From Thermoplasmatales archaeon (lineage in GTDB: Archaea > Thermoplasmatota > Thermoplasmata > Thermoplasmatales > Thermoplasmataceae): 64,000 bases of DNA. Position 1 is the first letter of the stretch. Each line of letters starts with the position of its first letter. The position numbers and the translations under genes were made by a program. The stretch is taken from contig DAIDBH010000018.1 of NCBI GenBank assembly GCA_027310185.1, positions 32,001-96,000 of the forward strand. Reading direction: 5' to 3'. The notes beneath the pieces were generated by a model that worked only from the letters and a program-made list of their open reading frames with translations, was not told the DNA's origin and made no database searches. This document shows positions 1 through 64,000 of this stretch, piece by piece.

Positions 1-1686
1 CCTACCAGCTCTCCCTTTCCTCTGAATAAAATTAAATATAGTGTATGGTGGCCTGTATTGAACTATAGTGGATATTTGTTTATCGTCTATGCCCAATTCC
101 AGAGATGAAGTTGTAAAAACTATGTCGGTTTTGTTAATTTCATAAGTTGAATCTTCCGCCATAGATCTATCGACTTTCAAGACTGATGTTTTTGGTTTCA
201 TTCCGTTTTGAAAAATAGCTTTTGTAAGTCCAAACCAGCATTCTCCTTCTTTATAAGGTCCAGAAACTTTACAGGACTGAAGATTGCAATTTTTTTCCGA
301 TCCAACTGGGCATTTATAATCAACAAATTCAGAACTTAAAAATTCTTCTTTGTTGAGCCTAAAATTATATAATTTTTTGTTCCCATCTGCATCCTTAAAA
401 TTTTTCTCCTGCCTTATCAAGTTATCCCGTGAATCGAAGAATGCCAAAAGTCTTTCCTTTCCATTGAGATTTACGGAGTGACCGAGAAGCATAAGCAGTT
501 GAATAAGAGTAGATGCTGAGGTACTCCTATTTCTCACTTTCTTAGATTTTATTAAGAAATACTCCTCAATTGGAACTGTTGTTTCCTCATTTTTATTTAA
601 GTCCATTTCTGACGGCCTAATTTCTAATATGTTATTTTCTCCAGTTAATTTTTTTGCAAAATTGACTGAATTAGGTAAGGTGGCGCTAGAAATAACAAAC
701 TTTAATTTCGGATTTTCTCTTTTAAATTCTCTAAGGAAAGCAGAAAGATGAGATCCATAGACCTGGTAGTAAATGTGTGCCTCGTCAAATACTATTGCAG
801 AGGTTTTTCTTAATATTTCTTCAAAATCCGGTCTAAAAGAGATTGAATTTAATGACTCAAAAGTAGTAATTATAATATTAGGCTTCTCTTTAAGAATTCT
901 ATCTTTCGATACATAGATTTTTAAGTTCTCTACCCCGCAACTCTTATTTGAACATTTGAAATCATTGATTTTCTCGTTATAATATATCCCCATTATAGAA
1001 CCATTATTACATATTGGGCACTTTCGTTCCTTAAAGATAACCCAAACCTGCTCTTTTATTTCCTTTTTTTCGAACAGATTATTATTATATTTAAAAGTGT
1101 GTTCATCTATAGACCCAATACCTCCGAATAAAATACCAACACTCAAATCCCTATAACCAGAATTTTTAGCATAAAATATGTTTTTAATAAGTCCAAATAA
1201 CTGATCGATAGCTAGAGCAATTCTAGGATATACCAGAATAGAGTGTGAGTTTCTTTCCATTGAATCCCATAGAGAAGGCAACAAAAACACATTTGTTTTT
1301 CCAGACCCTGTCGGTGCTTGTAAAATGACAACTCTATGCGAATCGTCTCCACTGATCATTTCTTTTATTTTCTTTAAACCATTTATCTGAAAGTCCGAAA
1401 ACGTGTAGTCGCTTAAACCAGGCCCATCAACTAATACGGATTTTAAAAATTCATAGAACTTCTTATCATAGCCCTTTAGTTCATCTATAGGTACATGCCT
1501 ATAAGTGGTAAGTTTTACCCTTGCAAATGTTTTCGTTTCATCGACAAGTTCTTTCCCCTTTTCTCCAGGTTCCATCCTTCTCTTAAGTTTAGTTATTATT
1601 TTTGCTAAATCTTCCTTGTTCCCTAATAAGTCCTCAGATTCATTTGCGTATATTATATCCATTTTTGATATTTTTTCGCTACTCAT
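1..1686 (-). CDS. SF2 DEAH-box helicase, DpdJ-like, with Cys-rich (Zn-finger) inserts; 3' end lies outside the window
   Basis: Not in the ORF track because there is no stop in the window. Manual translation from ATG 1686 gives 562 open codons: Q-motif FSDFQ, Walker A QAPTGSGKT, Ia LVYPRIALAIDQ, CPIC...CSNKSC insert, Ib IIITTFESL, DEAH, SAT, STLIQLLML, FFDSRD, YKEGECWF, V TSSLELGID, VI FIQRKGRAGR. Confidence 0.88.
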   Translation of the reverse strand, partial: MSSEKISKMDIIYANESEDLLGNKEDLAKIITKLKRRMEPGEKGKELVDETKTFARVKLTTYRHVPIDELKGYDKKFYEFLKSVLVDGPGLSDYTFSDFQINGLKKIKEMISGDDSHRVVILQAPTGSGKTNVFLLPSLWDSMERNSHSILVYPRIALAIDQLFGLIKNIFYAKNSGYRDLSVGILFGGIGSIDEHTFKYNNNLFEKKEIKEQVWVIFKERKCPICNNGSIMGIYYNEKINDFKCSNKSCGVENLKIYVSKDRILKEKPNIIITTFESLNSISFRPDFEEILRKTSAIVFDEAHIYYQVYGSHLSAFLREFKRENPKLKFVISSATLPNSVNFAKKLTGENNILEIRPSEMDLNKNEETTVPIEEYFLIKSKKVRNRSTSASTLIQLLMLLGHSVNLNGKERLLAFFDSRDNLIRQEKNFKDADGNKKLYNFRLNKEEFLSSEFVDYKCPVGSEKNCNLQSCKVSGPYKEGECWFGLTKAIFQNGMKPKTSVLKVDRSMAEDSTYEINKTDIVFTTSSLELGIDDKQISTIVQYRPPYTIFNFIQRKGRAGR

Positions 1687-2068
1687 TTGAAATCATCTTC
1701 TTCAATTCCTCGATCTTCGCTCCAATCTCCTTCCCCTTCTCGGTCAGTTCGATCCTGCTCTCCTGCGGGTACTTGGAGCAGTCTATCTCCTGCCTCACAA
1801 CTTTCATTCTTTCCAGACGTCTTAAAATTTCAGTTGATCCTGGGAGTTTATCATTGATCTCCTTCAAGTTCATTGGTCCGTTCCTGAACAGGTGCAGTAT
1901 GAATGCACAACGGTCGGTTGCTATGAACTCCTTCCCATTAGAAATTGTTTTTAACAATTGCATTTCATTTGAATCCTTCGGATACTCGGGTTGAAGATTT
2001 AAAGTTTTATCTTTCTCATTATCCATTTCCTTATCAATATCCCACGACATTATCCCCGGTGAAACCAT
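1679..2068 (-). CDS. Winged-helix (HxlR/MarR-like) transcription regulator, translationally coupled to the helicase
   Basis: GPMNLKEI...LRRLE..KVV...YP....IELTEKGKEI wHTH pattern. Stop overlaps the helicase start (ATGAGTAG). Start uncertain: 2197, 2068, 2050 or 2026. Confidence 0.7.
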   Translation of the reverse strand: MVSPGIMSWDIDKEMDNEKDKTLNLQPEYPKDSNEMQLLKTISNGKEFIATDRCAFILHLFRNGPMNLKEINDKLPGSTEILRRLERMKVVRQEIDCSKYPQESRIELTEKGKEIGAKIEELKKMISNE

Positions 2069-2410
2069 TGTCGAAATGTAAAAACTACTCGCGTACCTAT
2101 TAATATAAGTCAAAGTTGACCTGTTATCATATCTTATTTCATTGAAAACTCTTGCACAACTGTCATATTGACATGTTTTTGAAAGAGTATCAATCATATA
2201 AAAGATAATATCTATACGTTAATAATATTATTCATTTTCAAGAAGCTAAAGGTTATCATTGAAGCAAGCTTGTGATTTACTAATCCTTCAATTGGAAAAT
2301 GCCAAAACAGTCAGTACATAACAGACATAATTTTGTAAAGAATTACAAAATCAAAAACTATTCAATTTATGTATATATCAAACCTAAAAAATCACGTTGT
2401 AATAAGAAAA

Positions 2411-3199
2411 TCACAAACTCTCAAAAACAACAGTTGTAAGAGAAGCAGCATTGAATTCAATTTCACTAGAAAGGATTCTTGAACTGAATTTCTCACCAAC
2501 TGCACCCTGGATGAATCTCAGTGGAAGATTGTATCCCTCTGGCGATGCAGCCTTTACTATGTCAGGAGGAGCATTCCATATCATATCCCAGTCGCCATTA
2601 TTGAATGCTGAAATACACAGATCAAGATATTCCATTGCCTTTGGAGGCGTCTCTCCACTTCCATGCTGGAACAGGTCCAGCCTGTGGATCAGTGATCCTG
2701 TTGAGAGAACGCAAAGACTCTTTTTTATGGAAGAGGATCTCATCAGCCTGCCCAACTGCACATGGGCATCCGGACCAATCTCAGGACATATTGATAGTGG
2801 CACTACAGGCACATCAACATCCCTGAAGACATGAACAAGGGGAGACCATGCACCATGATCAAGGCCCCAGTTCCTGACTGACCCAATCCTTATTCTATTC
2901 TCATTTCCAATATTCATGATCTGCTGTGCAAGTTCCGGATCACCAGGTGCCTCATATTTAACACTGTAGAATTCCTGAGGAAAACCATAGAAATCAAAAA
3001 TCTGCTTCAGCTTTTGATCAGAAACTATCCCGAATGAACCTGAGGTCTGGAAATGTGGAGTCACTATGACAACTGCATCTGTGCTGTCCCTGATCTCTTC
3101 ACCCAAATGCCTGAGTGCTGATACTGTCTTTTCATGCTTCACACCGATATCTCCAATAAGCGTAGGTGTATTGGGCAGGAAGGCAACCGTACTGATCAT
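2411..3199 (-). CDS. LigB/DODA-type extradiol ring-cleavage dioxygenase
   Basis: TPHF, IFDFYGFP..FYSVKYEAPGDPELA, GLDHGAWSPL, DVPVVPLS, TGSLIH motifs. Confidence 0.85.
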   Translation of the reverse strand: MISTVAFLPNTPTLIGDIGVKHEKTVSALRHLGEEIRDSTDAVVIVTPHFQTSGSFGIVSDQKLKQIFDFYGFPQEFYSVKYEAPGDPELAQQIMNIGNENRIRIGSVRNWGLDHGAWSPLVHVFRDVDVPVVPLSICPEIGPDAHVQLGRLMRSSSIKKSLCVLSTGSLIHRLDLFQHGSGETPPKAMEYLDLCISAFNNGDWDMIWNAPPDIVKAASPEGYNLPLRFIQGAVGEKFSSRILSSEIEFNAASLTTVVFESL

Positions 3200-3417
3200 A
3201 GCCTTTCAGGCAAGAAATAGTAATAGATTTTGTTATTTTCATGCATCATGGATACCAGATTTACTTTACTTTCAATGAGTACAAATAAAAGATTGCAAAA
3301 TAAGTCTTATTGTAATTCTCTGGAAAAAAACTTTGTAAAAAATACTGTCTGAACCATGTGATTCCAAACATTGAATCATGTCATGGTTTCATCTAAAGAA
3401 AGATCATGATGTCAAGT

Positions 3418-3690
3418 CTAGCAGCATGAACCTTCTTTCCCTGATTCCAGCCTCGGTTCCTCGTTTCTCACTTCCTCCAGCCCAAGATCAGAGGTATCCG
3501 GCAGTTTTCCTGTGACTTCCTTTGAAAACAGCAGTTCCCCATCCCTGAATATCTCAAAGGAACCTGTTTTCCCTGGCTGTATCCTTATGCTCAATTCCTC
3601 ATTGTGGGAATTTGCTGCAAGCAGTTTTGATGACAGTTCCATGGCAAGTGGCAGATAACATCCAACGCAGAATTTCATTTCATATTCCAT
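3418..3690 (-). CDS. Rdx (SelT/SelW/SelH-like) small redox protein, Cys form
   Basis: N-terminal FCVGC, G.FEI..DG.LLFSK..TG..P motif, C-terminal CC; AGGTGA Shine-Dalgarno upstream. Confidence 0.8.
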   Translation of the reverse strand: MEYEMKFCVGCYLPLAMELSSKLLAANSHNEELSIRIQPGKTGSFEIFRDGELLFSKEVTGKLPDTSDLGLEEVRNEEPRLESGKEGSCC

Positions 3691-3760
3691 TTTTTCACCT
3701 TTATGACGAATCTATTAAATGTATAATAACTATGAAGTTCGAAGTAATGGAGTTGATACA

Positions 3761-4135
3761 GTGAACGATAGTAATGAAAAATACTGCACATGTTCCCTGA
3801 ACGGGATCATGGATATACTGGGGAAGAAGTGGGTGATCTTTGTCCTGAACAGCATTGGCAATCATGGGACAGCCAGGTTCAACGGGCTGTACAGGGAGAT
3901 GAAGGGGGTATCACCATCCACCCTTTCAACAATCCTCAGGGAACTGGCAGAGAGGAACATAATAGGAAAGAGGATTTTTGCAGAAGTCCCTCCAAGGGTT
4001 GAATATTCACTGACAGAAACAGGGATGGAACTGAGGCAATCGATCATCCCTCTTTTGAGATGGGCTGCAAAGTATGACACAGAAACACGTCCAAATGACT
4101 GCTGCGATGATAACCAGTATATATTCATAATATAG
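3761..4135 (+). CDS. HxlR/DUF24 family redox-sensing regulator
   Basis: C.L...MDILGKKW, RFN.L, GVSPSTLS..LREL, FAEVPPRVEYSLTETG. GTG start preceded by GGAGTTGA; ORF track starts at 3719. Confidence 0.9.
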   Translation: MNDSNEKYCTCSLNGIMDILGKKWVIFVLNSIGNHGTARFNGLYREMKGVSPSTLSTILRELAERNIIGKRIFAEVPPRVEYSLTETGMELRQSIIPLLRWAAKYDTETRPNDCCDDNQYIFII

Positions 4136-4162
4136 GGAACTGTCACTGAAAGAAGAAATACC

Positions 4163-4801
4163 CTATTTTTTCCTGCTGTTTCTTAGTGACTTGAGGAGAT
4201 ATGCCGGAATGGCCATCACAAGAACCATGTTCGTTTCGTCTTCGTGTTTGTCTTTCGAATCCTCCTTCTTGAAATTCTCAGGGTTATCAATATAATTCAT
4301 GAATGGCTTTAGCTGCTCCACAACCCTTGAATAGGAGCTATCTGAAAGTGAACTGAATGAAAGACTCAACTGGCTGTGTGTACCATCTTCCACAGCCCTC
4401 TTCATGTCCTCATCCGGGACATTCATGATTTCCTGTGCTATGACTTTCAGGTTCAGCGACTGGGACAGGAGGAACGTTGCCATGAGGTTTCTCAACCTGT
4501 CCGGAGACATCTTCTTGAACTCCTCATTCATCTCACCTGCCTTTTTCTCATTGAATGCCTCATCATTGAGGGAGTAATACTTCTCCACATAGTTCTTCCG
4601 CACCACAACATCGGGAGGATTCACGAATCCCTGTTCCTGGAGATCAGAGATCGCCTGGTAGAGATTTGACCTGCTTGTTTTTATATGCTCTGAAATCTGC
4701 GTAACCGTCATTTTTCCTCCTATGGCCAGAAGTGCTATGATGTGGCTCTTTGTCTGGCTTGACATGACGTCAAAGAGTTTTTCCAGTCTATCCTGGGGCA
4801 T
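4163..4801 (-). CDS. Winged-helix transcription regulator (ArsR/TrmB-like N-terminus)
   Basis: II.LL...GKMTVTQISE....SRSNLYQ.I..L.E.GFV...EKYYSLN. Confidence 0.75.
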   Translation of the reverse strand: MPQDRLEKLFDVMSSQTKSHIIALLAIGGKMTVTQISEHIKTSRSNLYQAISDLQEQGFVNPPDVVVRKNYVEKYYSLNDEAFNEKKAGEMNEEFKKMSPDRLRNLMATFLLSQSLNLKVIAQEIMNVPDEDMKRAVEDGTHSQLSLSFSSLSDSSYSRVVEQLKPFMNYIDNPENFKKEDSKDKHEDETNMVLVMAIPAYLLKSLRNSRKK

Positions 4802-4807
4802 GTCCTA

Positions 4808-4832
4808 AGATTTATATATAAGATATAAATCT
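4808..4832. promoter_or_regulatory. Perfect inverted repeat in a divergent promoter (operator or back-to-back TATA boxes)
   Basis: AGATTTATAT-ataag-ATATAAATCT in the 50-bp gap between the regulator and the MFS gene. Confidence 0.6.
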
Positions 4833-4851
4833 ACGTATAAGGTAAACTTAT

Positions 4852-6087
4852 ATGAATAATCAAAGTATACACGAATCTAACCAGTGGAATAAATTCCTGA
4901 TGTATCTCATGGGGAGGAATATCATCAGAGTTGCCTATTTCATATTCAACATATTCTTCGTGTGGAGGACAATAGTTGCATACAATTCTGTCTTCCTTGC
5001 TGGACTGATTCCTGCATTCTCACTGCTGGGCTACCTGATCATTGTCATACCGGAAGGCCACATCCTGGACAGGCACAACAGGGGAACAGTATTCAGGATC
5101 ACATCATTCCTTCTGGCATTCACATACCTGATCCTTGTTTACAGCGATTCCCTTGCAATTGTGTATGCTGTAGCACTTGTATCATCCATACTCTCATCAG
5201 TAAATTCAGATGCATTCAACACAATACTCAAGGAGACCGTGAAGGAGGAAAAGATCCAGCATGCAGTATCCCTGAGCCAGGGGACAAACGCAATCTCGGA
5301 GCTGACAGGCATCATTGCCGGCGGAATACTCCTCTACCTTCCCTTTGAGTTCCTTGCCATAACACTCTTTTCACTCCCTGTCATATCCATCATCTTCGGC
5401 CTCAGCAGGACGCTGAACAGGTCAGGCATGGTGGATAAATATGGCTTCCGGGGTGCATACCGCATAATTCTTGTTCTTGTTCCATTCCTCATGCTGTCAC
5501 TTCTACTCAATGGCCTGTTCATATCGCTGGATGTATTCGGTTCCGGCCTGATACACATAATACTTCACGGTTCACCCTTCGATTACTCACTTTTTGTTGC
5601 AGCATTTCCCGTCGGTCTTATTATTGGATCTCTTTTCACGGGCAAGCTTTCCTCCATAATATCAAGAACAGGCACAATATCCATCCTCCTTGTTCCACTG
5701 GGAATAGTGCTACTTCTCATTGCAATTTCACGGATCATCTATGTGGACATAGCCCTGGGAATAGTTCTTGGAATAATTGTGATCCTTGTAAACATAGGCC
5801 TGCAGACCATATTCATGAAGGCAATACCTGACGGTGTCATGGGCAGGGTCAACTCATTGGTTACCATCTTTTCCATAGGTGGATCGCCACTCATGGCTGC
5901 AGCTTTCAGCATACTATCAAATTACTTCTACTTCCCATACATCATGGCTGCTGCAGGCATATGTGCAGTTGCAGTTTCACTTCCAGCTTTCAGCATCCTG
6001 AAAAATTTGCCTGAGAAGGTGGCAGGCATTTCAAGAATAATAGAAAAGGAAGGTGAGGCAGGGATAAGTGAGCAGGAATCAGGATAA
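4852..6087 (+). CDS. MFS transporter (efflux-type)
   Basis: 411 aa, about 12 hydrophobic segments, G.ILDRHNR motif A, IP...MGRVNS. Confidence 0.85.
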   Translation: MNNQSIHESNQWNKFLMYLMGRNIIRVAYFIFNIFFVWRTIVAYNSVFLAGLIPAFSLLGYLIIVIPEGHILDRHNRGTVFRITSFLLAFTYLILVYSDSLAIVYAVALVSSILSSVNSDAFNTILKETVKEEKIQHAVSLSQGTNAISELTGIIAGGILLYLPFEFLAITLFSLPVISIIFGLSRTLNRSGMVDKYGFRGAYRIILVLVPFLMLSLLLNGLFISLDVFGSGLIHIILHGSPFDYSLFVAAFPVGLIIGSLFTGKLSSIISRTGTISILLVPLGIVLLLIAISRIIYVDIALGIVLGIIVILVNIGLQTIFMKAIPDGVMGRVNSLVTIFSIGGSPLMAAAFSILSNYFYFPYIMAAAGICAVAVSLPAFSILKNLPEKVAGISRIIEKEGEAGISEQESG

Positions 6088-6227
6088 AGTTACAATTTTC
6101 TGTACATCCGGTCATTGCTGGTTATTTAAACTCCAGGGAAATATACACATCCCTTCCTGGATCAGTGGCTGCATCTTTCACAATCAAATACTGGAACATG
6201 GTTGTTTCCTGTTAATGAGACTAAACA

Positions 6228-7436
6228 TCAGAATGAAGTTTTAGTCATTGACCTACCAGAGACAATGATAACAATTGAAACAGGAACTACAAGTAATATG
6301 GAAATAAATGCGGTGAAACCCAATCCATAATGAATAATAAGAAAAGGAATGATCAGGACACCAGCCGCTGTAGAAATTCCCCTGAACGTGTAGAGTGAAG
6401 ATGCAGTTCTTCCAAGAAGGTCCTTCCGAACAGAACCCTGAAGATATACATTGAAGAGCATGATGCAAAAATCAAAGAATATACCAGAGGCAACCCAGAT
6501 AGGTATTTCCGCAAATGGATCAACAAACAGGTATGCAGAAACCATCAACAAAATTGTATATGCCATTGCTGAAAAAACAATGCCATACCCGATCCTTTTC
6601 CTCATATTAAGCAGTCCAGAAAACGGTCCTGCAACACTGCCACCCACCATGAAAGATGCATAAAGGATAATGTACCATGAAGAGCCTGATGTGCCCTGCA
6701 GTATAAAGACGGCTGGAGCAAGCCCGAAAAAAGATATCATTGAGAGGTAGATGGCGGTCATAATCAGTGGTTTATGATTAGAAGCAAGATATTTCCAGCT
6801 TGCGAGAAACCCCTTGCTCTCTGTCTTTACAGAATCAACCATGACAAGTGGAATGAATATGCTTACCATGGATGCTGCAGTCATTGCAGCAGAATACAGG
6901 ACTATTGAATCAAAATCTCCAAGAAATATTATGATAACACCTGCCAGAGCAAAGCCCCCAACAGCGTGCGCCCCTGAGATCAGATGGGCATAACCATTCG
7001 CCTTGAAAAATTCTGACTTGCTGACAAGGAAAGGAAGTACCGTATGCCCTGCTGTCCACGCAAAGTTGTCGGATATGGCTATGGCGACTATCACTCCTAT
7101 AAGAATTTCAGGAGTAAGGGATTTCATATACACCATAATCGCCAGAAACATTGAGAATGCTGCGATTGACAAATAGGAAAGTACAAAAATAGTTCTCTTG
7201 TTCCGCACCCTGTCCACAACAGGACCTGTCATGAAAACGAGTGAATATATTCCATACTGGGCAAAAAGGGCTACCCCCACAAAAACAAGGCTTCCAGAAT
7301 AGACATATGAGAATACTGGTATGAAAATGGAATAAATGCTGAAGGCAAGGCTTTTCAATGCAACCTTCAAAAGATAGAGATGAAATCTCCTATTCTTTCT
7401 CAGTGTTAATTTTGCATCATCTTCCATGTAATCCAC
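6228..7436 (-). CDS. MFS transporter
   Basis: 402 aa, about 12 TM segments, GPVVDR.RNKR, V.KDLLGR. Confidence 0.85.
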   Translation of the reverse strand: MDYMEDDAKLTLRKNRRFHLYLLKVALKSLAFSIYSIFIPVFSYVYSGSLVFVGVALFAQYGIYSLVFMTGPVVDRVRNKRTIFVLSYLSIAAFSMFLAIMVYMKSLTPEILIGVIVAIAISDNFAWTAGHTVLPFLVSKSEFFKANGYAHLISGAHAVGGFALAGVIIIFLGDFDSIVLYSAAMTAASMVSIFIPLVMVDSVKTESKGFLASWKYLASNHKPLIMTAIYLSMISFFGLAPAVFILQGTSGSSWYIILYASFMVGGSVAGPFSGLLNMRKRIGYGIVFSAMAYTILLMVSAYLFVDPFAEIPIWVASGIFFDFCIMLFNVYLQGSVRKDLLGRTASSLYTFRGISTAAGVLIIPFLIIHYGLGFTAFISILLVVPVSIVIIVSGRSMTKTSF

Positions 7437-7682
7437 ATTAATCCATTCCCGTAACTGTAATCACTGGAATACCTGAATCCCTTATAAGTTTACAAGGTTA
7501 CTTTCCAGCCTGTTCTTTGTAAATGGTATCATAAGCTCCAAACATCTGGGTTTGCAGGAATCATGGTCATAAATAAAACTTGAAACATTCATGATGAAGA
7601 AATGTTCCCCATTATATCCAACCATGGATGCCATCCAAACTGTAAGGTCACCTTCTTAAGTACCATGACTCAATATTAACAC

Positions 7683-9050
7683 ATGAAAGTTGATGTAATC
7701 ATTATAGGAGCAGGTGGCGGTGCCTATCCAGCCGCATTCAAGCTTGCAGGTTCAGGAAAAACAGTGCTCATGGCAGATCCAAAGGGGGTTCTTGGAGGTA
7801 ATTGCCTGTATCTTGGCTGCATTCCTTCAAAGACTGTCAGGGAACTAATAGAGATAAACGACAGATCAGGGAGGCTGCTCGGTTCCAAAAATCATGCAGA
7901 TTTCAGCTCAATCCAGAAGCACAAGGACGATGTCCAGCAACTGCGTTTTGATCAGCATGACCGGGAAAGGTCTGAGTTCAAGAACCTTGAATTCTTGAAG
8001 GGAAGTGTTAGCTTCACAGGAAGAAACAGTGCAGACGTATCCACAGGGGACGGGAAGGTATCAGTGGAATTTAATCATGCCATCATAGCAACCGGGACCG
8101 TGGTATCAAGGATATCATTCCCCGGTTCTGATCTGTGCATCACAAGCGATGACATATTCTCCTTCGGTACAGGATTCAGGAAAATCCCTGATAAGATGGT
8201 CATTGTTGGCGGAGGATATATAGCACTTGAAGTTGCAGGCATGCTCCACATGCTCGGAACAGAGGTGCACCTTTTCGTCAGGACGGAAACTGTCCTGAGG
8301 AATGTTGATCAGGATCTTGTAAAGATTGCGTATCCACTCATAACACCATTTCGTGTTCACCTGAATACATCCATAAGAGATGTCACCGGAAAGAGGGGAA
8401 AGCTGAAGGTCAACTACACGGAGAACGGGGAGGATATGGAAATGGAAGCCGGAGAAGTCCTCCTTGCCGTAGGAAGGAAGGGCGTGGTTCCCGGTGGGAT
8501 CGATCTCACAGGGGTGAAATACAGCAGCAAGGGAATCATAGAAGTCAGCGACACACTCCAGACGAACATTCCAAATATCTATGCCACAGGTGATATAACC
8601 GGAAGGACACCATACTTTCATGCTGCAGTAAGGGAATCACTTGTTGCAGCCAACAACATAATGGGCACGCATGAGGACAGGATGGATTTCCTCAACGTAC
8701 CTGTTTCCATATTCACGTACCCGCCAGTCTCATATATTGGCATACTGAGGAATGAGGCCAGGGAAAAGGGCATGGATATAGTGGAAACATCCTATGCAAT
8801 GTCAGGAGATGCAAGGGCACAGATGTACGAGGAGCAGGATGGGGAGATAAGGCTGTTCTTTGATAAAAATACTGCCAGGATAGTTGGAGGATGGGTCGTT
8901 GGACTGGATGCACCCGAGCTGATCAACGAGATAGGAACCGCTGTATTCAACTCGCTCACAGCCATGGACATGGCAAGGTTCCCTGATCAGCATCCGACAA
9001 CAAACGAGGGTGTATCAAAGGCAGCGAGGGCATGGAAGGAACCTGAATAA
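7683..9050 (+). CDS. lpdA: Dihydrolipoamide dehydrogenase-like pyridine nucleotide-disulfide oxidoreductase
   Basis: GAGGGA FAD fold, GGNCLYLGCIPSK redox disulfide, GGGYIALE, IYATGD, HPTTNE. Confidence 0.8.
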   Translation: MKVDVIIIGAGGGAYPAAFKLAGSGKTVLMADPKGVLGGNCLYLGCIPSKTVRELIEINDRSGRLLGSKNHADFSSIQKHKDDVQQLRFDQHDRERSEFKNLEFLKGSVSFTGRNSADVSTGDGKVSVEFNHAIIATGTVVSRISFPGSDLCITSDDIFSFGTGFRKIPDKMVIVGGGYIALEVAGMLHMLGTEVHLFVRTETVLRNVDQDLVKIAYPLITPFRVHLNTSIRDVTGKRGKLKVNYTENGEDMEMEAGEVLLAVGRKGVVPGGIDLTGVKYSSKGIIEVSDTLQTNIPNIYATGDITGRTPYFHAAVRESLVAANNIMGTHEDRMDFLNVPVSIFTYPPVSYIGILRNEAREKGMDIVETSYAMSGDARAQMYEEQDGEIRLFFDKNTARIVGGWVVGLDAPELINEIGTAVFNSLTAMDMARFPDQHPTTNEGVSKAARAWKEPE

Positions 9051-9093
9051 TAGGGTAAATAGTTTATTATGCCATGCTGCATCTATTATAATC

Positions 9094-9462
9094 ATGAAGA
9101 TAAATTACCATGAATTCATTAAGCAGGATGAGTCACAGAAGAAGGAAACGCTGGGATCATTCTACCATGATCTGTTAAGCAAGAAAAGGGATGAGCAGGT
9201 TCAAATATTCATCAACTTCCTGGAGAATATTTCAAAGGATACAGACGACGAGCAGTACGAAAATATATGCAGGCTCAGCATGGAAGTTTTCCTGTCACTC
9301 AAGGATGTGAATCTCAGGGATCTGATGGCTGTAAGGCTGGAGGCACAGTTTGAACTCCCAGATGATGACAGGATGGTGGACAGCATGAACCTCCTTAGGG
9401 CAATCGAGTCAATGCCAGAAAAGGATGTACTGCTGGACATGATAAAGAGCATTGAAAGATAG
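9094..9462 (+). CDS. Hypothetical acidic helical protein
   Basis: 122-aa ORF with host-like codon usage directly after lpdA; single Cys (YENIC). Confidence 0.7.
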   Translation: MKINYHEFIKQDESQKKETLGSFYHDLLSKKRDEQVQIFINFLENISKDTDDEQYENICRLSMEVFLSLKDVNLRDLMAVRLEAQFELPDDDRMVDSMNLLRAIESMPEKDVLLDMIKSIER

Positions 9463-9664
9463 AGACTGATTCAAGCATCTCTATCATATTCACTTAAGGA
9501 GTTCCCGGATCATAAGGAAAAACAGGACGAATAAAAACAGCAAATAGGATCAAATCCAGAGCCGGTTGACATCCTTTTTGTATGCACCTCAGGGTACACC
9601 TATTCAACCGGTCTTACCCGTAATATAAAATTGAAGACTCACTTATAAATGTTGCATCTGTGAA

Positions 9665-10492
9665 TCATAAGGTAAACATTGATTTGTGTTTTTCATCCCA
9701 TGTCAATCCAAGCATCTCCTCAAGTGCCTGGACTACAGATGAATTATCAGGTAGCGGGTTAACAAGATATGACAGTTCTGAATTCCACTTCATCAGGCTG
9801 GAAGCTACCCTTATCTTTTCCCCAAGTTTTTTTCTGTCAAACTTTTCCCCATTCCTACTCATCTTCTCAATAACCATGGGCTCATCATATTTCACCTTCT
9901 TAAGGAACAGGAGAAAATAGAGATCATATATATCCCTGATCTTGTCCCTCTCAATAATCGATGCAACTTTTTCAGCGGCGATCTCCTCAAGCCTCATCAC
10001 CGGCACCAAGAACACTGGAATATCCTGGTAAGATGGCATCAGATATCTATTTTCTGACTCCATGAAGACATCTTTTCTCAGGCTTATATGAATCCTGATA
10101 TTCTGCATCTCTCCTGGGCTTTCATGAAGAGGTCCTTTTATCCTGAGTTCAAAGTTTATACCTGCAACGATCCCATTTTCACTGTTCCCCCTGTGTTCCA
10201 TCCTGTTTATTGTGTATTGTCGTCCAACACTTTCCATGATATTCTCAAACTTCCTGTTTATCCTCCCCCTCTCCCCGGAACTATTCTCTCCAGTGTATGA
10301 GAAATCTAGATCTTCTGAAAACCTGTTCAGGTTGTAGAAGTATTTCAGCGATGTCCCTCCCTTGAAAATCAGGGTATAATCGAATATCCGGTAAATCTCA
10401 AAGAGCAGAAGTGTAAGGAGATAGTCCTTTTCAAGCTGTCTTGTATCCCTGAATCTACGAGATTGCTCAAGAAGATCACCACGATCAATCAT
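9665..10492 (-). CDS. AbiEii/AbiGii family nucleotidyltransferase (type IV TA toxin)
   Basis: QLEKDY, IFKGGTSL..FY...RFSEDLDF, EKV.SI..R.K.RDIYDLY; ATG 1 nt after the upstream antitoxin stop. Confidence 0.9.
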   Translation of the reverse strand: MIDRGDLLEQSRRFRDTRQLEKDYLLTLLLFEIYRIFDYTLIFKGGTSLKYFYNLNRFSEDLDFSYTGENSSGERGRINRKFENIMESVGRQYTINRMEHRGNSENGIVAGINFELRIKGPLHESPGEMQNIRIHISLRKDVFMESENRYLMPSYQDIPVFLVPVMRLEEIAAEKVASIIERDKIRDIYDLYFLLFLKKVKYDEPMVIEKMSRNGEKFDRKKLGEKIRVASSLMKWNSELSYLVNPLPDNSSVVQALEEMLGLTWDEKHKSMFTL

Positions 10493-10493
10493 A

Positions 10494-11119
10494 TTACTCG
10501 GCTTCCATGCTTCCCATCTGATCCGCATGATCCAGCAGCAGTCGGAGTTTCTGGTCAATTCTTCCTGAATTCATCCTTTCTGCGTACTGTTCCAGCCTTT
10601 CCATGTTCAACATGGAATCCTGAAGGGCTGCTTCAAAAGCCTCCTTCACATACGAAAAGGGAGGTGTATTCAGATAAAGGGAGTCAAGAATTGCCTTTTC
10701 TACTGAGGCAATATACATATTCTGAATTTTCTGAAACCCAAAAAACCTTTCCCTCTAAACTGTCCTGAACTCAATCCTGTTGTCACCAAGGTTAATTTCC
10801 CTGTGCCTCTTGATTGATATGACACTGTACTTATCTACAATCTGGTCTGTAAGGGAATAGTACTGGAACGCTTAGAAAAGACTTATGTATGAAGGGTAAA
10901 CTACCTGCGACGCAATCTCATAAATATTAACCGGTGCTGTAGATTTTATGAAATACAATCCTCTTTTAATTCTTTCCACCTTCCTGTTGGCAGATAATAT
11001 CTTGGAAACATATTTCCTGGTTTTTTCATGAGCATTGCTGCATCGTTGAGTGTGAAAACAGTCTTCCCGTGTAACTGCAGTCCATCCATAATATCCTGGA
11101 TCCTGTTGTAAGACATCAT
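10494..11119 (-). pseudogene. AbiEi-type antitoxin, disrupted
   Basis: Reconstructed frame: MMSYNR..KTVFTLNDA / frameshift in A-run near 11021-11026 / VERIKRGLY..IASQVVYPSYISLF * (TAA 10872-10874) AFQYYSLTDQI..IEFRTV * (TAG 10755-10757) RERFFGF..IASVEKAILDSLY. Confidence 0.88.
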
Positions 11120-11298
11120 TAGCAACTATAATGTAAGATAATAACTTTTGTGTCACGTTATACCCAGAAATATGGTGATACTGTTACATGAAGTTCATCG
11201 TGACTGTAGCATCTATTCCAATGAGGTCCTGGATGTAAATACCGGTTATTTCCCACCAGATCTGAAATGCACACTTTCCCGTAATTCTCATTCATGCT

Positions 11299-11952
11299 TC
11301 ACTGAAATATATCCTCGAACTGCTTCTTAATGCTGGTAATGAACAGATCCCTTGAGACGGTACCACCAAACCTTGCCCTGTCAAAATCCGTGAACTGTGC
11401 CTCGATGGCATCCAGCTGGTTCACTGAATCTCTAAGTTCTTGCCTCCACTGTGAACTGCCAGTCTCAGGATGGGATACCAGTTCCTTAATCGTCCGGATC
11501 AGGTTTCCTTTGGCCACAATGCTTTCAGGTTCAGGCTTCCTCAGGCATGCTCCATAAAGACCAGATTTAAAGTCCATCCACATCTTCCCTGCATCCTCCT
11601 CACCTGTACCTGTGGCTTCAACATTCCCGAACCTGTATACGTATCCCGGTTTCTCTAGCACCTTTCTTGCATCCTGCAGGAACTCATCCCTGGGATTTGT
11701 GCCATTCCTCAGGCTTCTTCCAATGAGGACAACAATATATGGGGGAAACCATTTCTTTCCGTCCGGCGTCTCATAGGTAGGGTCCGGAAATTCTCCCGCA
11801 TCAGACCATTTAGTGATCATTTCTTCTGTGGTGCCGGATTTCTCCATAACTTCATCCAGGTTAAGGAAACTGCCACTTATCTGCTTCAGGTCTGACTGGC
11901 TGTATGCTTTATTTTCAACTTTTTTTCCATCCATGCTTTGCAATCTGTCCAT
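11299..11952 (-). CDS. DUF6058-like protein
   Basis: FP.P.Y...DG, W..F.SGLYGACLR, LR..V..LDAIE..F..FDR.RFGG.VSR...I match my recollection of DUF6058. Confidence 0.7.
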   Translation of the reverse strand: MDRLQSMDGKKVENKAYSQSDLKQISGSFLNLDEVMEKSGTTEEMITKWSDAGEFPDPTYETPDGKKWFPPYIVVLIGRSLRNGTNPRDEFLQDARKVLEKPGYVYRFGNVEATGTGEEDAGKMWMDFKSGLYGACLRKPEPESIVAKGNLIRTIKELVSHPETGSSQWRQELRDSVNQLDAIEAQFTDFDRARFGGTVSRDLFITSIKKQFEDIFQ

Positions 11953-12001
11953 GATATGTTAACTGATTCATATATAAGAAAAACATAATATGTGATCAAT
12001 A

Positions 12002-12718
12002 ATGGCTGGAAGTCAAATGAAAAAAATTTCTTCAGCAGATATCAGCAGGATCACAAGGGCAATATCACATCCTGAGAGGGCATCCATAATCGAGGTCCTC
12101 TCAGAAGGGAAGTGCAACGTTACGGGAATCGTGAAGAAGACAGGCATTGCACAGCCAAAGGTTTCCATGCACCTCTCCAGGTTACAGGATGCAGGCATCG
12201 TCGATTCCTCCAGATCAGGAAAGGAGATCACATACTCCATCGTCCCGGAAGCAATGGAAGATCTATCCTCATGGGCAGAGGAGCTTGCCGGGAAGGGGAA
12301 CAGCAACCATATTGACCCTGTGGCAGAACATTTATCACAAGACAGCTTTTCCTATGCAAGATGCTGCTATGACCACCTGGCAGGAAAAACAGGCGTATAC
12401 CTTCTGGAGGAACTTATCAGAAGAAATTGGATCAGGATAGAAAACAGCGAAAAACCAACCTATTCACTCACTGAACCTGGAGAAGAAAGCCTCAGGAATA
12501 TGGGTGTGGATATACCATTAAAAAGGAAGGGCGGGAGGATCTTTGCCTATGGCTGCAAGGATGTATCAGAGAGAAAACTGCATCTTGGCGGCTCCCTTGG
12601 ACATGCCATATTCCAGGACATGATAAGGAAGGGCATAATCCAGAGGTCTCCTGGAACAAGATCACTGAAGGTGAATTCCACTGTAGATGAATGGTTCTCA
12701 GGAAAGAGGATCAGGTAA
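12002..12718 (+). CDS. ArsR/SmtB family regulator, double-wHTH ARxCYDHLAG subfamily
   Basis: HP.R..I...L, S.HL.RL..AG.V...R.G...Y; ARCCYDHLAG..GV; C.D.SER..HLGG.LG. Confidence 0.88.
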   Translation: MAGSQMKKISSADISRITRAISHPERASIIEVLSEGKCNVTGIVKKTGIAQPKVSMHLSRLQDAGIVDSSRSGKEITYSIVPEAMEDLSSWAEELAGKGNSNHIDPVAEHLSQDSFSYARCCYDHLAGKTGVYLLEELIRRNWIRIENSEKPTYSLTEPGEESLRNMGVDIPLKRKGGRIFAYGCKDVSERKLHLGGSLGHAIFQDMIRKGIIQRSPGTRSLKVNSTVDEWFSGKRIR

Positions 12719-12845
12719 AAGTGATGGAAATAGCATGAGAAATACATATAGACTCTTCATTGGCGATCCTGAAAGATATAGTGGTCATTGTGAAGGAACC
12801 ATTTAATAATTAAATTGCGAGTTCAAGCACTCCCACCATTTCAGA

Positions 12846-15209
12846 TCAGAGCCCATAATGCCTGAATACATAGTTCTTTCCCAGATCGATTATTGCCATC
12901 GAGACGAAGGTAAGTGCAAGGACAAGCAGGACATCAATTATGGGGATGGCAGTAACCAGTATTCCGGCCCAAGAGATCAGGCTGATGAATATTAAATCAG
13001 CAACAGTCGCGGAAAGCAGCCATTTGCTTGGCCTTGAATTCCAGAATCTTCCCCTCTCCCTCACCATGTAGACTGTGAACTGGCCAGAGAAGACAAGCAT
13101 GTCAAATATGAATGTGTGAATCTGATCATTGCTGAGCCCAAGCCTCAAGCCTATGAGCAGGATGGCGAATGATTCCACGACTATGAGTATTGCAAGGCTG
13201 AATGATGATCCAACGAGGGACCGGACATTCCACTTCTCAGGATTTTTCGAGAACCTCACATTATCAGTTGCTATGGACATTGTCACGAAATCGTTTGCAA
13301 AGAGCAGCAGTATGACATCAAAGGGTGTGGTCACGAAGAACCTGAATATGAAGAATGAAGTTGTGAGGAATATGGCAACCTGCACCGTTTTTATGATCTT
13401 GTTCAGCGTGTATGTGAGCATCCTCTGGAAGATCTTCCTTCCGTCTTCAACAGCGCTCACAATATCGGTCAGGCCCTCATGGGTAAGCACTATGCTTGCA
13501 GATGCCTTTGCAACATCAGTGGCTGACGCAACTGCAATACCCACCTCAGCCTGCTTAAGTGCAGGTGCATCATTGACCCCATCACCCGTCATCCCTGTTA
13601 TGTGGCCCTCCTTCTGCAGGATCTTGACAATGGAGAACTTATCCTCAGGAAATACCTCCGCAAAGGCGTTGCAGTCATCGATCTTTGTCTTTCCAGAGAT
13701 CACGTCTGAGATCTTGCTCACATTCTGGCCTATATCAACCTCCCTTGCTATCTCTTCTGCTATGGGCGTTGAATCCCCGGTGATCATCCTTGGGGTTATT
13801 CCCATGGCCTTCAGCTTTCCTATGAGTTCCCTGGAATCGTCCCTTGGGGGATCATGCATGGGTATGAGCCCGCTGAATTTCCATGAACTGCCATCATTCA
13901 CGGCAACTGCGATTGTCCTGTAACCCCTCATGGAGAGCTCCTTCGCCTTTTCCATGACATCATTAACACTTACGCCAGGGCACATGGCTGCAATGACCTG
14001 TGGTGCACCCTTTGTAACCGTTATCATGTGATCAGATGTCTCAACCTTTGCCTCTGTCCTCTTTGTGGCAGGATCGAATGGTGTGAATTCCTTTACCTTG
14101 AATCCATCCATGCTTACTCCTGCCTTTTTTCCAAAACTGATCACTGCAAGATCTATGGAATCCATGCTTGATTCATCTGATGCAAGCATTGCGTACCTTG
14201 TGATCTCCTCCATGGTGGATTCAAAAAGTACAGGCTCCTGTACAGTCAGTTCGTTCCTGGTAAGTGTCCCGGTCTTGTCAAAGCATATGGAATCCATGGA
14301 GGCTGCGTCTTCAACAGCATTCAGCCTTGTCACCAGTGCACCCTTCTTTGAAAGATCGATTGCACCGTATGCCGTGGCAATGGTGAAAGTTGCTGGTAGG
14401 GCAACAGGTATGGATGCAATCAGGACAACCAGTGAAAATGGTACGGCTTCAACCAGCGGAACATTGTAGATGAATGAGAATATGACAAGCCCGATCACCA
14501 GGATTACATCTATGACTGCCAGGTATTTGACAATGCTGAGAATGAGCTTCTCCAGGTGTGATTCGGATTTTGCACTGCTCACAAGTTCCGCTGTATGGCC
14601 GAACAGTGTTTTTGCCCCTGTAGCAACCACAAGTCCTGTGACCTCTCCTTTCTTCACGACGGAACCTGAAAAAATCTCCCCGTCCACTCCTCTCCTGACA
14701 GCATTTGATTCCCCTGTGAGTGCGGACTGATCCACTTCCACACCCCCTCTCTCGATCTTCACATCTGCAGGAACGACGTCCCCCATCCTTATGTGGATCA
14801 CGTCTCCAGGAACAAGTTCCGTGGAGATCATCTGGTCCCATGCTCCATTCCTCAGCACCCTTGTCTTTACGGTGATCCTGCTCCTGAGCATCTCCACAGC
14901 ATCGCTTGCCCTTGATTCCTGGAAATAGCTGACGAAGCTGTTGAATACAAGCAGTGATAAGATGATATATGTATCAAGATCCTTGCCTATGAAAAATGTT
15001 ATAATGGCAGTGATCTCAAGCATCCATGGCACTGGAGCCCAGAACTTCTTCAGGAATTTCAGGACAGCATTCTCCTTCTTTTCCACAACCTCGTTCTTTC
15101 CGTACTGCTTCTGTCTCAATTCGACTTCAGCAGAAGTGAGGCCTGAAGGTGATGAACCAAGCTTGTCGTAGCATTCCTTTGTGGACAGTTTCTCGAACTC
15201 ATTATCCAT
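12846..15209 (-). CDS. P-type IIIA plasma-membrane H+-ATPase
   Basis: FW.P..WMLE, DQSALTGES, IPVALPA, CFDKTGTLT, PFDP..KRT, KGAPQ, DPPR, MTGDGVNDAPALK.A.VGIAV, TM6 LFANDF. Confidence 0.95.
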   Translation of the reverse strand: MDNEFEKLSTKECYDKLGSSPSGLTSAEVELRQKQYGKNEVVEKKENAVLKFLKKFWAPVPWMLEITAIITFFIGKDLDTYIILSLLVFNSFVSYFQESRASDAVEMLRSRITVKTRVLRNGAWDQMISTELVPGDVIHIRMGDVVPADVKIERGGVEVDQSALTGESNAVRRGVDGEIFSGSVVKKGEVTGLVVATGAKTLFGHTAELVSSAKSESHLEKLILSIVKYLAVIDVILVIGLVIFSFIYNVPLVEAVPFSLVVLIASIPVALPATFTIATAYGAIDLSKKGALVTRLNAVEDAASMDSICFDKTGTLTRNELTVQEPVLFESTMEEITRYAMLASDESSMDSIDLAVISFGKKAGVSMDGFKVKEFTPFDPATKRTEAKVETSDHMITVTKGAPQVIAAMCPGVSVNDVMEKAKELSMRGYRTIAVAVNDGSSWKFSGLIPMHDPPRDDSRELIGKLKAMGITPRMITGDSTPIAEEIAREVDIGQNVSKISDVISGKTKIDDCNAFAEVFPEDKFSIVKILQKEGHITGMTGDGVNDAPALKQAEVGIAVASATDVAKASASIVLTHEGLTDIVSAVEDGRKIFQRMLTYTLNKIIKTVQVAIFLTTSFFIFRFFVTTPFDVILLLFANDFVTMSIATDNVRFSKNPEKWNVRSLVGSSFSLAILIVVESFAILLIGLRLGLSNDQIHTFIFDMLVFSGQFTVYMVRERGRFWNSRPSKWLLSATVADLIFISLISWAGILVTAIPIIDVLLVLALTFVSMAIIDLGKNYVFRHYGL

Positions 15210-15210
15210 T

Positions 15211-15324
15211 CTACCAGTTCTCCATTACAGAATGGGTTATGGTGAGGGAACCATAATGGAACAAAGTTGAATTTGCAACGCGTTTCTGAATGATCTTTGA
15301 ATAAATTTTATCATGGCCCACCAT
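15211..15324 (-). CDS. Putative 37-aa leader or small peptide upstream of the H+-ATPase
   Basis: GGCAGGTGA SD-like sequence 3 nt before the ATG; TAG 1 nt before the ATPase ATG. Translation: MVGHDKIYSKIIQKRVANSTLFHYGSLTITHSVMENW. Confidence 0.35.
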   Translation of the reverse strand: MVGHDKIYSKIIQKRVANSTLFHYGSLTITHSVMENW

Positions 15325-15487
15325 TCTTCACCTGCCTTTAATATTTCATTATGATATTTTAACTATTGACCTGAGAAATAATGCTACAGGAAACTATTCA
15401 TATCACTCCATGAACAAAAGCTGTACAATTGAATCAGGAAAAATAAGAAATTTCCTGCATTGAAAATCCATTAAGGTTAATCGCAGG

Positions 15488-16048
15488 TCATGCAGTCCTG
15501 TTCCCGAATACACTCATGCCGGCGTCATATCCTTTCTTCAGCATGGTTGTGTTTCTTTCGGTATACCTGGCACCAAAGGCACCACTTACATATTTCATGG
15601 CATCATCAAAATGGATCTTCGGGTCCATGGAACTGATGAATCCAAGAAGGACCATGTTTATGCTTCCATTGGAATCATCACCTGCTATGGCCTGGCAGTC
15701 GACCCAGTAAACCTTCTTCCCATCCACCGTTTCAACAACAACTTCTCTGCCATTTTCATTCATCCTGTTTCCAACACATATGCCGTTCTTCTTCAGCACA
15801 TACATGTTTGAAAGCGCTTCAGTGGTCTTCATCCCGATCAGGACATCCGCCTCATTCTTTGTGAGTATGGGGGACTTTGCACCATCGTACTTTATGTCAG
15901 AGACAACACTGCCACCCCTCTGTGAAAGACCGTGTATTTCCGACATGACTGGGTCAAGCTTCTCATCCATAAGTATGGTGGAAATTGCCTTTGCAAGCGT
16001 GATCACTCCCTGGCCACCAACACCAGCTATCCTGTAGGATCCGGTCAT
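15488..16048 (-). CDS. iorB: Indolepyruvate:ferredoxin oxidoreductase beta subunit
   Basis: AGVGGQGVIT, SEIHGLSQRGGSV, NMVLLG; ATGA overlap with iorA. Confidence 0.9.
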   Translation of the reverse strand: MTGSYRIAGVGGQGVITLAKAISTILMDEKLDPVMSEIHGLSQRGGSVVSDIKYDGAKSPILTKNEADVLIGMKTTEALSNMYVLKKNGICVGNRMNENGREVVVETVDGKKVYWVDCQAIAGDDSNGSINMVLLGFISSMDPKIHFDDAMKYVSGAFGARYTERNTTMLKKGYDAGMSVFGNRTA

Positions 16049-17895
16049 TGTACCACCTCTATTGCCTTGAATGGACACACATATATGTCAGAACACATCC
16101 CGCATCCGTCACATTCTCCAGGATCAATGAATATGGTTCCATCGGGTTTCTCCTGGATTGCAGGGCAATGGAAATCATCAATGCAGTTCCTGCACAGGCT
16201 GCACTTTTCAGTGTTAATCTGATATTTCAGCCTCTGTGCCTTCTCCTCCCTGTTTATGAGTGCACATTCACCCCTTGTTATGACAACCGTGACACCTGTG
16301 GACTTGAGTGCCTTCATGGTTGTCAGCATGAGTTCCTTCTGGTTGTAGCTGCTTGCAGTAATTACATCCTTCACGCCGCATGCCCTGATCATTTCCTCCA
16401 GCGGGATTCCTGTGAACTCGGTGCCATTCACAACGGCATCCTTCTCAGGTGTTGGTTCCTGTCCAGTCATTGCAGTGGTGCCGTTATCCAGTATGAAGAT
16501 GAGCATGTTTGCCCCTGATCTCACCGCGTTAGCCAGTGCAGTTATGCCTGAATGGTAGAATGTTGAGTCCCCAATGAAGGATACAACCCTCTGGCCTGTT
16601 GCAAGGCTTATGCCTGATCCTGTGGAAATGGAGGCTCCCATGTCAAGCATTGTATCACCTGCAGAATATGGCTCATAATATCCAAGTGAATAACATCCAA
16701 TATCTGATGTTATGACAGTCTGTGGCTTTCCAGCAAGCTTCAATGCTCTCTTGATAGTGTAGAAAGAGGATCTGTGGGGGCATCCGGGGCAGAAATCTGG
16801 CCTTGATGCAGGCTTTGGAATGGATGTAACCTCAGTTTTCATGCCAAGCAGCTTCCTTATGCCGTTCTTCACAATATCAGGATTCATCTCATAGGACCAT
16901 GGCATGTATTCGTCCAGCTTTCCATGTATTACTGCACCACCACCAAGTATGTCCCTGTATGTCCTTATCTTTGTCTCCAGGTACGGATCCAGTTCCTCCG
17001 CTACAAGTATGACATCATTTTCCCTCATGAACTGGGCCGTTATCTCCTGCGGAATCGGGTTTGTAAGGCCGAGTTTCAGCACATTCATCTCTACACCAAG
17101 GGAAAAGATGGCATCTATTGACTGGTTATATGAAGATCCGGATGTGATTATGCCGATCCTGGAATCACCGTATCTCTCGATCCTGTTGAGCGAGGAGAAG
17201 AAGCTGTCATTGCCAAGGAGGGCCATCTTATGCAGCAGCTCATTCTTCAGGATACGGGCATTGGAAGGTATGGCAGTTGTCCTGTTCCTTATGCTCTTTA
17301 TGTCAATATCCTTCTTCTGTGCCTCCTTTATCTCGCCAAGTTCCACAGGAGCCCTCATATGGCTGACCCTTGTGGATGTCCTGTATAAAACTGGGATGGA
17401 ATACTTCTCTGAGATCTCAAAAACATATCTCACAAAGTCCTTGCACTCCTGTGGTGTTGAAGGTTCGACCATAGGAGCGTGGGCAAGATCAGCATATCTT
17501 CTCGAGTCCTGCTCATTCTGTGACGAGAACATTGATGGATCATCAGCCACCATGACCATCATGCCTGCACCCACTCCTGTATAAACAGAACTGACGAAAG
17601 GATCAGAAGCTACATTCAGTCCAACATGCTTCATGAATACAGATGATCTGAGTCCTGCGAGAGAAGCACCGTAGGCCGTTTCATATGCAACCTTCTCATT
17701 GATCGAATACTGGAAATATGACCCGTTCTTCTTTCCATCCCTTGCCATGACGTTTCCAATTTCGCTTGAAGGCGTTCCTGGATATGTCGCCGAAAATCCG
17801 TTTCCATTCTCCAGAAGCCCCCTGGCTATGGCTTCATTACCAAGCATGAGCTTCTTGCTGCCATTTTCAACCCTTAAGGTTTCAGAGAGAATCAT
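16045..17895 (-). CDS. iorA: Indolepyruvate:ferredoxin oxidoreductase alpha subunit
   Basis: LGNEAIARG, YPGTPSSE, NEKVA, MKHVGLNVA.D, SSQNEQD, FCPGCPHR, DIGCY, GDSTF TPP motif, two C-terminal 4Fe-4S motifs. Confidence 0.95.
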   Translation of the reverse strand: MILSETLRVENGSKKLMLGNEAIARGLLENGNGFSATYPGTPSSEIGNVMARDGKKNGSYFQYSINEKVAYETAYGASLAGLRSSVFMKHVGLNVASDPFVSSVYTGVGAGMMVMVADDPSMFSSQNEQDSRRYADLAHAPMVEPSTPQECKDFVRYVFEISEKYSIPVLYRTSTRVSHMRAPVELGEIKEAQKKDIDIKSIRNRTTAIPSNARILKNELLHKMALLGNDSFFSSLNRIERYGDSRIGIITSGSSYNQSIDAIFSLGVEMNVLKLGLTNPIPQEITAQFMRENDVILVAEELDPYLETKIRTYRDILGGGAVIHGKLDEYMPWSYEMNPDIVKNGIRKLLGMKTEVTSIPKPASRPDFCPGCPHRSSFYTIKRALKLAGKPQTVITSDIGCYSLGYYEPYSAGDTMLDMGASISTGSGISLATGQRVVSFIGDSTFYHSGITALANAVRSGANMLIFILDNGTTAMTGQEPTPEKDAVVNGTEFTGIPLEEMIRACGVKDVITASSYNQKELMLTTMKALKSTGVTVVITRGECALINREEKAQRLKYQINTEKCSLCRNCIDDFHCPAIQEKPDGTIFIDPGECDGCGMCSDIYVCPFKAIEVVQ

Positions 17896-18184
17896 GATTA
17901 TAAATACAACATGAAATTATTTCTAATACGAGGCTGACATATAAGGCTAATTCAGCATGATTATGATTCACACGAGTTCTATATTTCATTGAGAAATTCT
18001 ACACCTGTGAGATTTTATGCCATGAGAAACAGTCAATATCTTCCCACAGTATAATCGAAGCATTTGCTCGCATGTGGGTAAGGAAGGAATTATGACTCAA
18101 CAATATGCCTGCTGGAGCGAACCTAAGAGAACTCCCATTTATCAACTCCAGAAAAATTTAAGCCATGCCTGTTCATGTGAATAT

Positions 18185-19777
18185 ATGGCGCACAGGTATG
18201 AATTGACCATAGACAAGATACTGCTAAGTTCTGTGAGAAACAACCCTGATCAGGTCATTTCCTATCAGGGAAGGGAGAACATTACATATGAGGAATTCAA
18301 TGAGAGGGTAAGGAACCTTGCCTCATCACTCCTGAAACAGGGTGTAAGGAAGGGCGACAGGATCGCGGTTATTGACTGGGACACCACAAGATACCTTGAA
18401 GCGTATTATGCCATCCCAATGATCGGTGCAGTCCTTCACACCGTGAATATAAGATATCCTCCAGAGATGATATTCTATTCCATGCAGCATGCAGAGGATA
18501 CGTATGTTATAATAAGGGATGAGTTCGTTCCGCTCATTGCCCAGAACAAGGCCATGTTTTCATTCATCAGGAAGTGGATTGTGTATTCCGAAAAGGGAGA
18601 AATCCCAAAGACTCTTGAACCGGCTGTGAATTTTGACGATCTTGTGCAGAATCATGAGAGGGTGGAACTCCCGGAGATTTCAGAAGACACAGTTGCCACA
18701 ACATTCTACACATCAGGAACAACAGGACTGCCAAAGGGTGTTTCATTCACGCACAGGCAGATAGTTCTTCACGCACTTGCATCAATCGCCGGACTCAGTG
18801 ATCAGCCAATCAACCTAAGAAGCAGTGATGTGATGATGCCCCTTGTTCCCATGTTCCACGTTCATTCATGGGGAATTCCATATTCAACCATTATGAAGGG
18901 TATGAAGTATGTACTTCCAGGAAGATATGATGTTCCACTCATACTGAAGATCATGAAAAGTGAGAAGGTAACAGTCAGTGCAATGGTACCTTCCATAGTA
19001 TACATGATCATAAGCAACCCGGATGCTGCCGAATCACTGAAGGAAAACCACCTGAAAGTGATCGTGGGCGGAGGTGCCATTCCAGCAGGACTTGCGGAGA
19101 AGGCAAGAGCTGCAGGCATAGAAACCATAGCGGGATACGGAATGTCAGAAACTGCCCCGATCCTAACACTGGGAACATACACAAAAAAGGTCTTTGAGAT
19201 GGATGAAAAGAAGAAATCTGAATTCAGGATAAAGACCGGTGTGCCCATAAGTTTAGTAGATCTCAGGGTTGTGGATAAGGAAGGAAAGCAGGTTCCTTGG
19301 GATACAAAGTCCATAGGCGAGATAGTTGTAAGGGCACCCTGGCTCACGCAGGAATATGTGAAGGATAGGGAGGGAACTGAAAAACTATGGAAGAATGGCT
19401 GGATGCACACGGGTGACCTGGCAGTTGTTGACAGCTATGGGTACATCTCCATTGTGGACAGGGAAAAGGATGCGGTGAAGTCAGGTGGTGAATTCATCCC
19501 GACGCTTGTCCTGGAAGACCTGATCAGCACTGCTCCGGGCGTGAATGAAGTTGCCGTTGTGGGCAGGAGCGATGAAAAATGGGGAGAAAGGCCGGTTGCC
19601 TTCCTCACGGTCAATGAAAAATTCAACCTTGAGAATCTGAAGAAACATCTGGAATCATACGTAGAAGCAGGAAGGATAGCAAAATTCTGGCTGCCTGATG
19701 ATTACAAGGTGATAAAGGAATTCACCAAGACAAGCACTGGGAAGATTGACAAGAAGCCATTGAGAAAGAATCTCTAG
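18185..19777 (+). CDS. Fatty-acid/acyl--CoA ligase (AMP-forming)
   Basis: YTSGTTGLPKGV, PMFHVHSWG, GYGMSET, GWMHTGD, DR.KD.VKSGGE, KWGERP, KTSTGKIDKK. Confidence 0.93.
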   Translation: MAHRYELTIDKILLSSVRNNPDQVISYQGRENITYEEFNERVRNLASSLLKQGVRKGDRIAVIDWDTTRYLEAYYAIPMIGAVLHTVNIRYPPEMIFYSMQHAEDTYVIIRDEFVPLIAQNKAMFSFIRKWIVYSEKGEIPKTLEPAVNFDDLVQNHERVELPEISEDTVATTFYTSGTTGLPKGVSFTHRQIVLHALASIAGLSDQPINLRSSDVMMPLVPMFHVHSWGIPYSTIMKGMKYVLPGRYDVPLILKIMKSEKVTVSAMVPSIVYMIISNPDAAESLKENHLKVIVGGGAIPAGLAEKARAAGIETIAGYGMSETAPILTLGTYTKKVFEMDEKKKSEFRIKTGVPISLVDLRVVDKEGKQVPWDTKSIGEIVVRAPWLTQEYVKDREGTEKLWKNGWMHTGDLAVVDSYGYISIVDREKDAVKSGGEFIPTLVLEDLISTAPGVNEVAVVGRSDEKWGERPVAFLTVNEKFNLENLKKHLESYVEAGRIAKFWLPDDYKVIKEFTKTSTGKIDKKPLRKNL

Positions 19778-19845
19778 GAATTGTATGTTAATAGATTCTA
19801 CATAAAAACCATAAAATTATTTACTGTCTATTCAAATATAATGAT

Positions 19846-21471
19846 ATGCACAGAAAATATGGGTCTGATGGAGTATATCTACAGCATGAAAATTACAATA
19901 TAGAAAAAAGTGGGAAGGGATCGAGAATAATTTATGAAATGAAGCCTGAAAATAATTGCAGGCTTGAAATTCACATTCCCCTCATTAATATTCAATTTTC
20001 ATGGTTCAGCACTTCTGGGAGGAGCAATGGGCTTGAACCAGACTGGAATGGCCAGGTGAAAATAAGGCCTAACATAAACATTCCAATCATTTCATTCTAC
20101 AGCCTGAAAGGATTCAATACATGCACCATTGCATTTTCAGATTGCCTGAACCCCATGGATCTCTCCTACGGAGTAAGCGAGGAGGACAAGGAAATTATAC
20201 TGAAAGTAAAGAGAAGATCACTTGCTTCATTCAACATCATGGTTGACACAGGCAGTGAATATGTGGATGAAGCACTCCTCTCTGCCTCCACATGGATCAA
20301 TTCATACTACAAGAGTCACGAAATTCCAAGGGGAGCAGAATGTATTGTTTATTCTACATGGTATTCAATGCACCAGGATGTGGATCAGGAGGTTGTTGAA
20401 GAAGAGGCCAGAATTGCAAGGGATTTGGGATTTGAATCAATATTCCTTGATGATGGATGGCAGACATCGGATAACAGGAGAGGTTATAGATTCACAGGTG
20501 ACTGGGAATTTGAAAAAACAAAATTTCCAGATCCTTCTGGGCATGTAAGAAGGATACATGAAATGGGCCTCAATTATGTTATCTGGATAGCACTTCCCTT
20601 CATTGGCATGGAATCGAGGGCATTCAGCAAATTCAGTTCCAGGCTTCTAAGGATAAATGAAGGATGGGGAACTGGAATTGTAAATCCTGCGGAAGAGGAA
20701 ACAACAGAATATGTAAAGGGAAGGGTAAGATATCTTTCTGAACTTGGATTTGATGGGCTGAAGGTTGATTTTATAGACTCTATAATTGACCCGGAGGACA
20801 GGGATGAAGTTTACACAAATATACCGGAATTCATTGAAAGAACATTGAGTCCCGCAAGAGGAAAACTCATAGAATTCAGACAGAGATATGTTTCTCCATT
20901 AATGCTTCAGCATGCGAACATGATCAGATCTTCGGACTGTCCGGGAGATCATGTTGAAAACAGGATCAGATCACTTAGCACAAGGATAATATCAGGAACT
21001 GTTCCGGTGCACAGTGATCCACTGATGTGGAGTAATGAAGACTCCATAGAAAACATTGCATTTGCCTTCGTGAATGTGTTGTTCACTGTACCGCAGATAT
21101 CAGTGATGTTGAAGGAACAGAAGAGTGAAAATCTGGTACTGCTGAATAAGTGGATATCTTTCTGGAAGGAGCACAGGTCAACACTTCTTCATGGTATAAT
21201 CAGCATAAGGCATATGGAATTGAACTATGCGGTAGTCACATCCTCTGGAAAAGGTGAAAGAATCACAGTATGTTATTCACCGGTGCAACTCACTTCTGAT
21301 GGAACAAAGGAGATCATCATCAATGCCTCTGGAAGTGATATTATCATTGAATGCCATAAGGAATGCGAATACGTAATTAGGGACTGTAATTTTGATGTCG
21401 TAAGAAGCGGAAAACTTTCCAATGGTATCAATAAGGTTTCATCACCATTCTGTGGTCAGATTTACATGTAA
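19846..21471 (+). CDS. Glycoside hydrolase family 36 (alpha-galactosidase-like)
   Basis: YSTWYS.H, IFLDDGWQ, GDW....KFP, FDGLKVDF (nucleophile), R..DCP (acid/base). Confidence 0.85.
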   Translation: MHRKYGSDGVYLQHENYNIEKSGKGSRIIYEMKPENNCRLEIHIPLINIQFSWFSTSGRSNGLEPDWNGQVKIRPNINIPIISFYSLKGFNTCTIAFSDCLNPMDLSYGVSEEDKEIILKVKRRSLASFNIMVDTGSEYVDEALLSASTWINSYYKSHEIPRGAECIVYSTWYSMHQDVDQEVVEEEARIARDLGFESIFLDDGWQTSDNRRGYRFTGDWEFEKTKFPDPSGHVRRIHEMGLNYVIWIALPFIGMESRAFSKFSSRLLRINEGWGTGIVNPAEEETTEYVKGRVRYLSELGFDGLKVDFIDSIIDPEDRDEVYTNIPEFIERTLSPARGKLIEFRQRYVSPLMLQHANMIRSSDCPGDHVENRIRSLSTRIISGTVPVHSDPLMWSNEDSIENIAFAFVNVLFTVPQISVMLKEQKSENLVLLNKWISFWKEHRSTLLHGIISIRHMELNYAVVTSSGKGERITVCYSPVQLTSDGTKEIIINASGSDIIIECHKECEYVIRDCNFDVVRSGKLSNGINKVSSPFCGQIYM

Positions 21472-21775
21472 CTCAGCTTTTATTTCCATTGTGATATTGC
21501 ATTTATTTTAAGCACATTAAGTTAATTAAAAAAGATGGGGAGTTCTGTAACTTATTTCATAGATATTTCATGGACTCAGTACTCATTCAAGTTCGTACAT
21601 TTTATAAGGTTATAAACTATACTATTCATCACTTTATGCCTTTTTATCGAAAGCTCAAATTACTATACTGTGAGGGTCCAGTTAAAGTAGAAGTATACAG
21701 AAATGAAATTAAGCTTGTCTAGCAAAAGCTTACGGCTCATTCAAGAATCAGAAAGAATAATCTAGGGGTAAATTG

Positions 21776-23950
<2,175 letters not shown>

Positions 23951-24694
23951 TTATATTCAACTCCAGATTGTTTTTTAATATTGATTTATTATTACATAAT
24001 AATAAGTATAATCTATTTAAACATTATCAACAGACTTCCATGTTTATCTACATCCCTACCTGGAGGATGCACAAGAAGATATTGCTCACTTATTTTTCTT
24101 TCCTTTCTCATTATTTATCTCAATGGCCCCTATAATAACTGTTCTCAGCTTTTCCTTTACAACAGCTTCATTCTGAAAACAATCAACCGCTACCACAGAC
24201 CGTAATCCTGAATACCTGAGGGTGAAGGTTAAGGACATATATTCTGCTTACGTGAATTCTGCAATTGTGATTGTTTCCATGATATTAGCAGTGAACCCGC
24301 CCATTGCAACAATATGGCCGTACAATGAGGGCAGGCTCCATAGGCAGTTATTTCGTTGATCTGTTCCTTTACTATTCTATTCCAATATCCTTCATTGAGT
24401 CACTGATATCAGTACTTTAGATGCTTACATGGTCTTCACTTCGCAGGAGATATGCCGGAATAGATTCATCAGGTGGAATTGGAAACATATTGGTAAAGCT
24501 TCCTGCACTTTCTTTCTTCTGTTGCATTTCAAGATCAATATTAAGGATCTATTTTCTCTCACAATAGTCTAAATCATTATAATTGCCATTTTATTCCTTA
24601 TATTATACTTGATAACAATCAAGAAAATTTCAAACAGCAGATTGATTATACGAAAACCAGTGAAAAAAAATTCATTTTATATGAAAGCGTGGGC

Positions 24695-25054
24695 CTACTG
24701 ACCCACACTTTCTACCTTGTGGAATTTCTTCTCAGAGAATTTCCTGAAGTTTCTGAGTCCCTTTGAGAAATCCAGTGCACTGGGTTTCAGATAGAGGTCT
24801 ATATATTCCACAATGTCCATTTCATTATCCCTTGCTTCCTCTGAGATCTTTGCAACAAGGTATGGAACAACATTCTTTGCCTCCCAAATGGACAGATCAT
24901 ATTTCCTGAAAACTTCAAAGATGTCCTCAGAAATTTCGTCCATCTGGATCATTGTATCCCTTGTTACAACATCCCTTGTGTAGGTGGACTTACTCTCGCT
25001 GGCCAAACCATTCTCACCTTTTTCGGTTTCCTTTATCTCCTTTACTTCTGCCAT
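24695..25054 (-). CDS. Hypothetical protein
   Basis: 119-aa ORF with a perfect GGAGGTGA Shine-Dalgarno 4 nt upstream. Confidence 0.8.
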   Translation of the reverse strand: MAEVKEIKETEKGENGLASESKSTYTRDVVTRDTMIQMDEISEDIFEVFRKYDLSIWEAKNVVPYLVAKISEEARDNEMDIVEYIDLYLKPSALDFSKGLRNFRKFSEKKFHKVESVGQ

Positions 25055-25237
25055 TTTGTCACCTCCTTTGAGGCAATATAGTAATTTTAAACTTCTATAA
25101 AAACTTATCGCAATTTCGACTTATAATTAATATAATTTTGCTGTTAATTTTTACATTTTACATCCAGTAAAGGCAGGAATGGCAAACACTGAACAATGAA
25201 ACTGATATTGGGTGAATGTTCTCCAAGATCAAGTGTT

Positions 25238-26317
25238 TTAAGATATCTCTAAGAGATCCTTTGGAGGCTTCTGTGTGAGAAGTTCAAAACCATCCTTTTT
25301 TACCAGAACATCATCCTCTATCCTCACACCGCCATATTCCGGGATATATATTCCAGGTTCAACTGTAACAGCCATGTCTTTTTTCAGGCTAAAATCATAA
25401 CCACCAAAGGCTGGATGATCGTGAACCTCCAGACCTATACCATGTCCAACTCCATGCATCAGCCTGCCCTTATATGGAGAGCTGTCTATGATCTCATAGG
25501 ATTTTGCATTGACATCCCTTCCATTCACGCCTTCCCTTATCATCTTCATGCTTGATTGCTGTGCATCATACACTATGCTGTATATTTCCTTCTGTTTTTC
25601 TGTGGCCCTGCCAAATACTGAAGTTCTTGTCGTATCTGCGTGATATCTTTCAAAGGCAGCTCCATAATCAGTAAGGACAAAATCACCGGGCTTCAGCTTT
25701 CTCTTCCCTGGAGAATGGTGTGGTTCCGATGCATTTGGGCCAAAACATACTATGGTGCTGAAAGATGGCTCCGACGCTCCATTTGACATCATCCTGTATA
25801 CCATATACGCAGCCATTTCTGTCTCTGTCATGCCTTCTTTCAGTTGATCCATCGATGATTCATAGATCTCACTGCTTATCTTTGCCGCTTCCCTTAATTT
25901 TTTTATTTCAGTTTCATCCTTTATCATTCTCGCATCTGCAATGTTCTTTGACACATCCACAAGCTCAGCTTTTCCAGTGAGCTTCTTTACGTTATCAAAC
26001 ATATTTACCGTAAGTGAATCCTTGTTAACACCTATTCTTGACTGGCCTTCAAGCTCCTTTTCAATCATCTCATTCATCTGTGCAGAGGATGATGCAACAT
26101 ACACTTCATGGCCTGTTGATCTGGCTGTCTGTTCTTCCAACTGGTATACAAACATCTTAACCCTGTCCCTGTCTGCAACTATTGCCGAACCCTCAAAAAG
26201 TCCGCCATTTACCTGTGAAAGATAGAAAAAAGACTTGTCAATGGCATTTTCTCCACCATTCCTTATAAGGATCTTTTCAACACCATCAAGATTCCTGAAA
26301 ATATCTTTTACTGTCAT
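25238..26317 (-). CDS. pepQ: Xaa-Pro peptidase (M24B, prolidase)
   Basis: RMIKD..EI, PHH, D.G....Y.AD.TRT, HGVGHGIGLEVHD, TVEPGIY....GGVRIEDD. Confidence 0.92.
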   Translation of the reverse strand: MTVKDIFRNLDGVEKILIRNGGENAIDKSFFYLSQVNGGLFEGSAIVADRDRVKMFVYQLEEQTARSTGHEVYVASSSAQMNEMIEKELEGQSRIGVNKDSLTVNMFDNVKKLTGKAELVDVSKNIADARMIKDETEIKKLREAAKISSEIYESSMDQLKEGMTETEMAAYMVYRMMSNGASEPSFSTIVCFGPNASEPHHSPGKRKLKPGDFVLTDYGAAFERYHADTTRTSVFGRATEKQKEIYSIVYDAQQSSMKMIREGVNGRDVNAKSYEIIDSSPYKGRLMHGVGHGIGLEVHDHPAFGGYDFSLKKDMAVTVEPGIYIPEYGGVRIEDDVLVKKDGFELLTQKPPKDLLEIS

Positions 26318-26433
26318 AAGGTTGAATACTTCTCTATCTAATTTGCTTTCTCGTCATTTAATAGCGAAGGTCAATGATATACTATCTGGGCAAATGTTTT
26401 TATACACTTATATGGTATTTCAACAGGTATTGA

Positions 26434-28311
26434 ATGAGATTATATTCTGGAATGATCGATAAATTCATTGAAGACACTGTAACAAACCAAATAACTGACA
26501 AATTAAAGAAGGCTTTCTTTGATCAGTTAGGTTATAATCCAACCAATAGCGAAATCTCAGCCTGGCAGAACTCCCTAAGGGCAATTTCAGAAATTCTTCA
26601 ATATTCACATTTCCAAGATCAAGGAATAATTCTGGAATATCAGATGCCAAACAACTCAAAAAGGTTGGACTTCCTAATATGTGGAAACAACAATGAAATG
26701 AAGGAAAAAGCAGTAATTATTGAACTCAAACAGTGGGAAAAAACTATGGAATCGGACGGGGAAAATGAAGTTAGAACATTCATAGGCCAGGGCATAAGGG
26801 AAAAACTTCACCCCTCAATACAAGCTGGCCAATATAAACAATATTTGGAGGATTCCGGGACAGTTTTTTACGAAGGTAAAAACCCAGTAATTCTTGATGC
26901 CTGTGCATATCTCCACAATTATAGCAGAAACGTGGATGATCCTATTTTTTCCACAAAGTTTCAAAACGTTCTCTCTAAATATCCTACGTTTACCAAAGAC
27001 GAAACAGGAAAACTGATAGGATTCATCGGAGCAAGAGTCAATGCAGGAGGTGGCCTTAAAGTTTTAAAAAAAATTGAAGAAAGCTCAAGCCGTCCCAGCA
27101 AAAAATTGATGAATTATGTTTCTAAGGTAATCAACGGAGAACCACAATACACATTATTAGATGAACAGTTAATCGTGTATGATAAAATCCTTTCAGCAGT
27201 TAAGAATGGTATTAAGGATGAAAAGAAAAAGGTAATAATAGTGGAAGGAGGTCCAGGCACGGGAAAATCAGTAATAGCAATAAATGTAATGGCTAAATTA
27301 TCAAATGAAGGTTATATTGTGAATTATGCCACAGGATCAAAGGCATTCACAAAAACATTACGAACCATTCTTGGAAAGAGGATCGAACCATTATTAAAGT
27401 TTTTTAACAGTTATGAATCTGAAAAAAACAACTCAGTCGATGTAATCTTAGCTGATGAAGCGCACAGGCTCTGGCATTTAAACAGAAGCCGGTTCACTCC
27501 AAAAACTAAAAGGAGCAATATACCTATCATCGATAATATAATAAGGGCATCCAGAACTTCAGTATTTTTTATTGACAACATGCAAATCATAAGGCCAAAT
27601 GAAGTAGGAACGGTTAAGTATGTAGAAGAAAATGCAAGGAGAAACCAATGTGATGTTGAATACTATAAGCTTGAAGCACAATTTAGATGTAAGGGCTCAG
27701 ATGCATTTATTAACTGGATAAATAACACGTTGAGAATTGAAAGAACTGCAAACTATATGTGGACTGGTGAAGAGAATTTTGATTTTCGGATTTGTAATAG
27801 CCCCCTGGAAGTGGAAAATCTAATAAAAATGAAGATCGAATCTGGAAAATCCGGAAGACTAACAGCTGGATTCTGCTGGGATTGGTCCGATCCAAATGAA
27901 GATGGGACCTTAAAGGATGATGTTCAGATAGGGGGATATAAGAGACCATGGAATGCCAAAAAAGGTATCAAAAAGCAAGCAGGAACGATTCCAGAGTCTG
28001 ACTTATGGGCTCATATGCAAGAGGGATTTGGTCAGATTGGATGTGTCTATACCGTCCAGGGGTTTGAGTTTGATTATATTGGGGTGATATTTGGTCTAGA
28101 TCTCAAATATAATCTAGATAAGCAGAAATGGGAGGGCCACCCGGAAAATTCTCATGATAAATCTATAAGAAAGAAAAAGAATTTTGAGGAATATGCAAAA
28201 AACATCTACAGAATCTTACTTTCGAGAGGAGTGGAAGGCTGTTATGTGTATTTTCAGGACAAGGACACGGAGAGATTTTTTAAAACCAGAATGGAGAATG
28301 TTGATGCCTAA
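26434..28311 (+). CDS. DUF2075 (Schlafen group 3-type) helicase with N-terminal PD-(D/E)XK-like nuclease domain
   Basis: N-terminal LEY....KRLD...IIELKQW and HP..Q...Y; Walker A GGPGTGKS; Walker B ILADEAH; QFRC; GCVYTVQGFEFDYIGV; NIYRILLSRG. Confidence 0.88.
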   Translation: MRLYSGMIDKFIEDTVTNQITDKLKKAFFDQLGYNPTNSEISAWQNSLRAISEILQYSHFQDQGIILEYQMPNNSKRLDFLICGNNNEMKEKAVIIELKQWEKTMESDGENEVRTFIGQGIREKLHPSIQAGQYKQYLEDSGTVFYEGKNPVILDACAYLHNYSRNVDDPIFSTKFQNVLSKYPTFTKDETGKLIGFIGARVNAGGGLKVLKKIEESSSRPSKKLMNYVSKVINGEPQYTLLDEQLIVYDKILSAVKNGIKDEKKKVIIVEGGPGTGKSVIAINVMAKLSNEGYIVNYATGSKAFTKTLRTILGKRIEPLLKFFNSYESEKNNSVDVILADEAHRLWHLNRSRFTPKTKRSNIPIIDNIIRASRTSVFFIDNMQIIRPNEVGTVKYVEENARRNQCDVEYYKLEAQFRCKGSDAFINWINNTLRIERTANYMWTGEENFDFRICNSPLEVENLIKMKIESGKSGRLTAGFCWDWSDPNEDGTLKDDVQIGGYKRPWNAKKGIKKQAGTIPESDLWAHMQEGFGQIGCVYTVQGFEFDYIGVIFGLDLKYNLDKQKWEGHPENSHDKSIRKKKNFEEYAKNIYRILLSRGVEGCYVYFQDKDTERFFKTRMENVDA

Positions 28312-28382
28312 CAATAGATTTGACAAATAGGGACAATCTCATTTTTGAGTAAAGCTAATTTATTGTTAAATGATGTTTCCCG

Positions 28383-28745
28383 ATGGATGAAAACACAACG
28401 GTCAATAACCTGAAGGCTATGGTAAAAGCTTTCGTAGAGGAAAGGGACTGGGATCAGTTCCATAACGCCAAGGATCTTGCAATTGGTGTTTCCACCGAGG
28501 CAGGGGAACTTCTTGACATTTTTAGGTTCAAGTCCAAGGAAGACATGGATGAAATGCTGTCATCAGATGAGAAGAGACAGGAAATAGGTGATGAACTGGC
28601 AGACGTGCTTTACTTCATACTCAGATTTTCTGACAAGTTCAATTTTGATCTTTCAGACGAATTGAGCAGAAAGATGCTTTTAAACGCCAGGAAATATCCT
28701 GCTGAAAAGTCAAAGGGGAGCAACAGGAAATACAATGAAATTTAG
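28383..28745 (+). CDS. MazG-like nucleotide pyrophosphohydrolase (DCTPP1/RS21-C6 type)
   Basis: F..ERDW.QFH..KDLA....TEAGELL.IF, DELADV, K...N..KYP. Confidence 0.93.
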   Translation: MDENTTVNNLKAMVKAFVEERDWDQFHNAKDLAIGVSTEAGELLDIFRFKSKEDMDEMLSSDEKRQEIGDELADVLYFILRFSDKFNFDLSDELSRKMLLNARKYPAEKSKGSNRKYNEI

Positions 28746-28790
28746 AAGATAACTTCACTTACAAAAATGACTTTTTTCTTTATTCAAATC

Positions 28791-29669
28791 CTATTTTTTG
28801 GAGTCATCGTAATAAAAGGTCTCAACTCCCTTTATTCCTGTATCAACCCTGAATATTGAACCTCCGAGGTCATTTGGATCCCTGGGCTGGTTATCGGTGA
28901 GTTTTGCTGAACTTACAAAAAGTTCAGTCATGTTCTTTCCACCGAATACACATGATGTCACATTTGTTGCTGGAAAAATAATCTCGTTCAGTTTCTTTCC
29001 ATTGGAAGGATTCCATCTTGATATCCGGTGGCCTCCCCAGTGGGCAACCCATATCCTCCCCTCAGCATCTATGTTCATACCATCTGGAAATCCAACTTCC
29101 GTGCTGAAATCCACTGCTATCTTTTCATTGGTAAGCTCACATTTTTCATTGTATGTGAAGGATCTGACTTTCCTTGTTGGGGTATCAATGTGGTAAAATG
29201 TCATACTATTTGTATCCCATGCAAGTCCATTTGAAATTGTCTGCCCTCCAAGAACCTTTCTTAACTCTCCTGATTTCGTGTAAACATAGAGTGAAGCCAC
29301 AGGCTCCTTCTCGTTCATGTCCATTGTTCCTGCCCAGTAATTGCCATAGGGATCAACCTTCCCATCGTTGAACCTGTTATTCTCAAGTGAAGTTTCAGTT
29401 TCCGCAAGTACTTTCTCCTTGCCAGTTGAAGTATCAATCGATGTAAATCTATGCCCAATGGTGGCATACATTTTTCCAGATATTGACGGAACAAGAGAAG
29501 ATACCATTCCATCAGTCTTCACAGTCTCTATCCTTCCGCTTGAAAGTTCATAGGATCTGAAAAGATGTCCCTTAATATCAACCCAGTAAACCCTGTTGTT
29601 CCTCTTATCCCAGGTAGGGCCTTCACCAAGAATCTCTGTTTGTTTTGAAATAATCTCTATATTGTCCAT
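28791..29669 (-). CDS. SMP-30/gluconolactonase/LRE family protein
   Basis: LGEGP.WD, NRFNDGKVDP.G, ISNGLAW, GFPDGM.ID.EG..WVA.W. Confidence 0.92.
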   Translation of the reverse strand: MDNIEIISKQTEILGEGPTWDKRNNRVYWVDIKGHLFRSYELSSGRIETVKTDGMVSSLVPSISGKMYATIGHRFTSIDTSTGKEKVLAETETSLENNRFNDGKVDPYGNYWAGTMDMNEKEPVASLYVYTKSGELRKVLGGQTISNGLAWDTNSMTFYHIDTPTRKVRSFTYNEKCELTNEKIAVDFSTEVGFPDGMNIDAEGRIWVAHWGGHRISRWNPSNGKKLNEIIFPATNVTSCVFGGKNMTELFVSSAKLTDNQPRDPNDLGGSIFRVDTGIKGVETFYYDDSKK

Positions 29670-30037
29670 AAAACCTTAGAACTTCAATCAATAAAACGTA
29701 TGCGCTTGAAATTAAAATCAAAAATTCATAATATCTTTTAGACACATTCAGTTTGTCAGTAGCCGGTTGAATTTTTAAAACTGATGTTATGGTTTACACA
29801 TCTGCATAACCATAGTACTCACAATAGTATGTTTTATTATATGCAGAAGTAGTATACAATTTGAAAATATAGAGATCTTTTAGTGAAGATCAAATACTAT
29901 CGCTTTGAAGTTTTTAACACTCTTGGAGCATCCAGATTCTTTTTTCAAAATTTGAAATCCTGTGTCTAACCAACTTTCAACTTTTAACAAGATTAAGAAT
30001 ATTAAAGGAAATGTATAAAGTAGTCCTCAATTAACAA

Positions 30038-30925
30038 TCATGTTGTATTATCTCCGCTCCATGACGGACCCTGAACACCACTTGCAGCCTTTTCCACAAG
30101 TTCAATTTCTTCCGGTGTCATCTTCCATCCCATTGATCCTGCATTTTCCCTCACATGGTCAGGATTCGATGCTCTTGGAATGGGATAGACAAAGTCATAC
30201 TTACTGAAAAACCAGTTGAGAGCGATCTGTGGCATGGTCTTCCTTCCATGATTCTTCTCAATTTCACTCAAGACCTCTTTTCCCAGAGATGATTCAGAAG
30301 TTAGCATTCCGTGGGCAAGTGGATAATATGCAAGTATTGCAATTCCATTTTCTCTGCAATACGGAACCAGATCTTTTTCAATATTCCTGTGGGCAACATT
30401 GAAGTTCATCTGTGTTGACCTGATTTCATATTTCTTCATGAATGAAACCGCCTCCTTTGTCTGTTCAAGGTTGAAATTGCTTATTCCTATATGCCTGATC
30501 TTTCCTTCATCCTGAAGATGCTCCAATCCTCTCAAAGCCTCCTTTACCTTGTCAGAACTTGAATGCATGTGCAGCTGGTACAGATCTATGTAATCTGTTT
30601 CCAGTTTTCTCAGGCTTCTTTCACATGATTTTATAACACCGTCGTAGGAGTAATGAAGTGGGAAAACCTTGGTTGCTATGAATAATTCATCTCTCTTCTT
30701 CCCCTTTATAGCCTCTGCAACAAAGGGCTCTGTTTCATATATTTCTGCGGTGTCTATGAAATTAATTCCAGAATCTAATGCAGCTTTTATGGCATTGACC
30801 CTCCTTGCCTTTCCCGGCTTTATTCGCAATGTCTTTGCAAGACCTATCCACTTGAAATCGTAATATGTACCTACACCCATGGGTGTTATCATGGAGTCAG
30901 TGCTTCCAAACTTAACCTTTTCCAT
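30038..30925 (-). CDS. Aldo/keto reductase
   Basis: GINFIDTAEIY, IATK, SL.KL.TDYIDLYQLH, IGISNF, AYYPLAHG. Confidence 0.92.
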   Translation of the reverse strand: MEKVKFGSTDSMITPMGVGTYYDFKWIGLAKTLRIKPGKARRVNAIKAALDSGINFIDTAEIYETEPFVAEAIKGKKRDELFIATKVFPLHYSYDGVIKSCERSLRKLETDYIDLYQLHMHSSSDKVKEALRGLEHLQDEGKIRHIGISNFNLEQTKEAVSFMKKYEIRSTQMNFNVAHRNIEKDLVPYCRENGIAILAYYPLAHGMLTSESSLGKEVLSEIEKNHGRKTMPQIALNWFFSKYDFVYPIPRASNPDHVRENAGSMGWKMTPEEIELVEKAASGVQGPSWSGDNTT

Positions 30926-31005
30926 GGTTGGATGATCTGCATTGTACTTATAAAGGCTTTGAGTATTGATCTACCTTGATCTTACAGTGTAAAAAGAATA
31001 TGTTT

Positions 31006-31680
31006 TTACACATATGATAGAAGCCTGTCCCTGTTATCCCTGAGCCATTTTCTCCTTGCCCTCCAGTCAGGCATGAATTTTTCAACCTCCATCCAGAAAT
31101 TCTTTCCATGGGAGCTGATCTTTGTGTGAACTAGTTCGTGGATGATCACGTAATCAATCACATCCCTGGGTGCCATGGCAAGAATCAGGGTGAACCTCAG
31201 TTTCTCCCTGTTACTGCAGCTACCCCATTTCTGCGTGGCGCTTCCAACTGAAAATGAGGAATAGGTGCAATTCATGATACTGGAAAAATGAACCAGGCGT
31301 TCCTGCAGGTAGGCTTTCAGCTCATTTCTGTAATAGTTCCTGAACACTTGTCTTCCATTATCCCTGCAGTTTTCAGAAAGATGGAAAGTACCATCAAAGT
31401 GCAGGCATCTTCTCCCCTTCACAATTTGAATTTCATACTCATCCCCAAAGAGAGGACGTTTTTCACCGTCCTCAAATTTGGCACTCTTCTTCATCTGTGA
31501 AGCTCTGTCAAATTTCTCCTTGACCCTATCCATCCATTCCTTATTCTTATCAAGGAACGAATCGATCTGAGTTCTGGTTACATAGCTTGACACTCTCAGG
31601 GAGAAAGTACCATCCTTCCTGAGTCTCAGGACCATGTATTTCCTCCTCCTTCTAATCCGGATAATTTCAACATCCATCAT
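31006..31680 (-). CDS. YgjP/DUF45 (M48-like) zincin-fold protein
   Basis: KWGSC, L..AP..VIDYVIIHELVH...SH...FW..V....PD. Confidence 0.85.
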   Translation of the reverse strand: MMDVEIIRIRRRRKYMVLRLRKDGTFSLRVSSYVTRTQIDSFLDKNKEWMDRVKEKFDRASQMKKSAKFEDGEKRPLFGDEYEIQIVKGRRCLHFDGTFHLSENCRDNGRQVFRNYYRNELKAYLQERLVHFSSIMNCTYSSFSVGSATQKWGSCSNREKLRFTLILAMAPRDVIDYVIIHELVHTKISSHGKNFWMEVEKFMPDWRARRKWLRDNRDRLLSYV

Positions 31681-31770
31681 GATACATCTTCAGTTTCAGG
31701 TTTGATAAATTCTTGGTAAATATTGTTTTTCTCTATAGTATGACAATATTCAAATTTGAAGAGAATAGGC

Positions 31771-32121
31771 TTAGCTCTCCCTGAAAATCAACTTCATCAA
31801 TTCCGCATAAGTTGAATATGCTTCTCTTCCCCTATCGGTGATTGATACAGAGATGCCTGGACCCTTCCTCCTGAGAACAGTTTTTACTGATACCATACCA
31901 CTCTCCTCAAGTTTTTCCAGATGGTTGCTAAGGCTACCTTTCCCGCAGGAGGTTACTGCCATCAACTCCTTGAGGCTCATCTTACCATTGATTGCAAGTG
32001 ATAGCAGGATTATGAGCCTTGCAGTGGATTTCATAACGGGTTCCCTAAGATTCTCTCCCAGCCTCTCAAGGAGCTGTGATACCCTTTCATCACTCTCCCT
32101 ATCACCACTCAAATCAATCAA
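31771..32121 (-). CDS. Winged-helix transcription regulator
   Basis: RL.ILL.L, SL.EL......KGSLS.HL.KLE..G.V, ITD.GR.AY. Confidence 0.85.
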   Translation of the reverse strand: MIDLSGDRESDERVSQLLERLGENLREPVMKSTARLIILLSLAINGKMSLKELMAVTSCGKGSLSNHLEKLEESGMVSVKTVLRRKGPGISVSITDRGREAYSTYAELMKLIFRES

Positions 32122-32794
32122 CCCTTAAATGTTCAGATGTTTCTTCCATCATTTTAGTGTAATCCCTGAGAGAAATGTAGCCTGAAATGAACCAACACCC
32201 TGAAGCTATAAGCCAGATGAAGCCGTATAATGTGTAACCATATCCAATGAAAGAAGATAATGTGCTTAATGCAGCGCTGAAAAGAAAGCTTCCCGAAGAG
32301 AGGTACCCTTCAAAAGGGATTTCTCCCATGTCTTTCTTCATTCCCCTGAATATGCCAGTATAAATGAGCAAGAAGATAATAAATAGTCCAATGAGCCCAA
32401 TAGGGTATCTCAGGATACCAGATGCAAGGAACAGGATCATGATGAAAAGCAGGACATTTATGAATATGGTGGCAATCCTGTTTCTTATGCCTTCCTCAAC
32501 AAATCCCCTGCTCAATTTTCCCAGAGCTCTTGCTCTCTTAAAGAGAGATGTAGTAACATACATGGCCATGAAGAATATGGCTCCATAGATCACCAAATAT
32601 AGAATTATCTGGATCGTCTGGTTTCTTATACCAGCAATTGGGATATAAACGGTGTCAAATAAAGCAATTGCAATTGCCCATACTATATAGTATAAACCCC
32701 ATGTTTTCTTTAGGATCTTCCTATCCAGCCTGACAGCCTCCATGGTGACCTTTCTTATCTGGTCAATCGCCTGATCCAGCTCAGACTCCGTCAC
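32114..32794 (-). CDS. Membrane protein (about 6 TM)
   Basis: Hydrophobic segments; overlaps both neighbours, so part of the operon. Confidence 0.8.
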   Translation of the reverse strand: MTESELDQAIDQIRKVTMEAVRLDRKILKKTWGLYYIVWAIAIALFDTVYIPIAGIRNQTIQIILYLVIYGAIFFMAMYVTTSLFKRARALGKLSRGFVEEGIRNRIATIFINVLLFIMILFLASGILRYPIGLIGLFIIFLLIYTGIFRGMKKDMGEIPFEGYLSSGSFLFSAALSTLSSFIGYGYTLYGFIWLIASGCWFISGYISLRDYTKMMEETSEHLRVD

Positions 32795-33597
32795 ACTCTT
32801 CTGGCCTCCTCAATAGATCTGGCCTTTATCTTCTTCACCAGTATCATGTTCAGTACTAGCAATACAAGTATCCATATAAAAATAGACGTCAGTAGCAGAT
32901 AGCCATTTACATCTCCACCAGAAACGGTTACAAGATCAAGCGGTAATTCCCTGCCATAGAATGCCTGAAGGAATAACCTCAATATTGCAGTAAAGGGTGA
33001 ACCATAGACTATATACAGTGGCAATCCTACATCAAGTGCACTCAATCCGAACAGATATGAGAGCAATTGTGGGAGCATCATTAAAAAAGATATATTTTTT
33101 AATCCAATATAATTGTTCGCTGCAATAACAAGGAACACGGCAAGAAGAAACATGAAAACTCCAGTGAGTACAAACAGTCCAACTGTTTCCGGTATCTCTA
33201 TTGGATAGATCATATATCCAGCCCGCATACTGAAAACGACTATTATGAGTGCCGTAAGAACACTTCCCACAATTAGATTCACCACTGCGCTGGATGCCAT
33301 GAGGTTGTAAATGTAGTTAAATGGTTTCAGGACTGTGTACTTGAATGAATATATGAGAGATGAATTTGCATAGTATACTGAATATGCCACAGAGGTGCTT
33401 AGAACAGAGCCTGCTATGAGCCCAATAAATGCAAACCATTCTGACGTGTATTCCAGGCTGCTGTTATGTGTGGAAAAACTGGAGGAACCATCAAGGAAAT
33501 AAGCTCCCATCACAATCCAGAAAAACATGAATCCTATGGACCATCCCAGAAGAGACTTGTTTGTAAGAAGGCTTTTTGTGTAATATCTGCCTATCAT
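32791..33597 (-). CDS. ABC-2 type exporter permease
   Basis: About 6 TM; ATGA overlap with the ABC ATPase gene. Confidence 0.75.
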   Translation of the reverse strand: MIGRYYTKSLLTNKSLLGWSIGFMFFWIVMGAYFLDGSSSFSTHNSSLEYTSEWFAFIGLIAGSVLSTSVAYSVYYANSSLIYSFKYTVLKPFNYIYNLMASSAVVNLIVGSVLTALIIVVFSMRAGYMIYPIEIPETVGLFVLTGVFMFLLAVFLVIAANNYIGLKNISFLMMLPQLLSYLFGLSALDVGLPLYIVYGSPFTAILRLFLQAFYGRELPLDLVTVSGGDVNGYLLLTSIFIWILVLLVLNMILVKKIKARSIEEARRV

Positions 33598-34385
33598 AGT
33601 GCCACCTCATCAAATATGGAATTCAGGTTGCTGACAGAAGCTATATGGACATCTCCTTTGCCAAGAGTTATTGAGAATTTTCCAAGATCTGATTCAATGA
33701 GGCCCATGTTACCTGGCACATCCCCCTTTGATACATAGAGATCCTTAAGCATATTAGCGTTGAATTTACCATATACGTGGCCGTCCAGGATGAAATAAAG
33801 AGACCAGCCTTCCAGGTAATTGACCAGATTCAGTTCATGGGTGTTCAAAAATATATCTGCCTTGATGTCCTTCAGCATTCTTATAAGTCTTATCCTCCTA
33901 GACTGGTCAACATTATCAAATGGTTCATCAAGTAGTATAACTGAAGGAGAAAAACTCAAGGCAAGTATATTCCCTACCATCTTCTGCTCTCCTGAGCTCA
34001 GCTGGAATATTTTCTTCTTCAATATGCTTCTAAGCTGAAAATCATCCATCAGCCTGAAGGCATATGTCGGATCGCTCTTCTTCAGTTCCGCAAAAATTTG
34101 AATCAGGTCAGAAATTGTTCCCGAAGTCAATCTATATACTTCTGGAAGATTTGTTGCCAGTCCCAGATACCCCTGAATTTTGCTCACTTCAACATTATCA
34201 ATTGTTACCTCACCATGGGTTTTTTCAAGGATTCCGAGTAATAACTTTATAACGCTCGTTTTTCCGGATCCGTTTGGCCCGATCATAACCACTTTCTCTC
34301 CGCTCAGTGAAATGTTTACATTATTCAGGGCGGCTCTTCCATCACCACCTGAATAGCGGGCTGTAACGTTCTTCAATTCAATCAT
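33594..34385 (-). CDS. ABC transporter ATP-binding protein
   Basis: GPNGSGKT, signature LSSGE, ILLDEPF, H-loop NTHE. Confidence 0.92.
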   Translation of the reverse strand: MIELKNVTARYSGGDGRAALNNVNISLSGEKVVMIGPNGSGKTSVIKLLLGILEKTHGEVTIDNVEVSKIQGYLGLATNLPEVYRLTSGTISDLIQIFAELKKSDPTYAFRLMDDFQLRSILKKKIFQLSSGEQKMVGNILALSFSPSVILLDEPFDNVDQSRRIRLIRMLKDIKADIFLNTHELNLVNYLEGWSLYFILDGHVYGKFNANMLKDLYVSKGDVPGNMGLIESDLGKFSITLGKGDVHIASVSNLNSIFDEVAL

Positions 34386-34483
34386 AAAATGAAATGTTCA
34401 GAGACCTATTAAAAAGATACAGGAGTTCAAAATTTGAACTAAGTCAATTTCGAAAGGAAAAAAAGTGGTTTGAAAATATGGCT

Positions 34484-36505
34484 TTACCAGATGAATATCT
34501 TCTTTTCAAGTCCCTTCTTGATCTTGGAGAGCTCCATGAAGGAGGAATCAAACTTCTCGTGGTTCATAACCGGGATAGAACCCCTGAATACATTGGGAGA
34601 ATGCGGATCTATGGATATTCTTCTCCTTATCTCAGGTTCCCTGTTGTTTCCCCTCCATATCTGTGCCCACGATAGGAAGAACCTCTGTTCCGGTGTGAAG
34701 CCATCAATCTTCCTGTTGAGTTCAGGATTCTTCTTCAGCCTTCTCTGCAATGCCTCGAAAGCAATGCTCACTCCCCCAAGATCTGCAATATTCTCTCCCA
34801 GGGTTAGTTTTCCATTAACATGTAGTCCTGGCAGAACTTCCAGGGAATCATAAAGCTTTACAACCTCATCTGCCCTTTCCGTGAACTTCTTCGCGTCCTC
34901 CTCTGTCCACCAGTCCTTCAGGTTTCCATCCATGTCATATCGTCTTCCCTGATCATCAAATCCATGGGTGATCTCGTGTGAGATTACACCTCCAATTCCA
35001 CCATAATTAACCGCATCGTCCATGGTAGCGTCAAAGAATGGTGGCTGAAGTATGCCCGCAGGAAATACTATCTCATTTTCTGTCGGTGAAAAGTAGGCGT
35101 TTACCGTTGGTGGTGTCATAAGCCACAGTTCCCTGTCAACCTGTTCACCTATTCTTGAAGATTCCCTTTTGAACTCAAAGTTTTCAGACCTCATAACATT
35201 TCCAAGGAGATCATCCTTCTTTATCTGAATGGATGAGTAATCAATGAACTTTGTTGGGTATCCGATCTTGGCCCTGAACTTGCTGAATTTTTCAAGTGCC
35301 TTTTTCTTCGTTACCTCACTCATCCATGGTAAATTCTTCAGTTTCTCCTCGAAGACAGATCTAATGTCATTAACCATTGTTTCCATCCTTTCCCTTGCTT
35401 CTTTACCGAATTCCTGTTCCACATATAGTTCTCCAAGGGCCTCACCAATCGATCTGTCAACAATATTCACTGCCTTCTTCCATCTTTTCTCAGGCACTTC
35501 CTGTCCCAGAAGTTTCCTGTTGAAGAAATCAAAATGCTCCATCTCAGCAGCTTCATGAAGGTAGGGTGCAGCATAATTGATCGTGTTCCATTTCAGGTAT
35601 ACTTTCAGGTCTTCCAGTGAAAACTCTTCAAGCATTTTATTCACGGCTTCCAGCACTTCAGGCTGCCCAACAACTATGTATTCAGTTTTAGGCACTTCAG
35701 AAAGTTCAAGGTATTTCACAAGATTCAATTTCCCGAATTTTTCATTAAGTTCACTGTAAGATATCCTGTTGTAATTCTTCTCAGAATCTCTGAGATCTGC
35801 CTGCGGTCTGCTTGCCTTTGCAATGTAAGTTTCTATTTTCATGACCTTATCTGCAAAATCCTTTGACTCCCCATCAGAAGATCCGTACATGGTGAACATA
35901 TTCTGCATATGTTTCACAAAATATTCCCTTGTCTTCTGGAATGAATCCTGGATATAGTAATCCCTGTTTGGCAGTGAAAGCCCACCCTGATATATGTAGA
36001 ATGCATAGACTGAACTGTTCTTCTCATCTGGCATAGAGAAAACAGAAAAGAAATTTCCTATGCCATTTGAATGCAGGTACTGTGAAACTTCCACTATTTC
36101 TTCCTTGTTCCTGACATTGCTTATCTTTTCCATTATGGGCTTTACCGGCTCGAATTTTTTTTCCTCCAGCTTCTTCTGATCCATTATGGAAACATAGAAA
36201 TCTCCGACCATTTTTTCTATGTCTCTCTTATTGCCGCTCTCAAGAGCACATTTCTCGAGTATCTTTCCAAGGATGTATATGTTCCTGTCCCTGAGCTCCA
36301 TGAACCCTCCCCATGAGGATTTGTCGGGTGGAATTGGATGTGTGTCTATCCATTTTCCATTTGCAAACCTGTAAAAGTTTGCCATTGGGTCTTCATTCAC
36401 ATCCATGTTATGGATTGAAAATTTTGCTTCTTCAGGCCTTTCCTTCGGATCTATTTTTTCAATAAAACTGCTATCAGCCATGTCACCTGTATCCACTAAT
36501 TCCAT
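34484..36505 (-). CDS. M13 family metalloendopeptidase (PepO/neprilysin-like)
   Basis: VNAYF.P..NEIVFPAGILQPPFF, NYGGIG.VI.HEITHGFDDQG, TLGENIADLGG, DPHSP. Confidence 0.95.
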   Translation of the reverse strand: MELVDTGDMADSSFIEKIDPKERPEEAKFSIHNMDVNEDPMANFYRFANGKWIDTHPIPPDKSSWGGFMELRDRNIYILGKILEKCALESGNKRDIEKMVGDFYVSIMDQKKLEEKKFEPVKPIMEKISNVRNKEEIVEVSQYLHSNGIGNFFSVFSMPDEKNSSVYAFYIYQGGLSLPNRDYYIQDSFQKTREYFVKHMQNMFTMYGSSDGESKDFADKVMKIETYIAKASRPQADLRDSEKNYNRISYSELNEKFGKLNLVKYLELSEVPKTEYIVVGQPEVLEAVNKMLEEFSLEDLKVYLKWNTINYAAPYLHEAAEMEHFDFFNRKLLGQEVPEKRWKKAVNIVDRSIGEALGELYVEQEFGKEARERMETMVNDIRSVFEEKLKNLPWMSEVTKKKALEKFSKFRAKIGYPTKFIDYSSIQIKKDDLLGNVMRSENFEFKRESSRIGEQVDRELWLMTPPTVNAYFSPTENEIVFPAGILQPPFFDATMDDAVNYGGIGGVISHEITHGFDDQGRRYDMDGNLKDWWTEEDAKKFTERADEVVKLYDSLEVLPGLHVNGKLTLGENIADLGGVSIAFEALQRRLKKNPELNRKIDGFTPEQRFFLSWAQIWRGNNREPEIRRRISIDPHSPNVFRGSIPVMNHEKFDSSFMELSKIKKGLEKKIFIW

Positions 36506-36663
36506 TATAACTCTTATCCGTTTTATTAAGGTACTTCCGGTAATTTTAAAATATTTACACTCAGTAAAGTTGTAGTGAAGTAATGTATTATCTAATAAAT
36601 ATATTAAAAGAATTTGCCTGTGCGATTATATAAAAAATATAAGACACATACTGATTACCAGAA

Positions 36664-37653
36664 ATGATTCTTTCAGTTGATGGTGGAGCAACCAAAACAT
36701 GTGCACTTCTTTTCGATGAGACATCAAAGAGACTATTATCAGTAGGACTTGCAGGTCCATCCAATTTTACTGCTGTACCGGAAAGCGTAGCCTCAGAAAA
36801 TATTAAAAGCACAGTCATGCAGGTGGAAGAAAAAAGTGGAATCAGCATCAATGACCAGACAAGGATTATCATAGGGCTGGCAGGAATCGGAGATTCGACA
36901 GGTGCAACGGAAAGAGGGAAAAATATGCTGGGGGACATTTTCCACAGGAGCGATCTCAGGATCGAGAATGATGGTTTCGTCGCATACAGGATGTCAAATA
37001 TGTTCAGTGATGGCGTGGTATTTGCACCGGGTACAGGAAGCGTTGGCATGTTCCAGAAGGATGGGAAAATAACCCGAATAGGAGGGTGGGGATGGTTTGC
37101 AGGAGATGAAGGGTCAGCGTCATGGATAGGAAGGGAAGCAATCAGGACAGCAGAAAGGCAGATGGACGGAATACTTGAAGGAAATGATTTTGTAAATCTG
37201 GTTTCAGGGCATTTTGGTGAAGATTTTCGCGAGGTAGTAGGATCACTGGAAAGAGATCACAACAAGAGAAAAGTTGCTTTACTAAGCCCAAAGGTAGTTG
37301 AAATGGCAAGGAGTGGTGAAAAATATGCCACGGAAATAATTAAAAGTGCAGCTAATTATGATGCGTTGATTGTGAATTCCATGCTTAAATCCTTTAAAGA
37401 TTGCCCTGAAGTCTCTGTTCTTGGAGGTACTATGATCGCTGGTTCAATAATCAGGGACAGGATTTCTTCCAGCGTCAGGTGCAAGATAAGATTCTTCAAT
37501 GGATATCACGTAGCGATAGGTGGAATAGTGCTTGCTTTGAGCGAACAGGGCAACACTGTTAATACAGCTTTAAGAGACAGCATAATTGAAGATCTGGATG
37601 AAAGAATCAGGAACTTTGATCACGAAATAAGGATTAATTCACTGGGCTATTAA
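36664..37653 (+). CDS. BadF/BadG/BcrA/BcrD-fold sugar kinase (GlcNAc kinase/hexokinase-like)
   Basis: VDGGATKT, GLAG, ND, GTGS, RIGGWGWF.GDEGSA.WIG. Confidence 0.88.
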   Translation: MILSVDGGATKTCALLFDETSKRLLSVGLAGPSNFTAVPESVASENIKSTVMQVEEKSGISINDQTRIIIGLAGIGDSTGATERGKNMLGDIFHRSDLRIENDGFVAYRMSNMFSDGVVFAPGTGSVGMFQKDGKITRIGGWGWFAGDEGSASWIGREAIRTAERQMDGILEGNDFVNLVSGHFGEDFREVVGSLERDHNKRKVALLSPKVVEMARSGEKYATEIIKSAANYDALIVNSMLKSFKDCPEVSVLGGTMIAGSIIRDRISSSVRCKIRFFNGYHVAIGGIVLALSEQGNTVNTALRDSIIEDLDERIRNFDHEIRINSLGY

Positions 37654-37769
37654 AAATAAATTACTTCATTATAATTAAACAGATTTTCAGGAACTTAGAT
37701 CCAGTATGGTATTTAAAATACACTAATCGGTATATCCAATAAGATTATTATATATAAGAAAGATTTCAA

Positions 37770-39350
37770 TTGTCTGGAATGAACACAATCAAAGATATTT
37801 CAAATTCGATTCTCTCAAAGATGAAGCCAAGGGTAATCATTATAATTTCCCTGGTATGCATCCTGATATTTCCGGCAGTACTCATAGAAAATAGTTCCAT
37901 TCCAACCAGCGACTCTAACCTGTATCTTCTCAGCTCTCCCTATGATCAGGGGCCAGTATTCCTGGGACCACCACCAAGCAGTAACAGTTCTCAAACATAT
38001 TATCTGCTAAATAACAAACTCAATCCTGGTTCTAACCTGTCTCTTAAACTAAATGTTTCTGCCCAGACCTATAACCTGTTTTTCAAAAATTATAGCTCCA
38101 TCAATATATACTTCCGGCAGAAGACTGGAAATCAGGGTAATTTTACACTCAACGATTCGGTTTTGACATCACTTTTGCCTGAAAAGTATGATAATAAGGA
38201 GTATACCATTCAAAGCTATTATCTTGAGAACTATACGGTTCTAAATTCCAGGGGTCATCAACTGGCAAACCAGAAGGATGAAAGATTTGGATTCAACTCT
38301 TATGAAATCATAAATGTGAAGAATAAAAATTTAATGGGGAATTTCTACATAGCTTACCTCCCTTCATATCTTTTAGGATACTACGGTCTTGCACCTGTTA
38401 TTATGTTTAATGGACCTCATGCTGGAAATTACAATTTATCATATCATCTGTATAATCCACAGAACAACAATTCAGTGGGATCAATGGTATACCTGGGTAA
38501 TTTCTCATTCAATAAACCTTACTCCTTTAATTCCAACGAGCAAACTGTCCTATCAATGAATGAGGCATATAATGTTACGTTCTTCGTGAATGGAACTGCA
38601 ATAGCAACCAATTATCAAAACAGTGTTTTCGCATCCTCTTCCTCGAGCATATCATTCCTGGGATTACTTGGCAACACCGGATCGGAGATAATGCTTCTTG
38701 TAACAGTGTTTATGGTGTTGATGCTGTTCGTGCCAATGTTCAATCCCTCTGTTTACAAATATTATCTATCCCTGCCAAGGAAGAGATGGTATACAGTCAT
38801 TAGTGAATTTGCATCGTCTATCATGACAATGTCCATATTTGAGGGATTCGCATTCGCTGCCACTTATATCATATCAGAATCACTTTTGCACTATTCACTA
38901 TCAAGCCTTGCATTTGTTTACATCTACCTGTTCAGTATTGCTGCTTTTACTGTATTTGCCTCACTTTACCTTTTGGTAGGTGTGTACTTCATAGGCAGGG
39001 CAACGCCAAAAACCTTCCTCACCATATTCCTGGTGCTGGGATACCCCATTATTGATTCCATTTCGCAGGCAATTTTTGAGTTAGGATCTTTATTGCCATT
39101 TTATTCTAGTAATTCCCTTTTCAAGCCAGTGCTAGAAAACATACGAACACTGAATGTCATCAGTGGCATATTGCCCGTACTTAATGTGGAAGAATTGAAC
39201 AGCTATTTCCTGAGAAGTCCGGTCAGTGGAGTGATAATGCTGAATCATCTCTCAATATTCGATCTGTCTCCCATAATATTCCTGTCATCCATAATTGGAA
39301 TTTCATTGGCTTTGTTTTACCTGTCAATAAAGAGGTATTACAGGTACTAA
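37770..39350 (+). CDS. Membrane protein with large extracellular N-glycosylation-rich loop (ABC-permease-like C-terminus)
   Basis: One N-terminal TM, a loop of about 250 aa with about 13 N-X-S/T sequons, then about 5 TM with a YYLSLP..R motif. Confidence 0.75.
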   Translation: MSGMNTIKDISNSILSKMKPRVIIIISLVCILIFPAVLIENSSIPTSDSNLYLLSSPYDQGPVFLGPPPSSNSSQTYYLLNNKLNPGSNLSLKLNVSAQTYNLFFKNYSSINIYFRQKTGNQGNFTLNDSVLTSLLPEKYDNKEYTIQSYYLENYTVLNSRGHQLANQKDERFGFNSYEIINVKNKNLMGNFYIAYLPSYLLGYYGLAPVIMFNGPHAGNYNLSYHLYNPQNNNSVGSMVYLGNFSFNKPYSFNSNEQTVLSMNEAYNVTFFVNGTAIATNYQNSVFASSSSSISFLGLLGNTGSEIMLLVTVFMVLMLFVPMFNPSVYKYYLSLPRKRWYTVISEFASSIMTMSIFEGFAFAATYIISESLLHYSLSSLAFVYIYLFSIAAFTVFASLYLLVGVYFIGRATPKTFLTIFLVLGYPIIDSISQAIFELGSLLPFYSSNSLFKPVLENIRTLNVISGILPVLNVEELNSYFLRSPVSGVIMLNHLSIFDLSPIIFLSSIIGISLALFYLSIKRYYRY

Positions 39351-39696
39351 ACTATAGAATTTGGGCAATGTATTGATCGCTTGAACCAAAATTATAGGAT
39401 TGAATTGCTCTAATCATTGAACAGGTTAAGAATTAACTACAGGATAAAAATAGTTGAAGGTGAGGTGTGAAATTGATAAAGTAGAATAGTAATTATTCTA
39501 ATTTCAACCATTTGCTACTATCTAACAGTGGGAGAATTTACTGAAAAAAATGAGCTCTATAACACAGTTAAAGATCATATATTCCTGAAATAAGAGAAAG
39601 TAATCATCCATGTCCTGAAAATTGATAAGATTATTTCAGGGAAAACTGATCAATGTATGAGGATAAATTTATTATGCTCCTAGAAGTAATAAGGCA

Positions 39697-39903
39697 ATGA
39701 AAAAAAGCATCTATGCGATCATTACTATTGGTATTATTTCCATAGTGATTTTAGCAATCAATGTTATGGCTTTTTTATATAATGACGTAACTGAGTATCT
39801 CTACGTTCTGGACATGGTATATGTCATCGGCAACAGTGCACATCTTGTGGCATTGTCCATATCTTCCAGTGGACTGGACATAAGTTCTCAGGGTAACAAA
39901 TAA
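39697..39903 (+). CDS. Small hydrophobic protein
   Basis: MKK plus hydrophobic helix, 68 aa; TTTATTAT box upstream. Confidence 0.45.
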   Translation: MKKSIYAIITIGIISIVILAINVMAFLYNDVTEYLYVLDMVYVIGNSAHLVALSISSSGLDISSQGNK

Positions 39904-40387
39904 ACAAATTTTTAATAGTTCTGGAAAAGCCATAATCAATCAAGGCATCCAGTAGGTCAATGTTGAGGAAAATTGAATGAAGTTGATAATTATTGAAAAA
40001 TAAGTTTACTCACGCCCAATGATCCTTACTGTTTCATTTCCAACACTGAAGGCATAATAATTAATGACCCAGTCACTGATATTCCTGGCAACATCACATG
40101 GATCTAACTCAGGTATGTCAATCTGTTTAAGATTAATGTTGGAAAGGCGATAATGGTTGGTAGAAAATGTCTATATATTAACACAGGTTAATTGTTCATG
40201 TGAGTGAAGTCAACTTACTTGATGAAAACCATGGCCATTTCAAGTTTAATAGACTATCTGTAACAAAGTTCAATGAAAATAAACTAAAAAGTATTAAAAG
40301 TCATAAACCGAAACACTGGAAAGAGACAATATTTTGCTTTATGGCATTCAATAGAGCAAAAATAAAGATTTTAAAGGAGGGTAATGC

Positions 40388-40621
40388 ATGAAACCATTCT
40401 CCAATACGGTGAATATACCACTGTTAATAATAGCAATTGGAGTGCTTGCATATTTTCTAATAGATCTTGAAACAATTGTGCGAGGAATTGCAGTTATTAC
40501 CGGGCCGATATACCCACTTTACATTTCAATTGGTGTTTCAGTTCTTACAATTATGCTAATTATATCTTCTATCCTGGCAAGAATCAAGTGGGAGAGAGAT
40601 CACAAAGAGGAAGAAATTTGA
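40388..40621 (+). CDS. Small 2-TM membrane protein
   Basis: AAGGAGG Shine-Dalgarno upstream; two hydrophobic helices and a charged tail. Confidence 0.65.
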   Translation: MKPFSNTVNIPLLIIAIGVLAYFLIDLETIVRGIAVITGPIYPLYISIGVSVLTIMLIISSILARIKWERDHKEEEI

Positions 40622-40687
40622 AAGATGAATAATGAAATGCAAATATGGTGAGTTTTTAGAATCCACATCCCTAAAAAATATATTCAG

Positions 40688-41671
40688 TCACCAGTACTGA
40701 TGTACCAGTGGTTTTATCTCTTTCGTGTAGACCTGTTAGACCACTTTCATGGTGTCATCATTAAGATCAGGCATATCCGAAGCAGTTGCATTTTCTTTTA
40801 TTTGGGTCACCCTCTTTGCCCCTGTTATTACTGTAGAAACCTGCTTATGCATCAATATCCACTTCAATGCAAATTCTGTCATCGTAAAGCCAGTAGGTAG
40901 AAACTGCTTCAATTCATTTACAGTTCGGATACCAAGATTAAAATCAACTCCTGCAAACGTTTCTCCCCTATCGAAGGCCTCACCATTCCTGTTAAACCTC
41001 CTGTGATCATCTCCTTCAAATTCTTCCGTTCCTTTGAACTTTCCAGTGAGTAATCCTGAAGCCAGCGGAACTCTTGCTATTATACCAATATTCCTCTTCT
41101 CTGCCAGTTCAAAGAAATAATCTGATGGTCTCTGCCTGAACATGTTGAATATAATCTGCACAGTTGACACTCCAGGATATTCTGAAGCCTTTATGGCTTC
41201 TTCAACCTTTTCAACACTCACACCATAATTCAGGATCAGTCCCTCTTCCTTCAATTTATCCATGGAGTTAAAAAGTTCTGGGATATAGTACACCTCCCAT
41301 GGAGGACAGTGCAGTTGAAGCAATTCAATTTCTTTCAAGTTCAAATTCTTCAGGCTTTTCTCTACGAATCCTTTAATATTTTTGTAGTTGTATCCTGCAG
41401 CGATATGTGGATTTAATCTTCTTCCAGCCTTCGTGGCAACGTGAATCTGGTCTCCATATTCTTTCTTTAGTTCTCCAATAAGTCTCTCAGACCTGCCATC
41501 TCCATAAACATCTGCAGTATCAAAGAAATTTATACCACTTTCCACAGCAGCATGAAGTGTTTTCCTGGATTCATCATCGTTCACCTCTCCCCATGTTCCA
41601 CCTATTGCCCATGCCCCAAATCCTATTTCAGACACTTTAATTCCAGTTTTTCCAAGTGTTCTATATTTCAT
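40688..41671 (-). pseudogene. Aldo/keto reductase with premature TAA near the C-terminus
   Basis: YR.LG.TG..VSEIGFGAW.IGG.WG, DTADVYG.G.SE, QLHCPP, RVPLASGLL. TAA at 40736-40738 is followed in frame by QVYTKEIKPLVHQYW and TGA. Confidence 0.75.
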
Positions 41672-41726
41672 ATTTCCAACCTTCTATTAATTATAAATTG
41701 AAAAGCTCAATTGATAATTTATTACC

Positions 41727-42200
41727 CTATTGAGTCATCCATTTAAGATCCTCTGGTATACCCCTGTTCTGAGCTATATACTTGAAAACCAATGCACTGG
41801 GTCGCATTTGAATCTTTTTGGTCTTTAGATCAACACCAAGTAATCCGAATTTCATTCCAAAACCAGATGACCACTTATAATTATCTAAAAGTGACCAATG
41901 AAGGTAACCCCTGACGTCTATTCCATCATTGATTGCTTTTTCAACCTGATGAATATGGGAAACAAGATATTTTGGTCTCAGTAAATCGAATGAGTCTGAG
42001 AGTCCATTTTCTGTTACAATCATAGGAAACTTATAATGCTCATGATACTGCTTCAGAACGTTATAAAGTCCTTCTGGGTATAATTCCCAGCCAAAATCGC
42101 TTACTTCAAGACCCGCTTTACTTTTCATTCCTGCTACAGCGTTGTGACCATAACCTCTAACAACTGTATAACTCCCTTCCTTTCTTGATATTACATTCCT
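41727..42200 (-). pseudogene. 3' remnant of a GH1 beta-glycosidase (LacS-type)
   Basis: SDFGWE.YPEGLY, IVTENG, RP.YL.SH, VRGYLHWSL.DNY(K)W.SGF..KFGL. The N-terminal two-thirds, with the acid/base NEP motif, is absent. Confidence 0.9.
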
Positions 42201-42201
42201 A

Positions 42202-42444
42202 TGTCCATGGATAGAAATCGGAAGGAAGGAAGATAACGCGGCTGAATTCTTAATAATGATCAATCACGGCCCAGAATCATCATCGATCGTTTCAACTAGA
42301 AACAGTGACTTCATGAAAATTGGAGGAAACGCTGAAGTTAAAAAAATGAACGGAAATAATATGGAGGTCCACTTCCCTCCTGGGGGTGTACTGGTGGTTA
42401 AGGGCAAGGGTGGAAAACAGAATAAAATTAGCTCAAAAAATTAA
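42202..42444 (+). pseudogene. Probable 3' remnant of a glycosidase (GH42 C-terminal-domain-like)
   Basis: The frame extends upstream of ATG 42256 as CPWIEIGRKEDNAAEFLIMINHG...VHFPPGGVLVV, resembling beta-galactosidase C-terminal beta-sandwiches. It begins where the GH1 remnant ends. Confidence 0.5.
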
Positions 42445-43623
42445 TTACTTTCTGGAAGTCCTTAATGCAGGAATGTATCCCAGAACAGATATGGCAAAGA
42501 TGGGAAGAGTTGCCACTGCATCATAAAGCGAGAAGTAGTCTGCAACAAACAGTATACTGGCTAGGGAAAGAACACGACCTGCTACCAGGTAGTATTCCCT
42601 GTTGATCCAGAAGTGCCTAGTTTTCTTGAAACCATCCAGGAATTGCATGAATTCACTTACTCCCAGATTTGAAAGGGGTGTGATGAAGAACAGTATTATG
42701 GAAGATGCCAGGAATATTAACACAAGGGTGTATGAGAATCTCAGAATGTATGCAATGGATGAAAGTATCACCATAATTATGGCATAGGGTACGTAGTCCC
42801 TGACCTTTCTTTTCATATATGGAGCAATCACATTTGAAACGAATCCAACAGATGCCGTAACAGTTCCATATGCACCTGTGAGGACAAAGTTCCTGGTCAA
42901 ATAGAAAACATATACGGGAATCAGTGTACTCATTACCATTCCAAGAATTGAAGAGGCAAAGAACAGTATCCTGAATTTTCCATAGTCATTTTCCCTTATT
43001 ATTGTATTTTTTATGTGGAATTCTCCACCCTTTTCTCCACTTGATCTGACAAGAAGAGACACAAAGCCTGAAAGAAGGAGCAGCAGGGATGCAAGTAGAA
43101 AATCGTTAAGATACCTATCTATGCCGGTTGCAAGGGAATATGCAATGAGGACACCAGCAACAGAAGGCGCAACAAGTGAGGTCAGGCTTGATACGGCAGA
43201 ATTTATGGAAAGGAAGTTAAATCTCTTTATCGACCTGGATATTGCCAGCGTGAAAGTGGCATTGCCTGCCCAGAAAATTCCTGAGGAAATCCCATATAGA
43301 AGGCCAAAGTAGACGGCATTTCCAGAGAAAAACGGAGAAATAAACAGGCTTGAAATGACAGCTGCTTTCAGGAAGGTTCCAATGGAATAGAGGAATCTCG
43401 CACTAACATACGCAATGAGATATGTGCCCACAAGAAAGAATAATGTTTGAGAGATCTGAAGTGATATCTGGAAGTATATCACATCGCTGATGTTGTTTGA
43501 CGCAAAGAAGAGTACATTTATGAATATACCGAACAGCCCATTGGAAAATGAGAAAAATCCAAAAGAAACATAATACTTTAAAGGGTCAAGACCATACTTC
43601 TCTTCACTCCCCTCTGCGTTCAT
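42445..43623 (-). CDS. MFS transporter
   Basis: 392 aa, about 12 TM, G...G.FW and REY....GR motifs. Confidence 0.82.
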   Translation of the reverse strand: MNAEGSEEKYGLDPLKYYVSFGFFSFSNGLFGIFINVLFFASNNISDVIYFQISLQISQTLFFLVGTYLIAYVSARFLYSIGTFLKAAVISSLFISPFFSGNAVYFGLLYGISSGIFWAGNATFTLAISRSIKRFNFLSINSAVSSLTSLVAPSVAGVLIAYSLATGIDRYLNDFLLASLLLLLSGFVSLLVRSSGEKGGEFHIKNTIIRENDYGKFRILFFASSILGMVMSTLIPVYVFYLTRNFVLTGAYGTVTASVGFVSNVIAPYMKRKVRDYVPYAIIMVILSSIAYILRFSYTLVLIFLASSIILFFITPLSNLGVSEFMQFLDGFKKTRHFWINREYYLVAGRVLSLASILFVADYFSLYDAVATLPIFAISVLGYIPALRTSRK

Positions 43624-43742
43624 CTATTCATATCTCTTCCAATCCAATAACAAACCAGATTATATTCATTGCTCTATACTACTGTTCATAGTCGAAAAGT
43701 CACAAATTTTAAGGTAAAATACAAGAATGTCATTTGTTACTC

Positions 43743-44696
43743 ATGGAAATTTTATTACTTGGTGGAAATGGTTTTGGTTTTGTTCATGCAGAGAGTTACA
43801 GAAGGCTTGGATATGATTTCTCAGTGTTTTCAAGAAATGAGGAGGTGTTGAAGAGATACAGGGATGAATTCCATGTCAGGAAGACATATAACGATCTCAA
43901 TGAGGCAATGAACTCATCCCAGGATGTGGTTGATATGGTTATGCCACATTACATGCATAAAGACCTGGCAATCAGGGCCATGAAGAACCGAAAAAATGTA
44001 CTGATAGAAAAGCCAATTGCAGGTACCCTCGACGAAGCAAGTGAGATGATACTGGCGTCCAGGGAAAACAATGTGAAATTCATGGTAGCAGAACAGTATC
44101 ATTTTGATTCATCACTCAAGTATGCAATGGAATGTTCAAAGAATGGAGTTATTGGAAAGATCCATACGATAATTGTCAGGAGTCAGAACCAGTTCAATAA
44201 CCAGGGATGGAGAACAAGTGAAAAGATGATGGGCGGAGGTGCACTGATCGATGGTGGCATACATTTCATTGAAGCGCTTCTGGATCTTGGTGGAGAATAT
44301 GAGGATATAGATTCAAGGGTCTATAAGGGTAAATCTTCCATTGAGGGTGAGGACAACACCGCATCGCTGATCAAATTCAGGACTGGAGTCACAGGCATTT
44401 TCTACTATTCGTGGAACTATATCTCACCTCCAGAGGTTCCTTCATATGAGGTCATAGGTACCGATGGGAGTGTCTATGAATACAGGGGTAACAGGAAAGC
44501 AAATCAACCAAGAACTGCCTTTGGTCTTCCAGTGCTCAATGGAAAGTTGCAGGAAATTAAGGAAGTTGATGTATTTGATGCTGAAATATCTGGATTCCTT
44601 GAGGCAGTTGATAAAAATGAGGATGTTCCATATTCACCAGAACTGGCTAAGAGGAACCTCGGGACTGTGCTTGAAATGTATAAAAATTACAGGTAA
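43743..44696 (+). CDS. Gfo/Idh/MocA family oxidoreductase
   Basis: LGG.GFG..H, PH..H, VLIEKP, GGGALIDGGIH. Confidence 0.92.
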   Translation: MEILLLGGNGFGFVHAESYRRLGYDFSVFSRNEEVLKRYRDEFHVRKTYNDLNEAMNSSQDVVDMVMPHYMHKDLAIRAMKNRKNVLIEKPIAGTLDEASEMILASRENNVKFMVAEQYHFDSSLKYAMECSKNGVIGKIHTIIVRSQNQFNNQGWRTSEKMMGGGALIDGGIHFIEALLDLGGEYEDIDSRVYKGKSSIEGEDNTASLIKFRTGVTGIFYYSWNYISPPEVPSYEVIGTDGSVYEYRGNRKANQPRTAFGLPVLNGKLQEIKEVDVFDAEISGFLEAVDKNEDVPYSPELAKRNLGTVLEMYKNYR

Positions 44697-44744
44697 TGTC
44701 CATTCTATCATGGAGAACGGATTATCCTTCTAATTTTTCAGGTA

Positions 44745-45983
44745 TTAAACATTGAATCTTGAAGGGGAGAACAATTTAAATTCATCAGGAATTGTCTTCC
44801 CATCCATAAGAACAGATATCAGTCTTCCCATTTCACCAGAATGCATCACTCCCTGCCTGCAGTTACCGGTAGCCCAGTAAAGATTTACAAATCTTGAAGA
44901 TCTTCCAAGAATGGCCAGGCTGTCAGGCGTGCACGGTCTCATTCCTGAACTTTTACTTGCAGGTTCTATCCCTTCAAGGAATCTGAATTTTTCGCTCATG
45001 ACCTTCTTCAGGTATTCAAAGCGTTCCACTGGTGGCTTGAATGCCTGTCCCCTGAATTCGAAGAAGCTTGTTGCCTTGAGACTGTTGCCCATTGGTATTG
45101 CATATACACCATCCTCGCTAAATTCAACAGGCATGTGAGGCTTTTCCTTTACATCATCATATGTAATACTGTGACCCCACCCAGGGGCCAGTGGTAGTTT
45201 CAATCCAAACATGGATGCAATTACAGTACTCCCCATCCCGGAGGAGACAAGAAATTCATCCCCCTTCACAGTTTCTCCATAAGAAACAATATGTTTTATT
45301 GAATCACTATTCATTTCTACTTTTTCAATATCCTTCTCTATTACCTCAACACCAGATTCCCTGTTGATTCTCCTCATCTCGCTGAGCAGTTTTCTCGGAT
45401 TGAGTGAGGATTCCTCCGGGTAGTAGATGCCAGATAGTGTGTTCGTTCCAAGGGCAGGCTCTTTTTCAATACATTGTTCAGGTGAAAGAACTTCATATTT
45501 GACAGTTCCATCTTTCTTCAACTCTTGCGAAATCTTTGTCATTTCTTCAATGTTCCTGAAGGTTTGCAACAATCCAGTATGTATAATGTCAACATTCATA
45601 TGGTGATTCTCCACAAACTCATTGAGGATTTCCATTGTCCCAGTTGTCAGCATATACTGGCTCTTCTTTCCACTTTCAGACAATATTTTCTGTCTGCTTC
45701 TTGAATATGCGGAAAACCATGACAAATTAGCCAGCATGAATCCCATTCCGAGCCTAACAGGGGATTCTCTCCTGAATAGCCATTTCATGTTGCCTTTCAA
45801 TCCCTCATATTCCGGAAGAGGAAAACTTAAACCTGGCCCAACAAGTCCAGCACTTGACCATGCAGCTGAATTACTGATATCCCTGCCTGCAAACCACTTT
45901 ACATTGTTACCATTCTTCCTGAGAAAATATGAGGAAAAGGCTCCAACAGGTCCGCCCCCAACAACAACTATATCTTTATTCAA
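44745..45983 (-). CDS. FAD-dependent D-amino acid dehydrogenase/oxidase (DadA-like)
   Basis: VVGGGPVG, SAG, GMRPCTPD.L.ILG, NLY.ATG...G; TTG start. Confidence 0.85.
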   Translation of the reverse strand: MNKDIVVVGGGPVGAFSSYFLRKNGNNVKWFAGRDISNSAAWSSAGLVGPGLSFPLPEYEGLKGNMKWLFRRESPVRLGMGFMLANLSWFSAYSRSRQKILSESGKKSQYMLTTGTMEILNEFVENHHMNVDIIHTGLLQTFRNIEEMTKISQELKKDGTVKYEVLSPEQCIEKEPALGTNTLSGIYYPEESSLNPRKLLSEMRRINRESGVEVIEKDIEKVEMNSDSIKHIVSYGETVKGDEFLVSSGMGSTVIASMFGLKLPLAPGWGHSITYDDVKEKPHMPVEFSEDGVYAIPMGNSLKATSFFEFRGQAFKPPVERFEYLKKVMSEKFRFLEGIEPASKSSGMRPCTPDSLAILGRSSRFVNLYWATGNCRQGVMHSGEMGRLISVLMDGKTIPDEFKLFSPSRFNV

Positions 45984-46196
45984 TTTGAAAACGAGATCAA
46001 TTGCCTAATTAAGCTTTTTGAAAAGAGAAGAACATCATGGGTCAACCACTTCATGGGCATAAAGTAGGTTATTAATTCGTATCTGCTATATATTACCATT
46101 ACTATTAATTAGGTTCTGTATCTCTATATATTTTATATATACTATTAAGAAAATCTATAAGGAAAATCATGCAATCTACATTTATTGGGAAGTGAG

Positions 46197-47708
46197 ATGG
46201 AAAACAATATTTTGGGTGGCCTTGATAATTCCGGATTGAGAAAAGGGCATGTAAAGACAATGTTTGTGGCTGGTATGGGTTTTTTCACAGATGCCTACCT
46301 GCTTTTCGTTCTTACAGTAGCAAGTCCAATACTCGCATCTACCTACGGCTTCAACCTTATTGCAATAAAGGGCACGACAAATCTTCTCGGCTTTCAGGTT
46401 CTCAACATCCAGATCATAGAAGGGTTGATATCATCAGCAGTACTTTTTGGAGCATTCTTTGGTGCCCTTATTTTCGGGCATATTTCAGATATGTATGGCA
46501 GGAAGAAGATATATGGCCTGGAACTTAGCATCATGATCATTTTCACCATTCTCTCCGCTGTTTCACTTAATTATCTAATGCTCATAATAACAAGATTCAT
46601 TGTAGGTATAGGTGTGGGAGGAGACTACCCGATCAGTTCAACAATAATGAGCGAGTATTCAAGCAGTAAGCACAGGGGAAAACTGGTCAGCATGGTTTTT
46701 GCCATGCAGGGATTTGGGCTTGTATCAGGAGCTCTGGTAGGTCTTGGATCAATTTACATACTCCCAATAGCCGATTCATGGAGATTAATGCTAGCTTTCG
46801 GTGCAATACCGGCAATATATGTTGTATACCTTAGAAGAAAATTGATGGAAACTCCAAGGTTCTCACTTCAGATAGAGGGAAACAAGGGTGCTGCTGAAAG
46901 GGCAATATCTACAATAACCGGTGTTGGCAATGAGGACGAGGCGGAAAAGTCACCTCAAAGAATTAAGAAGATGACAAACAAGGACTACATGCATTCACTC
47001 AGGAAGTATTTACTTTTCCTAGTTGGAACCACCATTTCATGGTTCATTTTCGATATGGCATTTTACGGAACAACACTGAATAATGGATTCATACTCCAGC
47101 AGATTGGATATGGGTCATCCACTTCACTCAGGACTACAATATTCAACACTGCCATAGGAGATACAATACTTGCCGGTGCTTTCGCACTTCCGGGCTACTG
47201 GATCGCTGTTGGCCTTATAGACAGGGCGGGAAGAAGACTCCTTCAGTGGATAGGATTTGCGGTGATGGCTGTTGCCTACATTATACTTGGTCTTGAATAC
47301 TCATTTCTCAAGTCTGATATAGATCTGTTCATCATGATTTTTGGTGTTTCATACCTGTTCGGAAACATAGGTCCAAACACCACAACATTCATTCTCCCAA
47401 CAGAACTCTTCCCCACATCTATCAGATCTACAGCACATGGAATAGCAGCATCAATTGCAAAACTTGGAGCTGGAATATTCACATTCCTTTTCCTTATACT
47501 GGGAACAGCACTTGGAAATGGTGGTGAATTCGAGTTACTTGGAGCCATGGCAGCAATTGGAGCAGTTGTAACATTGCTGACGATCCGTGAAACAAAGGGA
47601 TTGAGTCTGGAGGTTGCTTCAGAGGTACCATCAGAAGGTGTCTGGAACTTCAAGCCAAATGAGAAAACGACGGTCGAAAAGGCAAGAAAAACAACTAAAA
47701 TCAATTAA
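46197..47708 (+). CDS. MFS phosphate:H+ symporter family (Pho84-like)
   Basis: GMGFFTDAY, GGDYP.S..IMSEY, RG.LV..VFAMQG.G, WFIFDMAFYG, NIGPNTTTF..P.E.FP, AKLG. Confidence 0.88.
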   Translation: MENNILGGLDNSGLRKGHVKTMFVAGMGFFTDAYLLFVLTVASPILASTYGFNLIAIKGTTNLLGFQVLNIQIIEGLISSAVLFGAFFGALIFGHISDMYGRKKIYGLELSIMIIFTILSAVSLNYLMLIITRFIVGIGVGGDYPISSTIMSEYSSSKHRGKLVSMVFAMQGFGLVSGALVGLGSIYILPIADSWRLMLAFGAIPAIYVVYLRRKLMETPRFSLQIEGNKGAAERAISTITGVGNEDEAEKSPQRIKKMTNKDYMHSLRKYLLFLVGTTISWFIFDMAFYGTTLNNGFILQQIGYGSSTSLRTTIFNTAIGDTILAGAFALPGYWIAVGLIDRAGRRLLQWIGFAVMAVAYIILGLEYSFLKSDIDLFIMIFGVSYLFGNIGPNTTTFILPTELFPTSIRSTAHGIAASIAKLGAGIFTFLFLILGTALGNGGEFELLGAMAAIGAVVTLLTIRETKGLSLEVASEVPSEGVWNFKPNEKTTVEKARKTTKIN

Positions 47709-47891
47709 AATTTTCTATATAAAACTCTACTGCACGTATTGAGAGATATAAGAAATTCTATATATTCATCATAATTTTTTTCATAATATTTCAGGACTTA
47801 TAATATCCTAAGAATTCTTCATTTACAGGCTTAAAATCCACTGTTCGGTCTATATTCCACAACAGGAAATTTCTATATATTGTAACCATAT

Positions 47892-48335
47892 GTGCATTTA
47901 ATGAAACCCTTCAAGCTTGACCAGCTCGATTTGGATATTATCGAGATACTGGAGGAGGACTGTTCACTGACCTATAATGAGATTGCAGAAAGAACAGGCA
48001 AAAATCTCTGGACAGTAAGGGATAGGATGGCATTATTAAAACAGAGGGGTATATTAAAGGGATGCAGGGGAGATATAGATTACACAAAGCTTGGCATGGG
48101 TTGTAAGGCATACATATCGTTCAATATCCAGGCTGAAAAAATAGATGAATTTGTATCCTTTGTAAGGAGAGAAAAGAGAATAAAGAAACTCATAATCACA
48201 ACAGGATCAAGGAGGTTCAGTATACAGATTGTTGGAGAAGAGTGTGGTGAAATAAGGAATTACGCAAGAAGCATCCTTCCAACATATGGTGTATATGATG
48301 TGGACTTTGAAGTCATACTGGATGAAGTACCCTAA
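47892..48335 (+). CDS. Lrp/AsnC family regulator
   Basis: LD.LD..I...L..D....Y.EIA...G....TV..R...L...G.....IDY.KLG, TG. Start may be ATG 47901. Confidence 0.9.
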   Translation: MHLMKPFKLDQLDLDIIEILEEDCSLTYNEIAERTGKNLWTVRDRMALLKQRGILKGCRGDIDYTKLGMGCKAYISFNIQAEKIDEFVSFVRREKRIKKLIITTGSRRFSIQIVGEECGEIRNYARSILPTYGVYDVDFEVILDEVP

Positions 48336-48457
48336 GCATACGAAGGTAGCTAAGGATTTAAACGTTTTCTAGACCGGCACAATTTTTGTTGAAAATCGAT
48401 CCAATATGAAATTTTTTTGCCAGACATTACTTAATATAATCGACACATCCTTTCATC

Positions 48458-49180
48458 ATGACAGATGAAATGGAAGAAATAGAAAGATTTGCAAAGTCCA
48501 CTCTAGGAGGGATGCCAGAAGTGATAAAGCTTCTCGGTCATCACAACGTAGAACTGGCCAAGGAGCAGTTCAGGGAGAACACTGAAATGTATCTTGGGAG
48601 AAAGAGCATTCCGAAAAAGACACTGGCTCTTATGGCAATGTCCGTGTCACTATCAAATGGACAGGAAAACTCTGCCATGGTACATTTCAAGCTTGCACGG
48701 AACTTTGGGGCAGAAATGTTGGAGATACTTGACTCCATAAAAATTGCAAAAATGGTTGTAATGGCATCAACAATGTCAGTAATGAATGCAATATTGCCAG
48801 TGGTGCAGAATAAGAACGGAAAGGCAGCAGAGGATATTGAAATAAAGAAGATACTGGGAAAGATCCAATCAGAATCACATATGGATTCTCTTCCAGATGA
48901 CCTTGTTTCCCTCTCTTCAGTTTCATTTGGGCTACTTGAAGAGCATCTGAAGGAAAAGGCGGAGTTACTTTCACCATTTGTTATGAGCCAGAAGGATGTC
49001 TTCCTCGTAGCATTTGCCGATGCTGTTTCCATAAGGTACCCGGAATGTGCAAAGGTGTATCTAACGCAGTTCTTCATGAAAGGAGGAACAGAGAAAGAGA
49101 TGGAAGATGCACTGTTTCTTACGAGATTCATAACAGGGAACAGAACCCTGACTTCAGCTGTGGGGATACTTAAATGGTAA
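48458..49180 (+). CDS. Tandem carboxymuconolactone decarboxylase/AhpD-like protein
   Basis: Two similar halves (GGMPEV / DSLPDD; K...L.A...S.S; H...A...GA...EI and G.TE.E..DA). Confidence 0.72.
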   Translation: MTDEMEEIERFAKSTLGGMPEVIKLLGHHNVELAKEQFRENTEMYLGRKSIPKKTLALMAMSVSLSNGQENSAMVHFKLARNFGAEMLEILDSIKIAKMVVMASTMSVMNAILPVVQNKNGKAAEDIEIKKILGKIQSESHMDSLPDDLVSLSSVSFGLLEEHLKEKAELLSPFVMSQKDVFLVAFADAVSIRYPECAKVYLTQFFMKGGTEKEMEDALFLTRFITGNRTLTSAVGILKW

Positions 49181-49208
49181 ACTACAATCTTGTTCATATA
49201 AGGGAGGA

Positions 49209-50279
49209 ATGAAGATGAGAAAAAGTACACTAAACCTGTTCGGTTCAGAATGGTTCGGAATGGCCATATCAACACTTGCACTGGCCCAGATATATATTCT
49301 TGCCTTTGGAGAAACAGGAGATATCTGGTATAATTATCTTGCCGAGGGGCTTTCCATTTTAGGGATAATTATATTTCTGGTAATTCTCACCATATGGATC
49401 ATAAGAGGGCTGGCCATAAGAGACAAGGTATTTACACACTGGAATAATCTTACACGGCTGAGTTTTGTGGCCCTCATTCCAATCACAGGATTTGTGGCTA
49501 ATTATCAGCTAATATATTTCTTCGGTCTCACAGGATTGACTGCAGATCTATCTGCCCTGAACTTCTATGGAGAATATTTCTTCGCACTCATTCTTGGGGT
49601 CCTCCTTGGCTACAGATTATACACAAAGGAAATCAACCCAAGGGAAATGAACTATGCAATTGTGATCCCACCACTGGCAATAGGAACAAGCGTCTTTCTC
49701 GCTACTCCTCTCATGAAGTACTTTGGAGGTTTTGAAGCACAAACCATGTATTTTCTTGTCCTGATGGGACTTGGTATATTCTTCTTCCTGTACATATTCA
49801 TAGGTTCACTTGCATTATCCGGGCATGTAGCCACAAAGGTTCATGACTCTCTTCCAACAACAATGCTTCCGGTGGGAATCTCAAGCCTGATAATCATAAA
49901 CCTTTTCACAATTTCAGGTTTCAGTGTGATCGGCAATATCTCTCTCTCAGCAACAACAGTTGAACTCGTTTCCATACTGCTATGGGGATTTGAAGTCTGG
50001 AACTTCCTGGTAGTCCTAATATTGATATTCACCAAGCCCTCAAGAGGGACACTGGGTGTATGGGCCTATGGGTTTCCTCTTGGCCTCTTTGCAACATCCA
50101 CAATAAAGATATTTGGTTTCACGAGTTACTCTGCACTGCTCTGGGCCTTCGTAGGGATATCAGCTGCACTGAATATACTGTGGGTTTATGCATGGATCAA
50201 TACCGCCTTATTCATGAGATCGAAGTTGAGGGAAGAAGTAAGGGAAAAAAGAGCAACTGTGTCAGGAAGAATGGAATGA
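49209..50279 (+). CDS. TDT/SLAC1 family anion transporter
   Basis: WFG...ST, about 10 TM, IPP, WAYGFPLG.FA. Confidence 0.82.
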   Translation: MKMRKSTLNLFGSEWFGMAISTLALAQIYILAFGETGDIWYNYLAEGLSILGIIIFLVILTIWIIRGLAIRDKVFTHWNNLTRLSFVALIPITGFVANYQLIYFFGLTGLTADLSALNFYGEYFFALILGVLLGYRLYTKEINPREMNYAIVIPPLAIGTSVFLATPLMKYFGGFEAQTMYFLVLMGLGIFFFLYIFIGSLALSGHVATKVHDSLPTTMLPVGISSLIIINLFTISGFSVIGNISLSATTVELVSILLWGFEVWNFLVVLILIFTKPSRGTLGVWAYGFPLGLFATSTIKIFGFTSYSALLWAFVGISAALNILWVYAWINTALFMRSKLREEVREKRATVSGRME

Positions 50280-50390
50280 AGTCCATCTTTCTATACTATT
50301 TATGCATCTAATGCCAATATTGATTTGAAAAATTTTAAAATTAAGGGTTACTGGAAAATTGTAAATTTGCAGGTTTAAAAATTTTTATTC

Positions 50391-51839
50391 TTATTTCATT
50401 CCAGTTTTTGCACTCATCGCATTATCCGCAAGAAGAGAATTCTCACCTGATATCTGATCCAGATCAAGTCTCTTGGGTTCAGGCAGGAGAGTAACTGTTA
50501 ATATCAAACCCAGCACTGAGAGAAATGCCAGTATAAGGAATAGACCCGACTCACCGATGGATGAGGAAATTATTATGACATTCAGGAAAGTTCCTATAAA
50601 CGCCCCAGTTTTTCCACCAGCTGCCGATGCCCCTGATCCAAATCCCCGCACTTTTGTTGGGAATACTTCCGGTGGGTAGATGAATGTAGTTACATTTGGG
50701 CCGAATTCTATGAAGAAGTAACTTATTCCATATACTGCAAGGAACTCAGCCACGTAAGAAGCTGAAAGTAACTGGTGGAATATTCCGAGTATTGCAAAAC
50801 TGATTGCCATCGCTGTAAATCCAATGATCTGGATAGGCTTCCTTCCGATCCTGTCTATTGTAAACGTGGCCAGCCAGTATCCAGGAAGGGCTGCTAAACC
50901 GAAAATCAATGCACTGTATTCTGTGGTAGTTATGAGATGATGCAATCCAGTTACTGATGCTGGAACTAAAACTGAAAGCATTGTGTTTGACATTATGGAG
51001 TTTCCATACAGAGCCCAGTCCATGAGAAACCAGGATCCCGCAGTTCCAAGGAGTGTAAGAAGGAATTTTCTCTGCTTTAATATTTCTGTCCATGATTCTC
51101 TAACAGTTTCTGTGGTTGCGTCTGCTGTTGCAGATATGCCTGTATATTTCTTCCAGTTCTTAGTTGCACCCTGTGCATCTCCCTTAACCCTGAGAAGGTA
51201 TCTTGGTGTTTCTGGCATCCTTCTCCTGTAGTATATCACTGACATAGCAGGAATTGCACCGAATGCCAGAAGAAGCTTCCAGACAAGTCCGAGATTCATT
51301 CCAGAGTATATCAGTCCCAGTGAAATAAGAGGGCCAGCAAGAAGTCCCAGTGACTGCATGGAGAAAACCATTCCAACAAGTTTGCCTCTGCTCTTTGTGT
51401 TTGAATACTCTGCCATGATGGTGGAACTTGTTGCGTAATCTCCTCCTATTCCTATTCCAAGGATAAATCTCCATATGATCAGTATATACACTCCATTTAT
51501 TGGAGTCAGGAATGCACTTCCAAGAGCACCAACAACCAGGATTACAAGCTCCAGGCCATAAATGGCTTTTCTCCCGAGCTTATCCAGAAGCCTTCCAAAT
51601 ATAAGTGCTCCGATAACTGCAGATAACAGTGCCGTGGAATCAAGGAGTGATGACTCCAGGGTGGAGAACTGAGTCCATCCAGAAAGGACCAGAATACTTG
51701 TTACCACACCTATAATAAAAAGATCATAAGCATCGGTAAAAAAACCAAGACCAGATATCAACCACGTTTTGTAGTGAAAGCTGGTAGTCTTTGTATCATT
51801 TATAGACTCTATCAAGTCTTTTTTTGTTTCGGTATCCAT
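50391..51839 (-). CDS. MFS phosphate:H+ symporter family paralog
   Basis: GLGFFTDAYDLF, GGDYA.S..IM.EY, MQS.G, MPETPRY, WFLMDWALYG, EFGPN.TTF..P.EVFP, GK.G. Confidence 0.85.
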   Translation of the reverse strand: MDTETKKDLIESINDTKTTSFHYKTWLISGLGFFTDAYDLFIIGVVTSILVLSGWTQFSTLESSLLDSTALLSAVIGALIFGRLLDKLGRKAIYGLELVILVVGALGSAFLTPINGVYILIIWRFILGIGIGGDYATSSTIMAEYSNTKSRGKLVGMVFSMQSLGLLAGPLISLGLIYSGMNLGLVWKLLLAFGAIPAMSVIYYRRRMPETPRYLLRVKGDAQGATKNWKKYTGISATADATTETVRESWTEILKQRKFLLTLLGTAGSWFLMDWALYGNSIMSNTMLSVLVPASVTGLHHLITTTEYSALIFGLAALPGYWLATFTIDRIGRKPIQIIGFTAMAISFAILGIFHQLLSASYVAEFLAVYGISYFFIEFGPNVTTFIYPPEVFPTKVRGFGSGASAAGGKTGAFIGTFLNVIIISSSIGESGLFLILAFLSVLGLILTVTLLPEPKRLDLDQISGENSLLADNAMSAKTGMK

Positions 51840-52179
51840 ACCATATGGATCAGTGAGAGGATAAGCATAATGATTTTCTGCATAAAATATAATCTTCAAT
51901 ATAGGTGTATATATTATAAATAAGCCGTGCCACAATTCAAAAGAGGTTTTATGAATCTTACTTGAAAGTGATTACCTCCTATCCCACGTTATTAATACCT
52001 GTATCCTGTTATTGTAAAATATCAAGTTACCTGATTTCTGCTATTAATACTTATAAACAATCGATTACCGGGATTCACTATACAGAGTTTAGGTCAATAG
52101 TATTTACTTTATTGATCTTATTGAAATATTTTGAACCACCTACAAAGCTTGACATTACGTTTTTAGAGTTTAAATGGAA

Positions 52180-52251
<72 letters not shown>

Positions 52252-52448
52252 TCGTGTCTGAATGTGATTATAGATAATTAGTTTTTTTATCAATGTCATC
52301 TATTTTATGTATTGAGTTAGGTTGGGATTTTCATTAATATAATTCACATCTACATGATCTTTCTTAACACATAAAATATTAAACAATCGTAGGATAATTT
52401 GTATATATCATTCATCTACAATTTTATATTGAATTGATATGCACATCA

Positions 52449-53294
52449 ATGAGCGGTATCATTATTGTTCATGGCGGAGTAGGATCAAAGGGAAGATCAC
52501 CGGAAGATATGAACGGTGTTGCATCAAAAAGCATGGATGAAGATGTACTCAAAACAGTCGTGAATGCAGTTGTAAGTATGGAAGATGACCCAAGATTCAA
52601 CGCCGGGACAGGGTCAGTCATAAGGATAGATGGCTCCATACAGATGGATGCCGCGGTAGCAGTCCCAGGTTCTTTCGGTTCAGTGATCAATATAGAAAGA
52701 GTCAGGAATCCTGTACTTGTCGCCCTCGATGTTATGCAGAAAACGCCACATATAGCAATAGCCGGATCAGGAGCTGTACAGTTTGCAAGAAGGTCTGGTT
52801 ATCCAGATTATGATCCAGTTACAGAAAAAGCCAGAGTAGCATATAAAAAGATGGTAAACGCCATCAATGACAAAGCAAATGAGGAAGAAAGGTACGCAAC
52901 AATAAAGAGGTTGATAGAGGAGGGGCTCGTGGAAGAGCCACATGACACCGTTGGTGCAGTAGCGTACATAAATGGTAAATTCGCGGCTGCGGTTTCAACA
53001 GGAGGTGCTTCCCCAATGATGCCAGGAAGAGTAGGTGATGTGCCACTTATAGGTGCAGGAATTTACTGCGGTCTCAACGGTGCAGTGGTTGCGACCGGAC
53101 TGGGTGAGGAAATTGCAAAAAAGCTTCTATGTTACAGAATTTACTCAAGAATAGGAGAGGAACCACTGAACAAGATACTTATGGAAGAAATAGATAACAT
53201 GGAAGGCAAGCTTGCAGGTGTCATTGCCGTTTCCAGAAAGGAATACGGCTTCTTTTCAAATGGAGCGATGCCAGTAGACTCATTTGAATTCTAA
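52449..53294 (+). CDS. Isoaspartyl peptidase/L-asparaginase (Ntn hydrolase)
   Basis: IIVHGG.G, MEDDP.FNAG.GS, QMDA, DTVGAVA autocleavage site, STGG....PGRVGD.P..GAG, TG.GE. Confidence 0.93.
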   Translation: MSGIIIVHGGVGSKGRSPEDMNGVASKSMDEDVLKTVVNAVVSMEDDPRFNAGTGSVIRIDGSIQMDAAVAVPGSFGSVINIERVRNPVLVALDVMQKTPHIAIAGSGAVQFARRSGYPDYDPVTEKARVAYKKMVNAINDKANEEERYATIKRLIEEGLVEEPHDTVGAVAYINGKFAAAVSTGGASPMMPGRVGDVPLIGAGIYCGLNGAVVATGLGEEIAKKLLCYRIYSRIGEEPLNKILMEEIDNMEGKLAGVIAVSRKEYGFFSNGAMPVDSFEF

Positions 53295-53394
53295 TTTTTA
53301 ACCATACCGGTTATCTTATTTAAAAATATGTGCTTAACCTCCTTTTTTTATGAAAATTTATATTGAAAGAATACATGAATAGCGGTCTGGGAAT

Positions 53395-54453
53395 ATGGAG
53401 TTTGATAAATTTAAATTTATGCAATTCCCACGTGATATCTACGTGGGTCACGGCGTTTTACAGAGAATCAGCGAAGTAACTGAAAAAAATCTTAGAAATG
53501 GAAAGGTCTGTATTGTCACCGGTGAAAATACAATAAAGGTTGCAGGCAAGGAAATTTCAGATATGCTATCAGACAGTTCCATAGATAATCAGATAATCAT
53601 AGCTGGAAGCGCAGACGAAATAAATTTAACTAAGGTAACTGAACTTGCAAAGGAATATGGTGCAGGAATGATCATCGGCGTGGGAGGTGGAAGCAAGATT
53701 GATCTTGCAAAGAAAACTGCTTATTACCTGGGAGTACCTCTCATAAGTGTACCGACAACCCCAAGTCATGATGGAATAGCATCGCCAAGAGCCTCAATAA
53801 AGAGGAATGGGTGGTCTGTGTCAGAGGAAGGGGTCATGCCCGTATCAATTATAGCTGATACCGCGGTCATGATAAAGGTTCCATTCAGGTACCTTTCCGC
53901 AGGTGCAGCAGATGTAATTTCAAACGAAACAGCAATAATGGACTGGAAATTAGCGAACAGGATAAAGGGGGAAGATTACAGCAGCAGTGCAGCTGCCATA
54001 GCAGAGTACGCTGCAAGGGAGCTCATAGAGAAATCTCATTTAATAATGCCTGGCGTGGAGGAATCTGTATGGCTGGTTACCAAGCAGATCCTTGCTTCAG
54101 GTACTTCAATGGCAATAGCAGCCTCATCAAGGCCAGCCAGCGGAGGCGAGCATCTGATCGCTCACGCACTGGACATGATGGCGCCAGGAAAAGCCATACA
54201 TGGAGAACAGGTCGCTCTTGGTTCTATTATAACAATGTTTCTGCATGGAGGGGACTGGAAGGCCCTCGCCGAAATATACAGGAACATCGGTATCAAGACC
54301 AGGGCAAGTGATTACGGCATAAGTGATACCATAATGGTGCAGGCCGTAAGAACGGCTCACAGGATAAGACCTGAGAGATTTACGATCCTTGGAGACATGG
54401 ATCTGAGTTACAGCGCTGCTGAGAACGCCCTCAAAATAACCAATATAATTTAA
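53395..54453 (+). CDS. egsA: sn-glycerol-1-phosphate dehydrogenase
   Basis: GVGGG..ID.AK, SVPT.PSHDGIASP, DW.LA, SSRPASG.EH..AHALD, HGEQV. Confidence 0.96.
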   Translation: MEFDKFKFMQFPRDIYVGHGVLQRISEVTEKNLRNGKVCIVTGENTIKVAGKEISDMLSDSSIDNQIIIAGSADEINLTKVTELAKEYGAGMIIGVGGGSKIDLAKKTAYYLGVPLISVPTTPSHDGIASPRASIKRNGWSVSEEGVMPVSIIADTAVMIKVPFRYLSAGAADVISNETAIMDWKLANRIKGEDYSSSAAAIAEYAARELIEKSHLIMPGVEESVWLVTKQILASGTSMAIAASSRPASGGEHLIAHALDMMAPGKAIHGEQVALGSIITMFLHGGDWKALAEIYRNIGIKTRASDYGISDTIMVQAVRTAHRIRPERFTILGDMDLSYSAAENALKITNII

Positions 54454-54472
54454 TTATAAGGAGGGAAAATAA

Positions 54473-54925
54473 ATGGCAGCAAAGATATCCTTAATAGGAT
54501 TGGATCAGGCAGAAGTGGGTCATGTATTCAGGTTCGTGCAACCCTTACAGACCTGTTCTGAATGCAAGATAAAGAATGTATGTTTTAATCTGGAACATGG
54601 TAAAAGATACAGGATAAAGGAAGTGAGGAAACAACAGCATCCATGCATGGTCTATAACCATGACAAGGTAGCAACTGTTGAGGTTGAAGAGATGGATGAG
54701 GATCTCGTCGTTGAATACGGAAACAAGATCCAGGAAGGCTCGACACTGTCCCTGAAGAGCAGGAAATGCGATCACATAACCTGCGAGTTCATAGAAAAGT
54801 GTAACCTGACATATTATGGTGATGAGGTGAAATTCAACATCAGGAAGATAATGCATAAGGTAGACTGCCCGAAGGGTTACAATATGAAGATGATCGAGGC
54901 AAAGCTGGTTAACGGAAAGAACTAG
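54473..54925 (+). CDS. UPF0179 family protein
   Basis: I.LIG...A..G..F.F....C..CK.K.VC.NL..G..Y.I..VR...H.C; usual position after egsA. Confidence 0.88.
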   Translation: MAAKISLIGLDQAEVGHVFRFVQPLQTCSECKIKNVCFNLEHGKRYRIKEVRKQQHPCMVYNHDKVATVEVEEMDEDLVVEYGNKIQEGSTLSLKSRKCDHITCEFIEKCNLTYYGDEVKFNIRKIMHKVDCPKGYNMKMIEAKLVNGKN

Positions 54926-54932
54926 GAAAATC

Positions 54933-56090
54933 ATGTCATCAATTAAAATCGGCATAGCGGGAAAGCCAAATGCAGGTAAATCCACACTTTTTTCTGCCAT
55001 CACCGGAACAATGGTCGCCATTGGGAATTATGCATTCACAACAACCCAGCCAAACGATGGGATAGGCTTCATGGACACAGTATGCCCGCATCTCGAACTG
55101 GGTAAGCCTTGCAATCCCAGAAGGGGAAGATGTGAAAACGGTACAAGATTCATACCTGTAGAAATGGTAGACGTACCGGGGTTGATAGAGGGATCAAGCG
55201 AAGGCAAGGGCATGGGCAACATGTTCATGGATGCCCTGAGGGATACAACGGCCATAATCAATCTACTTGATCCTGTAAGCGAAGAAAAGCGGATTTTGAG
55301 TCCGGAGGAGCTGATCCATGATGCCGAATCAACCGAAAATGAAATAATAAGATGGTTCACATCAAGATTTTCAAGTGACTGGGAAAAATTCTCAAGAAAA
55401 CTATCACAGTCACACATCACACTGGAAGAAGCACTTCTTCAGAAGGCAGCATTCTTTAACCTGAAGCAGAGAGATATCAGGGAAATACTGCAGAGACATC
55501 ATTTCACAGAAGATATTACTAAATGGGGTGAAGATGAAAAAAGGGAATTTTCCTCCATAGTCATGAGTGAGATCAGGCCCATAATAAGGGTGTTGAACAA
55601 AGGAGATCTTATTGAAAACAGGAATCAATACGTGGACAGAGGATTTGTAATAATATCCTCAGATTATGAACTTTCCATTGAAAGGGCATTTAACGCAGGC
55701 CTGATAGAAGGCATAAAAGACATCCGGCCAAAGGAAAAGGCAAACCAGAAACAGAAGGAAGCAATCCAGAAGATGGATACAGATTATAAGTCAGGATCAC
55801 TATCAAGAATTTTTGATGTGTTGACAGATATAATCAGGAAGAACCTGAGAAAGATAGTTGTATATCCAGTTTATGATGAAACAAAATGGTGTGACAAGGA
55901 TGGTAACGTTCTTCCAGATGCCATAATAATGAGCCAGGGGCAGACAGCAGAGGATCTTGCATATGAGGTTCATACAGATATAGGGGAAGGATTCATAAGG
56001 GCAATCAATGGAATAACAAAGATGATCCTCGGACGGAATTATGAGTTGAAGGATTCAGATGTGATCAGGATAATTGCAAGGACAAAGTGA
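54933..56090 (+). CDS. ychF: YchF/Obg-family NTPase (archaeal type)
   Basis: GKPNAGKST, NY.FTT..PN.G, DVPGL, G.GMGN.F, NKGD, TGS domain with VHTDIG.GF. Confidence 0.88.
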   Translation: MSSIKIGIAGKPNAGKSTLFSAITGTMVAIGNYAFTTTQPNDGIGFMDTVCPHLELGKPCNPRRGRCENGTRFIPVEMVDVPGLIEGSSEGKGMGNMFMDALRDTTAIINLLDPVSEEKRILSPEELIHDAESTENEIIRWFTSRFSSDWEKFSRKLSQSHITLEEALLQKAAFFNLKQRDIREILQRHHFTEDITKWGEDEKREFSSIVMSEIRPIIRVLNKGDLIENRNQYVDRGFVIISSDYELSIERAFNAGLIEGIKDIRPKEKANQKQKEAIQKMDTDYKSGSLSRIFDVLTDIIRKNLRKIVVYPVYDETKWCDKDGNVLPDAIIMSQGQTAEDLAYEVHTDIGEGFIRAINGITKMILGRNYELKDSDVIRIIARTK

Positions 56091-56247
56091 ATTTTCCTAT
56101 CCTATCTCTATCAATAAAACTTAATATAATATGGAATAATTTTTTTGGAGTGATATTATAAGGAAGAGAAAGTGCAGCCAGTGTGGTTCTTCAATTCCAG
56201 ATGGTTCTGATTACTGTCCTTCCTGCGGAACCATCTATGACTCTGGC

Positions 56248-57000
56248 ATGAAATATGGTAGTAAATATCATTTAAGATCAGGCAAGAAGACAGTTGATCT
56301 TGGAAATATACTGCCCGGGGAAAGAATACTTGGAGAATACTCTCCATCAAGCAAGACCTACAGAAAGGTTGCAATATCAAGAATTGTCTCAACCTTTATA
56401 TCATTTTTATCTCCTGTTCTCCTGGCATTGATTGAGTTGTTGGGTTCCGGTTCAGATCCACTTCTTAACATTGGCGAAATTCTCACAACACTCGGAATAA
56501 CCATCATCCTAGCTTCTATCATACTTGGGCTTGAACTGGCCAAGTACAGGAAAGAATTCACTGCAAGATATGTAATTACCAGTACAAGGGTTGTAAAAAT
56601 TATAAAAAACCGGATAAAAATGGATCTCGCAATTGATAATATTGAGAACGCGGTGATAACATTTGGAGCAATTTTCCGTTCAAAGGATTATGCCGTGTTC
56701 TTTCCACAAAAGGGTTACATGGATCTAAAGGGGGTTAACCTCAATATTCCCATGGTAACCAGCAGGGTTGCAGAACTGGGGCATATGGAAGAAGAAAGCT
56801 ATGCTAAAGTAATAAAGAACAAGAATGGCAGCGTAACCATTGGTAATGCGAGGATCGCAAGAACTCACCTGAAGAACCTGAGGAAGATAAGAAAGGATAT
56901 GATGCATAGATCATTTCTATTTCTAACAGAGGAAATGGCAAGGGAAGCAGCAAGAACATACTGGGATTTTGTGAAGAATATTAAAGGAAGCCCCCAGTAG
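56248..57000 (+). CDS. Hypothetical 2-TM protein with PH-like cytosolic domain
   Basis: L.PGE.I, two TMs, Y.IT..RV pattern. Confidence 0.7.
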   Translation: MKYGSKYHLRSGKKTVDLGNILPGERILGEYSPSSKTYRKVAISRIVSTFISFLSPVLLALIELLGSGSDPLLNIGEILTTLGITIILASIILGLELAKYRKEFTARYVITSTRVVKIIKNRIKMDLAIDNIENAVITFGAIFRSKDYAVFFPQKGYMDLKGVNLNIPMVTSRVAELGHMEEESYAKVIKNKNGSVTIGNARIARTHLKNLRKIRKDMMHRSFLFLTEEMAREAARTYWDFVKNIKGSPQ

Positions 57001-57017
57001 GGATTAAGTGAGTTAAA

Positions 57018-57557
57018 TCATCTGTAATTTTTGTTCATCAGTTCATAGTAAAATTCATCGACATAGCCATCTCCTGGAACGAAATGATGTTCTTTCATTG
57101 TTCCACATTTAATAAAGCCATTTTTTTCCATGACTTTCTGAGAGGCAACATTAGGTTTGTAAACGTTTGAGTAAAGCTTGCGAAGGTTCATGGTTTTGAA
57201 TGCAAATTCAACAATCAACCCCAGTGACTCAGTCATATAACCCCTTCCCCATTTTTCCTTCGATAGAAAATATCCAACATGACCATTCCTGTCTGTATCT
57301 ATGGGTCCAATACCAATTATTCCAGCTACTTCCTTTGTCTCATTCTCAATGATCGCAAAGTTTACACTCTTCTCATACACATTTGCTGAATTATCTATCC
57401 ATTCGTATTCATCAACCAGTGAATAAATTCTGGATGGCGATGACAGGAATCTGTGTACCTCGGGATCATTGATTATCCTGTAAAGTGTGGGGGCATCCTC
57501 ACGAACAAGTACTGCCAGAGAGACATGCTCCCCCCTGCAGATGACTACTCTTTCCAT
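57018..57557 (-). CDS. GNAT acetyltransferase (RimJ/RimL-type)
   Basis: VGYFL....WGRGYMTE, N.AS.KV.EKNGF..CG. Confidence 0.9.
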   Translation of the reverse strand: MERVVICRGEHVSLAVLVREDAPTLYRIINDPEVHRFLSSPSRIYSLVDEYEWIDNSANVYEKSVNFAIIENETKEVAGIIGIGPIDTDRNGHVGYFLSKEKWGRGYMTESLGLIVEFAFKTMNLRKLYSNVYKPNVASQKVMEKNGFIKCGTMKEHHFVPGDGYVDEFYYELMNKNYR

Positions 57558-57660
57558 TGAACCTGTTATTCCTGCATACTAGTTAAATCATAATATTTCT
57601 TTATTTTTATAATGTGATCATCATGATCATAAAATATGGGAAGTTTATATCATATCATAA

Positions 57661-58248
57661 ATGGACTTTGTAGTTTCTCACCACCTGCTGCCATCTAATA
57701 TACTTGGGTACTCCTCGTTCACGGTAAATCTGATTCTACTGTTAATCGGGATAGGGCTGAGCTTCAGGGGGGAAAAGTCATGGAAACTCATAATGCTGGC
57801 TCTTGGAGCATATGGAGGCTTTGTAATAACTGCATATATACTGGTAAGATTCCATTTCACCGGATTACCAACCATACTCATATTTGCCATAGGGATAGTA
57901 ATAGGAGCGGTTGCTTTCAAGTTCCTGGCTGAAATTGCCATTTGTGCATCCATAGCATTCACTGTATTTATAGGGTTAAATTATGTATCTGGAGCTGGAG
58001 TCGTGATTGCAGGCATAGCAGCCCTGATCGCTTTTGTTGTGACGTATTACAGATTCGACAAGGTCGTCATTTATGTTGCTGCGTTTGCAGGGGCACTTGC
58101 AATCTGGATTGCTCTATACGGAATGGGTTTGCCAGATGTCAGTGCCCAGGTTTTTGCAGCTGCAGCAATGATAATGGGAATTGTACTGCAGAAATATGAG
58201 GCAAGCCAGGATAAAATTGATAGAAACAGGATCAGGTCAGATTACTGA
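57661..58248 (+). CDS. Membrane protein (DUF4203-like)
   Basis: About 7 short Gly/Ala-rich TM segments; F.G...K....L.G..GG. Confidence 0.7.
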   Translation: MDFVVSHHLLPSNILGYSSFTVNLILLLIGIGLSFRGEKSWKLIMLALGAYGGFVITAYILVRFHFTGLPTILIFAIGIVIGAVAFKFLAEIAICASIAFTVFIGLNYVSGAGVVIAGIAALIAFVVTYYRFDKVVIYVAAFAGALAIWIALYGMGLPDVSAQVFAAAAMIMGIVLQKYEASQDKIDRNRIRSDY

Positions 58249-59956
58249 CGAAGCTGTCCAGGCGATCAATAAATTTCTGGGCATCTTCAACACATCCATA
58301 ATCTGCATACCTGAATATGGGTGCATTGGGATCATTGTTAACTGCCAGAATATTTTTGGCGTATCTCAATCCAACAATGTGATAATCCATTCCTGCCACA
58401 CCCAGAGCAATATAAAGATCAGGCGCTATGGATAATCCGGTAAGACCGATCTGCTGCTGCCTTGGCATCATTCTCATATCAACCACCGGTCTTGTTCCGC
58501 CAACTGCAATTCCAAGCTTTTCTCCAAGATCAACAACATGATCTATGGCTTGTTTTCCTTTCACTCCCCTTCCAATGCCAATAACAATGTTTGAAGATTG
58601 CAGTGGAATATATTTCGATTCAATTATCCTGTTATCAATTATGCTGTATCTTCCAGAGTTTTTTAAATCTATTTCCTGAACGGATATTTTCTGGTCTGTC
58701 ACTTTTTCAATGAATATCCCCGGTCTTACGGTTGCAATTTCCGGTTTTGTTTTAGATGTTATCCTTGCTACAATACCTCCACCAAAGGCTGGCTTGTACT
58801 GAATAAGGTTTCCACCCTCAATCTTTAGGTCAACGCAATCTGCGGTCAATCCAAGGGATAGTTCCGCAGATATCATACCAGCTACATCCTTTCCCAGGGA
58901 GTTGGAAGGGATAATCACAAAATTCGGTCTTTCTTTCTCTATGTAACTTGTCAGGAAAGTGGAAATTGAGTAAATATCCTCAGAGTTGAAGTGGATGTAT
59001 TTGCTGGCGGTCATTCCACTGAGCAATCCAGGATCAACATTTCCTATCATAACAGGTTCTGCACTGATCTGGAAAGAAAGATCATTGAGTTTTGTTGCAA
59101 TCTGCATTGCAGAGTCCCTGTCTTCCAGTGCAACTCCAAGTATCCTGCCACCTGAAAAATCCTTATTTAGAGACGTTTCTTGAGGCTTCTTTTTGCTACC
59201 GCCTTCCTTAAGTTTTGTAGATATAAACTCAAACACTTCATCCATGGAGATCATTTTCACGGTTCTTTCATTGTGTAGTGCCTCAGTTCCTGAAACAACT
59301 GTAAGGGAAGCTTCATTGCCATTGATATCCAGCTTCATGCTCTCGGAGTTCACAATCTGGACCCTGTCTTTCATTGAAGGAGTACCATCTGGAACCTTCC
59401 TGGCCCTGTTAATTTTCTCGCTAACGGAGATAAGAAGAGGGAGAGAAGTGGTGATCACTCTTGTTCCCTTCTCATAGTCCTGTTCCACTTTAACATCTTT
59501 CCCGTTTTCCATTATATCAAGCTTGCTCACGCCTGATACAAAATTCATTCCTGCCATGTATGAGGTCTGTGGTGGTACCTGACTCGTCTCTCCATCAAGG
59601 GAATACCTGCCAGCAAGTACAAGATCTGGAGACTTCATCTTTATGAAATGAGAGAGAATTCTCGATGTTGCCCATGTGTCAGCCCCTCCAAATTTCCTGT
59701 CTGTTATGAGGAAAGCTTCGTCAGCTCCCATCTGCAGGCATTCATCCAGTATATCCACTGCCTGCGGCGGTCCCATGGAGGCAACCATAACCTTTGCACC
59801 ATTCTTTTCCTTTATCCTTATGGCCTCCTCAACCGCTCTTCTGTCAAAGGAATTGATGTTAAGAGGTACGCCTTCTCTAACGATCCGTCCTGTTTCAGGA
59901 TTGAAAGTTATCTTGCTTACATCAGGTACCTGTTTTGCAAGAACAAGAATGTTCAT
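58232..59956 (-). CDS. Electron transfer flavoprotein, fused beta-alpha
   Basis: Beta: KQVPD, N.FD..AVEEA, SMGP, GADT.AT, DGET.QV. Alpha: GLTADC, PAFGG, TVRPG, GRG, QIG.TG...P.LY.A.G..G. Confidence 0.93.
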   Translation of the reverse strand: MNILVLAKQVPDVSKITFNPETGRIVREGVPLNINSFDRRAVEEAIRIKEKNGAKVMVASMGPPQAVDILDECLQMGADEAFLITDRKFGGADTWATSRILSHFIKMKSPDLVLAGRYSLDGETSQVPPQTSYMAGMNFVSGVSKLDIMENGKDVKVEQDYEKGTRVITTSLPLLISVSEKINRARKVPDGTPSMKDRVQIVNSESMKLDINGNEASLTVVSGTEALHNERTVKMISMDEVFEFISTKLKEGGSKKKPQETSLNKDFSGGRILGVALEDRDSAMQIATKLNDLSFQISAEPVMIGNVDPGLLSGMTASKYIHFNSEDIYSISTFLTSYIEKERPNFVIIPSNSLGKDVAGMISAELSLGLTADCVDLKIEGGNLIQYKPAFGGGIVARITSKTKPEIATVRPGIFIEKVTDQKISVQEIDLKNSGRYSIIDNRIIESKYIPLQSSNIVIGIGRGVKGKQAIDHVVDLGEKLGIAVGGTRPVVDMRMMPRQQQIGLTGLSIAPDLYIALGVAGMDYHIVGLRYAKNILAVNNDPNAPIFRYADYGCVEDAQKFIDRLDSFVSNLT

Positions 59957-60273
59957 TGCAGCTCTACCATTATATCTCCATTCTCTACTTTCGTTTTATA
60001 AGACTTAAGAGGAGAGATGCTCCCTGAACCCTCAGGTGGGCTTATAACCTCCCCATTTTTAGGGTTGAACGTTGCAAAATGGTTTGGGCAGATGAGTTCA
60101 TGATTATCCATGAAGCCCTCTGAAAGGTCATATTCCTCATGTGTACAGAGATATGAAGTTGCATAATAGTTTCCCCCATCCTTTATTACAAGAACCTCTA
60201 TACCGTCGACTTTTACCTTTGCCAGATCGCCATCCTTCATATTTCCGTCTTTAGCAACTTTATACCATGTCAT
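59953..60273 (-). CDS. Rieske-type [2Fe-2S] ferredoxin
   Basis: CTH...CPNH.A.F; ATGA overlap with the ETF gene. Confidence 0.92.
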   Translation of the reverse strand: MTWYKVAKDGNMKDGDLAKVKVDGIEVLVIKDGGNYYATSYLCTHEEYDLSEGFMDNHELICPNHFATFNPKNGEVISPPEGSGSISPLKSYKTKVENGDIMVELQ

Positions 60274-60364
60274 GGGGTTCCATTAATTTAAACTATAAAT
60301 TTCTATTGTGTTTTAAGTCCTGAAGTTCCATTCAATCGTTTTATTACATCAATAAATCTCGCTG

Positions 60365-60436
60365 GATGAGTCAGATTTCCATCTGTTTGTCATGGGATGA
60401 TCTGGCAGTCAGGTGCAATCCGGCTTGATCATTTCA
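60365..60436 (-). ncRNA. Possible box C/D sRNA
   Basis: AUGAUCA (C-like), 13 nt, CUGA (D'), 15 nt, AUGACAA (C'-like), 12 nt, CUGA (D); GC-richer than its intergenic flanks. Confidence 0.35.
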
Positions 60437-60499
60437 TTAGCCATATTATAACCTTGAAATTTAAATCAGAATTAAAATAGTCAATCAAAATCCACAATT

Positions 60500-61384
60500 A
60501 TGTTTGAAAGGATGAGAGCTGGATGGAGGCTTGCAAAAAGTGTGAGAAAGTCTGTATCGAGTCATAAAGGACTCATCTCTTATCCTATTCTTGCTGGAAT
60601 CGTGGCCCTTATCATCTTTATGGCCACGTTTATCTCACTCTTCATAACAATCCCATTAAATTTATCTGGAAATAACAATATATTTCTTATTTACCTTGCT
60701 GGATTCATACTGGTATATATCCTGATAGGCTTCTTCTCAACAGTTATTCTGCTTTCAATGCTCACTGCCTACAGATCTGTCCTAAGTGGCGAGAACATGG
60801 GATTCAGGAGATCACTTGGAATTGGATTCACATACAGGAAACAGGCCTTTGAGTGGGCTGTATTCTATTCAATCCTGGTGATGATACTGAGGATGATCGA
60901 ATCCAGGTTCCGCGGTGTAGGCCGGATTATAATTGGGGCTGTGGGCTCATTCATGATCTCTGTTGCGATTTTCTTTGCCGTGCCTGCAATTCTTGATTAC
61001 AAATGTGGTCCGATCAGGGCGGTAGAGCACAGTGTTGATACCATACGAAGGAATTTTGGGCAGACTTTTGGAGGAATAGCATACATAGATCTTTATACAC
61101 TGGCAATAGTTCTCCTGGGGTTTATCATCCTTATGGCAGGCCTGCTCATAGGCATCGCAACATTGACTGCAGTGGGCTTGGCAGCTATGCTGATCCTCGG
61201 GCTGATCATCATGGCAATTGGGGCAATACTCAATTTCATGTATTCAAACGTTTTCAAGCTTGTCCTGTTTGACTATGCCAACGGAAGGGGTTTACCACCA
61301 GGATTTAACGAATCAGACATAAAGATAGCAACAAGGCAGAGAAGCTCAAGATTTGGAGGATTCACGGGGAACAGCAATCTTTAA
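60500..61384 (+). CDS. Membrane protein (DUF6159-like)
   Basis: MF.R...GW.L, FF.VP......GP..A...S...I...FG. Confidence 0.75.
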   Translation: MFERMRAGWRLAKSVRKSVSSHKGLISYPILAGIVALIIFMATFISLFITIPLNLSGNNNIFLIYLAGFILVYILIGFFSTVILLSMLTAYRSVLSGENMGFRRSLGIGFTYRKQAFEWAVFYSILVMILRMIESRFRGVGRIIIGAVGSFMISVAIFFAVPAILDYKCGPIRAVEHSVDTIRRNFGQTFGGIAYIDLYTLAIVLLGFIILMAGLLIGIATLTAVGLAAMLILGLIIMAIGAILNFMYSNVFKLVLFDYANGRGLPPGFNESDIKIATRQRSSRFGGFTGNSNL

Positions 61385-61438
61385 AAATAACTGCACAAGT
61401 TATGAAAATGATTAATAAAGATAATAAAATATTGACCT

Positions 61439-62074
61439 GTGAGTGTATCAGCAAGGGGAAAACCATCAAGGGTAAGGGTCCTTGAAACAGTAAAGAAGCT
61501 GGATTCTCCAACACTTTCACAACTCAGTAACGAAATGAAGATGTCGAAGACCGCCATTCTGAAGCAGGTCAATCTGCTGGAAAGAGATGGAGTAATTTCA
61601 AGAACTTATGTTCAGACAGGAAAAGGAAGACCTGTCTGCAAGGTCAACGTAACAAATAACGCATATGAACAGCTCCAGGACATGTACAGAAGCATTGCAG
61701 AAGATGCCCTATCCTACGTGGAGAAAAAGTTTGGCTGCAGCATGATAAAAGAGATAATGGCCCTGAGAAACGAGAAGCTAATTGAAGAATACAGAATGGA
61801 ACTGATGGACAGGGACTGGGAATCAATGCTGGCAAAGTTCGAGGAAATGAGGAACAGGGAGGGATATCTAGCTGAAGTTACGGAAAGGCAGGATGGCTCA
61901 ATAGAAATATCAGAATTCAACTGTCCACTCATTAAAATAGCTGAGAAGTACAGGGAAGCCTGTTCATTTGAGAGGGATTTCCTGAGCTATATATTCGGAA
62001 TGGATATAATCCAGATGAGCACTGTCCTTGAAAACTCAAGGTCCTGTAAATTTATATTAAGGGAAAAGTCGTAG
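61439..62074 (+). CDS. SufR-like HTH regulator with Cys-containing C-terminal domain
   Basis: wHTH with G.GRP wing; GY.AE, NCP...A.....AC..E..F.....G, SC.F. Confidence 0.8.
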   Translation: MSVSARGKPSRVRVLETVKKLDSPTLSQLSNEMKMSKTAILKQVNLLERDGVISRTYVQTGKGRPVCKVNVTNNAYEQLQDMYRSIAEDALSYVEKKFGCSMIKEIMALRNEKLIEEYRMELMDRDWESMLAKFEEMRNREGYLAEVTERQDGSIEISEFNCPLIKIAEKYREACSFERDFLSYIFGMDIIQMSTVLENSRSCKFILREKS

Positions 62075-62109
62075 GCAATCCTATAAATTCTTTGATAAAA
62101 TACCAATCC

Positions 62110-62982
62110 ATGGATGCAGAAGAAAAATTAAAGATTCTTGAGGCAGGGAAACTGGGTAAGAAGGCCCTTGAAGTTGCCTCATCATTAATAGAACCAGGCG
62201 TATTATTCCTTGATGTGGCTGAAAAGACTGAGAATTTTATACGGGAAAACGGTGGCAAGCCCTCCTTTCCACTTAACTTATCCATAAATAACGAGGCAGC
62301 CCACTATACACCAGCTCCCAATGATAAGAAGACATTCAAGACGGGTGATCTGGTGAAGGTGGATATTGGAGCACAGATAGATGGTTACATATCAGATAAT
62401 GCAACAACAGTTGAAGTGGGTGGCAAAGGGGAGTACAGCAACCTCATAGACAGCACAAGGGAAGCACTCAATGCTGCTCTGAAGGTACTGAGGCCAAACA
62501 TTGAGATCTATAAAATAGGGCAGGCCATAGGGGAAAAAATAGAATCATTCGGGTTCAAGCCTGTGAAAAATCTTGGAGGACATGGAATCAAGAGAAACGA
62601 TCTTCACTCCACAATATTCATCCCGAACTATGACGACGGTAACGGTAGAAGAATAGAGAATGGGCAGCTGATTGCCATTGAACCTTTTGCCTCCACTGGA
62701 ATTGGATTGATACACAATGGAATGGGGGGCAATATATACATATTCAGTGGAACAAAGCCTGATCCAAGGGATCCCGTTATCCAGAACTTCAGCACACTAC
62801 CCTTTGCTGAGAGGTGGCTGGCAAAGGTGAAGCCGGACTACAAGGATTACCTTAAGAAAAATCTATTCATGAAGCAGATAAGCCATTTTGCAGTGCTTAA
62901 GGAACATAAGGGAGCAATGATATCACAGGCAGAACATACAATACTCTTCGATGGGGACCAGATCATAGTGACAACCCAGTAA
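62110..62982 (+). CDS. map: Methionine aminopeptidase, type II
   Basis: FP.NLS.N.EAAHYTP, KVDIGA.IDGYI.D.A.T, NL.GH, AIEPFA, PFAERW, Q.EHT. Confidence 0.95.
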   Translation: MDAEEKLKILEAGKLGKKALEVASSLIEPGVLFLDVAEKTENFIRENGGKPSFPLNLSINNEAAHYTPAPNDKKTFKTGDLVKVDIGAQIDGYISDNATTVEVGGKGEYSNLIDSTREALNAALKVLRPNIEIYKIGQAIGEKIESFGFKPVKNLGGHGIKRNDLHSTIFIPNYDDGNGRRIENGQLIAIEPFASTGIGLIHNGMGGNIYIFSGTKPDPRDPVIQNFSTLPFAERWLAKVKPDYKDYLKKNLFMKQISHFAVLKEHKGAMISQAEHTILFDGDQIIVTTQ

Positions 62983-63019
62983 TTTCCAAATGTTCCAGTC
63001 AATCCAGAAGTGTGACTTT

Positions 63020-63643
63020 TTACTGGATATGGAAAGCCAGAAGGATTTCTTTCAGTGCCTCATTCAGCATTTCTTCCTTGCTGCCATTTCCTCCGATTAG
63101 CCTTCCAGGATTGGAGAATATACCTCTTCTTATTGCCTCAATATATATGTTGTATACATCCTTGAGGTATTCATTCTCCTCAAATATTTCCAGTTCCCTT
63201 TTCTCCCCATCTCCCTGCCTGAATGACTTCCCGTCGAAATCTATGAATATTGTAAGATCGGGGTCAATGTGACTAATGGATAGAACATTCTCAATCCATC
63301 TGAAAAACTGGTCCTGGTCCCTGAAATGTTCTTTAAGGAAAACGCCCTGGTATGCAAGGGAAGAAAGGGAATATCTGTCACATATCACAAAGTCATTTTC
63401 ATTCATACTTTTCAGAATCAACCTGTTATGTTCAATCCTATCTCTTATGAACATAGCAAGGAGAATCAGGTAATCCTCTCTTTTTAGTTTTGAGAGAATG
63501 TCGAGACCAGAATCAAAGTAGGATGTTGGTTCATGTGTTAGAAGCACACTTTTACCCCTGTTCTTGAGATCTATGGCAATGTTCTTTGCAAGTGTACTCT
63601 TACCTGATCTGTCTATACCCTCAATCACAATAAACTTTCCCAT
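63020..63643 (-). CDS. tmk: Thymidylate kinase
   Basis: FIVIEGIDRSGKST, T.EP, DR.EH, VICDRY..SSLAYQ, PDL.IF.D. Confidence 0.92.
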   Translation of the reverse strand: MGKFIVIEGIDRSGKSTLAKNIAIDLKNRGKSVLLTHEPTSYFDSGLDILSKLKREDYLILLAMFIRDRIEHNRLILKSMNENDFVICDRYSLSSLAYQGVFLKEHFRDQDQFFRWIENVLSISHIDPDLTIFIDFDGKSFRQGDGEKRELEIFEENEYLKDVYNIYIEAIRRGIFSNPGRLIGGNGSKEEMLNEALKEILLAFHIQ

Positions 63644-63757
63644 GAATCTATCTTCTCCATTAGGATTTGTTCATACTTATTTGTTCCTATGTGAAATATT
63701 TCTGTATGCTTATTAAGCTCAGGAAAGGTTATCTAGATTTCTTTCCATGCGAGGATC

Positions 63758-64000
63758 ATGAGCAAGAGGGGATTTAATACCAGAGCTGTAGGTTCTGGAG
63801 AATTGAAGGATAAGAGGTATGGGAATGTCGTCACGCCAATATTTCAGAACGCAACATTCCTTTATCCAAACTACAGTGACGGGTCCACGAAGGATCCTAA
63901 TACAAACGACTCCTACATCTACTCAAGATGGGGAAATCCAACAGTAACTGCACTGGAGGAAAAATATGCATCACTGGAAGGTGCAGGTCATGCATTATCT
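63758..64000 (+). CDS. PLP-dependent transsulfuration enzyme (cystathionine gamma-synthase/lyase family), 5' part
   Basis: Manual translation: MSKRGFNTRAV...GNVVTPIFQNATF...YSRWGNPTV.ALE..YASLEG; runs off the window. Confidence 0.9.
   Translation, partial: MSKRGFNTRAVGSGELKDKRYGNVVTPIFQNATFLYPNYSDGSTKDPNTNDSYIYSRWGNPTVTALEEKYASLEGAGHALS

Follow-up and report, generated by a model that had tools for sequence, protein, structure and literature searches.

A nuclease-helicase and a DCTPP1-type MazG-like protein as a candidate mobile antiviral gene pair in a Thermoplasmatales archaeon

The window analyzed here, a stretch of 64,000 nt from a Thermoplasmatales contig (DAIDBH010000018.1), carries two genes that read in the same direction. 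The first (26434..28311, plus strand, ATG start) specifies a 625 aa nuclease-helicase with an Nhi-type architecture (PF09848), and the second (28383..28745, plus strand, ATG start) a 120 aa, DCTPP1-type, MazG-like, all-alpha NTP pyrophosphohydrolase, identified by PF12643 and a match to DCTPP1. Both flanking genes lie on the minus strand, with a 'pepQ' type gene upstream (25238..26317; Peptidase_M24 and Creatinase_N domains by Pfam) and an SGL/SMP-30 gene downstream (28791..29669; Pfam). The open reading frame listing confirms the arrangement described in an earlier sequence-only reading of this DNA, that of a co-oriented pair separated by 71 bp and set against the strand of pepQ and SMP-30. 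The same reading found the large gene to be more AT-rich than pepQ, and this is correct: the GC content of the helicase gene is 0.365, against 0.417 for pepQ, 0.414 for the SGL gene and 0.410 for the window, while the MazG gene stands at 0.413 and is thus not AT-richer than the window. Comparison with the sister genomes G011 and G012, by blastn and by alignment (see later), places the extent of the cassette at 26415..28745 (plus strand). The surrounding genes are metabolic (KatG, M24 peptidase, SGL, aldo-keto reductase, M13 peptidase and others), and there is no defense island around the cassette in the window.

Inspection of the sequence revealed an A/T-rich, TATA-like element, TTTTTATAC (26397..26405, plus strand), about 30 nt 5' of the helicase ATG, which may be an archaeal promoter giving a leaderless or short-leader mRNA. 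The upstream stretch that carries it falls within the remnant that is recognizable in sister genomes. The 71 bp spacer between the two genes (28312..28382, plus strand) contains a T-run, CATTTTTGAG, with a putative terminator role, and an A/T-rich element, TAATTTATT, about 26 nt 5' of the MazG ATG, so that MazG may have a promoter of its own within the spacer. RNA-library contigs (two runs on one sample of one study) cover this stretch and are identical to the window. One of them, 3,123 nt long, spans the helicase gene (from 26533) and MazG and continues into the SGL gene, but from contigs of this kind neither transcription nor its level, nor a single shared transcript, can be concluded; likewise, neither the gaps at 26252-26532 and 29656-29957 nor the contig that starts at 26434 counts as evidence.

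The large protein, to judge from its motifs and structural model, joins an N-terminal PD-(D/E)xK nuclease domain (approximately residues 1-230; 26434..27123, plus strand) to a DUF2075 / SF1B helicase core (residues 265-609; 27226..28260, plus strand), and the predicted catalytic motifs of both parts are all intact. The core matches PF09848 (SLFN-g3_helicase, DUF2075) over residues 265-609 with an E-value of 1.5e-82. The Walker A motif (GGPGTGKS, G272-S279) does not vary across 57 full-length homologues; in the DEAH motif (341-344) the same holds for D341, E342 and H344, and A343 is nearly invariant. The nuclease motifs are E68, R77-x-D79, E97-L98-K99 and H126-P127-S128-x-Q130...Y134. E68, R77, D79, E97, K99, H126, P127 and Y134 are unchanged throughout the same 57 proteins and a set of 46 N-terminal domains, in both of which Q130 is nearly invariant; L98 is invariant in the 57 proteins and nearly so in the set of 46.

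The AF2 model of the large protein has a mean pLDDT of 88.3, and that of the N-terminal domain 93.9. Foldseek with the large protein retrieved RecD, RecD2, Dda, Dna2 and SLFN11/14 at E-values of 1e-11 to 1e-8; with the N-terminal domain it gave zero matches at E<=1e-3, and a search of solved structures with the helicase sequence profile returned matches at the P-loop level only. In a VIA search the best structural matches of the nuclease domain were all nucleases of the restriction-endonuclease fold (Z 8.2 to 4.6), comprising VC1899 (8.2), Cdn1 (7.7), Can2 (7.6), the Upx nuclease (7.0), Card1 (6.9), McrC (6.5), NucS (6.5) and the HsdR fragment 3h1t (4.6). Since these Z values are moderate, the PD-(D/E)xK fold is assigned from motif and fold together. 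Invariant columns in both parts, the Foldseek results and the restriction-endonuclease-fold matches all agree with the nuclease-helicase fusion with intact motifs that had been read from the sequence.

The family is large, with at least 7986 homologues at E<=1e-10 among the 8000 best candidates scored; the best 120 of these share 55-100% identity. Eleven of 80 helicases examined are longer (726-841 aa), and one of them that was checked with Pfam (L022) carries a Peptidase_S24 domain. When the tails of the long forms are aligned, Ala-Ala-Gly and Val-Lys motifs are kept in 9 of the 11 and Gly-x-Ser-Met in 10. Such relatives would possess a C-terminal, LexA-like S24 self-cleaving domain, through which RecA-ssDNA filaments could exert control. 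The window's helicase has no C-terminal S24 domain.

The small protein belongs to PF12643 (MazG-like; E 8.8e-12, with a score of 45.5 bits where the curated cut-off is 27), and mouse and human DCTPP1 match it without gaps over residues 5-119 (E 1.3e-16), which supports the DCTPP1-type identity given to the small gene by the sequence-only reading. In the alignment with mouse DCTPP1, E39-x-x-E42 and E71-x-x-D74 fall opposite EVGE and ELSD, and all 39 sequences of the MazG family that were compared keep E39, E42, E71 and D74, as well as R21, W23 and K97. These alignments identify the protein as a DCTPP1-type MazG in which the predicted ExxE/ExxD metal-binding sites are intact. DCTPP1 prefers 5-modified dCTP, and the mammalian enzyme guards DNA against modified cytosine nucleotides. 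Longer MazG relatives are fused to Ham1, which we take to be the ITPase family, or to nucleotide kinases, and these fusions point to nucleotide-pool chemistry. Among 23 longer MazG relatives none is fused to DUF2075. A 746 aa frame around the MazG of one genome (G352) was considered as a fusion and rejected as a spurious frame of high GC content lying across an unrelated gene. At 120 aa the protein has no sensor or regulatory domain, and PADLOC gave no real match to 39 MazG members, the sole match (NDT_II-A, E 0.0062) being noise. MazG is carried by 151 of the 401 genomes of the window's phylum, mostly unlinked to any helicase. In a tree of MazG, genes of the paired kind are intermixed with stand-alone ones (7 changes), and the window's clade contains 14 paired and 8 stand-alone genes. 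MazG is, then, no dedicated lineage of the pair and is a common stand-alone gene within the same clade.

The helicase is sporadic. An orthologue is present in 1 of 40 relatives, and the helicase occurs in 40 of the 401 genomes of the phylum. The pair is not vertically conserved; vertical conservation across the order would have spoken against the sequence-only reading. The orthologue in G018 lies between Fic/DOC and PIN/MazE genes. The presence/absence comparison suggested by the sequence-only reading revealed only the ends of the cassette in the closest sister genomes (G011 and G012), where remnants of both ends flank a different gene: the first ~60-150 bp and the last ~35-41 bp can be aligned, and the interior has been replaced. 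The remnant detected by tblastn corresponds to residues 1-49 of the helicase and contains two TAA stops. The window's helicase is 55-63% identical to proteins of many bacterial phyla, and some of its homologues are plasmid-borne. The cassette is patchily distributed, horizontally transferred and set in a variable locus, the combination looked for in a defense system, and by these sequence comparisons it is mobile, with cross-domain transfer between archaea and bacteria.

The genes next to homologues of the helicase were surveyed in 134 nearest neighbors (the last 8 of 142 in locus order being left out). The commonest neighbor family is HNH_2, with 9 of 134 as a raw count without a matched control set. 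PADLOC models matched, in several cases strongly, HNH (9), PbeA (3), type IV methyl-directed restriction endonucleases (2; E 1.9e-262) and type I restriction endonucleases (2), as well as BrxP, DrmD, HmaA and BrxH, again as raw counts, and RadC is found in 3 of the 134. The occurrence of DUF2075 NTPases beside modification-dependent endonucleases has been described by Lutz et al. 2019. When the family itself was compared with the PADLOC models, the 57 members matched PDC-S41 (57), AbiO (56) and Nhi (54), but these matches are weak and partial, with a best E-value of 9.7e-27 for a protein of 620 aa. On the window's protein the Nhi model covers residues 238-465 only (E 3.8e-16; best of the 57 relatives 4e-20), and PDC-S41 (PDLC05014, 657 positions; E 5.8e-20) has its best stretch at 539-607 and falls short of a full-length match. 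The pair is absent from PADLOC 2.0, in which the helicase family has no model of its own, and no description of it was found in the available portions of the literature searched on DUF2075, Nhi, Schlafen, MazG and DCTPP1 in defense. The sequence-only reading did not give the pair as a named, validated system, and it is indeed listed neither in PADLOC 2.0 nor in the literature searched.

Genome maintenance, with the nuclease-helicase processing stalled forks or damaged DNA and MazG cleaning the dNTP pool, so that mutagenesis is limited after damage, would be an unlikely role for these genes. It could accommodate the S24-type tails of the long helicases, as a sign of RecA/SOS-type control, and equally a MazG clade that is widespread, stand-alone and apparently vertically kept, with relatives that form fusions with house-cleaning enzymes or nucleotide kinases. 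The RadC neighbors and the housekeeping genes that flank the window's cassette are also in line with such a role, and Schlafens, eukaryotic proteins with a helicase of the same PF09848 type, are reported to respond to replication stress (PMC6765204). However, a helicase that is so sporadic, replaced in sister genomes, transferred across domains at 55-63% identity, carried on plasmids beside restriction-type neighbors and homologous to verified anti-phage proteins (see below) has the features of accessory conflict genes and not of core repair.

Eighty homologous loci, drawn from many phyla, were examined for the link between the two genes. At 46 of them MazG lies within 300 bp of the helicase in the same orientation, being upstream in 39 and downstream in 7, and at two more it is adjacent on the opposite strand, giving adjacency in 48 of 80; at five loci it is found 0.66-2.7 kb away. 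The co-occurrence check proposed by the sequence-only reading therefore shows a recurrent unit. In bacteria the spacing is usually tight: of 32 upstream pairs, 13 have overlapping start and stop codons, and in 28 the gap does not exceed 10 bp. Within the window's phylum the genes are adjacent in 6 of the 40 genomes that have the helicase (co-directional in 4, convergent in 2), and MazG is present in 33 of these 40 against 118 of 361 helicase-free genomes, although the genomes are related and so are non-independent samples. Chance alone would place a once-per-genome gene next to the helicase in about one of every 1000 genomes, and the adjacency of helicase and MazG is far beyond this. On the helicase tree the linkage survives at least three arrangements. 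The distribution shows that MazG is selectively kept beside the nuclease-helicase. The link, though frequent, is facultative, and an obligate two-gene system is not what is found: at 25 of the 78 loci for which full flanks were available, among them L018 and L071, the window's two nearest relatives, MazG is missing from the 6 kb around the helicase. Upstream of some MazG-less helicases there is a family of about 285 aa that has no Pfam match and whose Atlas clusters are all annotated as 'hypothetical protein'. On plasmid pBMB400 of B. thuringiensis, a DUF2075 homologue with 25% identity follows a PF01503-type NTP pyrophosphohydrolase, which is non-orthologous to the window's MazG, and an HNH endonuclease.

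The helicase could also be a self-sufficient, Nhi-like protein, with MazG an independent house-cleaning gene that travels alongside it and is functionally uncoupled. Both Nhi and Nhi-like are reported to act alone, 25 of 78 loci manage without MazG, stand-alone MazGs are common in the same clade, and none of the 23 longer MazG relatives is joined to a helicase. At the window, the 71 bp gap, the possible separate promoter and the differing GC contents (0.365 and 0.413) would suit such an arrangement as well. Yet it is decidedly improbable in view of an adjacency that is retained through changes of order and strand where chance would supply it in so few genomes, of the start/stop overlaps, of the loss of both genes together in sister genomes, and of the non-orthologous pyrophosphatase beside the 25%-identical Bacillus helicase.

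Given a mobile cassette and a pairing that recurs across bacteria and archaea, the explanation we favor, with confidence that is about evenly divided for and against, is that the pair combines an antiviral nuclease-helicase of the Nhi type with an accessory enzyme acting on the nucleotide pool, forming a mobile module directed against foreign, most likely viral, DNA. By analogy with Nhi, the nuclease-helicase would load on replication or recombination intermediates of the invader, unwind them and degrade them with a nuclease predicted to be Mg-dependent and of PD-(D/E)xK type. MazG would act as a free enzyme and not as a structural subunit, hydrolyzing dCTP-type nucleotides, probably base-modified ones especially. 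Two benefits can be envisaged: viruses that build modified DNA might be starved by MazG, and modified nucleotides released by DNA breakdown might be kept out of host DNA, which would otherwise be cut by neighboring modification-dependent nucleases. As to the defense pair put forward by the sequence-only reading, the part that stands is a recurrent, sporadic nuclease-helicase/MazG unit; the window's surroundings are no defense island, and the MazG clade is often stand-alone.

The second of the models offered by the sequence-only reading is one of abortive infection, in which the helicase senses viral replication and triggers DNA cleavage together with bulk dCTP/dNTP hydrolysis by MazG, stopping replication. 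The catalytic sites of MazG are intact, as this would require, and a MazG-like domain is described as the effector in rare variants of the dNTP-depleting PUA-calcineurin-HAD defense (10.64898/2026.01.15.699771). MazG is also among the predicted, unvalidated defense domains of DefensePredictor. But MazG of the same clade lives unregulated and stand-alone in many genomes, so that lethal bulk dNTP depletion by this enzyme is unlikely, and the 120 aa protein has no domain through which to be switched on; we regard abortive infection as very unlikely here.

A relationship like that of toxin and antitoxin, with MazG neutralizing a toxic nuclease-helicase until infection, either by binding it or by removing an activating nucleotide, seems highly improbable. 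Many helicases persist without MazG, including the nearest relatives of the window's protein, and MazG keeps every catalytic residue and exchanges with stand-alone enzymes, all of which speaks against it, while the tight translational coupling in bacteria would be expected from it. According to Bari et al. (10.1101/776245), one Nhi homologue is toxic when induced, as a toxin would be, and full-length Nhi is auto-inhibited.

Within the favored antiviral reading, a more specific proposal, which we put forward tentatively and consider doubtful as it stands, is that MazG serves as a 'nucleotide-pool editor' in a joint immune strategy with the nuclease-helicase against viruses with modified DNA. 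By destroying 5-substituted dCTP and similar nucleotides, it would leave the virus with unmodified, and hence attackable, DNA as its only product, and modified nucleotides from degraded viral DNA could not enter the host chromosome and trigger the modification-dependent HNH nucleases often found next to the pair. The pyrophosphatase, HNH endonuclease and 25%-identical helicase of pBMB400 could then be seen as a convergent assembly with the same three-part logic.

Nhi-type nuclease-helicases are known as single-gene anti-phage weapons, and no account of a conserved nucleotide pyrophosphatase partner was found in the literature searched. If the partnership is functional, it would link DNA-degrading immunity to nucleotide-pool control and give the DCTPP1 family a prokaryotic role. 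The helicase family is spread through archaea and many bacterial phyla, and since it is so wide and cultured carriers exist, the idea of an antiviral module is cheap to test. Such carriers include Parageobacillus caldoxylosilyticus NBRC 107762 (L025) and Paraburkholderia sediminicola (L044), besides B. thuringiensis with the three-gene version on pBMB400 (L123).

Among known proteins, the group 3 Schlafens (SLFN11 and SLFN14) share the helicase family PF09848 with the large protein and match it by Foldseek at 4e-11 to 2e-9, but their N-terminal nuclease domain is of another kind, and they lack both the PD-(D/E)xK motif and a MazG partner. The likeness of the small protein to DCTPP1 / RS21-C6 (PDB 6sqw, 2a3q, 2oie) extends over 115 residues without gaps, with the ExxE, ExxD, W, H, K and N positions in common, although DCTPP1 is mammalian and the window's MazG is a 120 aa prokaryotic protein. 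Nucleotide-depleting defenses are represented by dCTP deaminase and dGTPase. These, and the PUA-calcineurin-HAD system noted above, resemble the pair in using an enzyme that acts on dNTPs but include no nuclease-helicase, whereas MazG here lacks a sensor domain and commonly occurs by itself as well.

The closest likeness is to the nuclease-helicases themselves. PDC-S41 and AbiO are matched by 57 and 56 of the 57 family members, respectively, but weakly, and the family forms a separate branch. The verified anti-phage protein 'Nhi-like' (Millman et al. 2022, 10.1101/2022.05.11.491447) has an N-terminal nuclease followed by DUF2075, the same layout as here; it is described as a stand-alone protein, takes its name from its domain layout only, and is likened to the window's protein by that layout. 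Of the 45 candidates in that study, 24 conferred no protection. Nhi (SERP2475 of Staphylococcus epidermidis), as described by Bari et al. (10.1101/776245), begins with a PD-(D/E)xK nuclease of about 230 aa, continues with a DUF2075 SF1 helicase and has a similar length (606 aa, against 625 aa here), and its phage protection requires both nuclease and helicase activity. Structure comparison pairs the nuclease domain of either protein with the HsdR fragment 3h1t, and both families are sporadic and horizontally spread. Nhi is described there as acting as a single gene with homologues in three bacterial phyla, whereas the window's family occurs in archaea as well and has a MazG partner in 46-48 of 80 loci. 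On sequence grounds the window's protein is best placed in the Nhi architecture class, not in the Nhi family proper, as a member of a related branch of the superfamily.

The helicase gene (26434..28311, plus strand, 625 aa) and the MazG gene (28383..28745, plus strand, 120 aa) are co-oriented in the ORF listing of the window and lie 71 bp apart, while both of the flanking genes identified by Pfam, an M24 peptidase with a Creatinase_N domain (pepQ, 25238..26317) and an SGL/SMP-30 protein (28791..29669), are on the minus strand. The sequence-only reading of this DNA had described just such a pair, opposed to both flanks and with a large gene more AT-rich than pepQ, and this was confirmed: the helicase gene has a GC content of 0.365 versus about 0.415 for both flank genes, with values of 0.413 for the MazG gene and 0.410 for the window. 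The wider gene content is metabolic (KatG, AMP-binding enzyme, P-type ATPase, aldo-keto reductase and YgjP-like peptidase, along with an ArsR-type regulator, an ABC ATPase and an M13 peptidase), so the window holds no defence island. It is part of a 1.88-Mb archaeal genome (G000:C18:32001-96000), and where relatives of its proteins are named, they belong to the Thermoplasmata. The KatG-like catalase-peroxidase gene (21776-23950) has a GC content of 0.47-0.50 compared to 0.41 for the window, and may be another acquired gene. Within window positions 24500-30500, contigs from two RNA-library runs (X1 and X2), both made from a single sample labelled 'microbial fuel cell metagenome', match the window exactly over both genes and their flanks, indicating that the organism, or its DNA, was present in that sample.

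Pfam places PF09848 (SLFN-g3_helicase, formerly DUF2075) over residues 265-609 of the large protein (E 1.5e-82), and finds no match within residues 1-264. The family is very large (7986 homologues at E<=1e-10 among 8000 candidates scored) and unusually conserved, the best 120 of the 7986 being 55-81% identical, own protein (100%) aside; named sources among these 120 include Leptospirales, Omnitrophica, Chloroflexota and Thermoplasmataceae. Across 57 full-length sequences and 46 N-terminal domains, residues E68, R77, D79, E97, K99, Q100 and W101 of the nuclease part are invariant, as are H126, P127, Y134 and H161. L98 is invariant in the full-length sequences and nearly so in the N-terminal domains, and S128 and Q130 are nearly invariant in the homologue alignments. 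In the helicase part, the 57 full-length sequences share an invariant Walker A motif (G272-S279) and a DEAH motif in which D341, E342 and H344 are invariant and A343 nearly so. The proposal of intact nuclease-type motifs (E68, R77/D79, E97-L98-K99 and Q130...Y134) fused to a full helicase is therefore upheld.

AF2 modelling is confident, with a pLDDT of 88.3 for the full-length model and 93.9 for residues 1-240. The full-length model resembles SF1B helicases, RecD, RecD2, Dda, Dna2, SLFN11 and SLFN14 being among the hits (Foldseek E 1e-11 to 1e-8), and the N-terminal domain alone gave no Foldseek match at E<=1e-3. In an exhaustive VIA search with this domain, the top rows were almost all nucleases of the restriction-endonuclease fold: VC1899 (Z 8.2), Cdn1 (7.7), Can2 (7.6 and 7.4), the Upx nuclease domain (7.0), Card1 (6.9), McrC and NucS (both 6.5), then many type II enzymes at lower Z and the HsdR fragment 3h1t (4.6). 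Since the Z values are moderate, the assignment combines the invariant D...ExK motif with the list of fold matches, by which the domain is predicted to be a PD-(D/E)xK nuclease. A second full-length DUF2075 paralogue (G000:C4:185630-187351, a 609-aa frame outside the window) is 27% identical to the large protein, and its type is more widely kept among the relatives (G011, G012, G009, G017, G018 and G023); it has no MazG partner, as the genome has one MazG match only.

The small protein scores 45.5 bits on PF12643 (MazG-like; cut-off 27), and the closest matches among solved structures are DCTPP1 of mouse and human, which align with it gap-free over residues 5-119 (E 1.3e-16), in agreement with its earlier description as a DCTPP1-type MazG. 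Residues R21, W23, E39, E42, E71, D74 and K97 are invariant among 39 relatives. Both metal motifs, ExxE and ExxD, are among them, so the protein is expected to be active as a pyrophosphohydrolase. Longer relatives (including P0121-P0138) are fused to Ham1 (PF01725), which we take to be the ITPase family, or to a guanylate-kinase/AAA-kinase or inositol-monophosphatase-family domain, and DUF2075 is present in none of 23. The Ham1 and kinase fusions point to a role of the family in the nucleotide pool. No PADLOC model matches the window's MazG or, above noise, the 39 members of its family.

The pair is sporadic rather than vertically kept. Only one of 40 relatives (G018) has an orthologue of the large protein (40% identity, E 3e-153), flanked by a Fic/DOC gene and a PIN/MazE pair, with a MazG-like gene some 600 kb away. 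The flanks are 77-81% identical at the DNA level in G011 and G012, the nearest two genomes, where pepQ and SGL keep the same order and the interval between them is occupied by a 683-aa ORF without a Pfam family instead of the cassette. Remnants of the cassette persist at both ends of this interval: on one side the promoter-proximal stretch with roughly 140 bp from the start of the helicase gene, a segment that now contains stop codons, and on the other the final ~35-41 bp of the MazG gene. It follows that the common ancestor had the cassette with its genes ordered as in the window, and that its interior was exchanged later in a single block. The replacing ORF (L098:3567-5618 in G012, and at the same place in L099 of G011) is rich in Asn-x-Ser/Thr and hydrophobic near its N-terminus, and has the look of a protein that is secreted or sits at the cell surface.

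A helicase profile scan using one genome per species yielded 80 loci, spread over more than 20 bacterial and archaeal phyla, in which MazG was located by tblastn with the window's protein. It lies upstream of the helicase, on the same strand and within 300 bp, in 39 loci, and downstream under the same limits in seven, so that the two-gene association first suspected from the window recurs in 46 of 80. In two more (L058 and L060) MazG is adjacent on the opposite strand, in five it is 0.66-2.7 kb away, in 25 with full flanks it is absent, and in two the flanks are incomplete. Where both ORFs of an upstream pair were called, 13 of 32 overlap and 28 of 32 have a gap of <=10 bp. Within the window's phylum (401 genomes), the MazG profile is found in 151 genomes and the helicase profile (E<=1e-60) in 40; by hand cross-tally, and with related genomes being non-independent samples, MazG is present in 33 of the 40 helicase genomes versus 118 of the 361 others. 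The genes are adjacent in six of these genomes, on the same strand in G000, G269, G156 and G252 and convergently in G043 and G201; chance adjacency of a single-copy gene would occur in roughly 1 genome in 1000.

In a FastTree phylogeny of 75 helicases, the upstream arrangement is found in both main clades, and the downstream arrangement in one actinobacterial group and, separately, in the window. The paired or unpaired state changes at least 14 times on this tree, and the window's helicase clusters (support 99) with Thermoplasmatota L018 and L071, both without MazG. Many Thermoplasmatota have, among unrelated genes, a stand-alone MazG that shares 50-60% identity with the one in the window, and paired and stand-alone genes are intermixed on a MazG tree of 60 rows (7 changes), with 14 paired and 8 stand-alone genes in the window's own well-supported clade. 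The association is facultative, with MazG forming no dedicated lineage.

All ORFs of the 80 loci were clustered and representatives checked against Pfam. Recurrent neighbours are three HNH_2 endonuclease clusters (8, 3 and 3 loci; L041 and L047 each fall in two of the clusters), a PD-(D/E)xK nuclease (5 loci), RadC (4), a HIT-PLD-ResIII-DUF3427 helicase (4), YhcG (3) and second DUF2075 paralogues. The two nearest ORFs of >=150 aa per locus numbered 142, of which 134 were scanned (the last 8 left out), and HNH_2 was the commonest of 128 Pfam families, with 9 of the 134. PADLOC (E<=1e-10) returned HNH (9), PbeA (3), type IV methyl-directed REase (2, E 1.9e-262), type I REase (2) and single matches to BrxP, DrmD, HmaA, BrxH, PDC-S05 and PDC-S02. 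As raw counts, these are no more than suggestive of defence-type company elsewhere. One HNH_2 neighbour matches PDB 6yex ('HNH endonuclease', E 2.8e-9) over the HNH region, presumably a modification-dependent enzyme. DUF2075 NTPases adjoining McaZI-group modification-dependent endonucleases, and a proposal of joint action, appear in the available text of Lutz et al. 2019. A protein family without a Pfam match occurs upstream of the helicase in L021:2164-3030, L052:5119-5973, L039:3832-5052, L050:4400-5998 (a longer form with TPR repeats) and L051:4032-5753, directly next to it in L021, L050 and L052. Four of these five loci have no MazG within 6 kb and L050 has one 660 bp downstream; the family, for which the Atlas gives nothing but 'hypothetical protein' clusters, may be an alternative partner.

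Plasmid homologues of the large protein number 90 records, and phage records rarely carry one (4 of 50,697). Bacillus plasmids account for 62 matching records, and in the one inspected, B. thuringiensis pBMB400 (NZ_CP007616.1), a full-length homologue (25% identical, 637 aa, PF09848 E 4.2e-53) directly follows, in one row of three genes (L123:2323-5914), a 107-aa PF01503 NTP pyrophosphohydrolase and a 350-aa HNH_4 endonuclease, as an independent parallel to the window's pair. The PF01503 enzyme is not significantly similar to the window's MazG, and the presence there of an enzyme that is non-orthologous yet of the same superfamily favours a link that is functional and not merely historical. 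The best plasmid homologue (42% identity) is on a Hymenobacter canadensis plasmid (L120, NZ_CP114769.1, 15064-28950), in tandem with a second DUF2075 gene and next to a site-specific DNA methyltransferase gene, DUF4747 and fragments of transposases; tblastn detected no MazG in this region.

Eleven of the 80 helicases are longer, at 726-841 aa (L022 at 6001-8397, L020, L023, L039, L041, L043, L050, L081, L094, L096 and L097), and the extra C-terminal domain of L022, the one checked, is a LexA-like Peptidase_S24. The aligned tails carry Ala-Ala-Gly (9 of 11), Gly-x-Ser-Met (10 of 11) and Val-Lys (9 of 11), L020 lacking all three and L097 two; in L051 all of them are kept in a 155-aa ORF of its own that follows the helicase. 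We take the first to be the LexA self-cleavage site and the others its Ser-Lys dyad, which suggests that RecA-filament-triggered self-cleavage controls the nuclease-helicase in long forms. The window's protein has no S24-type domain.

Taken together, the analysis shows the predicted nuclease-helicase and DCTPP1-type pyrophosphatase to be intact, their linkage to be selective and the cassette to be mobile. By analogy with Nhi, the large protein would degrade replication intermediates of invaders. MazG would be a free enzyme whose substrates are dCTP-type nucleotides, probably in modified form, either starving viruses with modified DNA or excluding modified nucleotides from host DNA. An enzymatic accessory role for MazG is favoured over a structural one because of its exchange with stand-alone genes and the fusions of its family to pool-cleaning enzymes. 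We give the reading of the pair as an antiviral module about an even chance; any specific role of MazG is much less likely than that.

Among the closest known systems is Nhi of Staphylococcus epidermidis (SERP2475, 606 aa; preprint 10.1101/776245), which has a PD-(D/E)xK nuclease modelled on 3h1t in its first ~230 aa followed by a DUF2075 SF1 helicase, and requires both activities for phage protection. The large protein shares this layout, but the PADLOC Nhi model covers only its residues 238-465 (E 3.8e-16), and by profile comparison it is not a member of the Nhi sequence family. The best PADLOC E-values among 57 relatives are 9.7e-27 (PDC-S41), 4e-20 (Nhi) and 1.2e-19 (AbiO), and the family forms a separate branch of the Nhi superfamily for which PADLOC 2.0 offers no dedicated model. 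Full-text literature searches found no paper describing the pair. DefensePredictor (PMC13092281), in the sections available, gives MazG among predicted defence domains, none experimentally validated, and without a named partner, and a 2026 preprint (10.64898/2026.01.15.699771) reports rare MazG-effector variants of a dNTP-depleting system. To these the window adds an archaeal pair in the rarer helicase-first order, a remnant-flanked cassette replacement in sister genomes, paired and stand-alone MazGs mixed on one tree, and a non-orthologous Bacillus triad.
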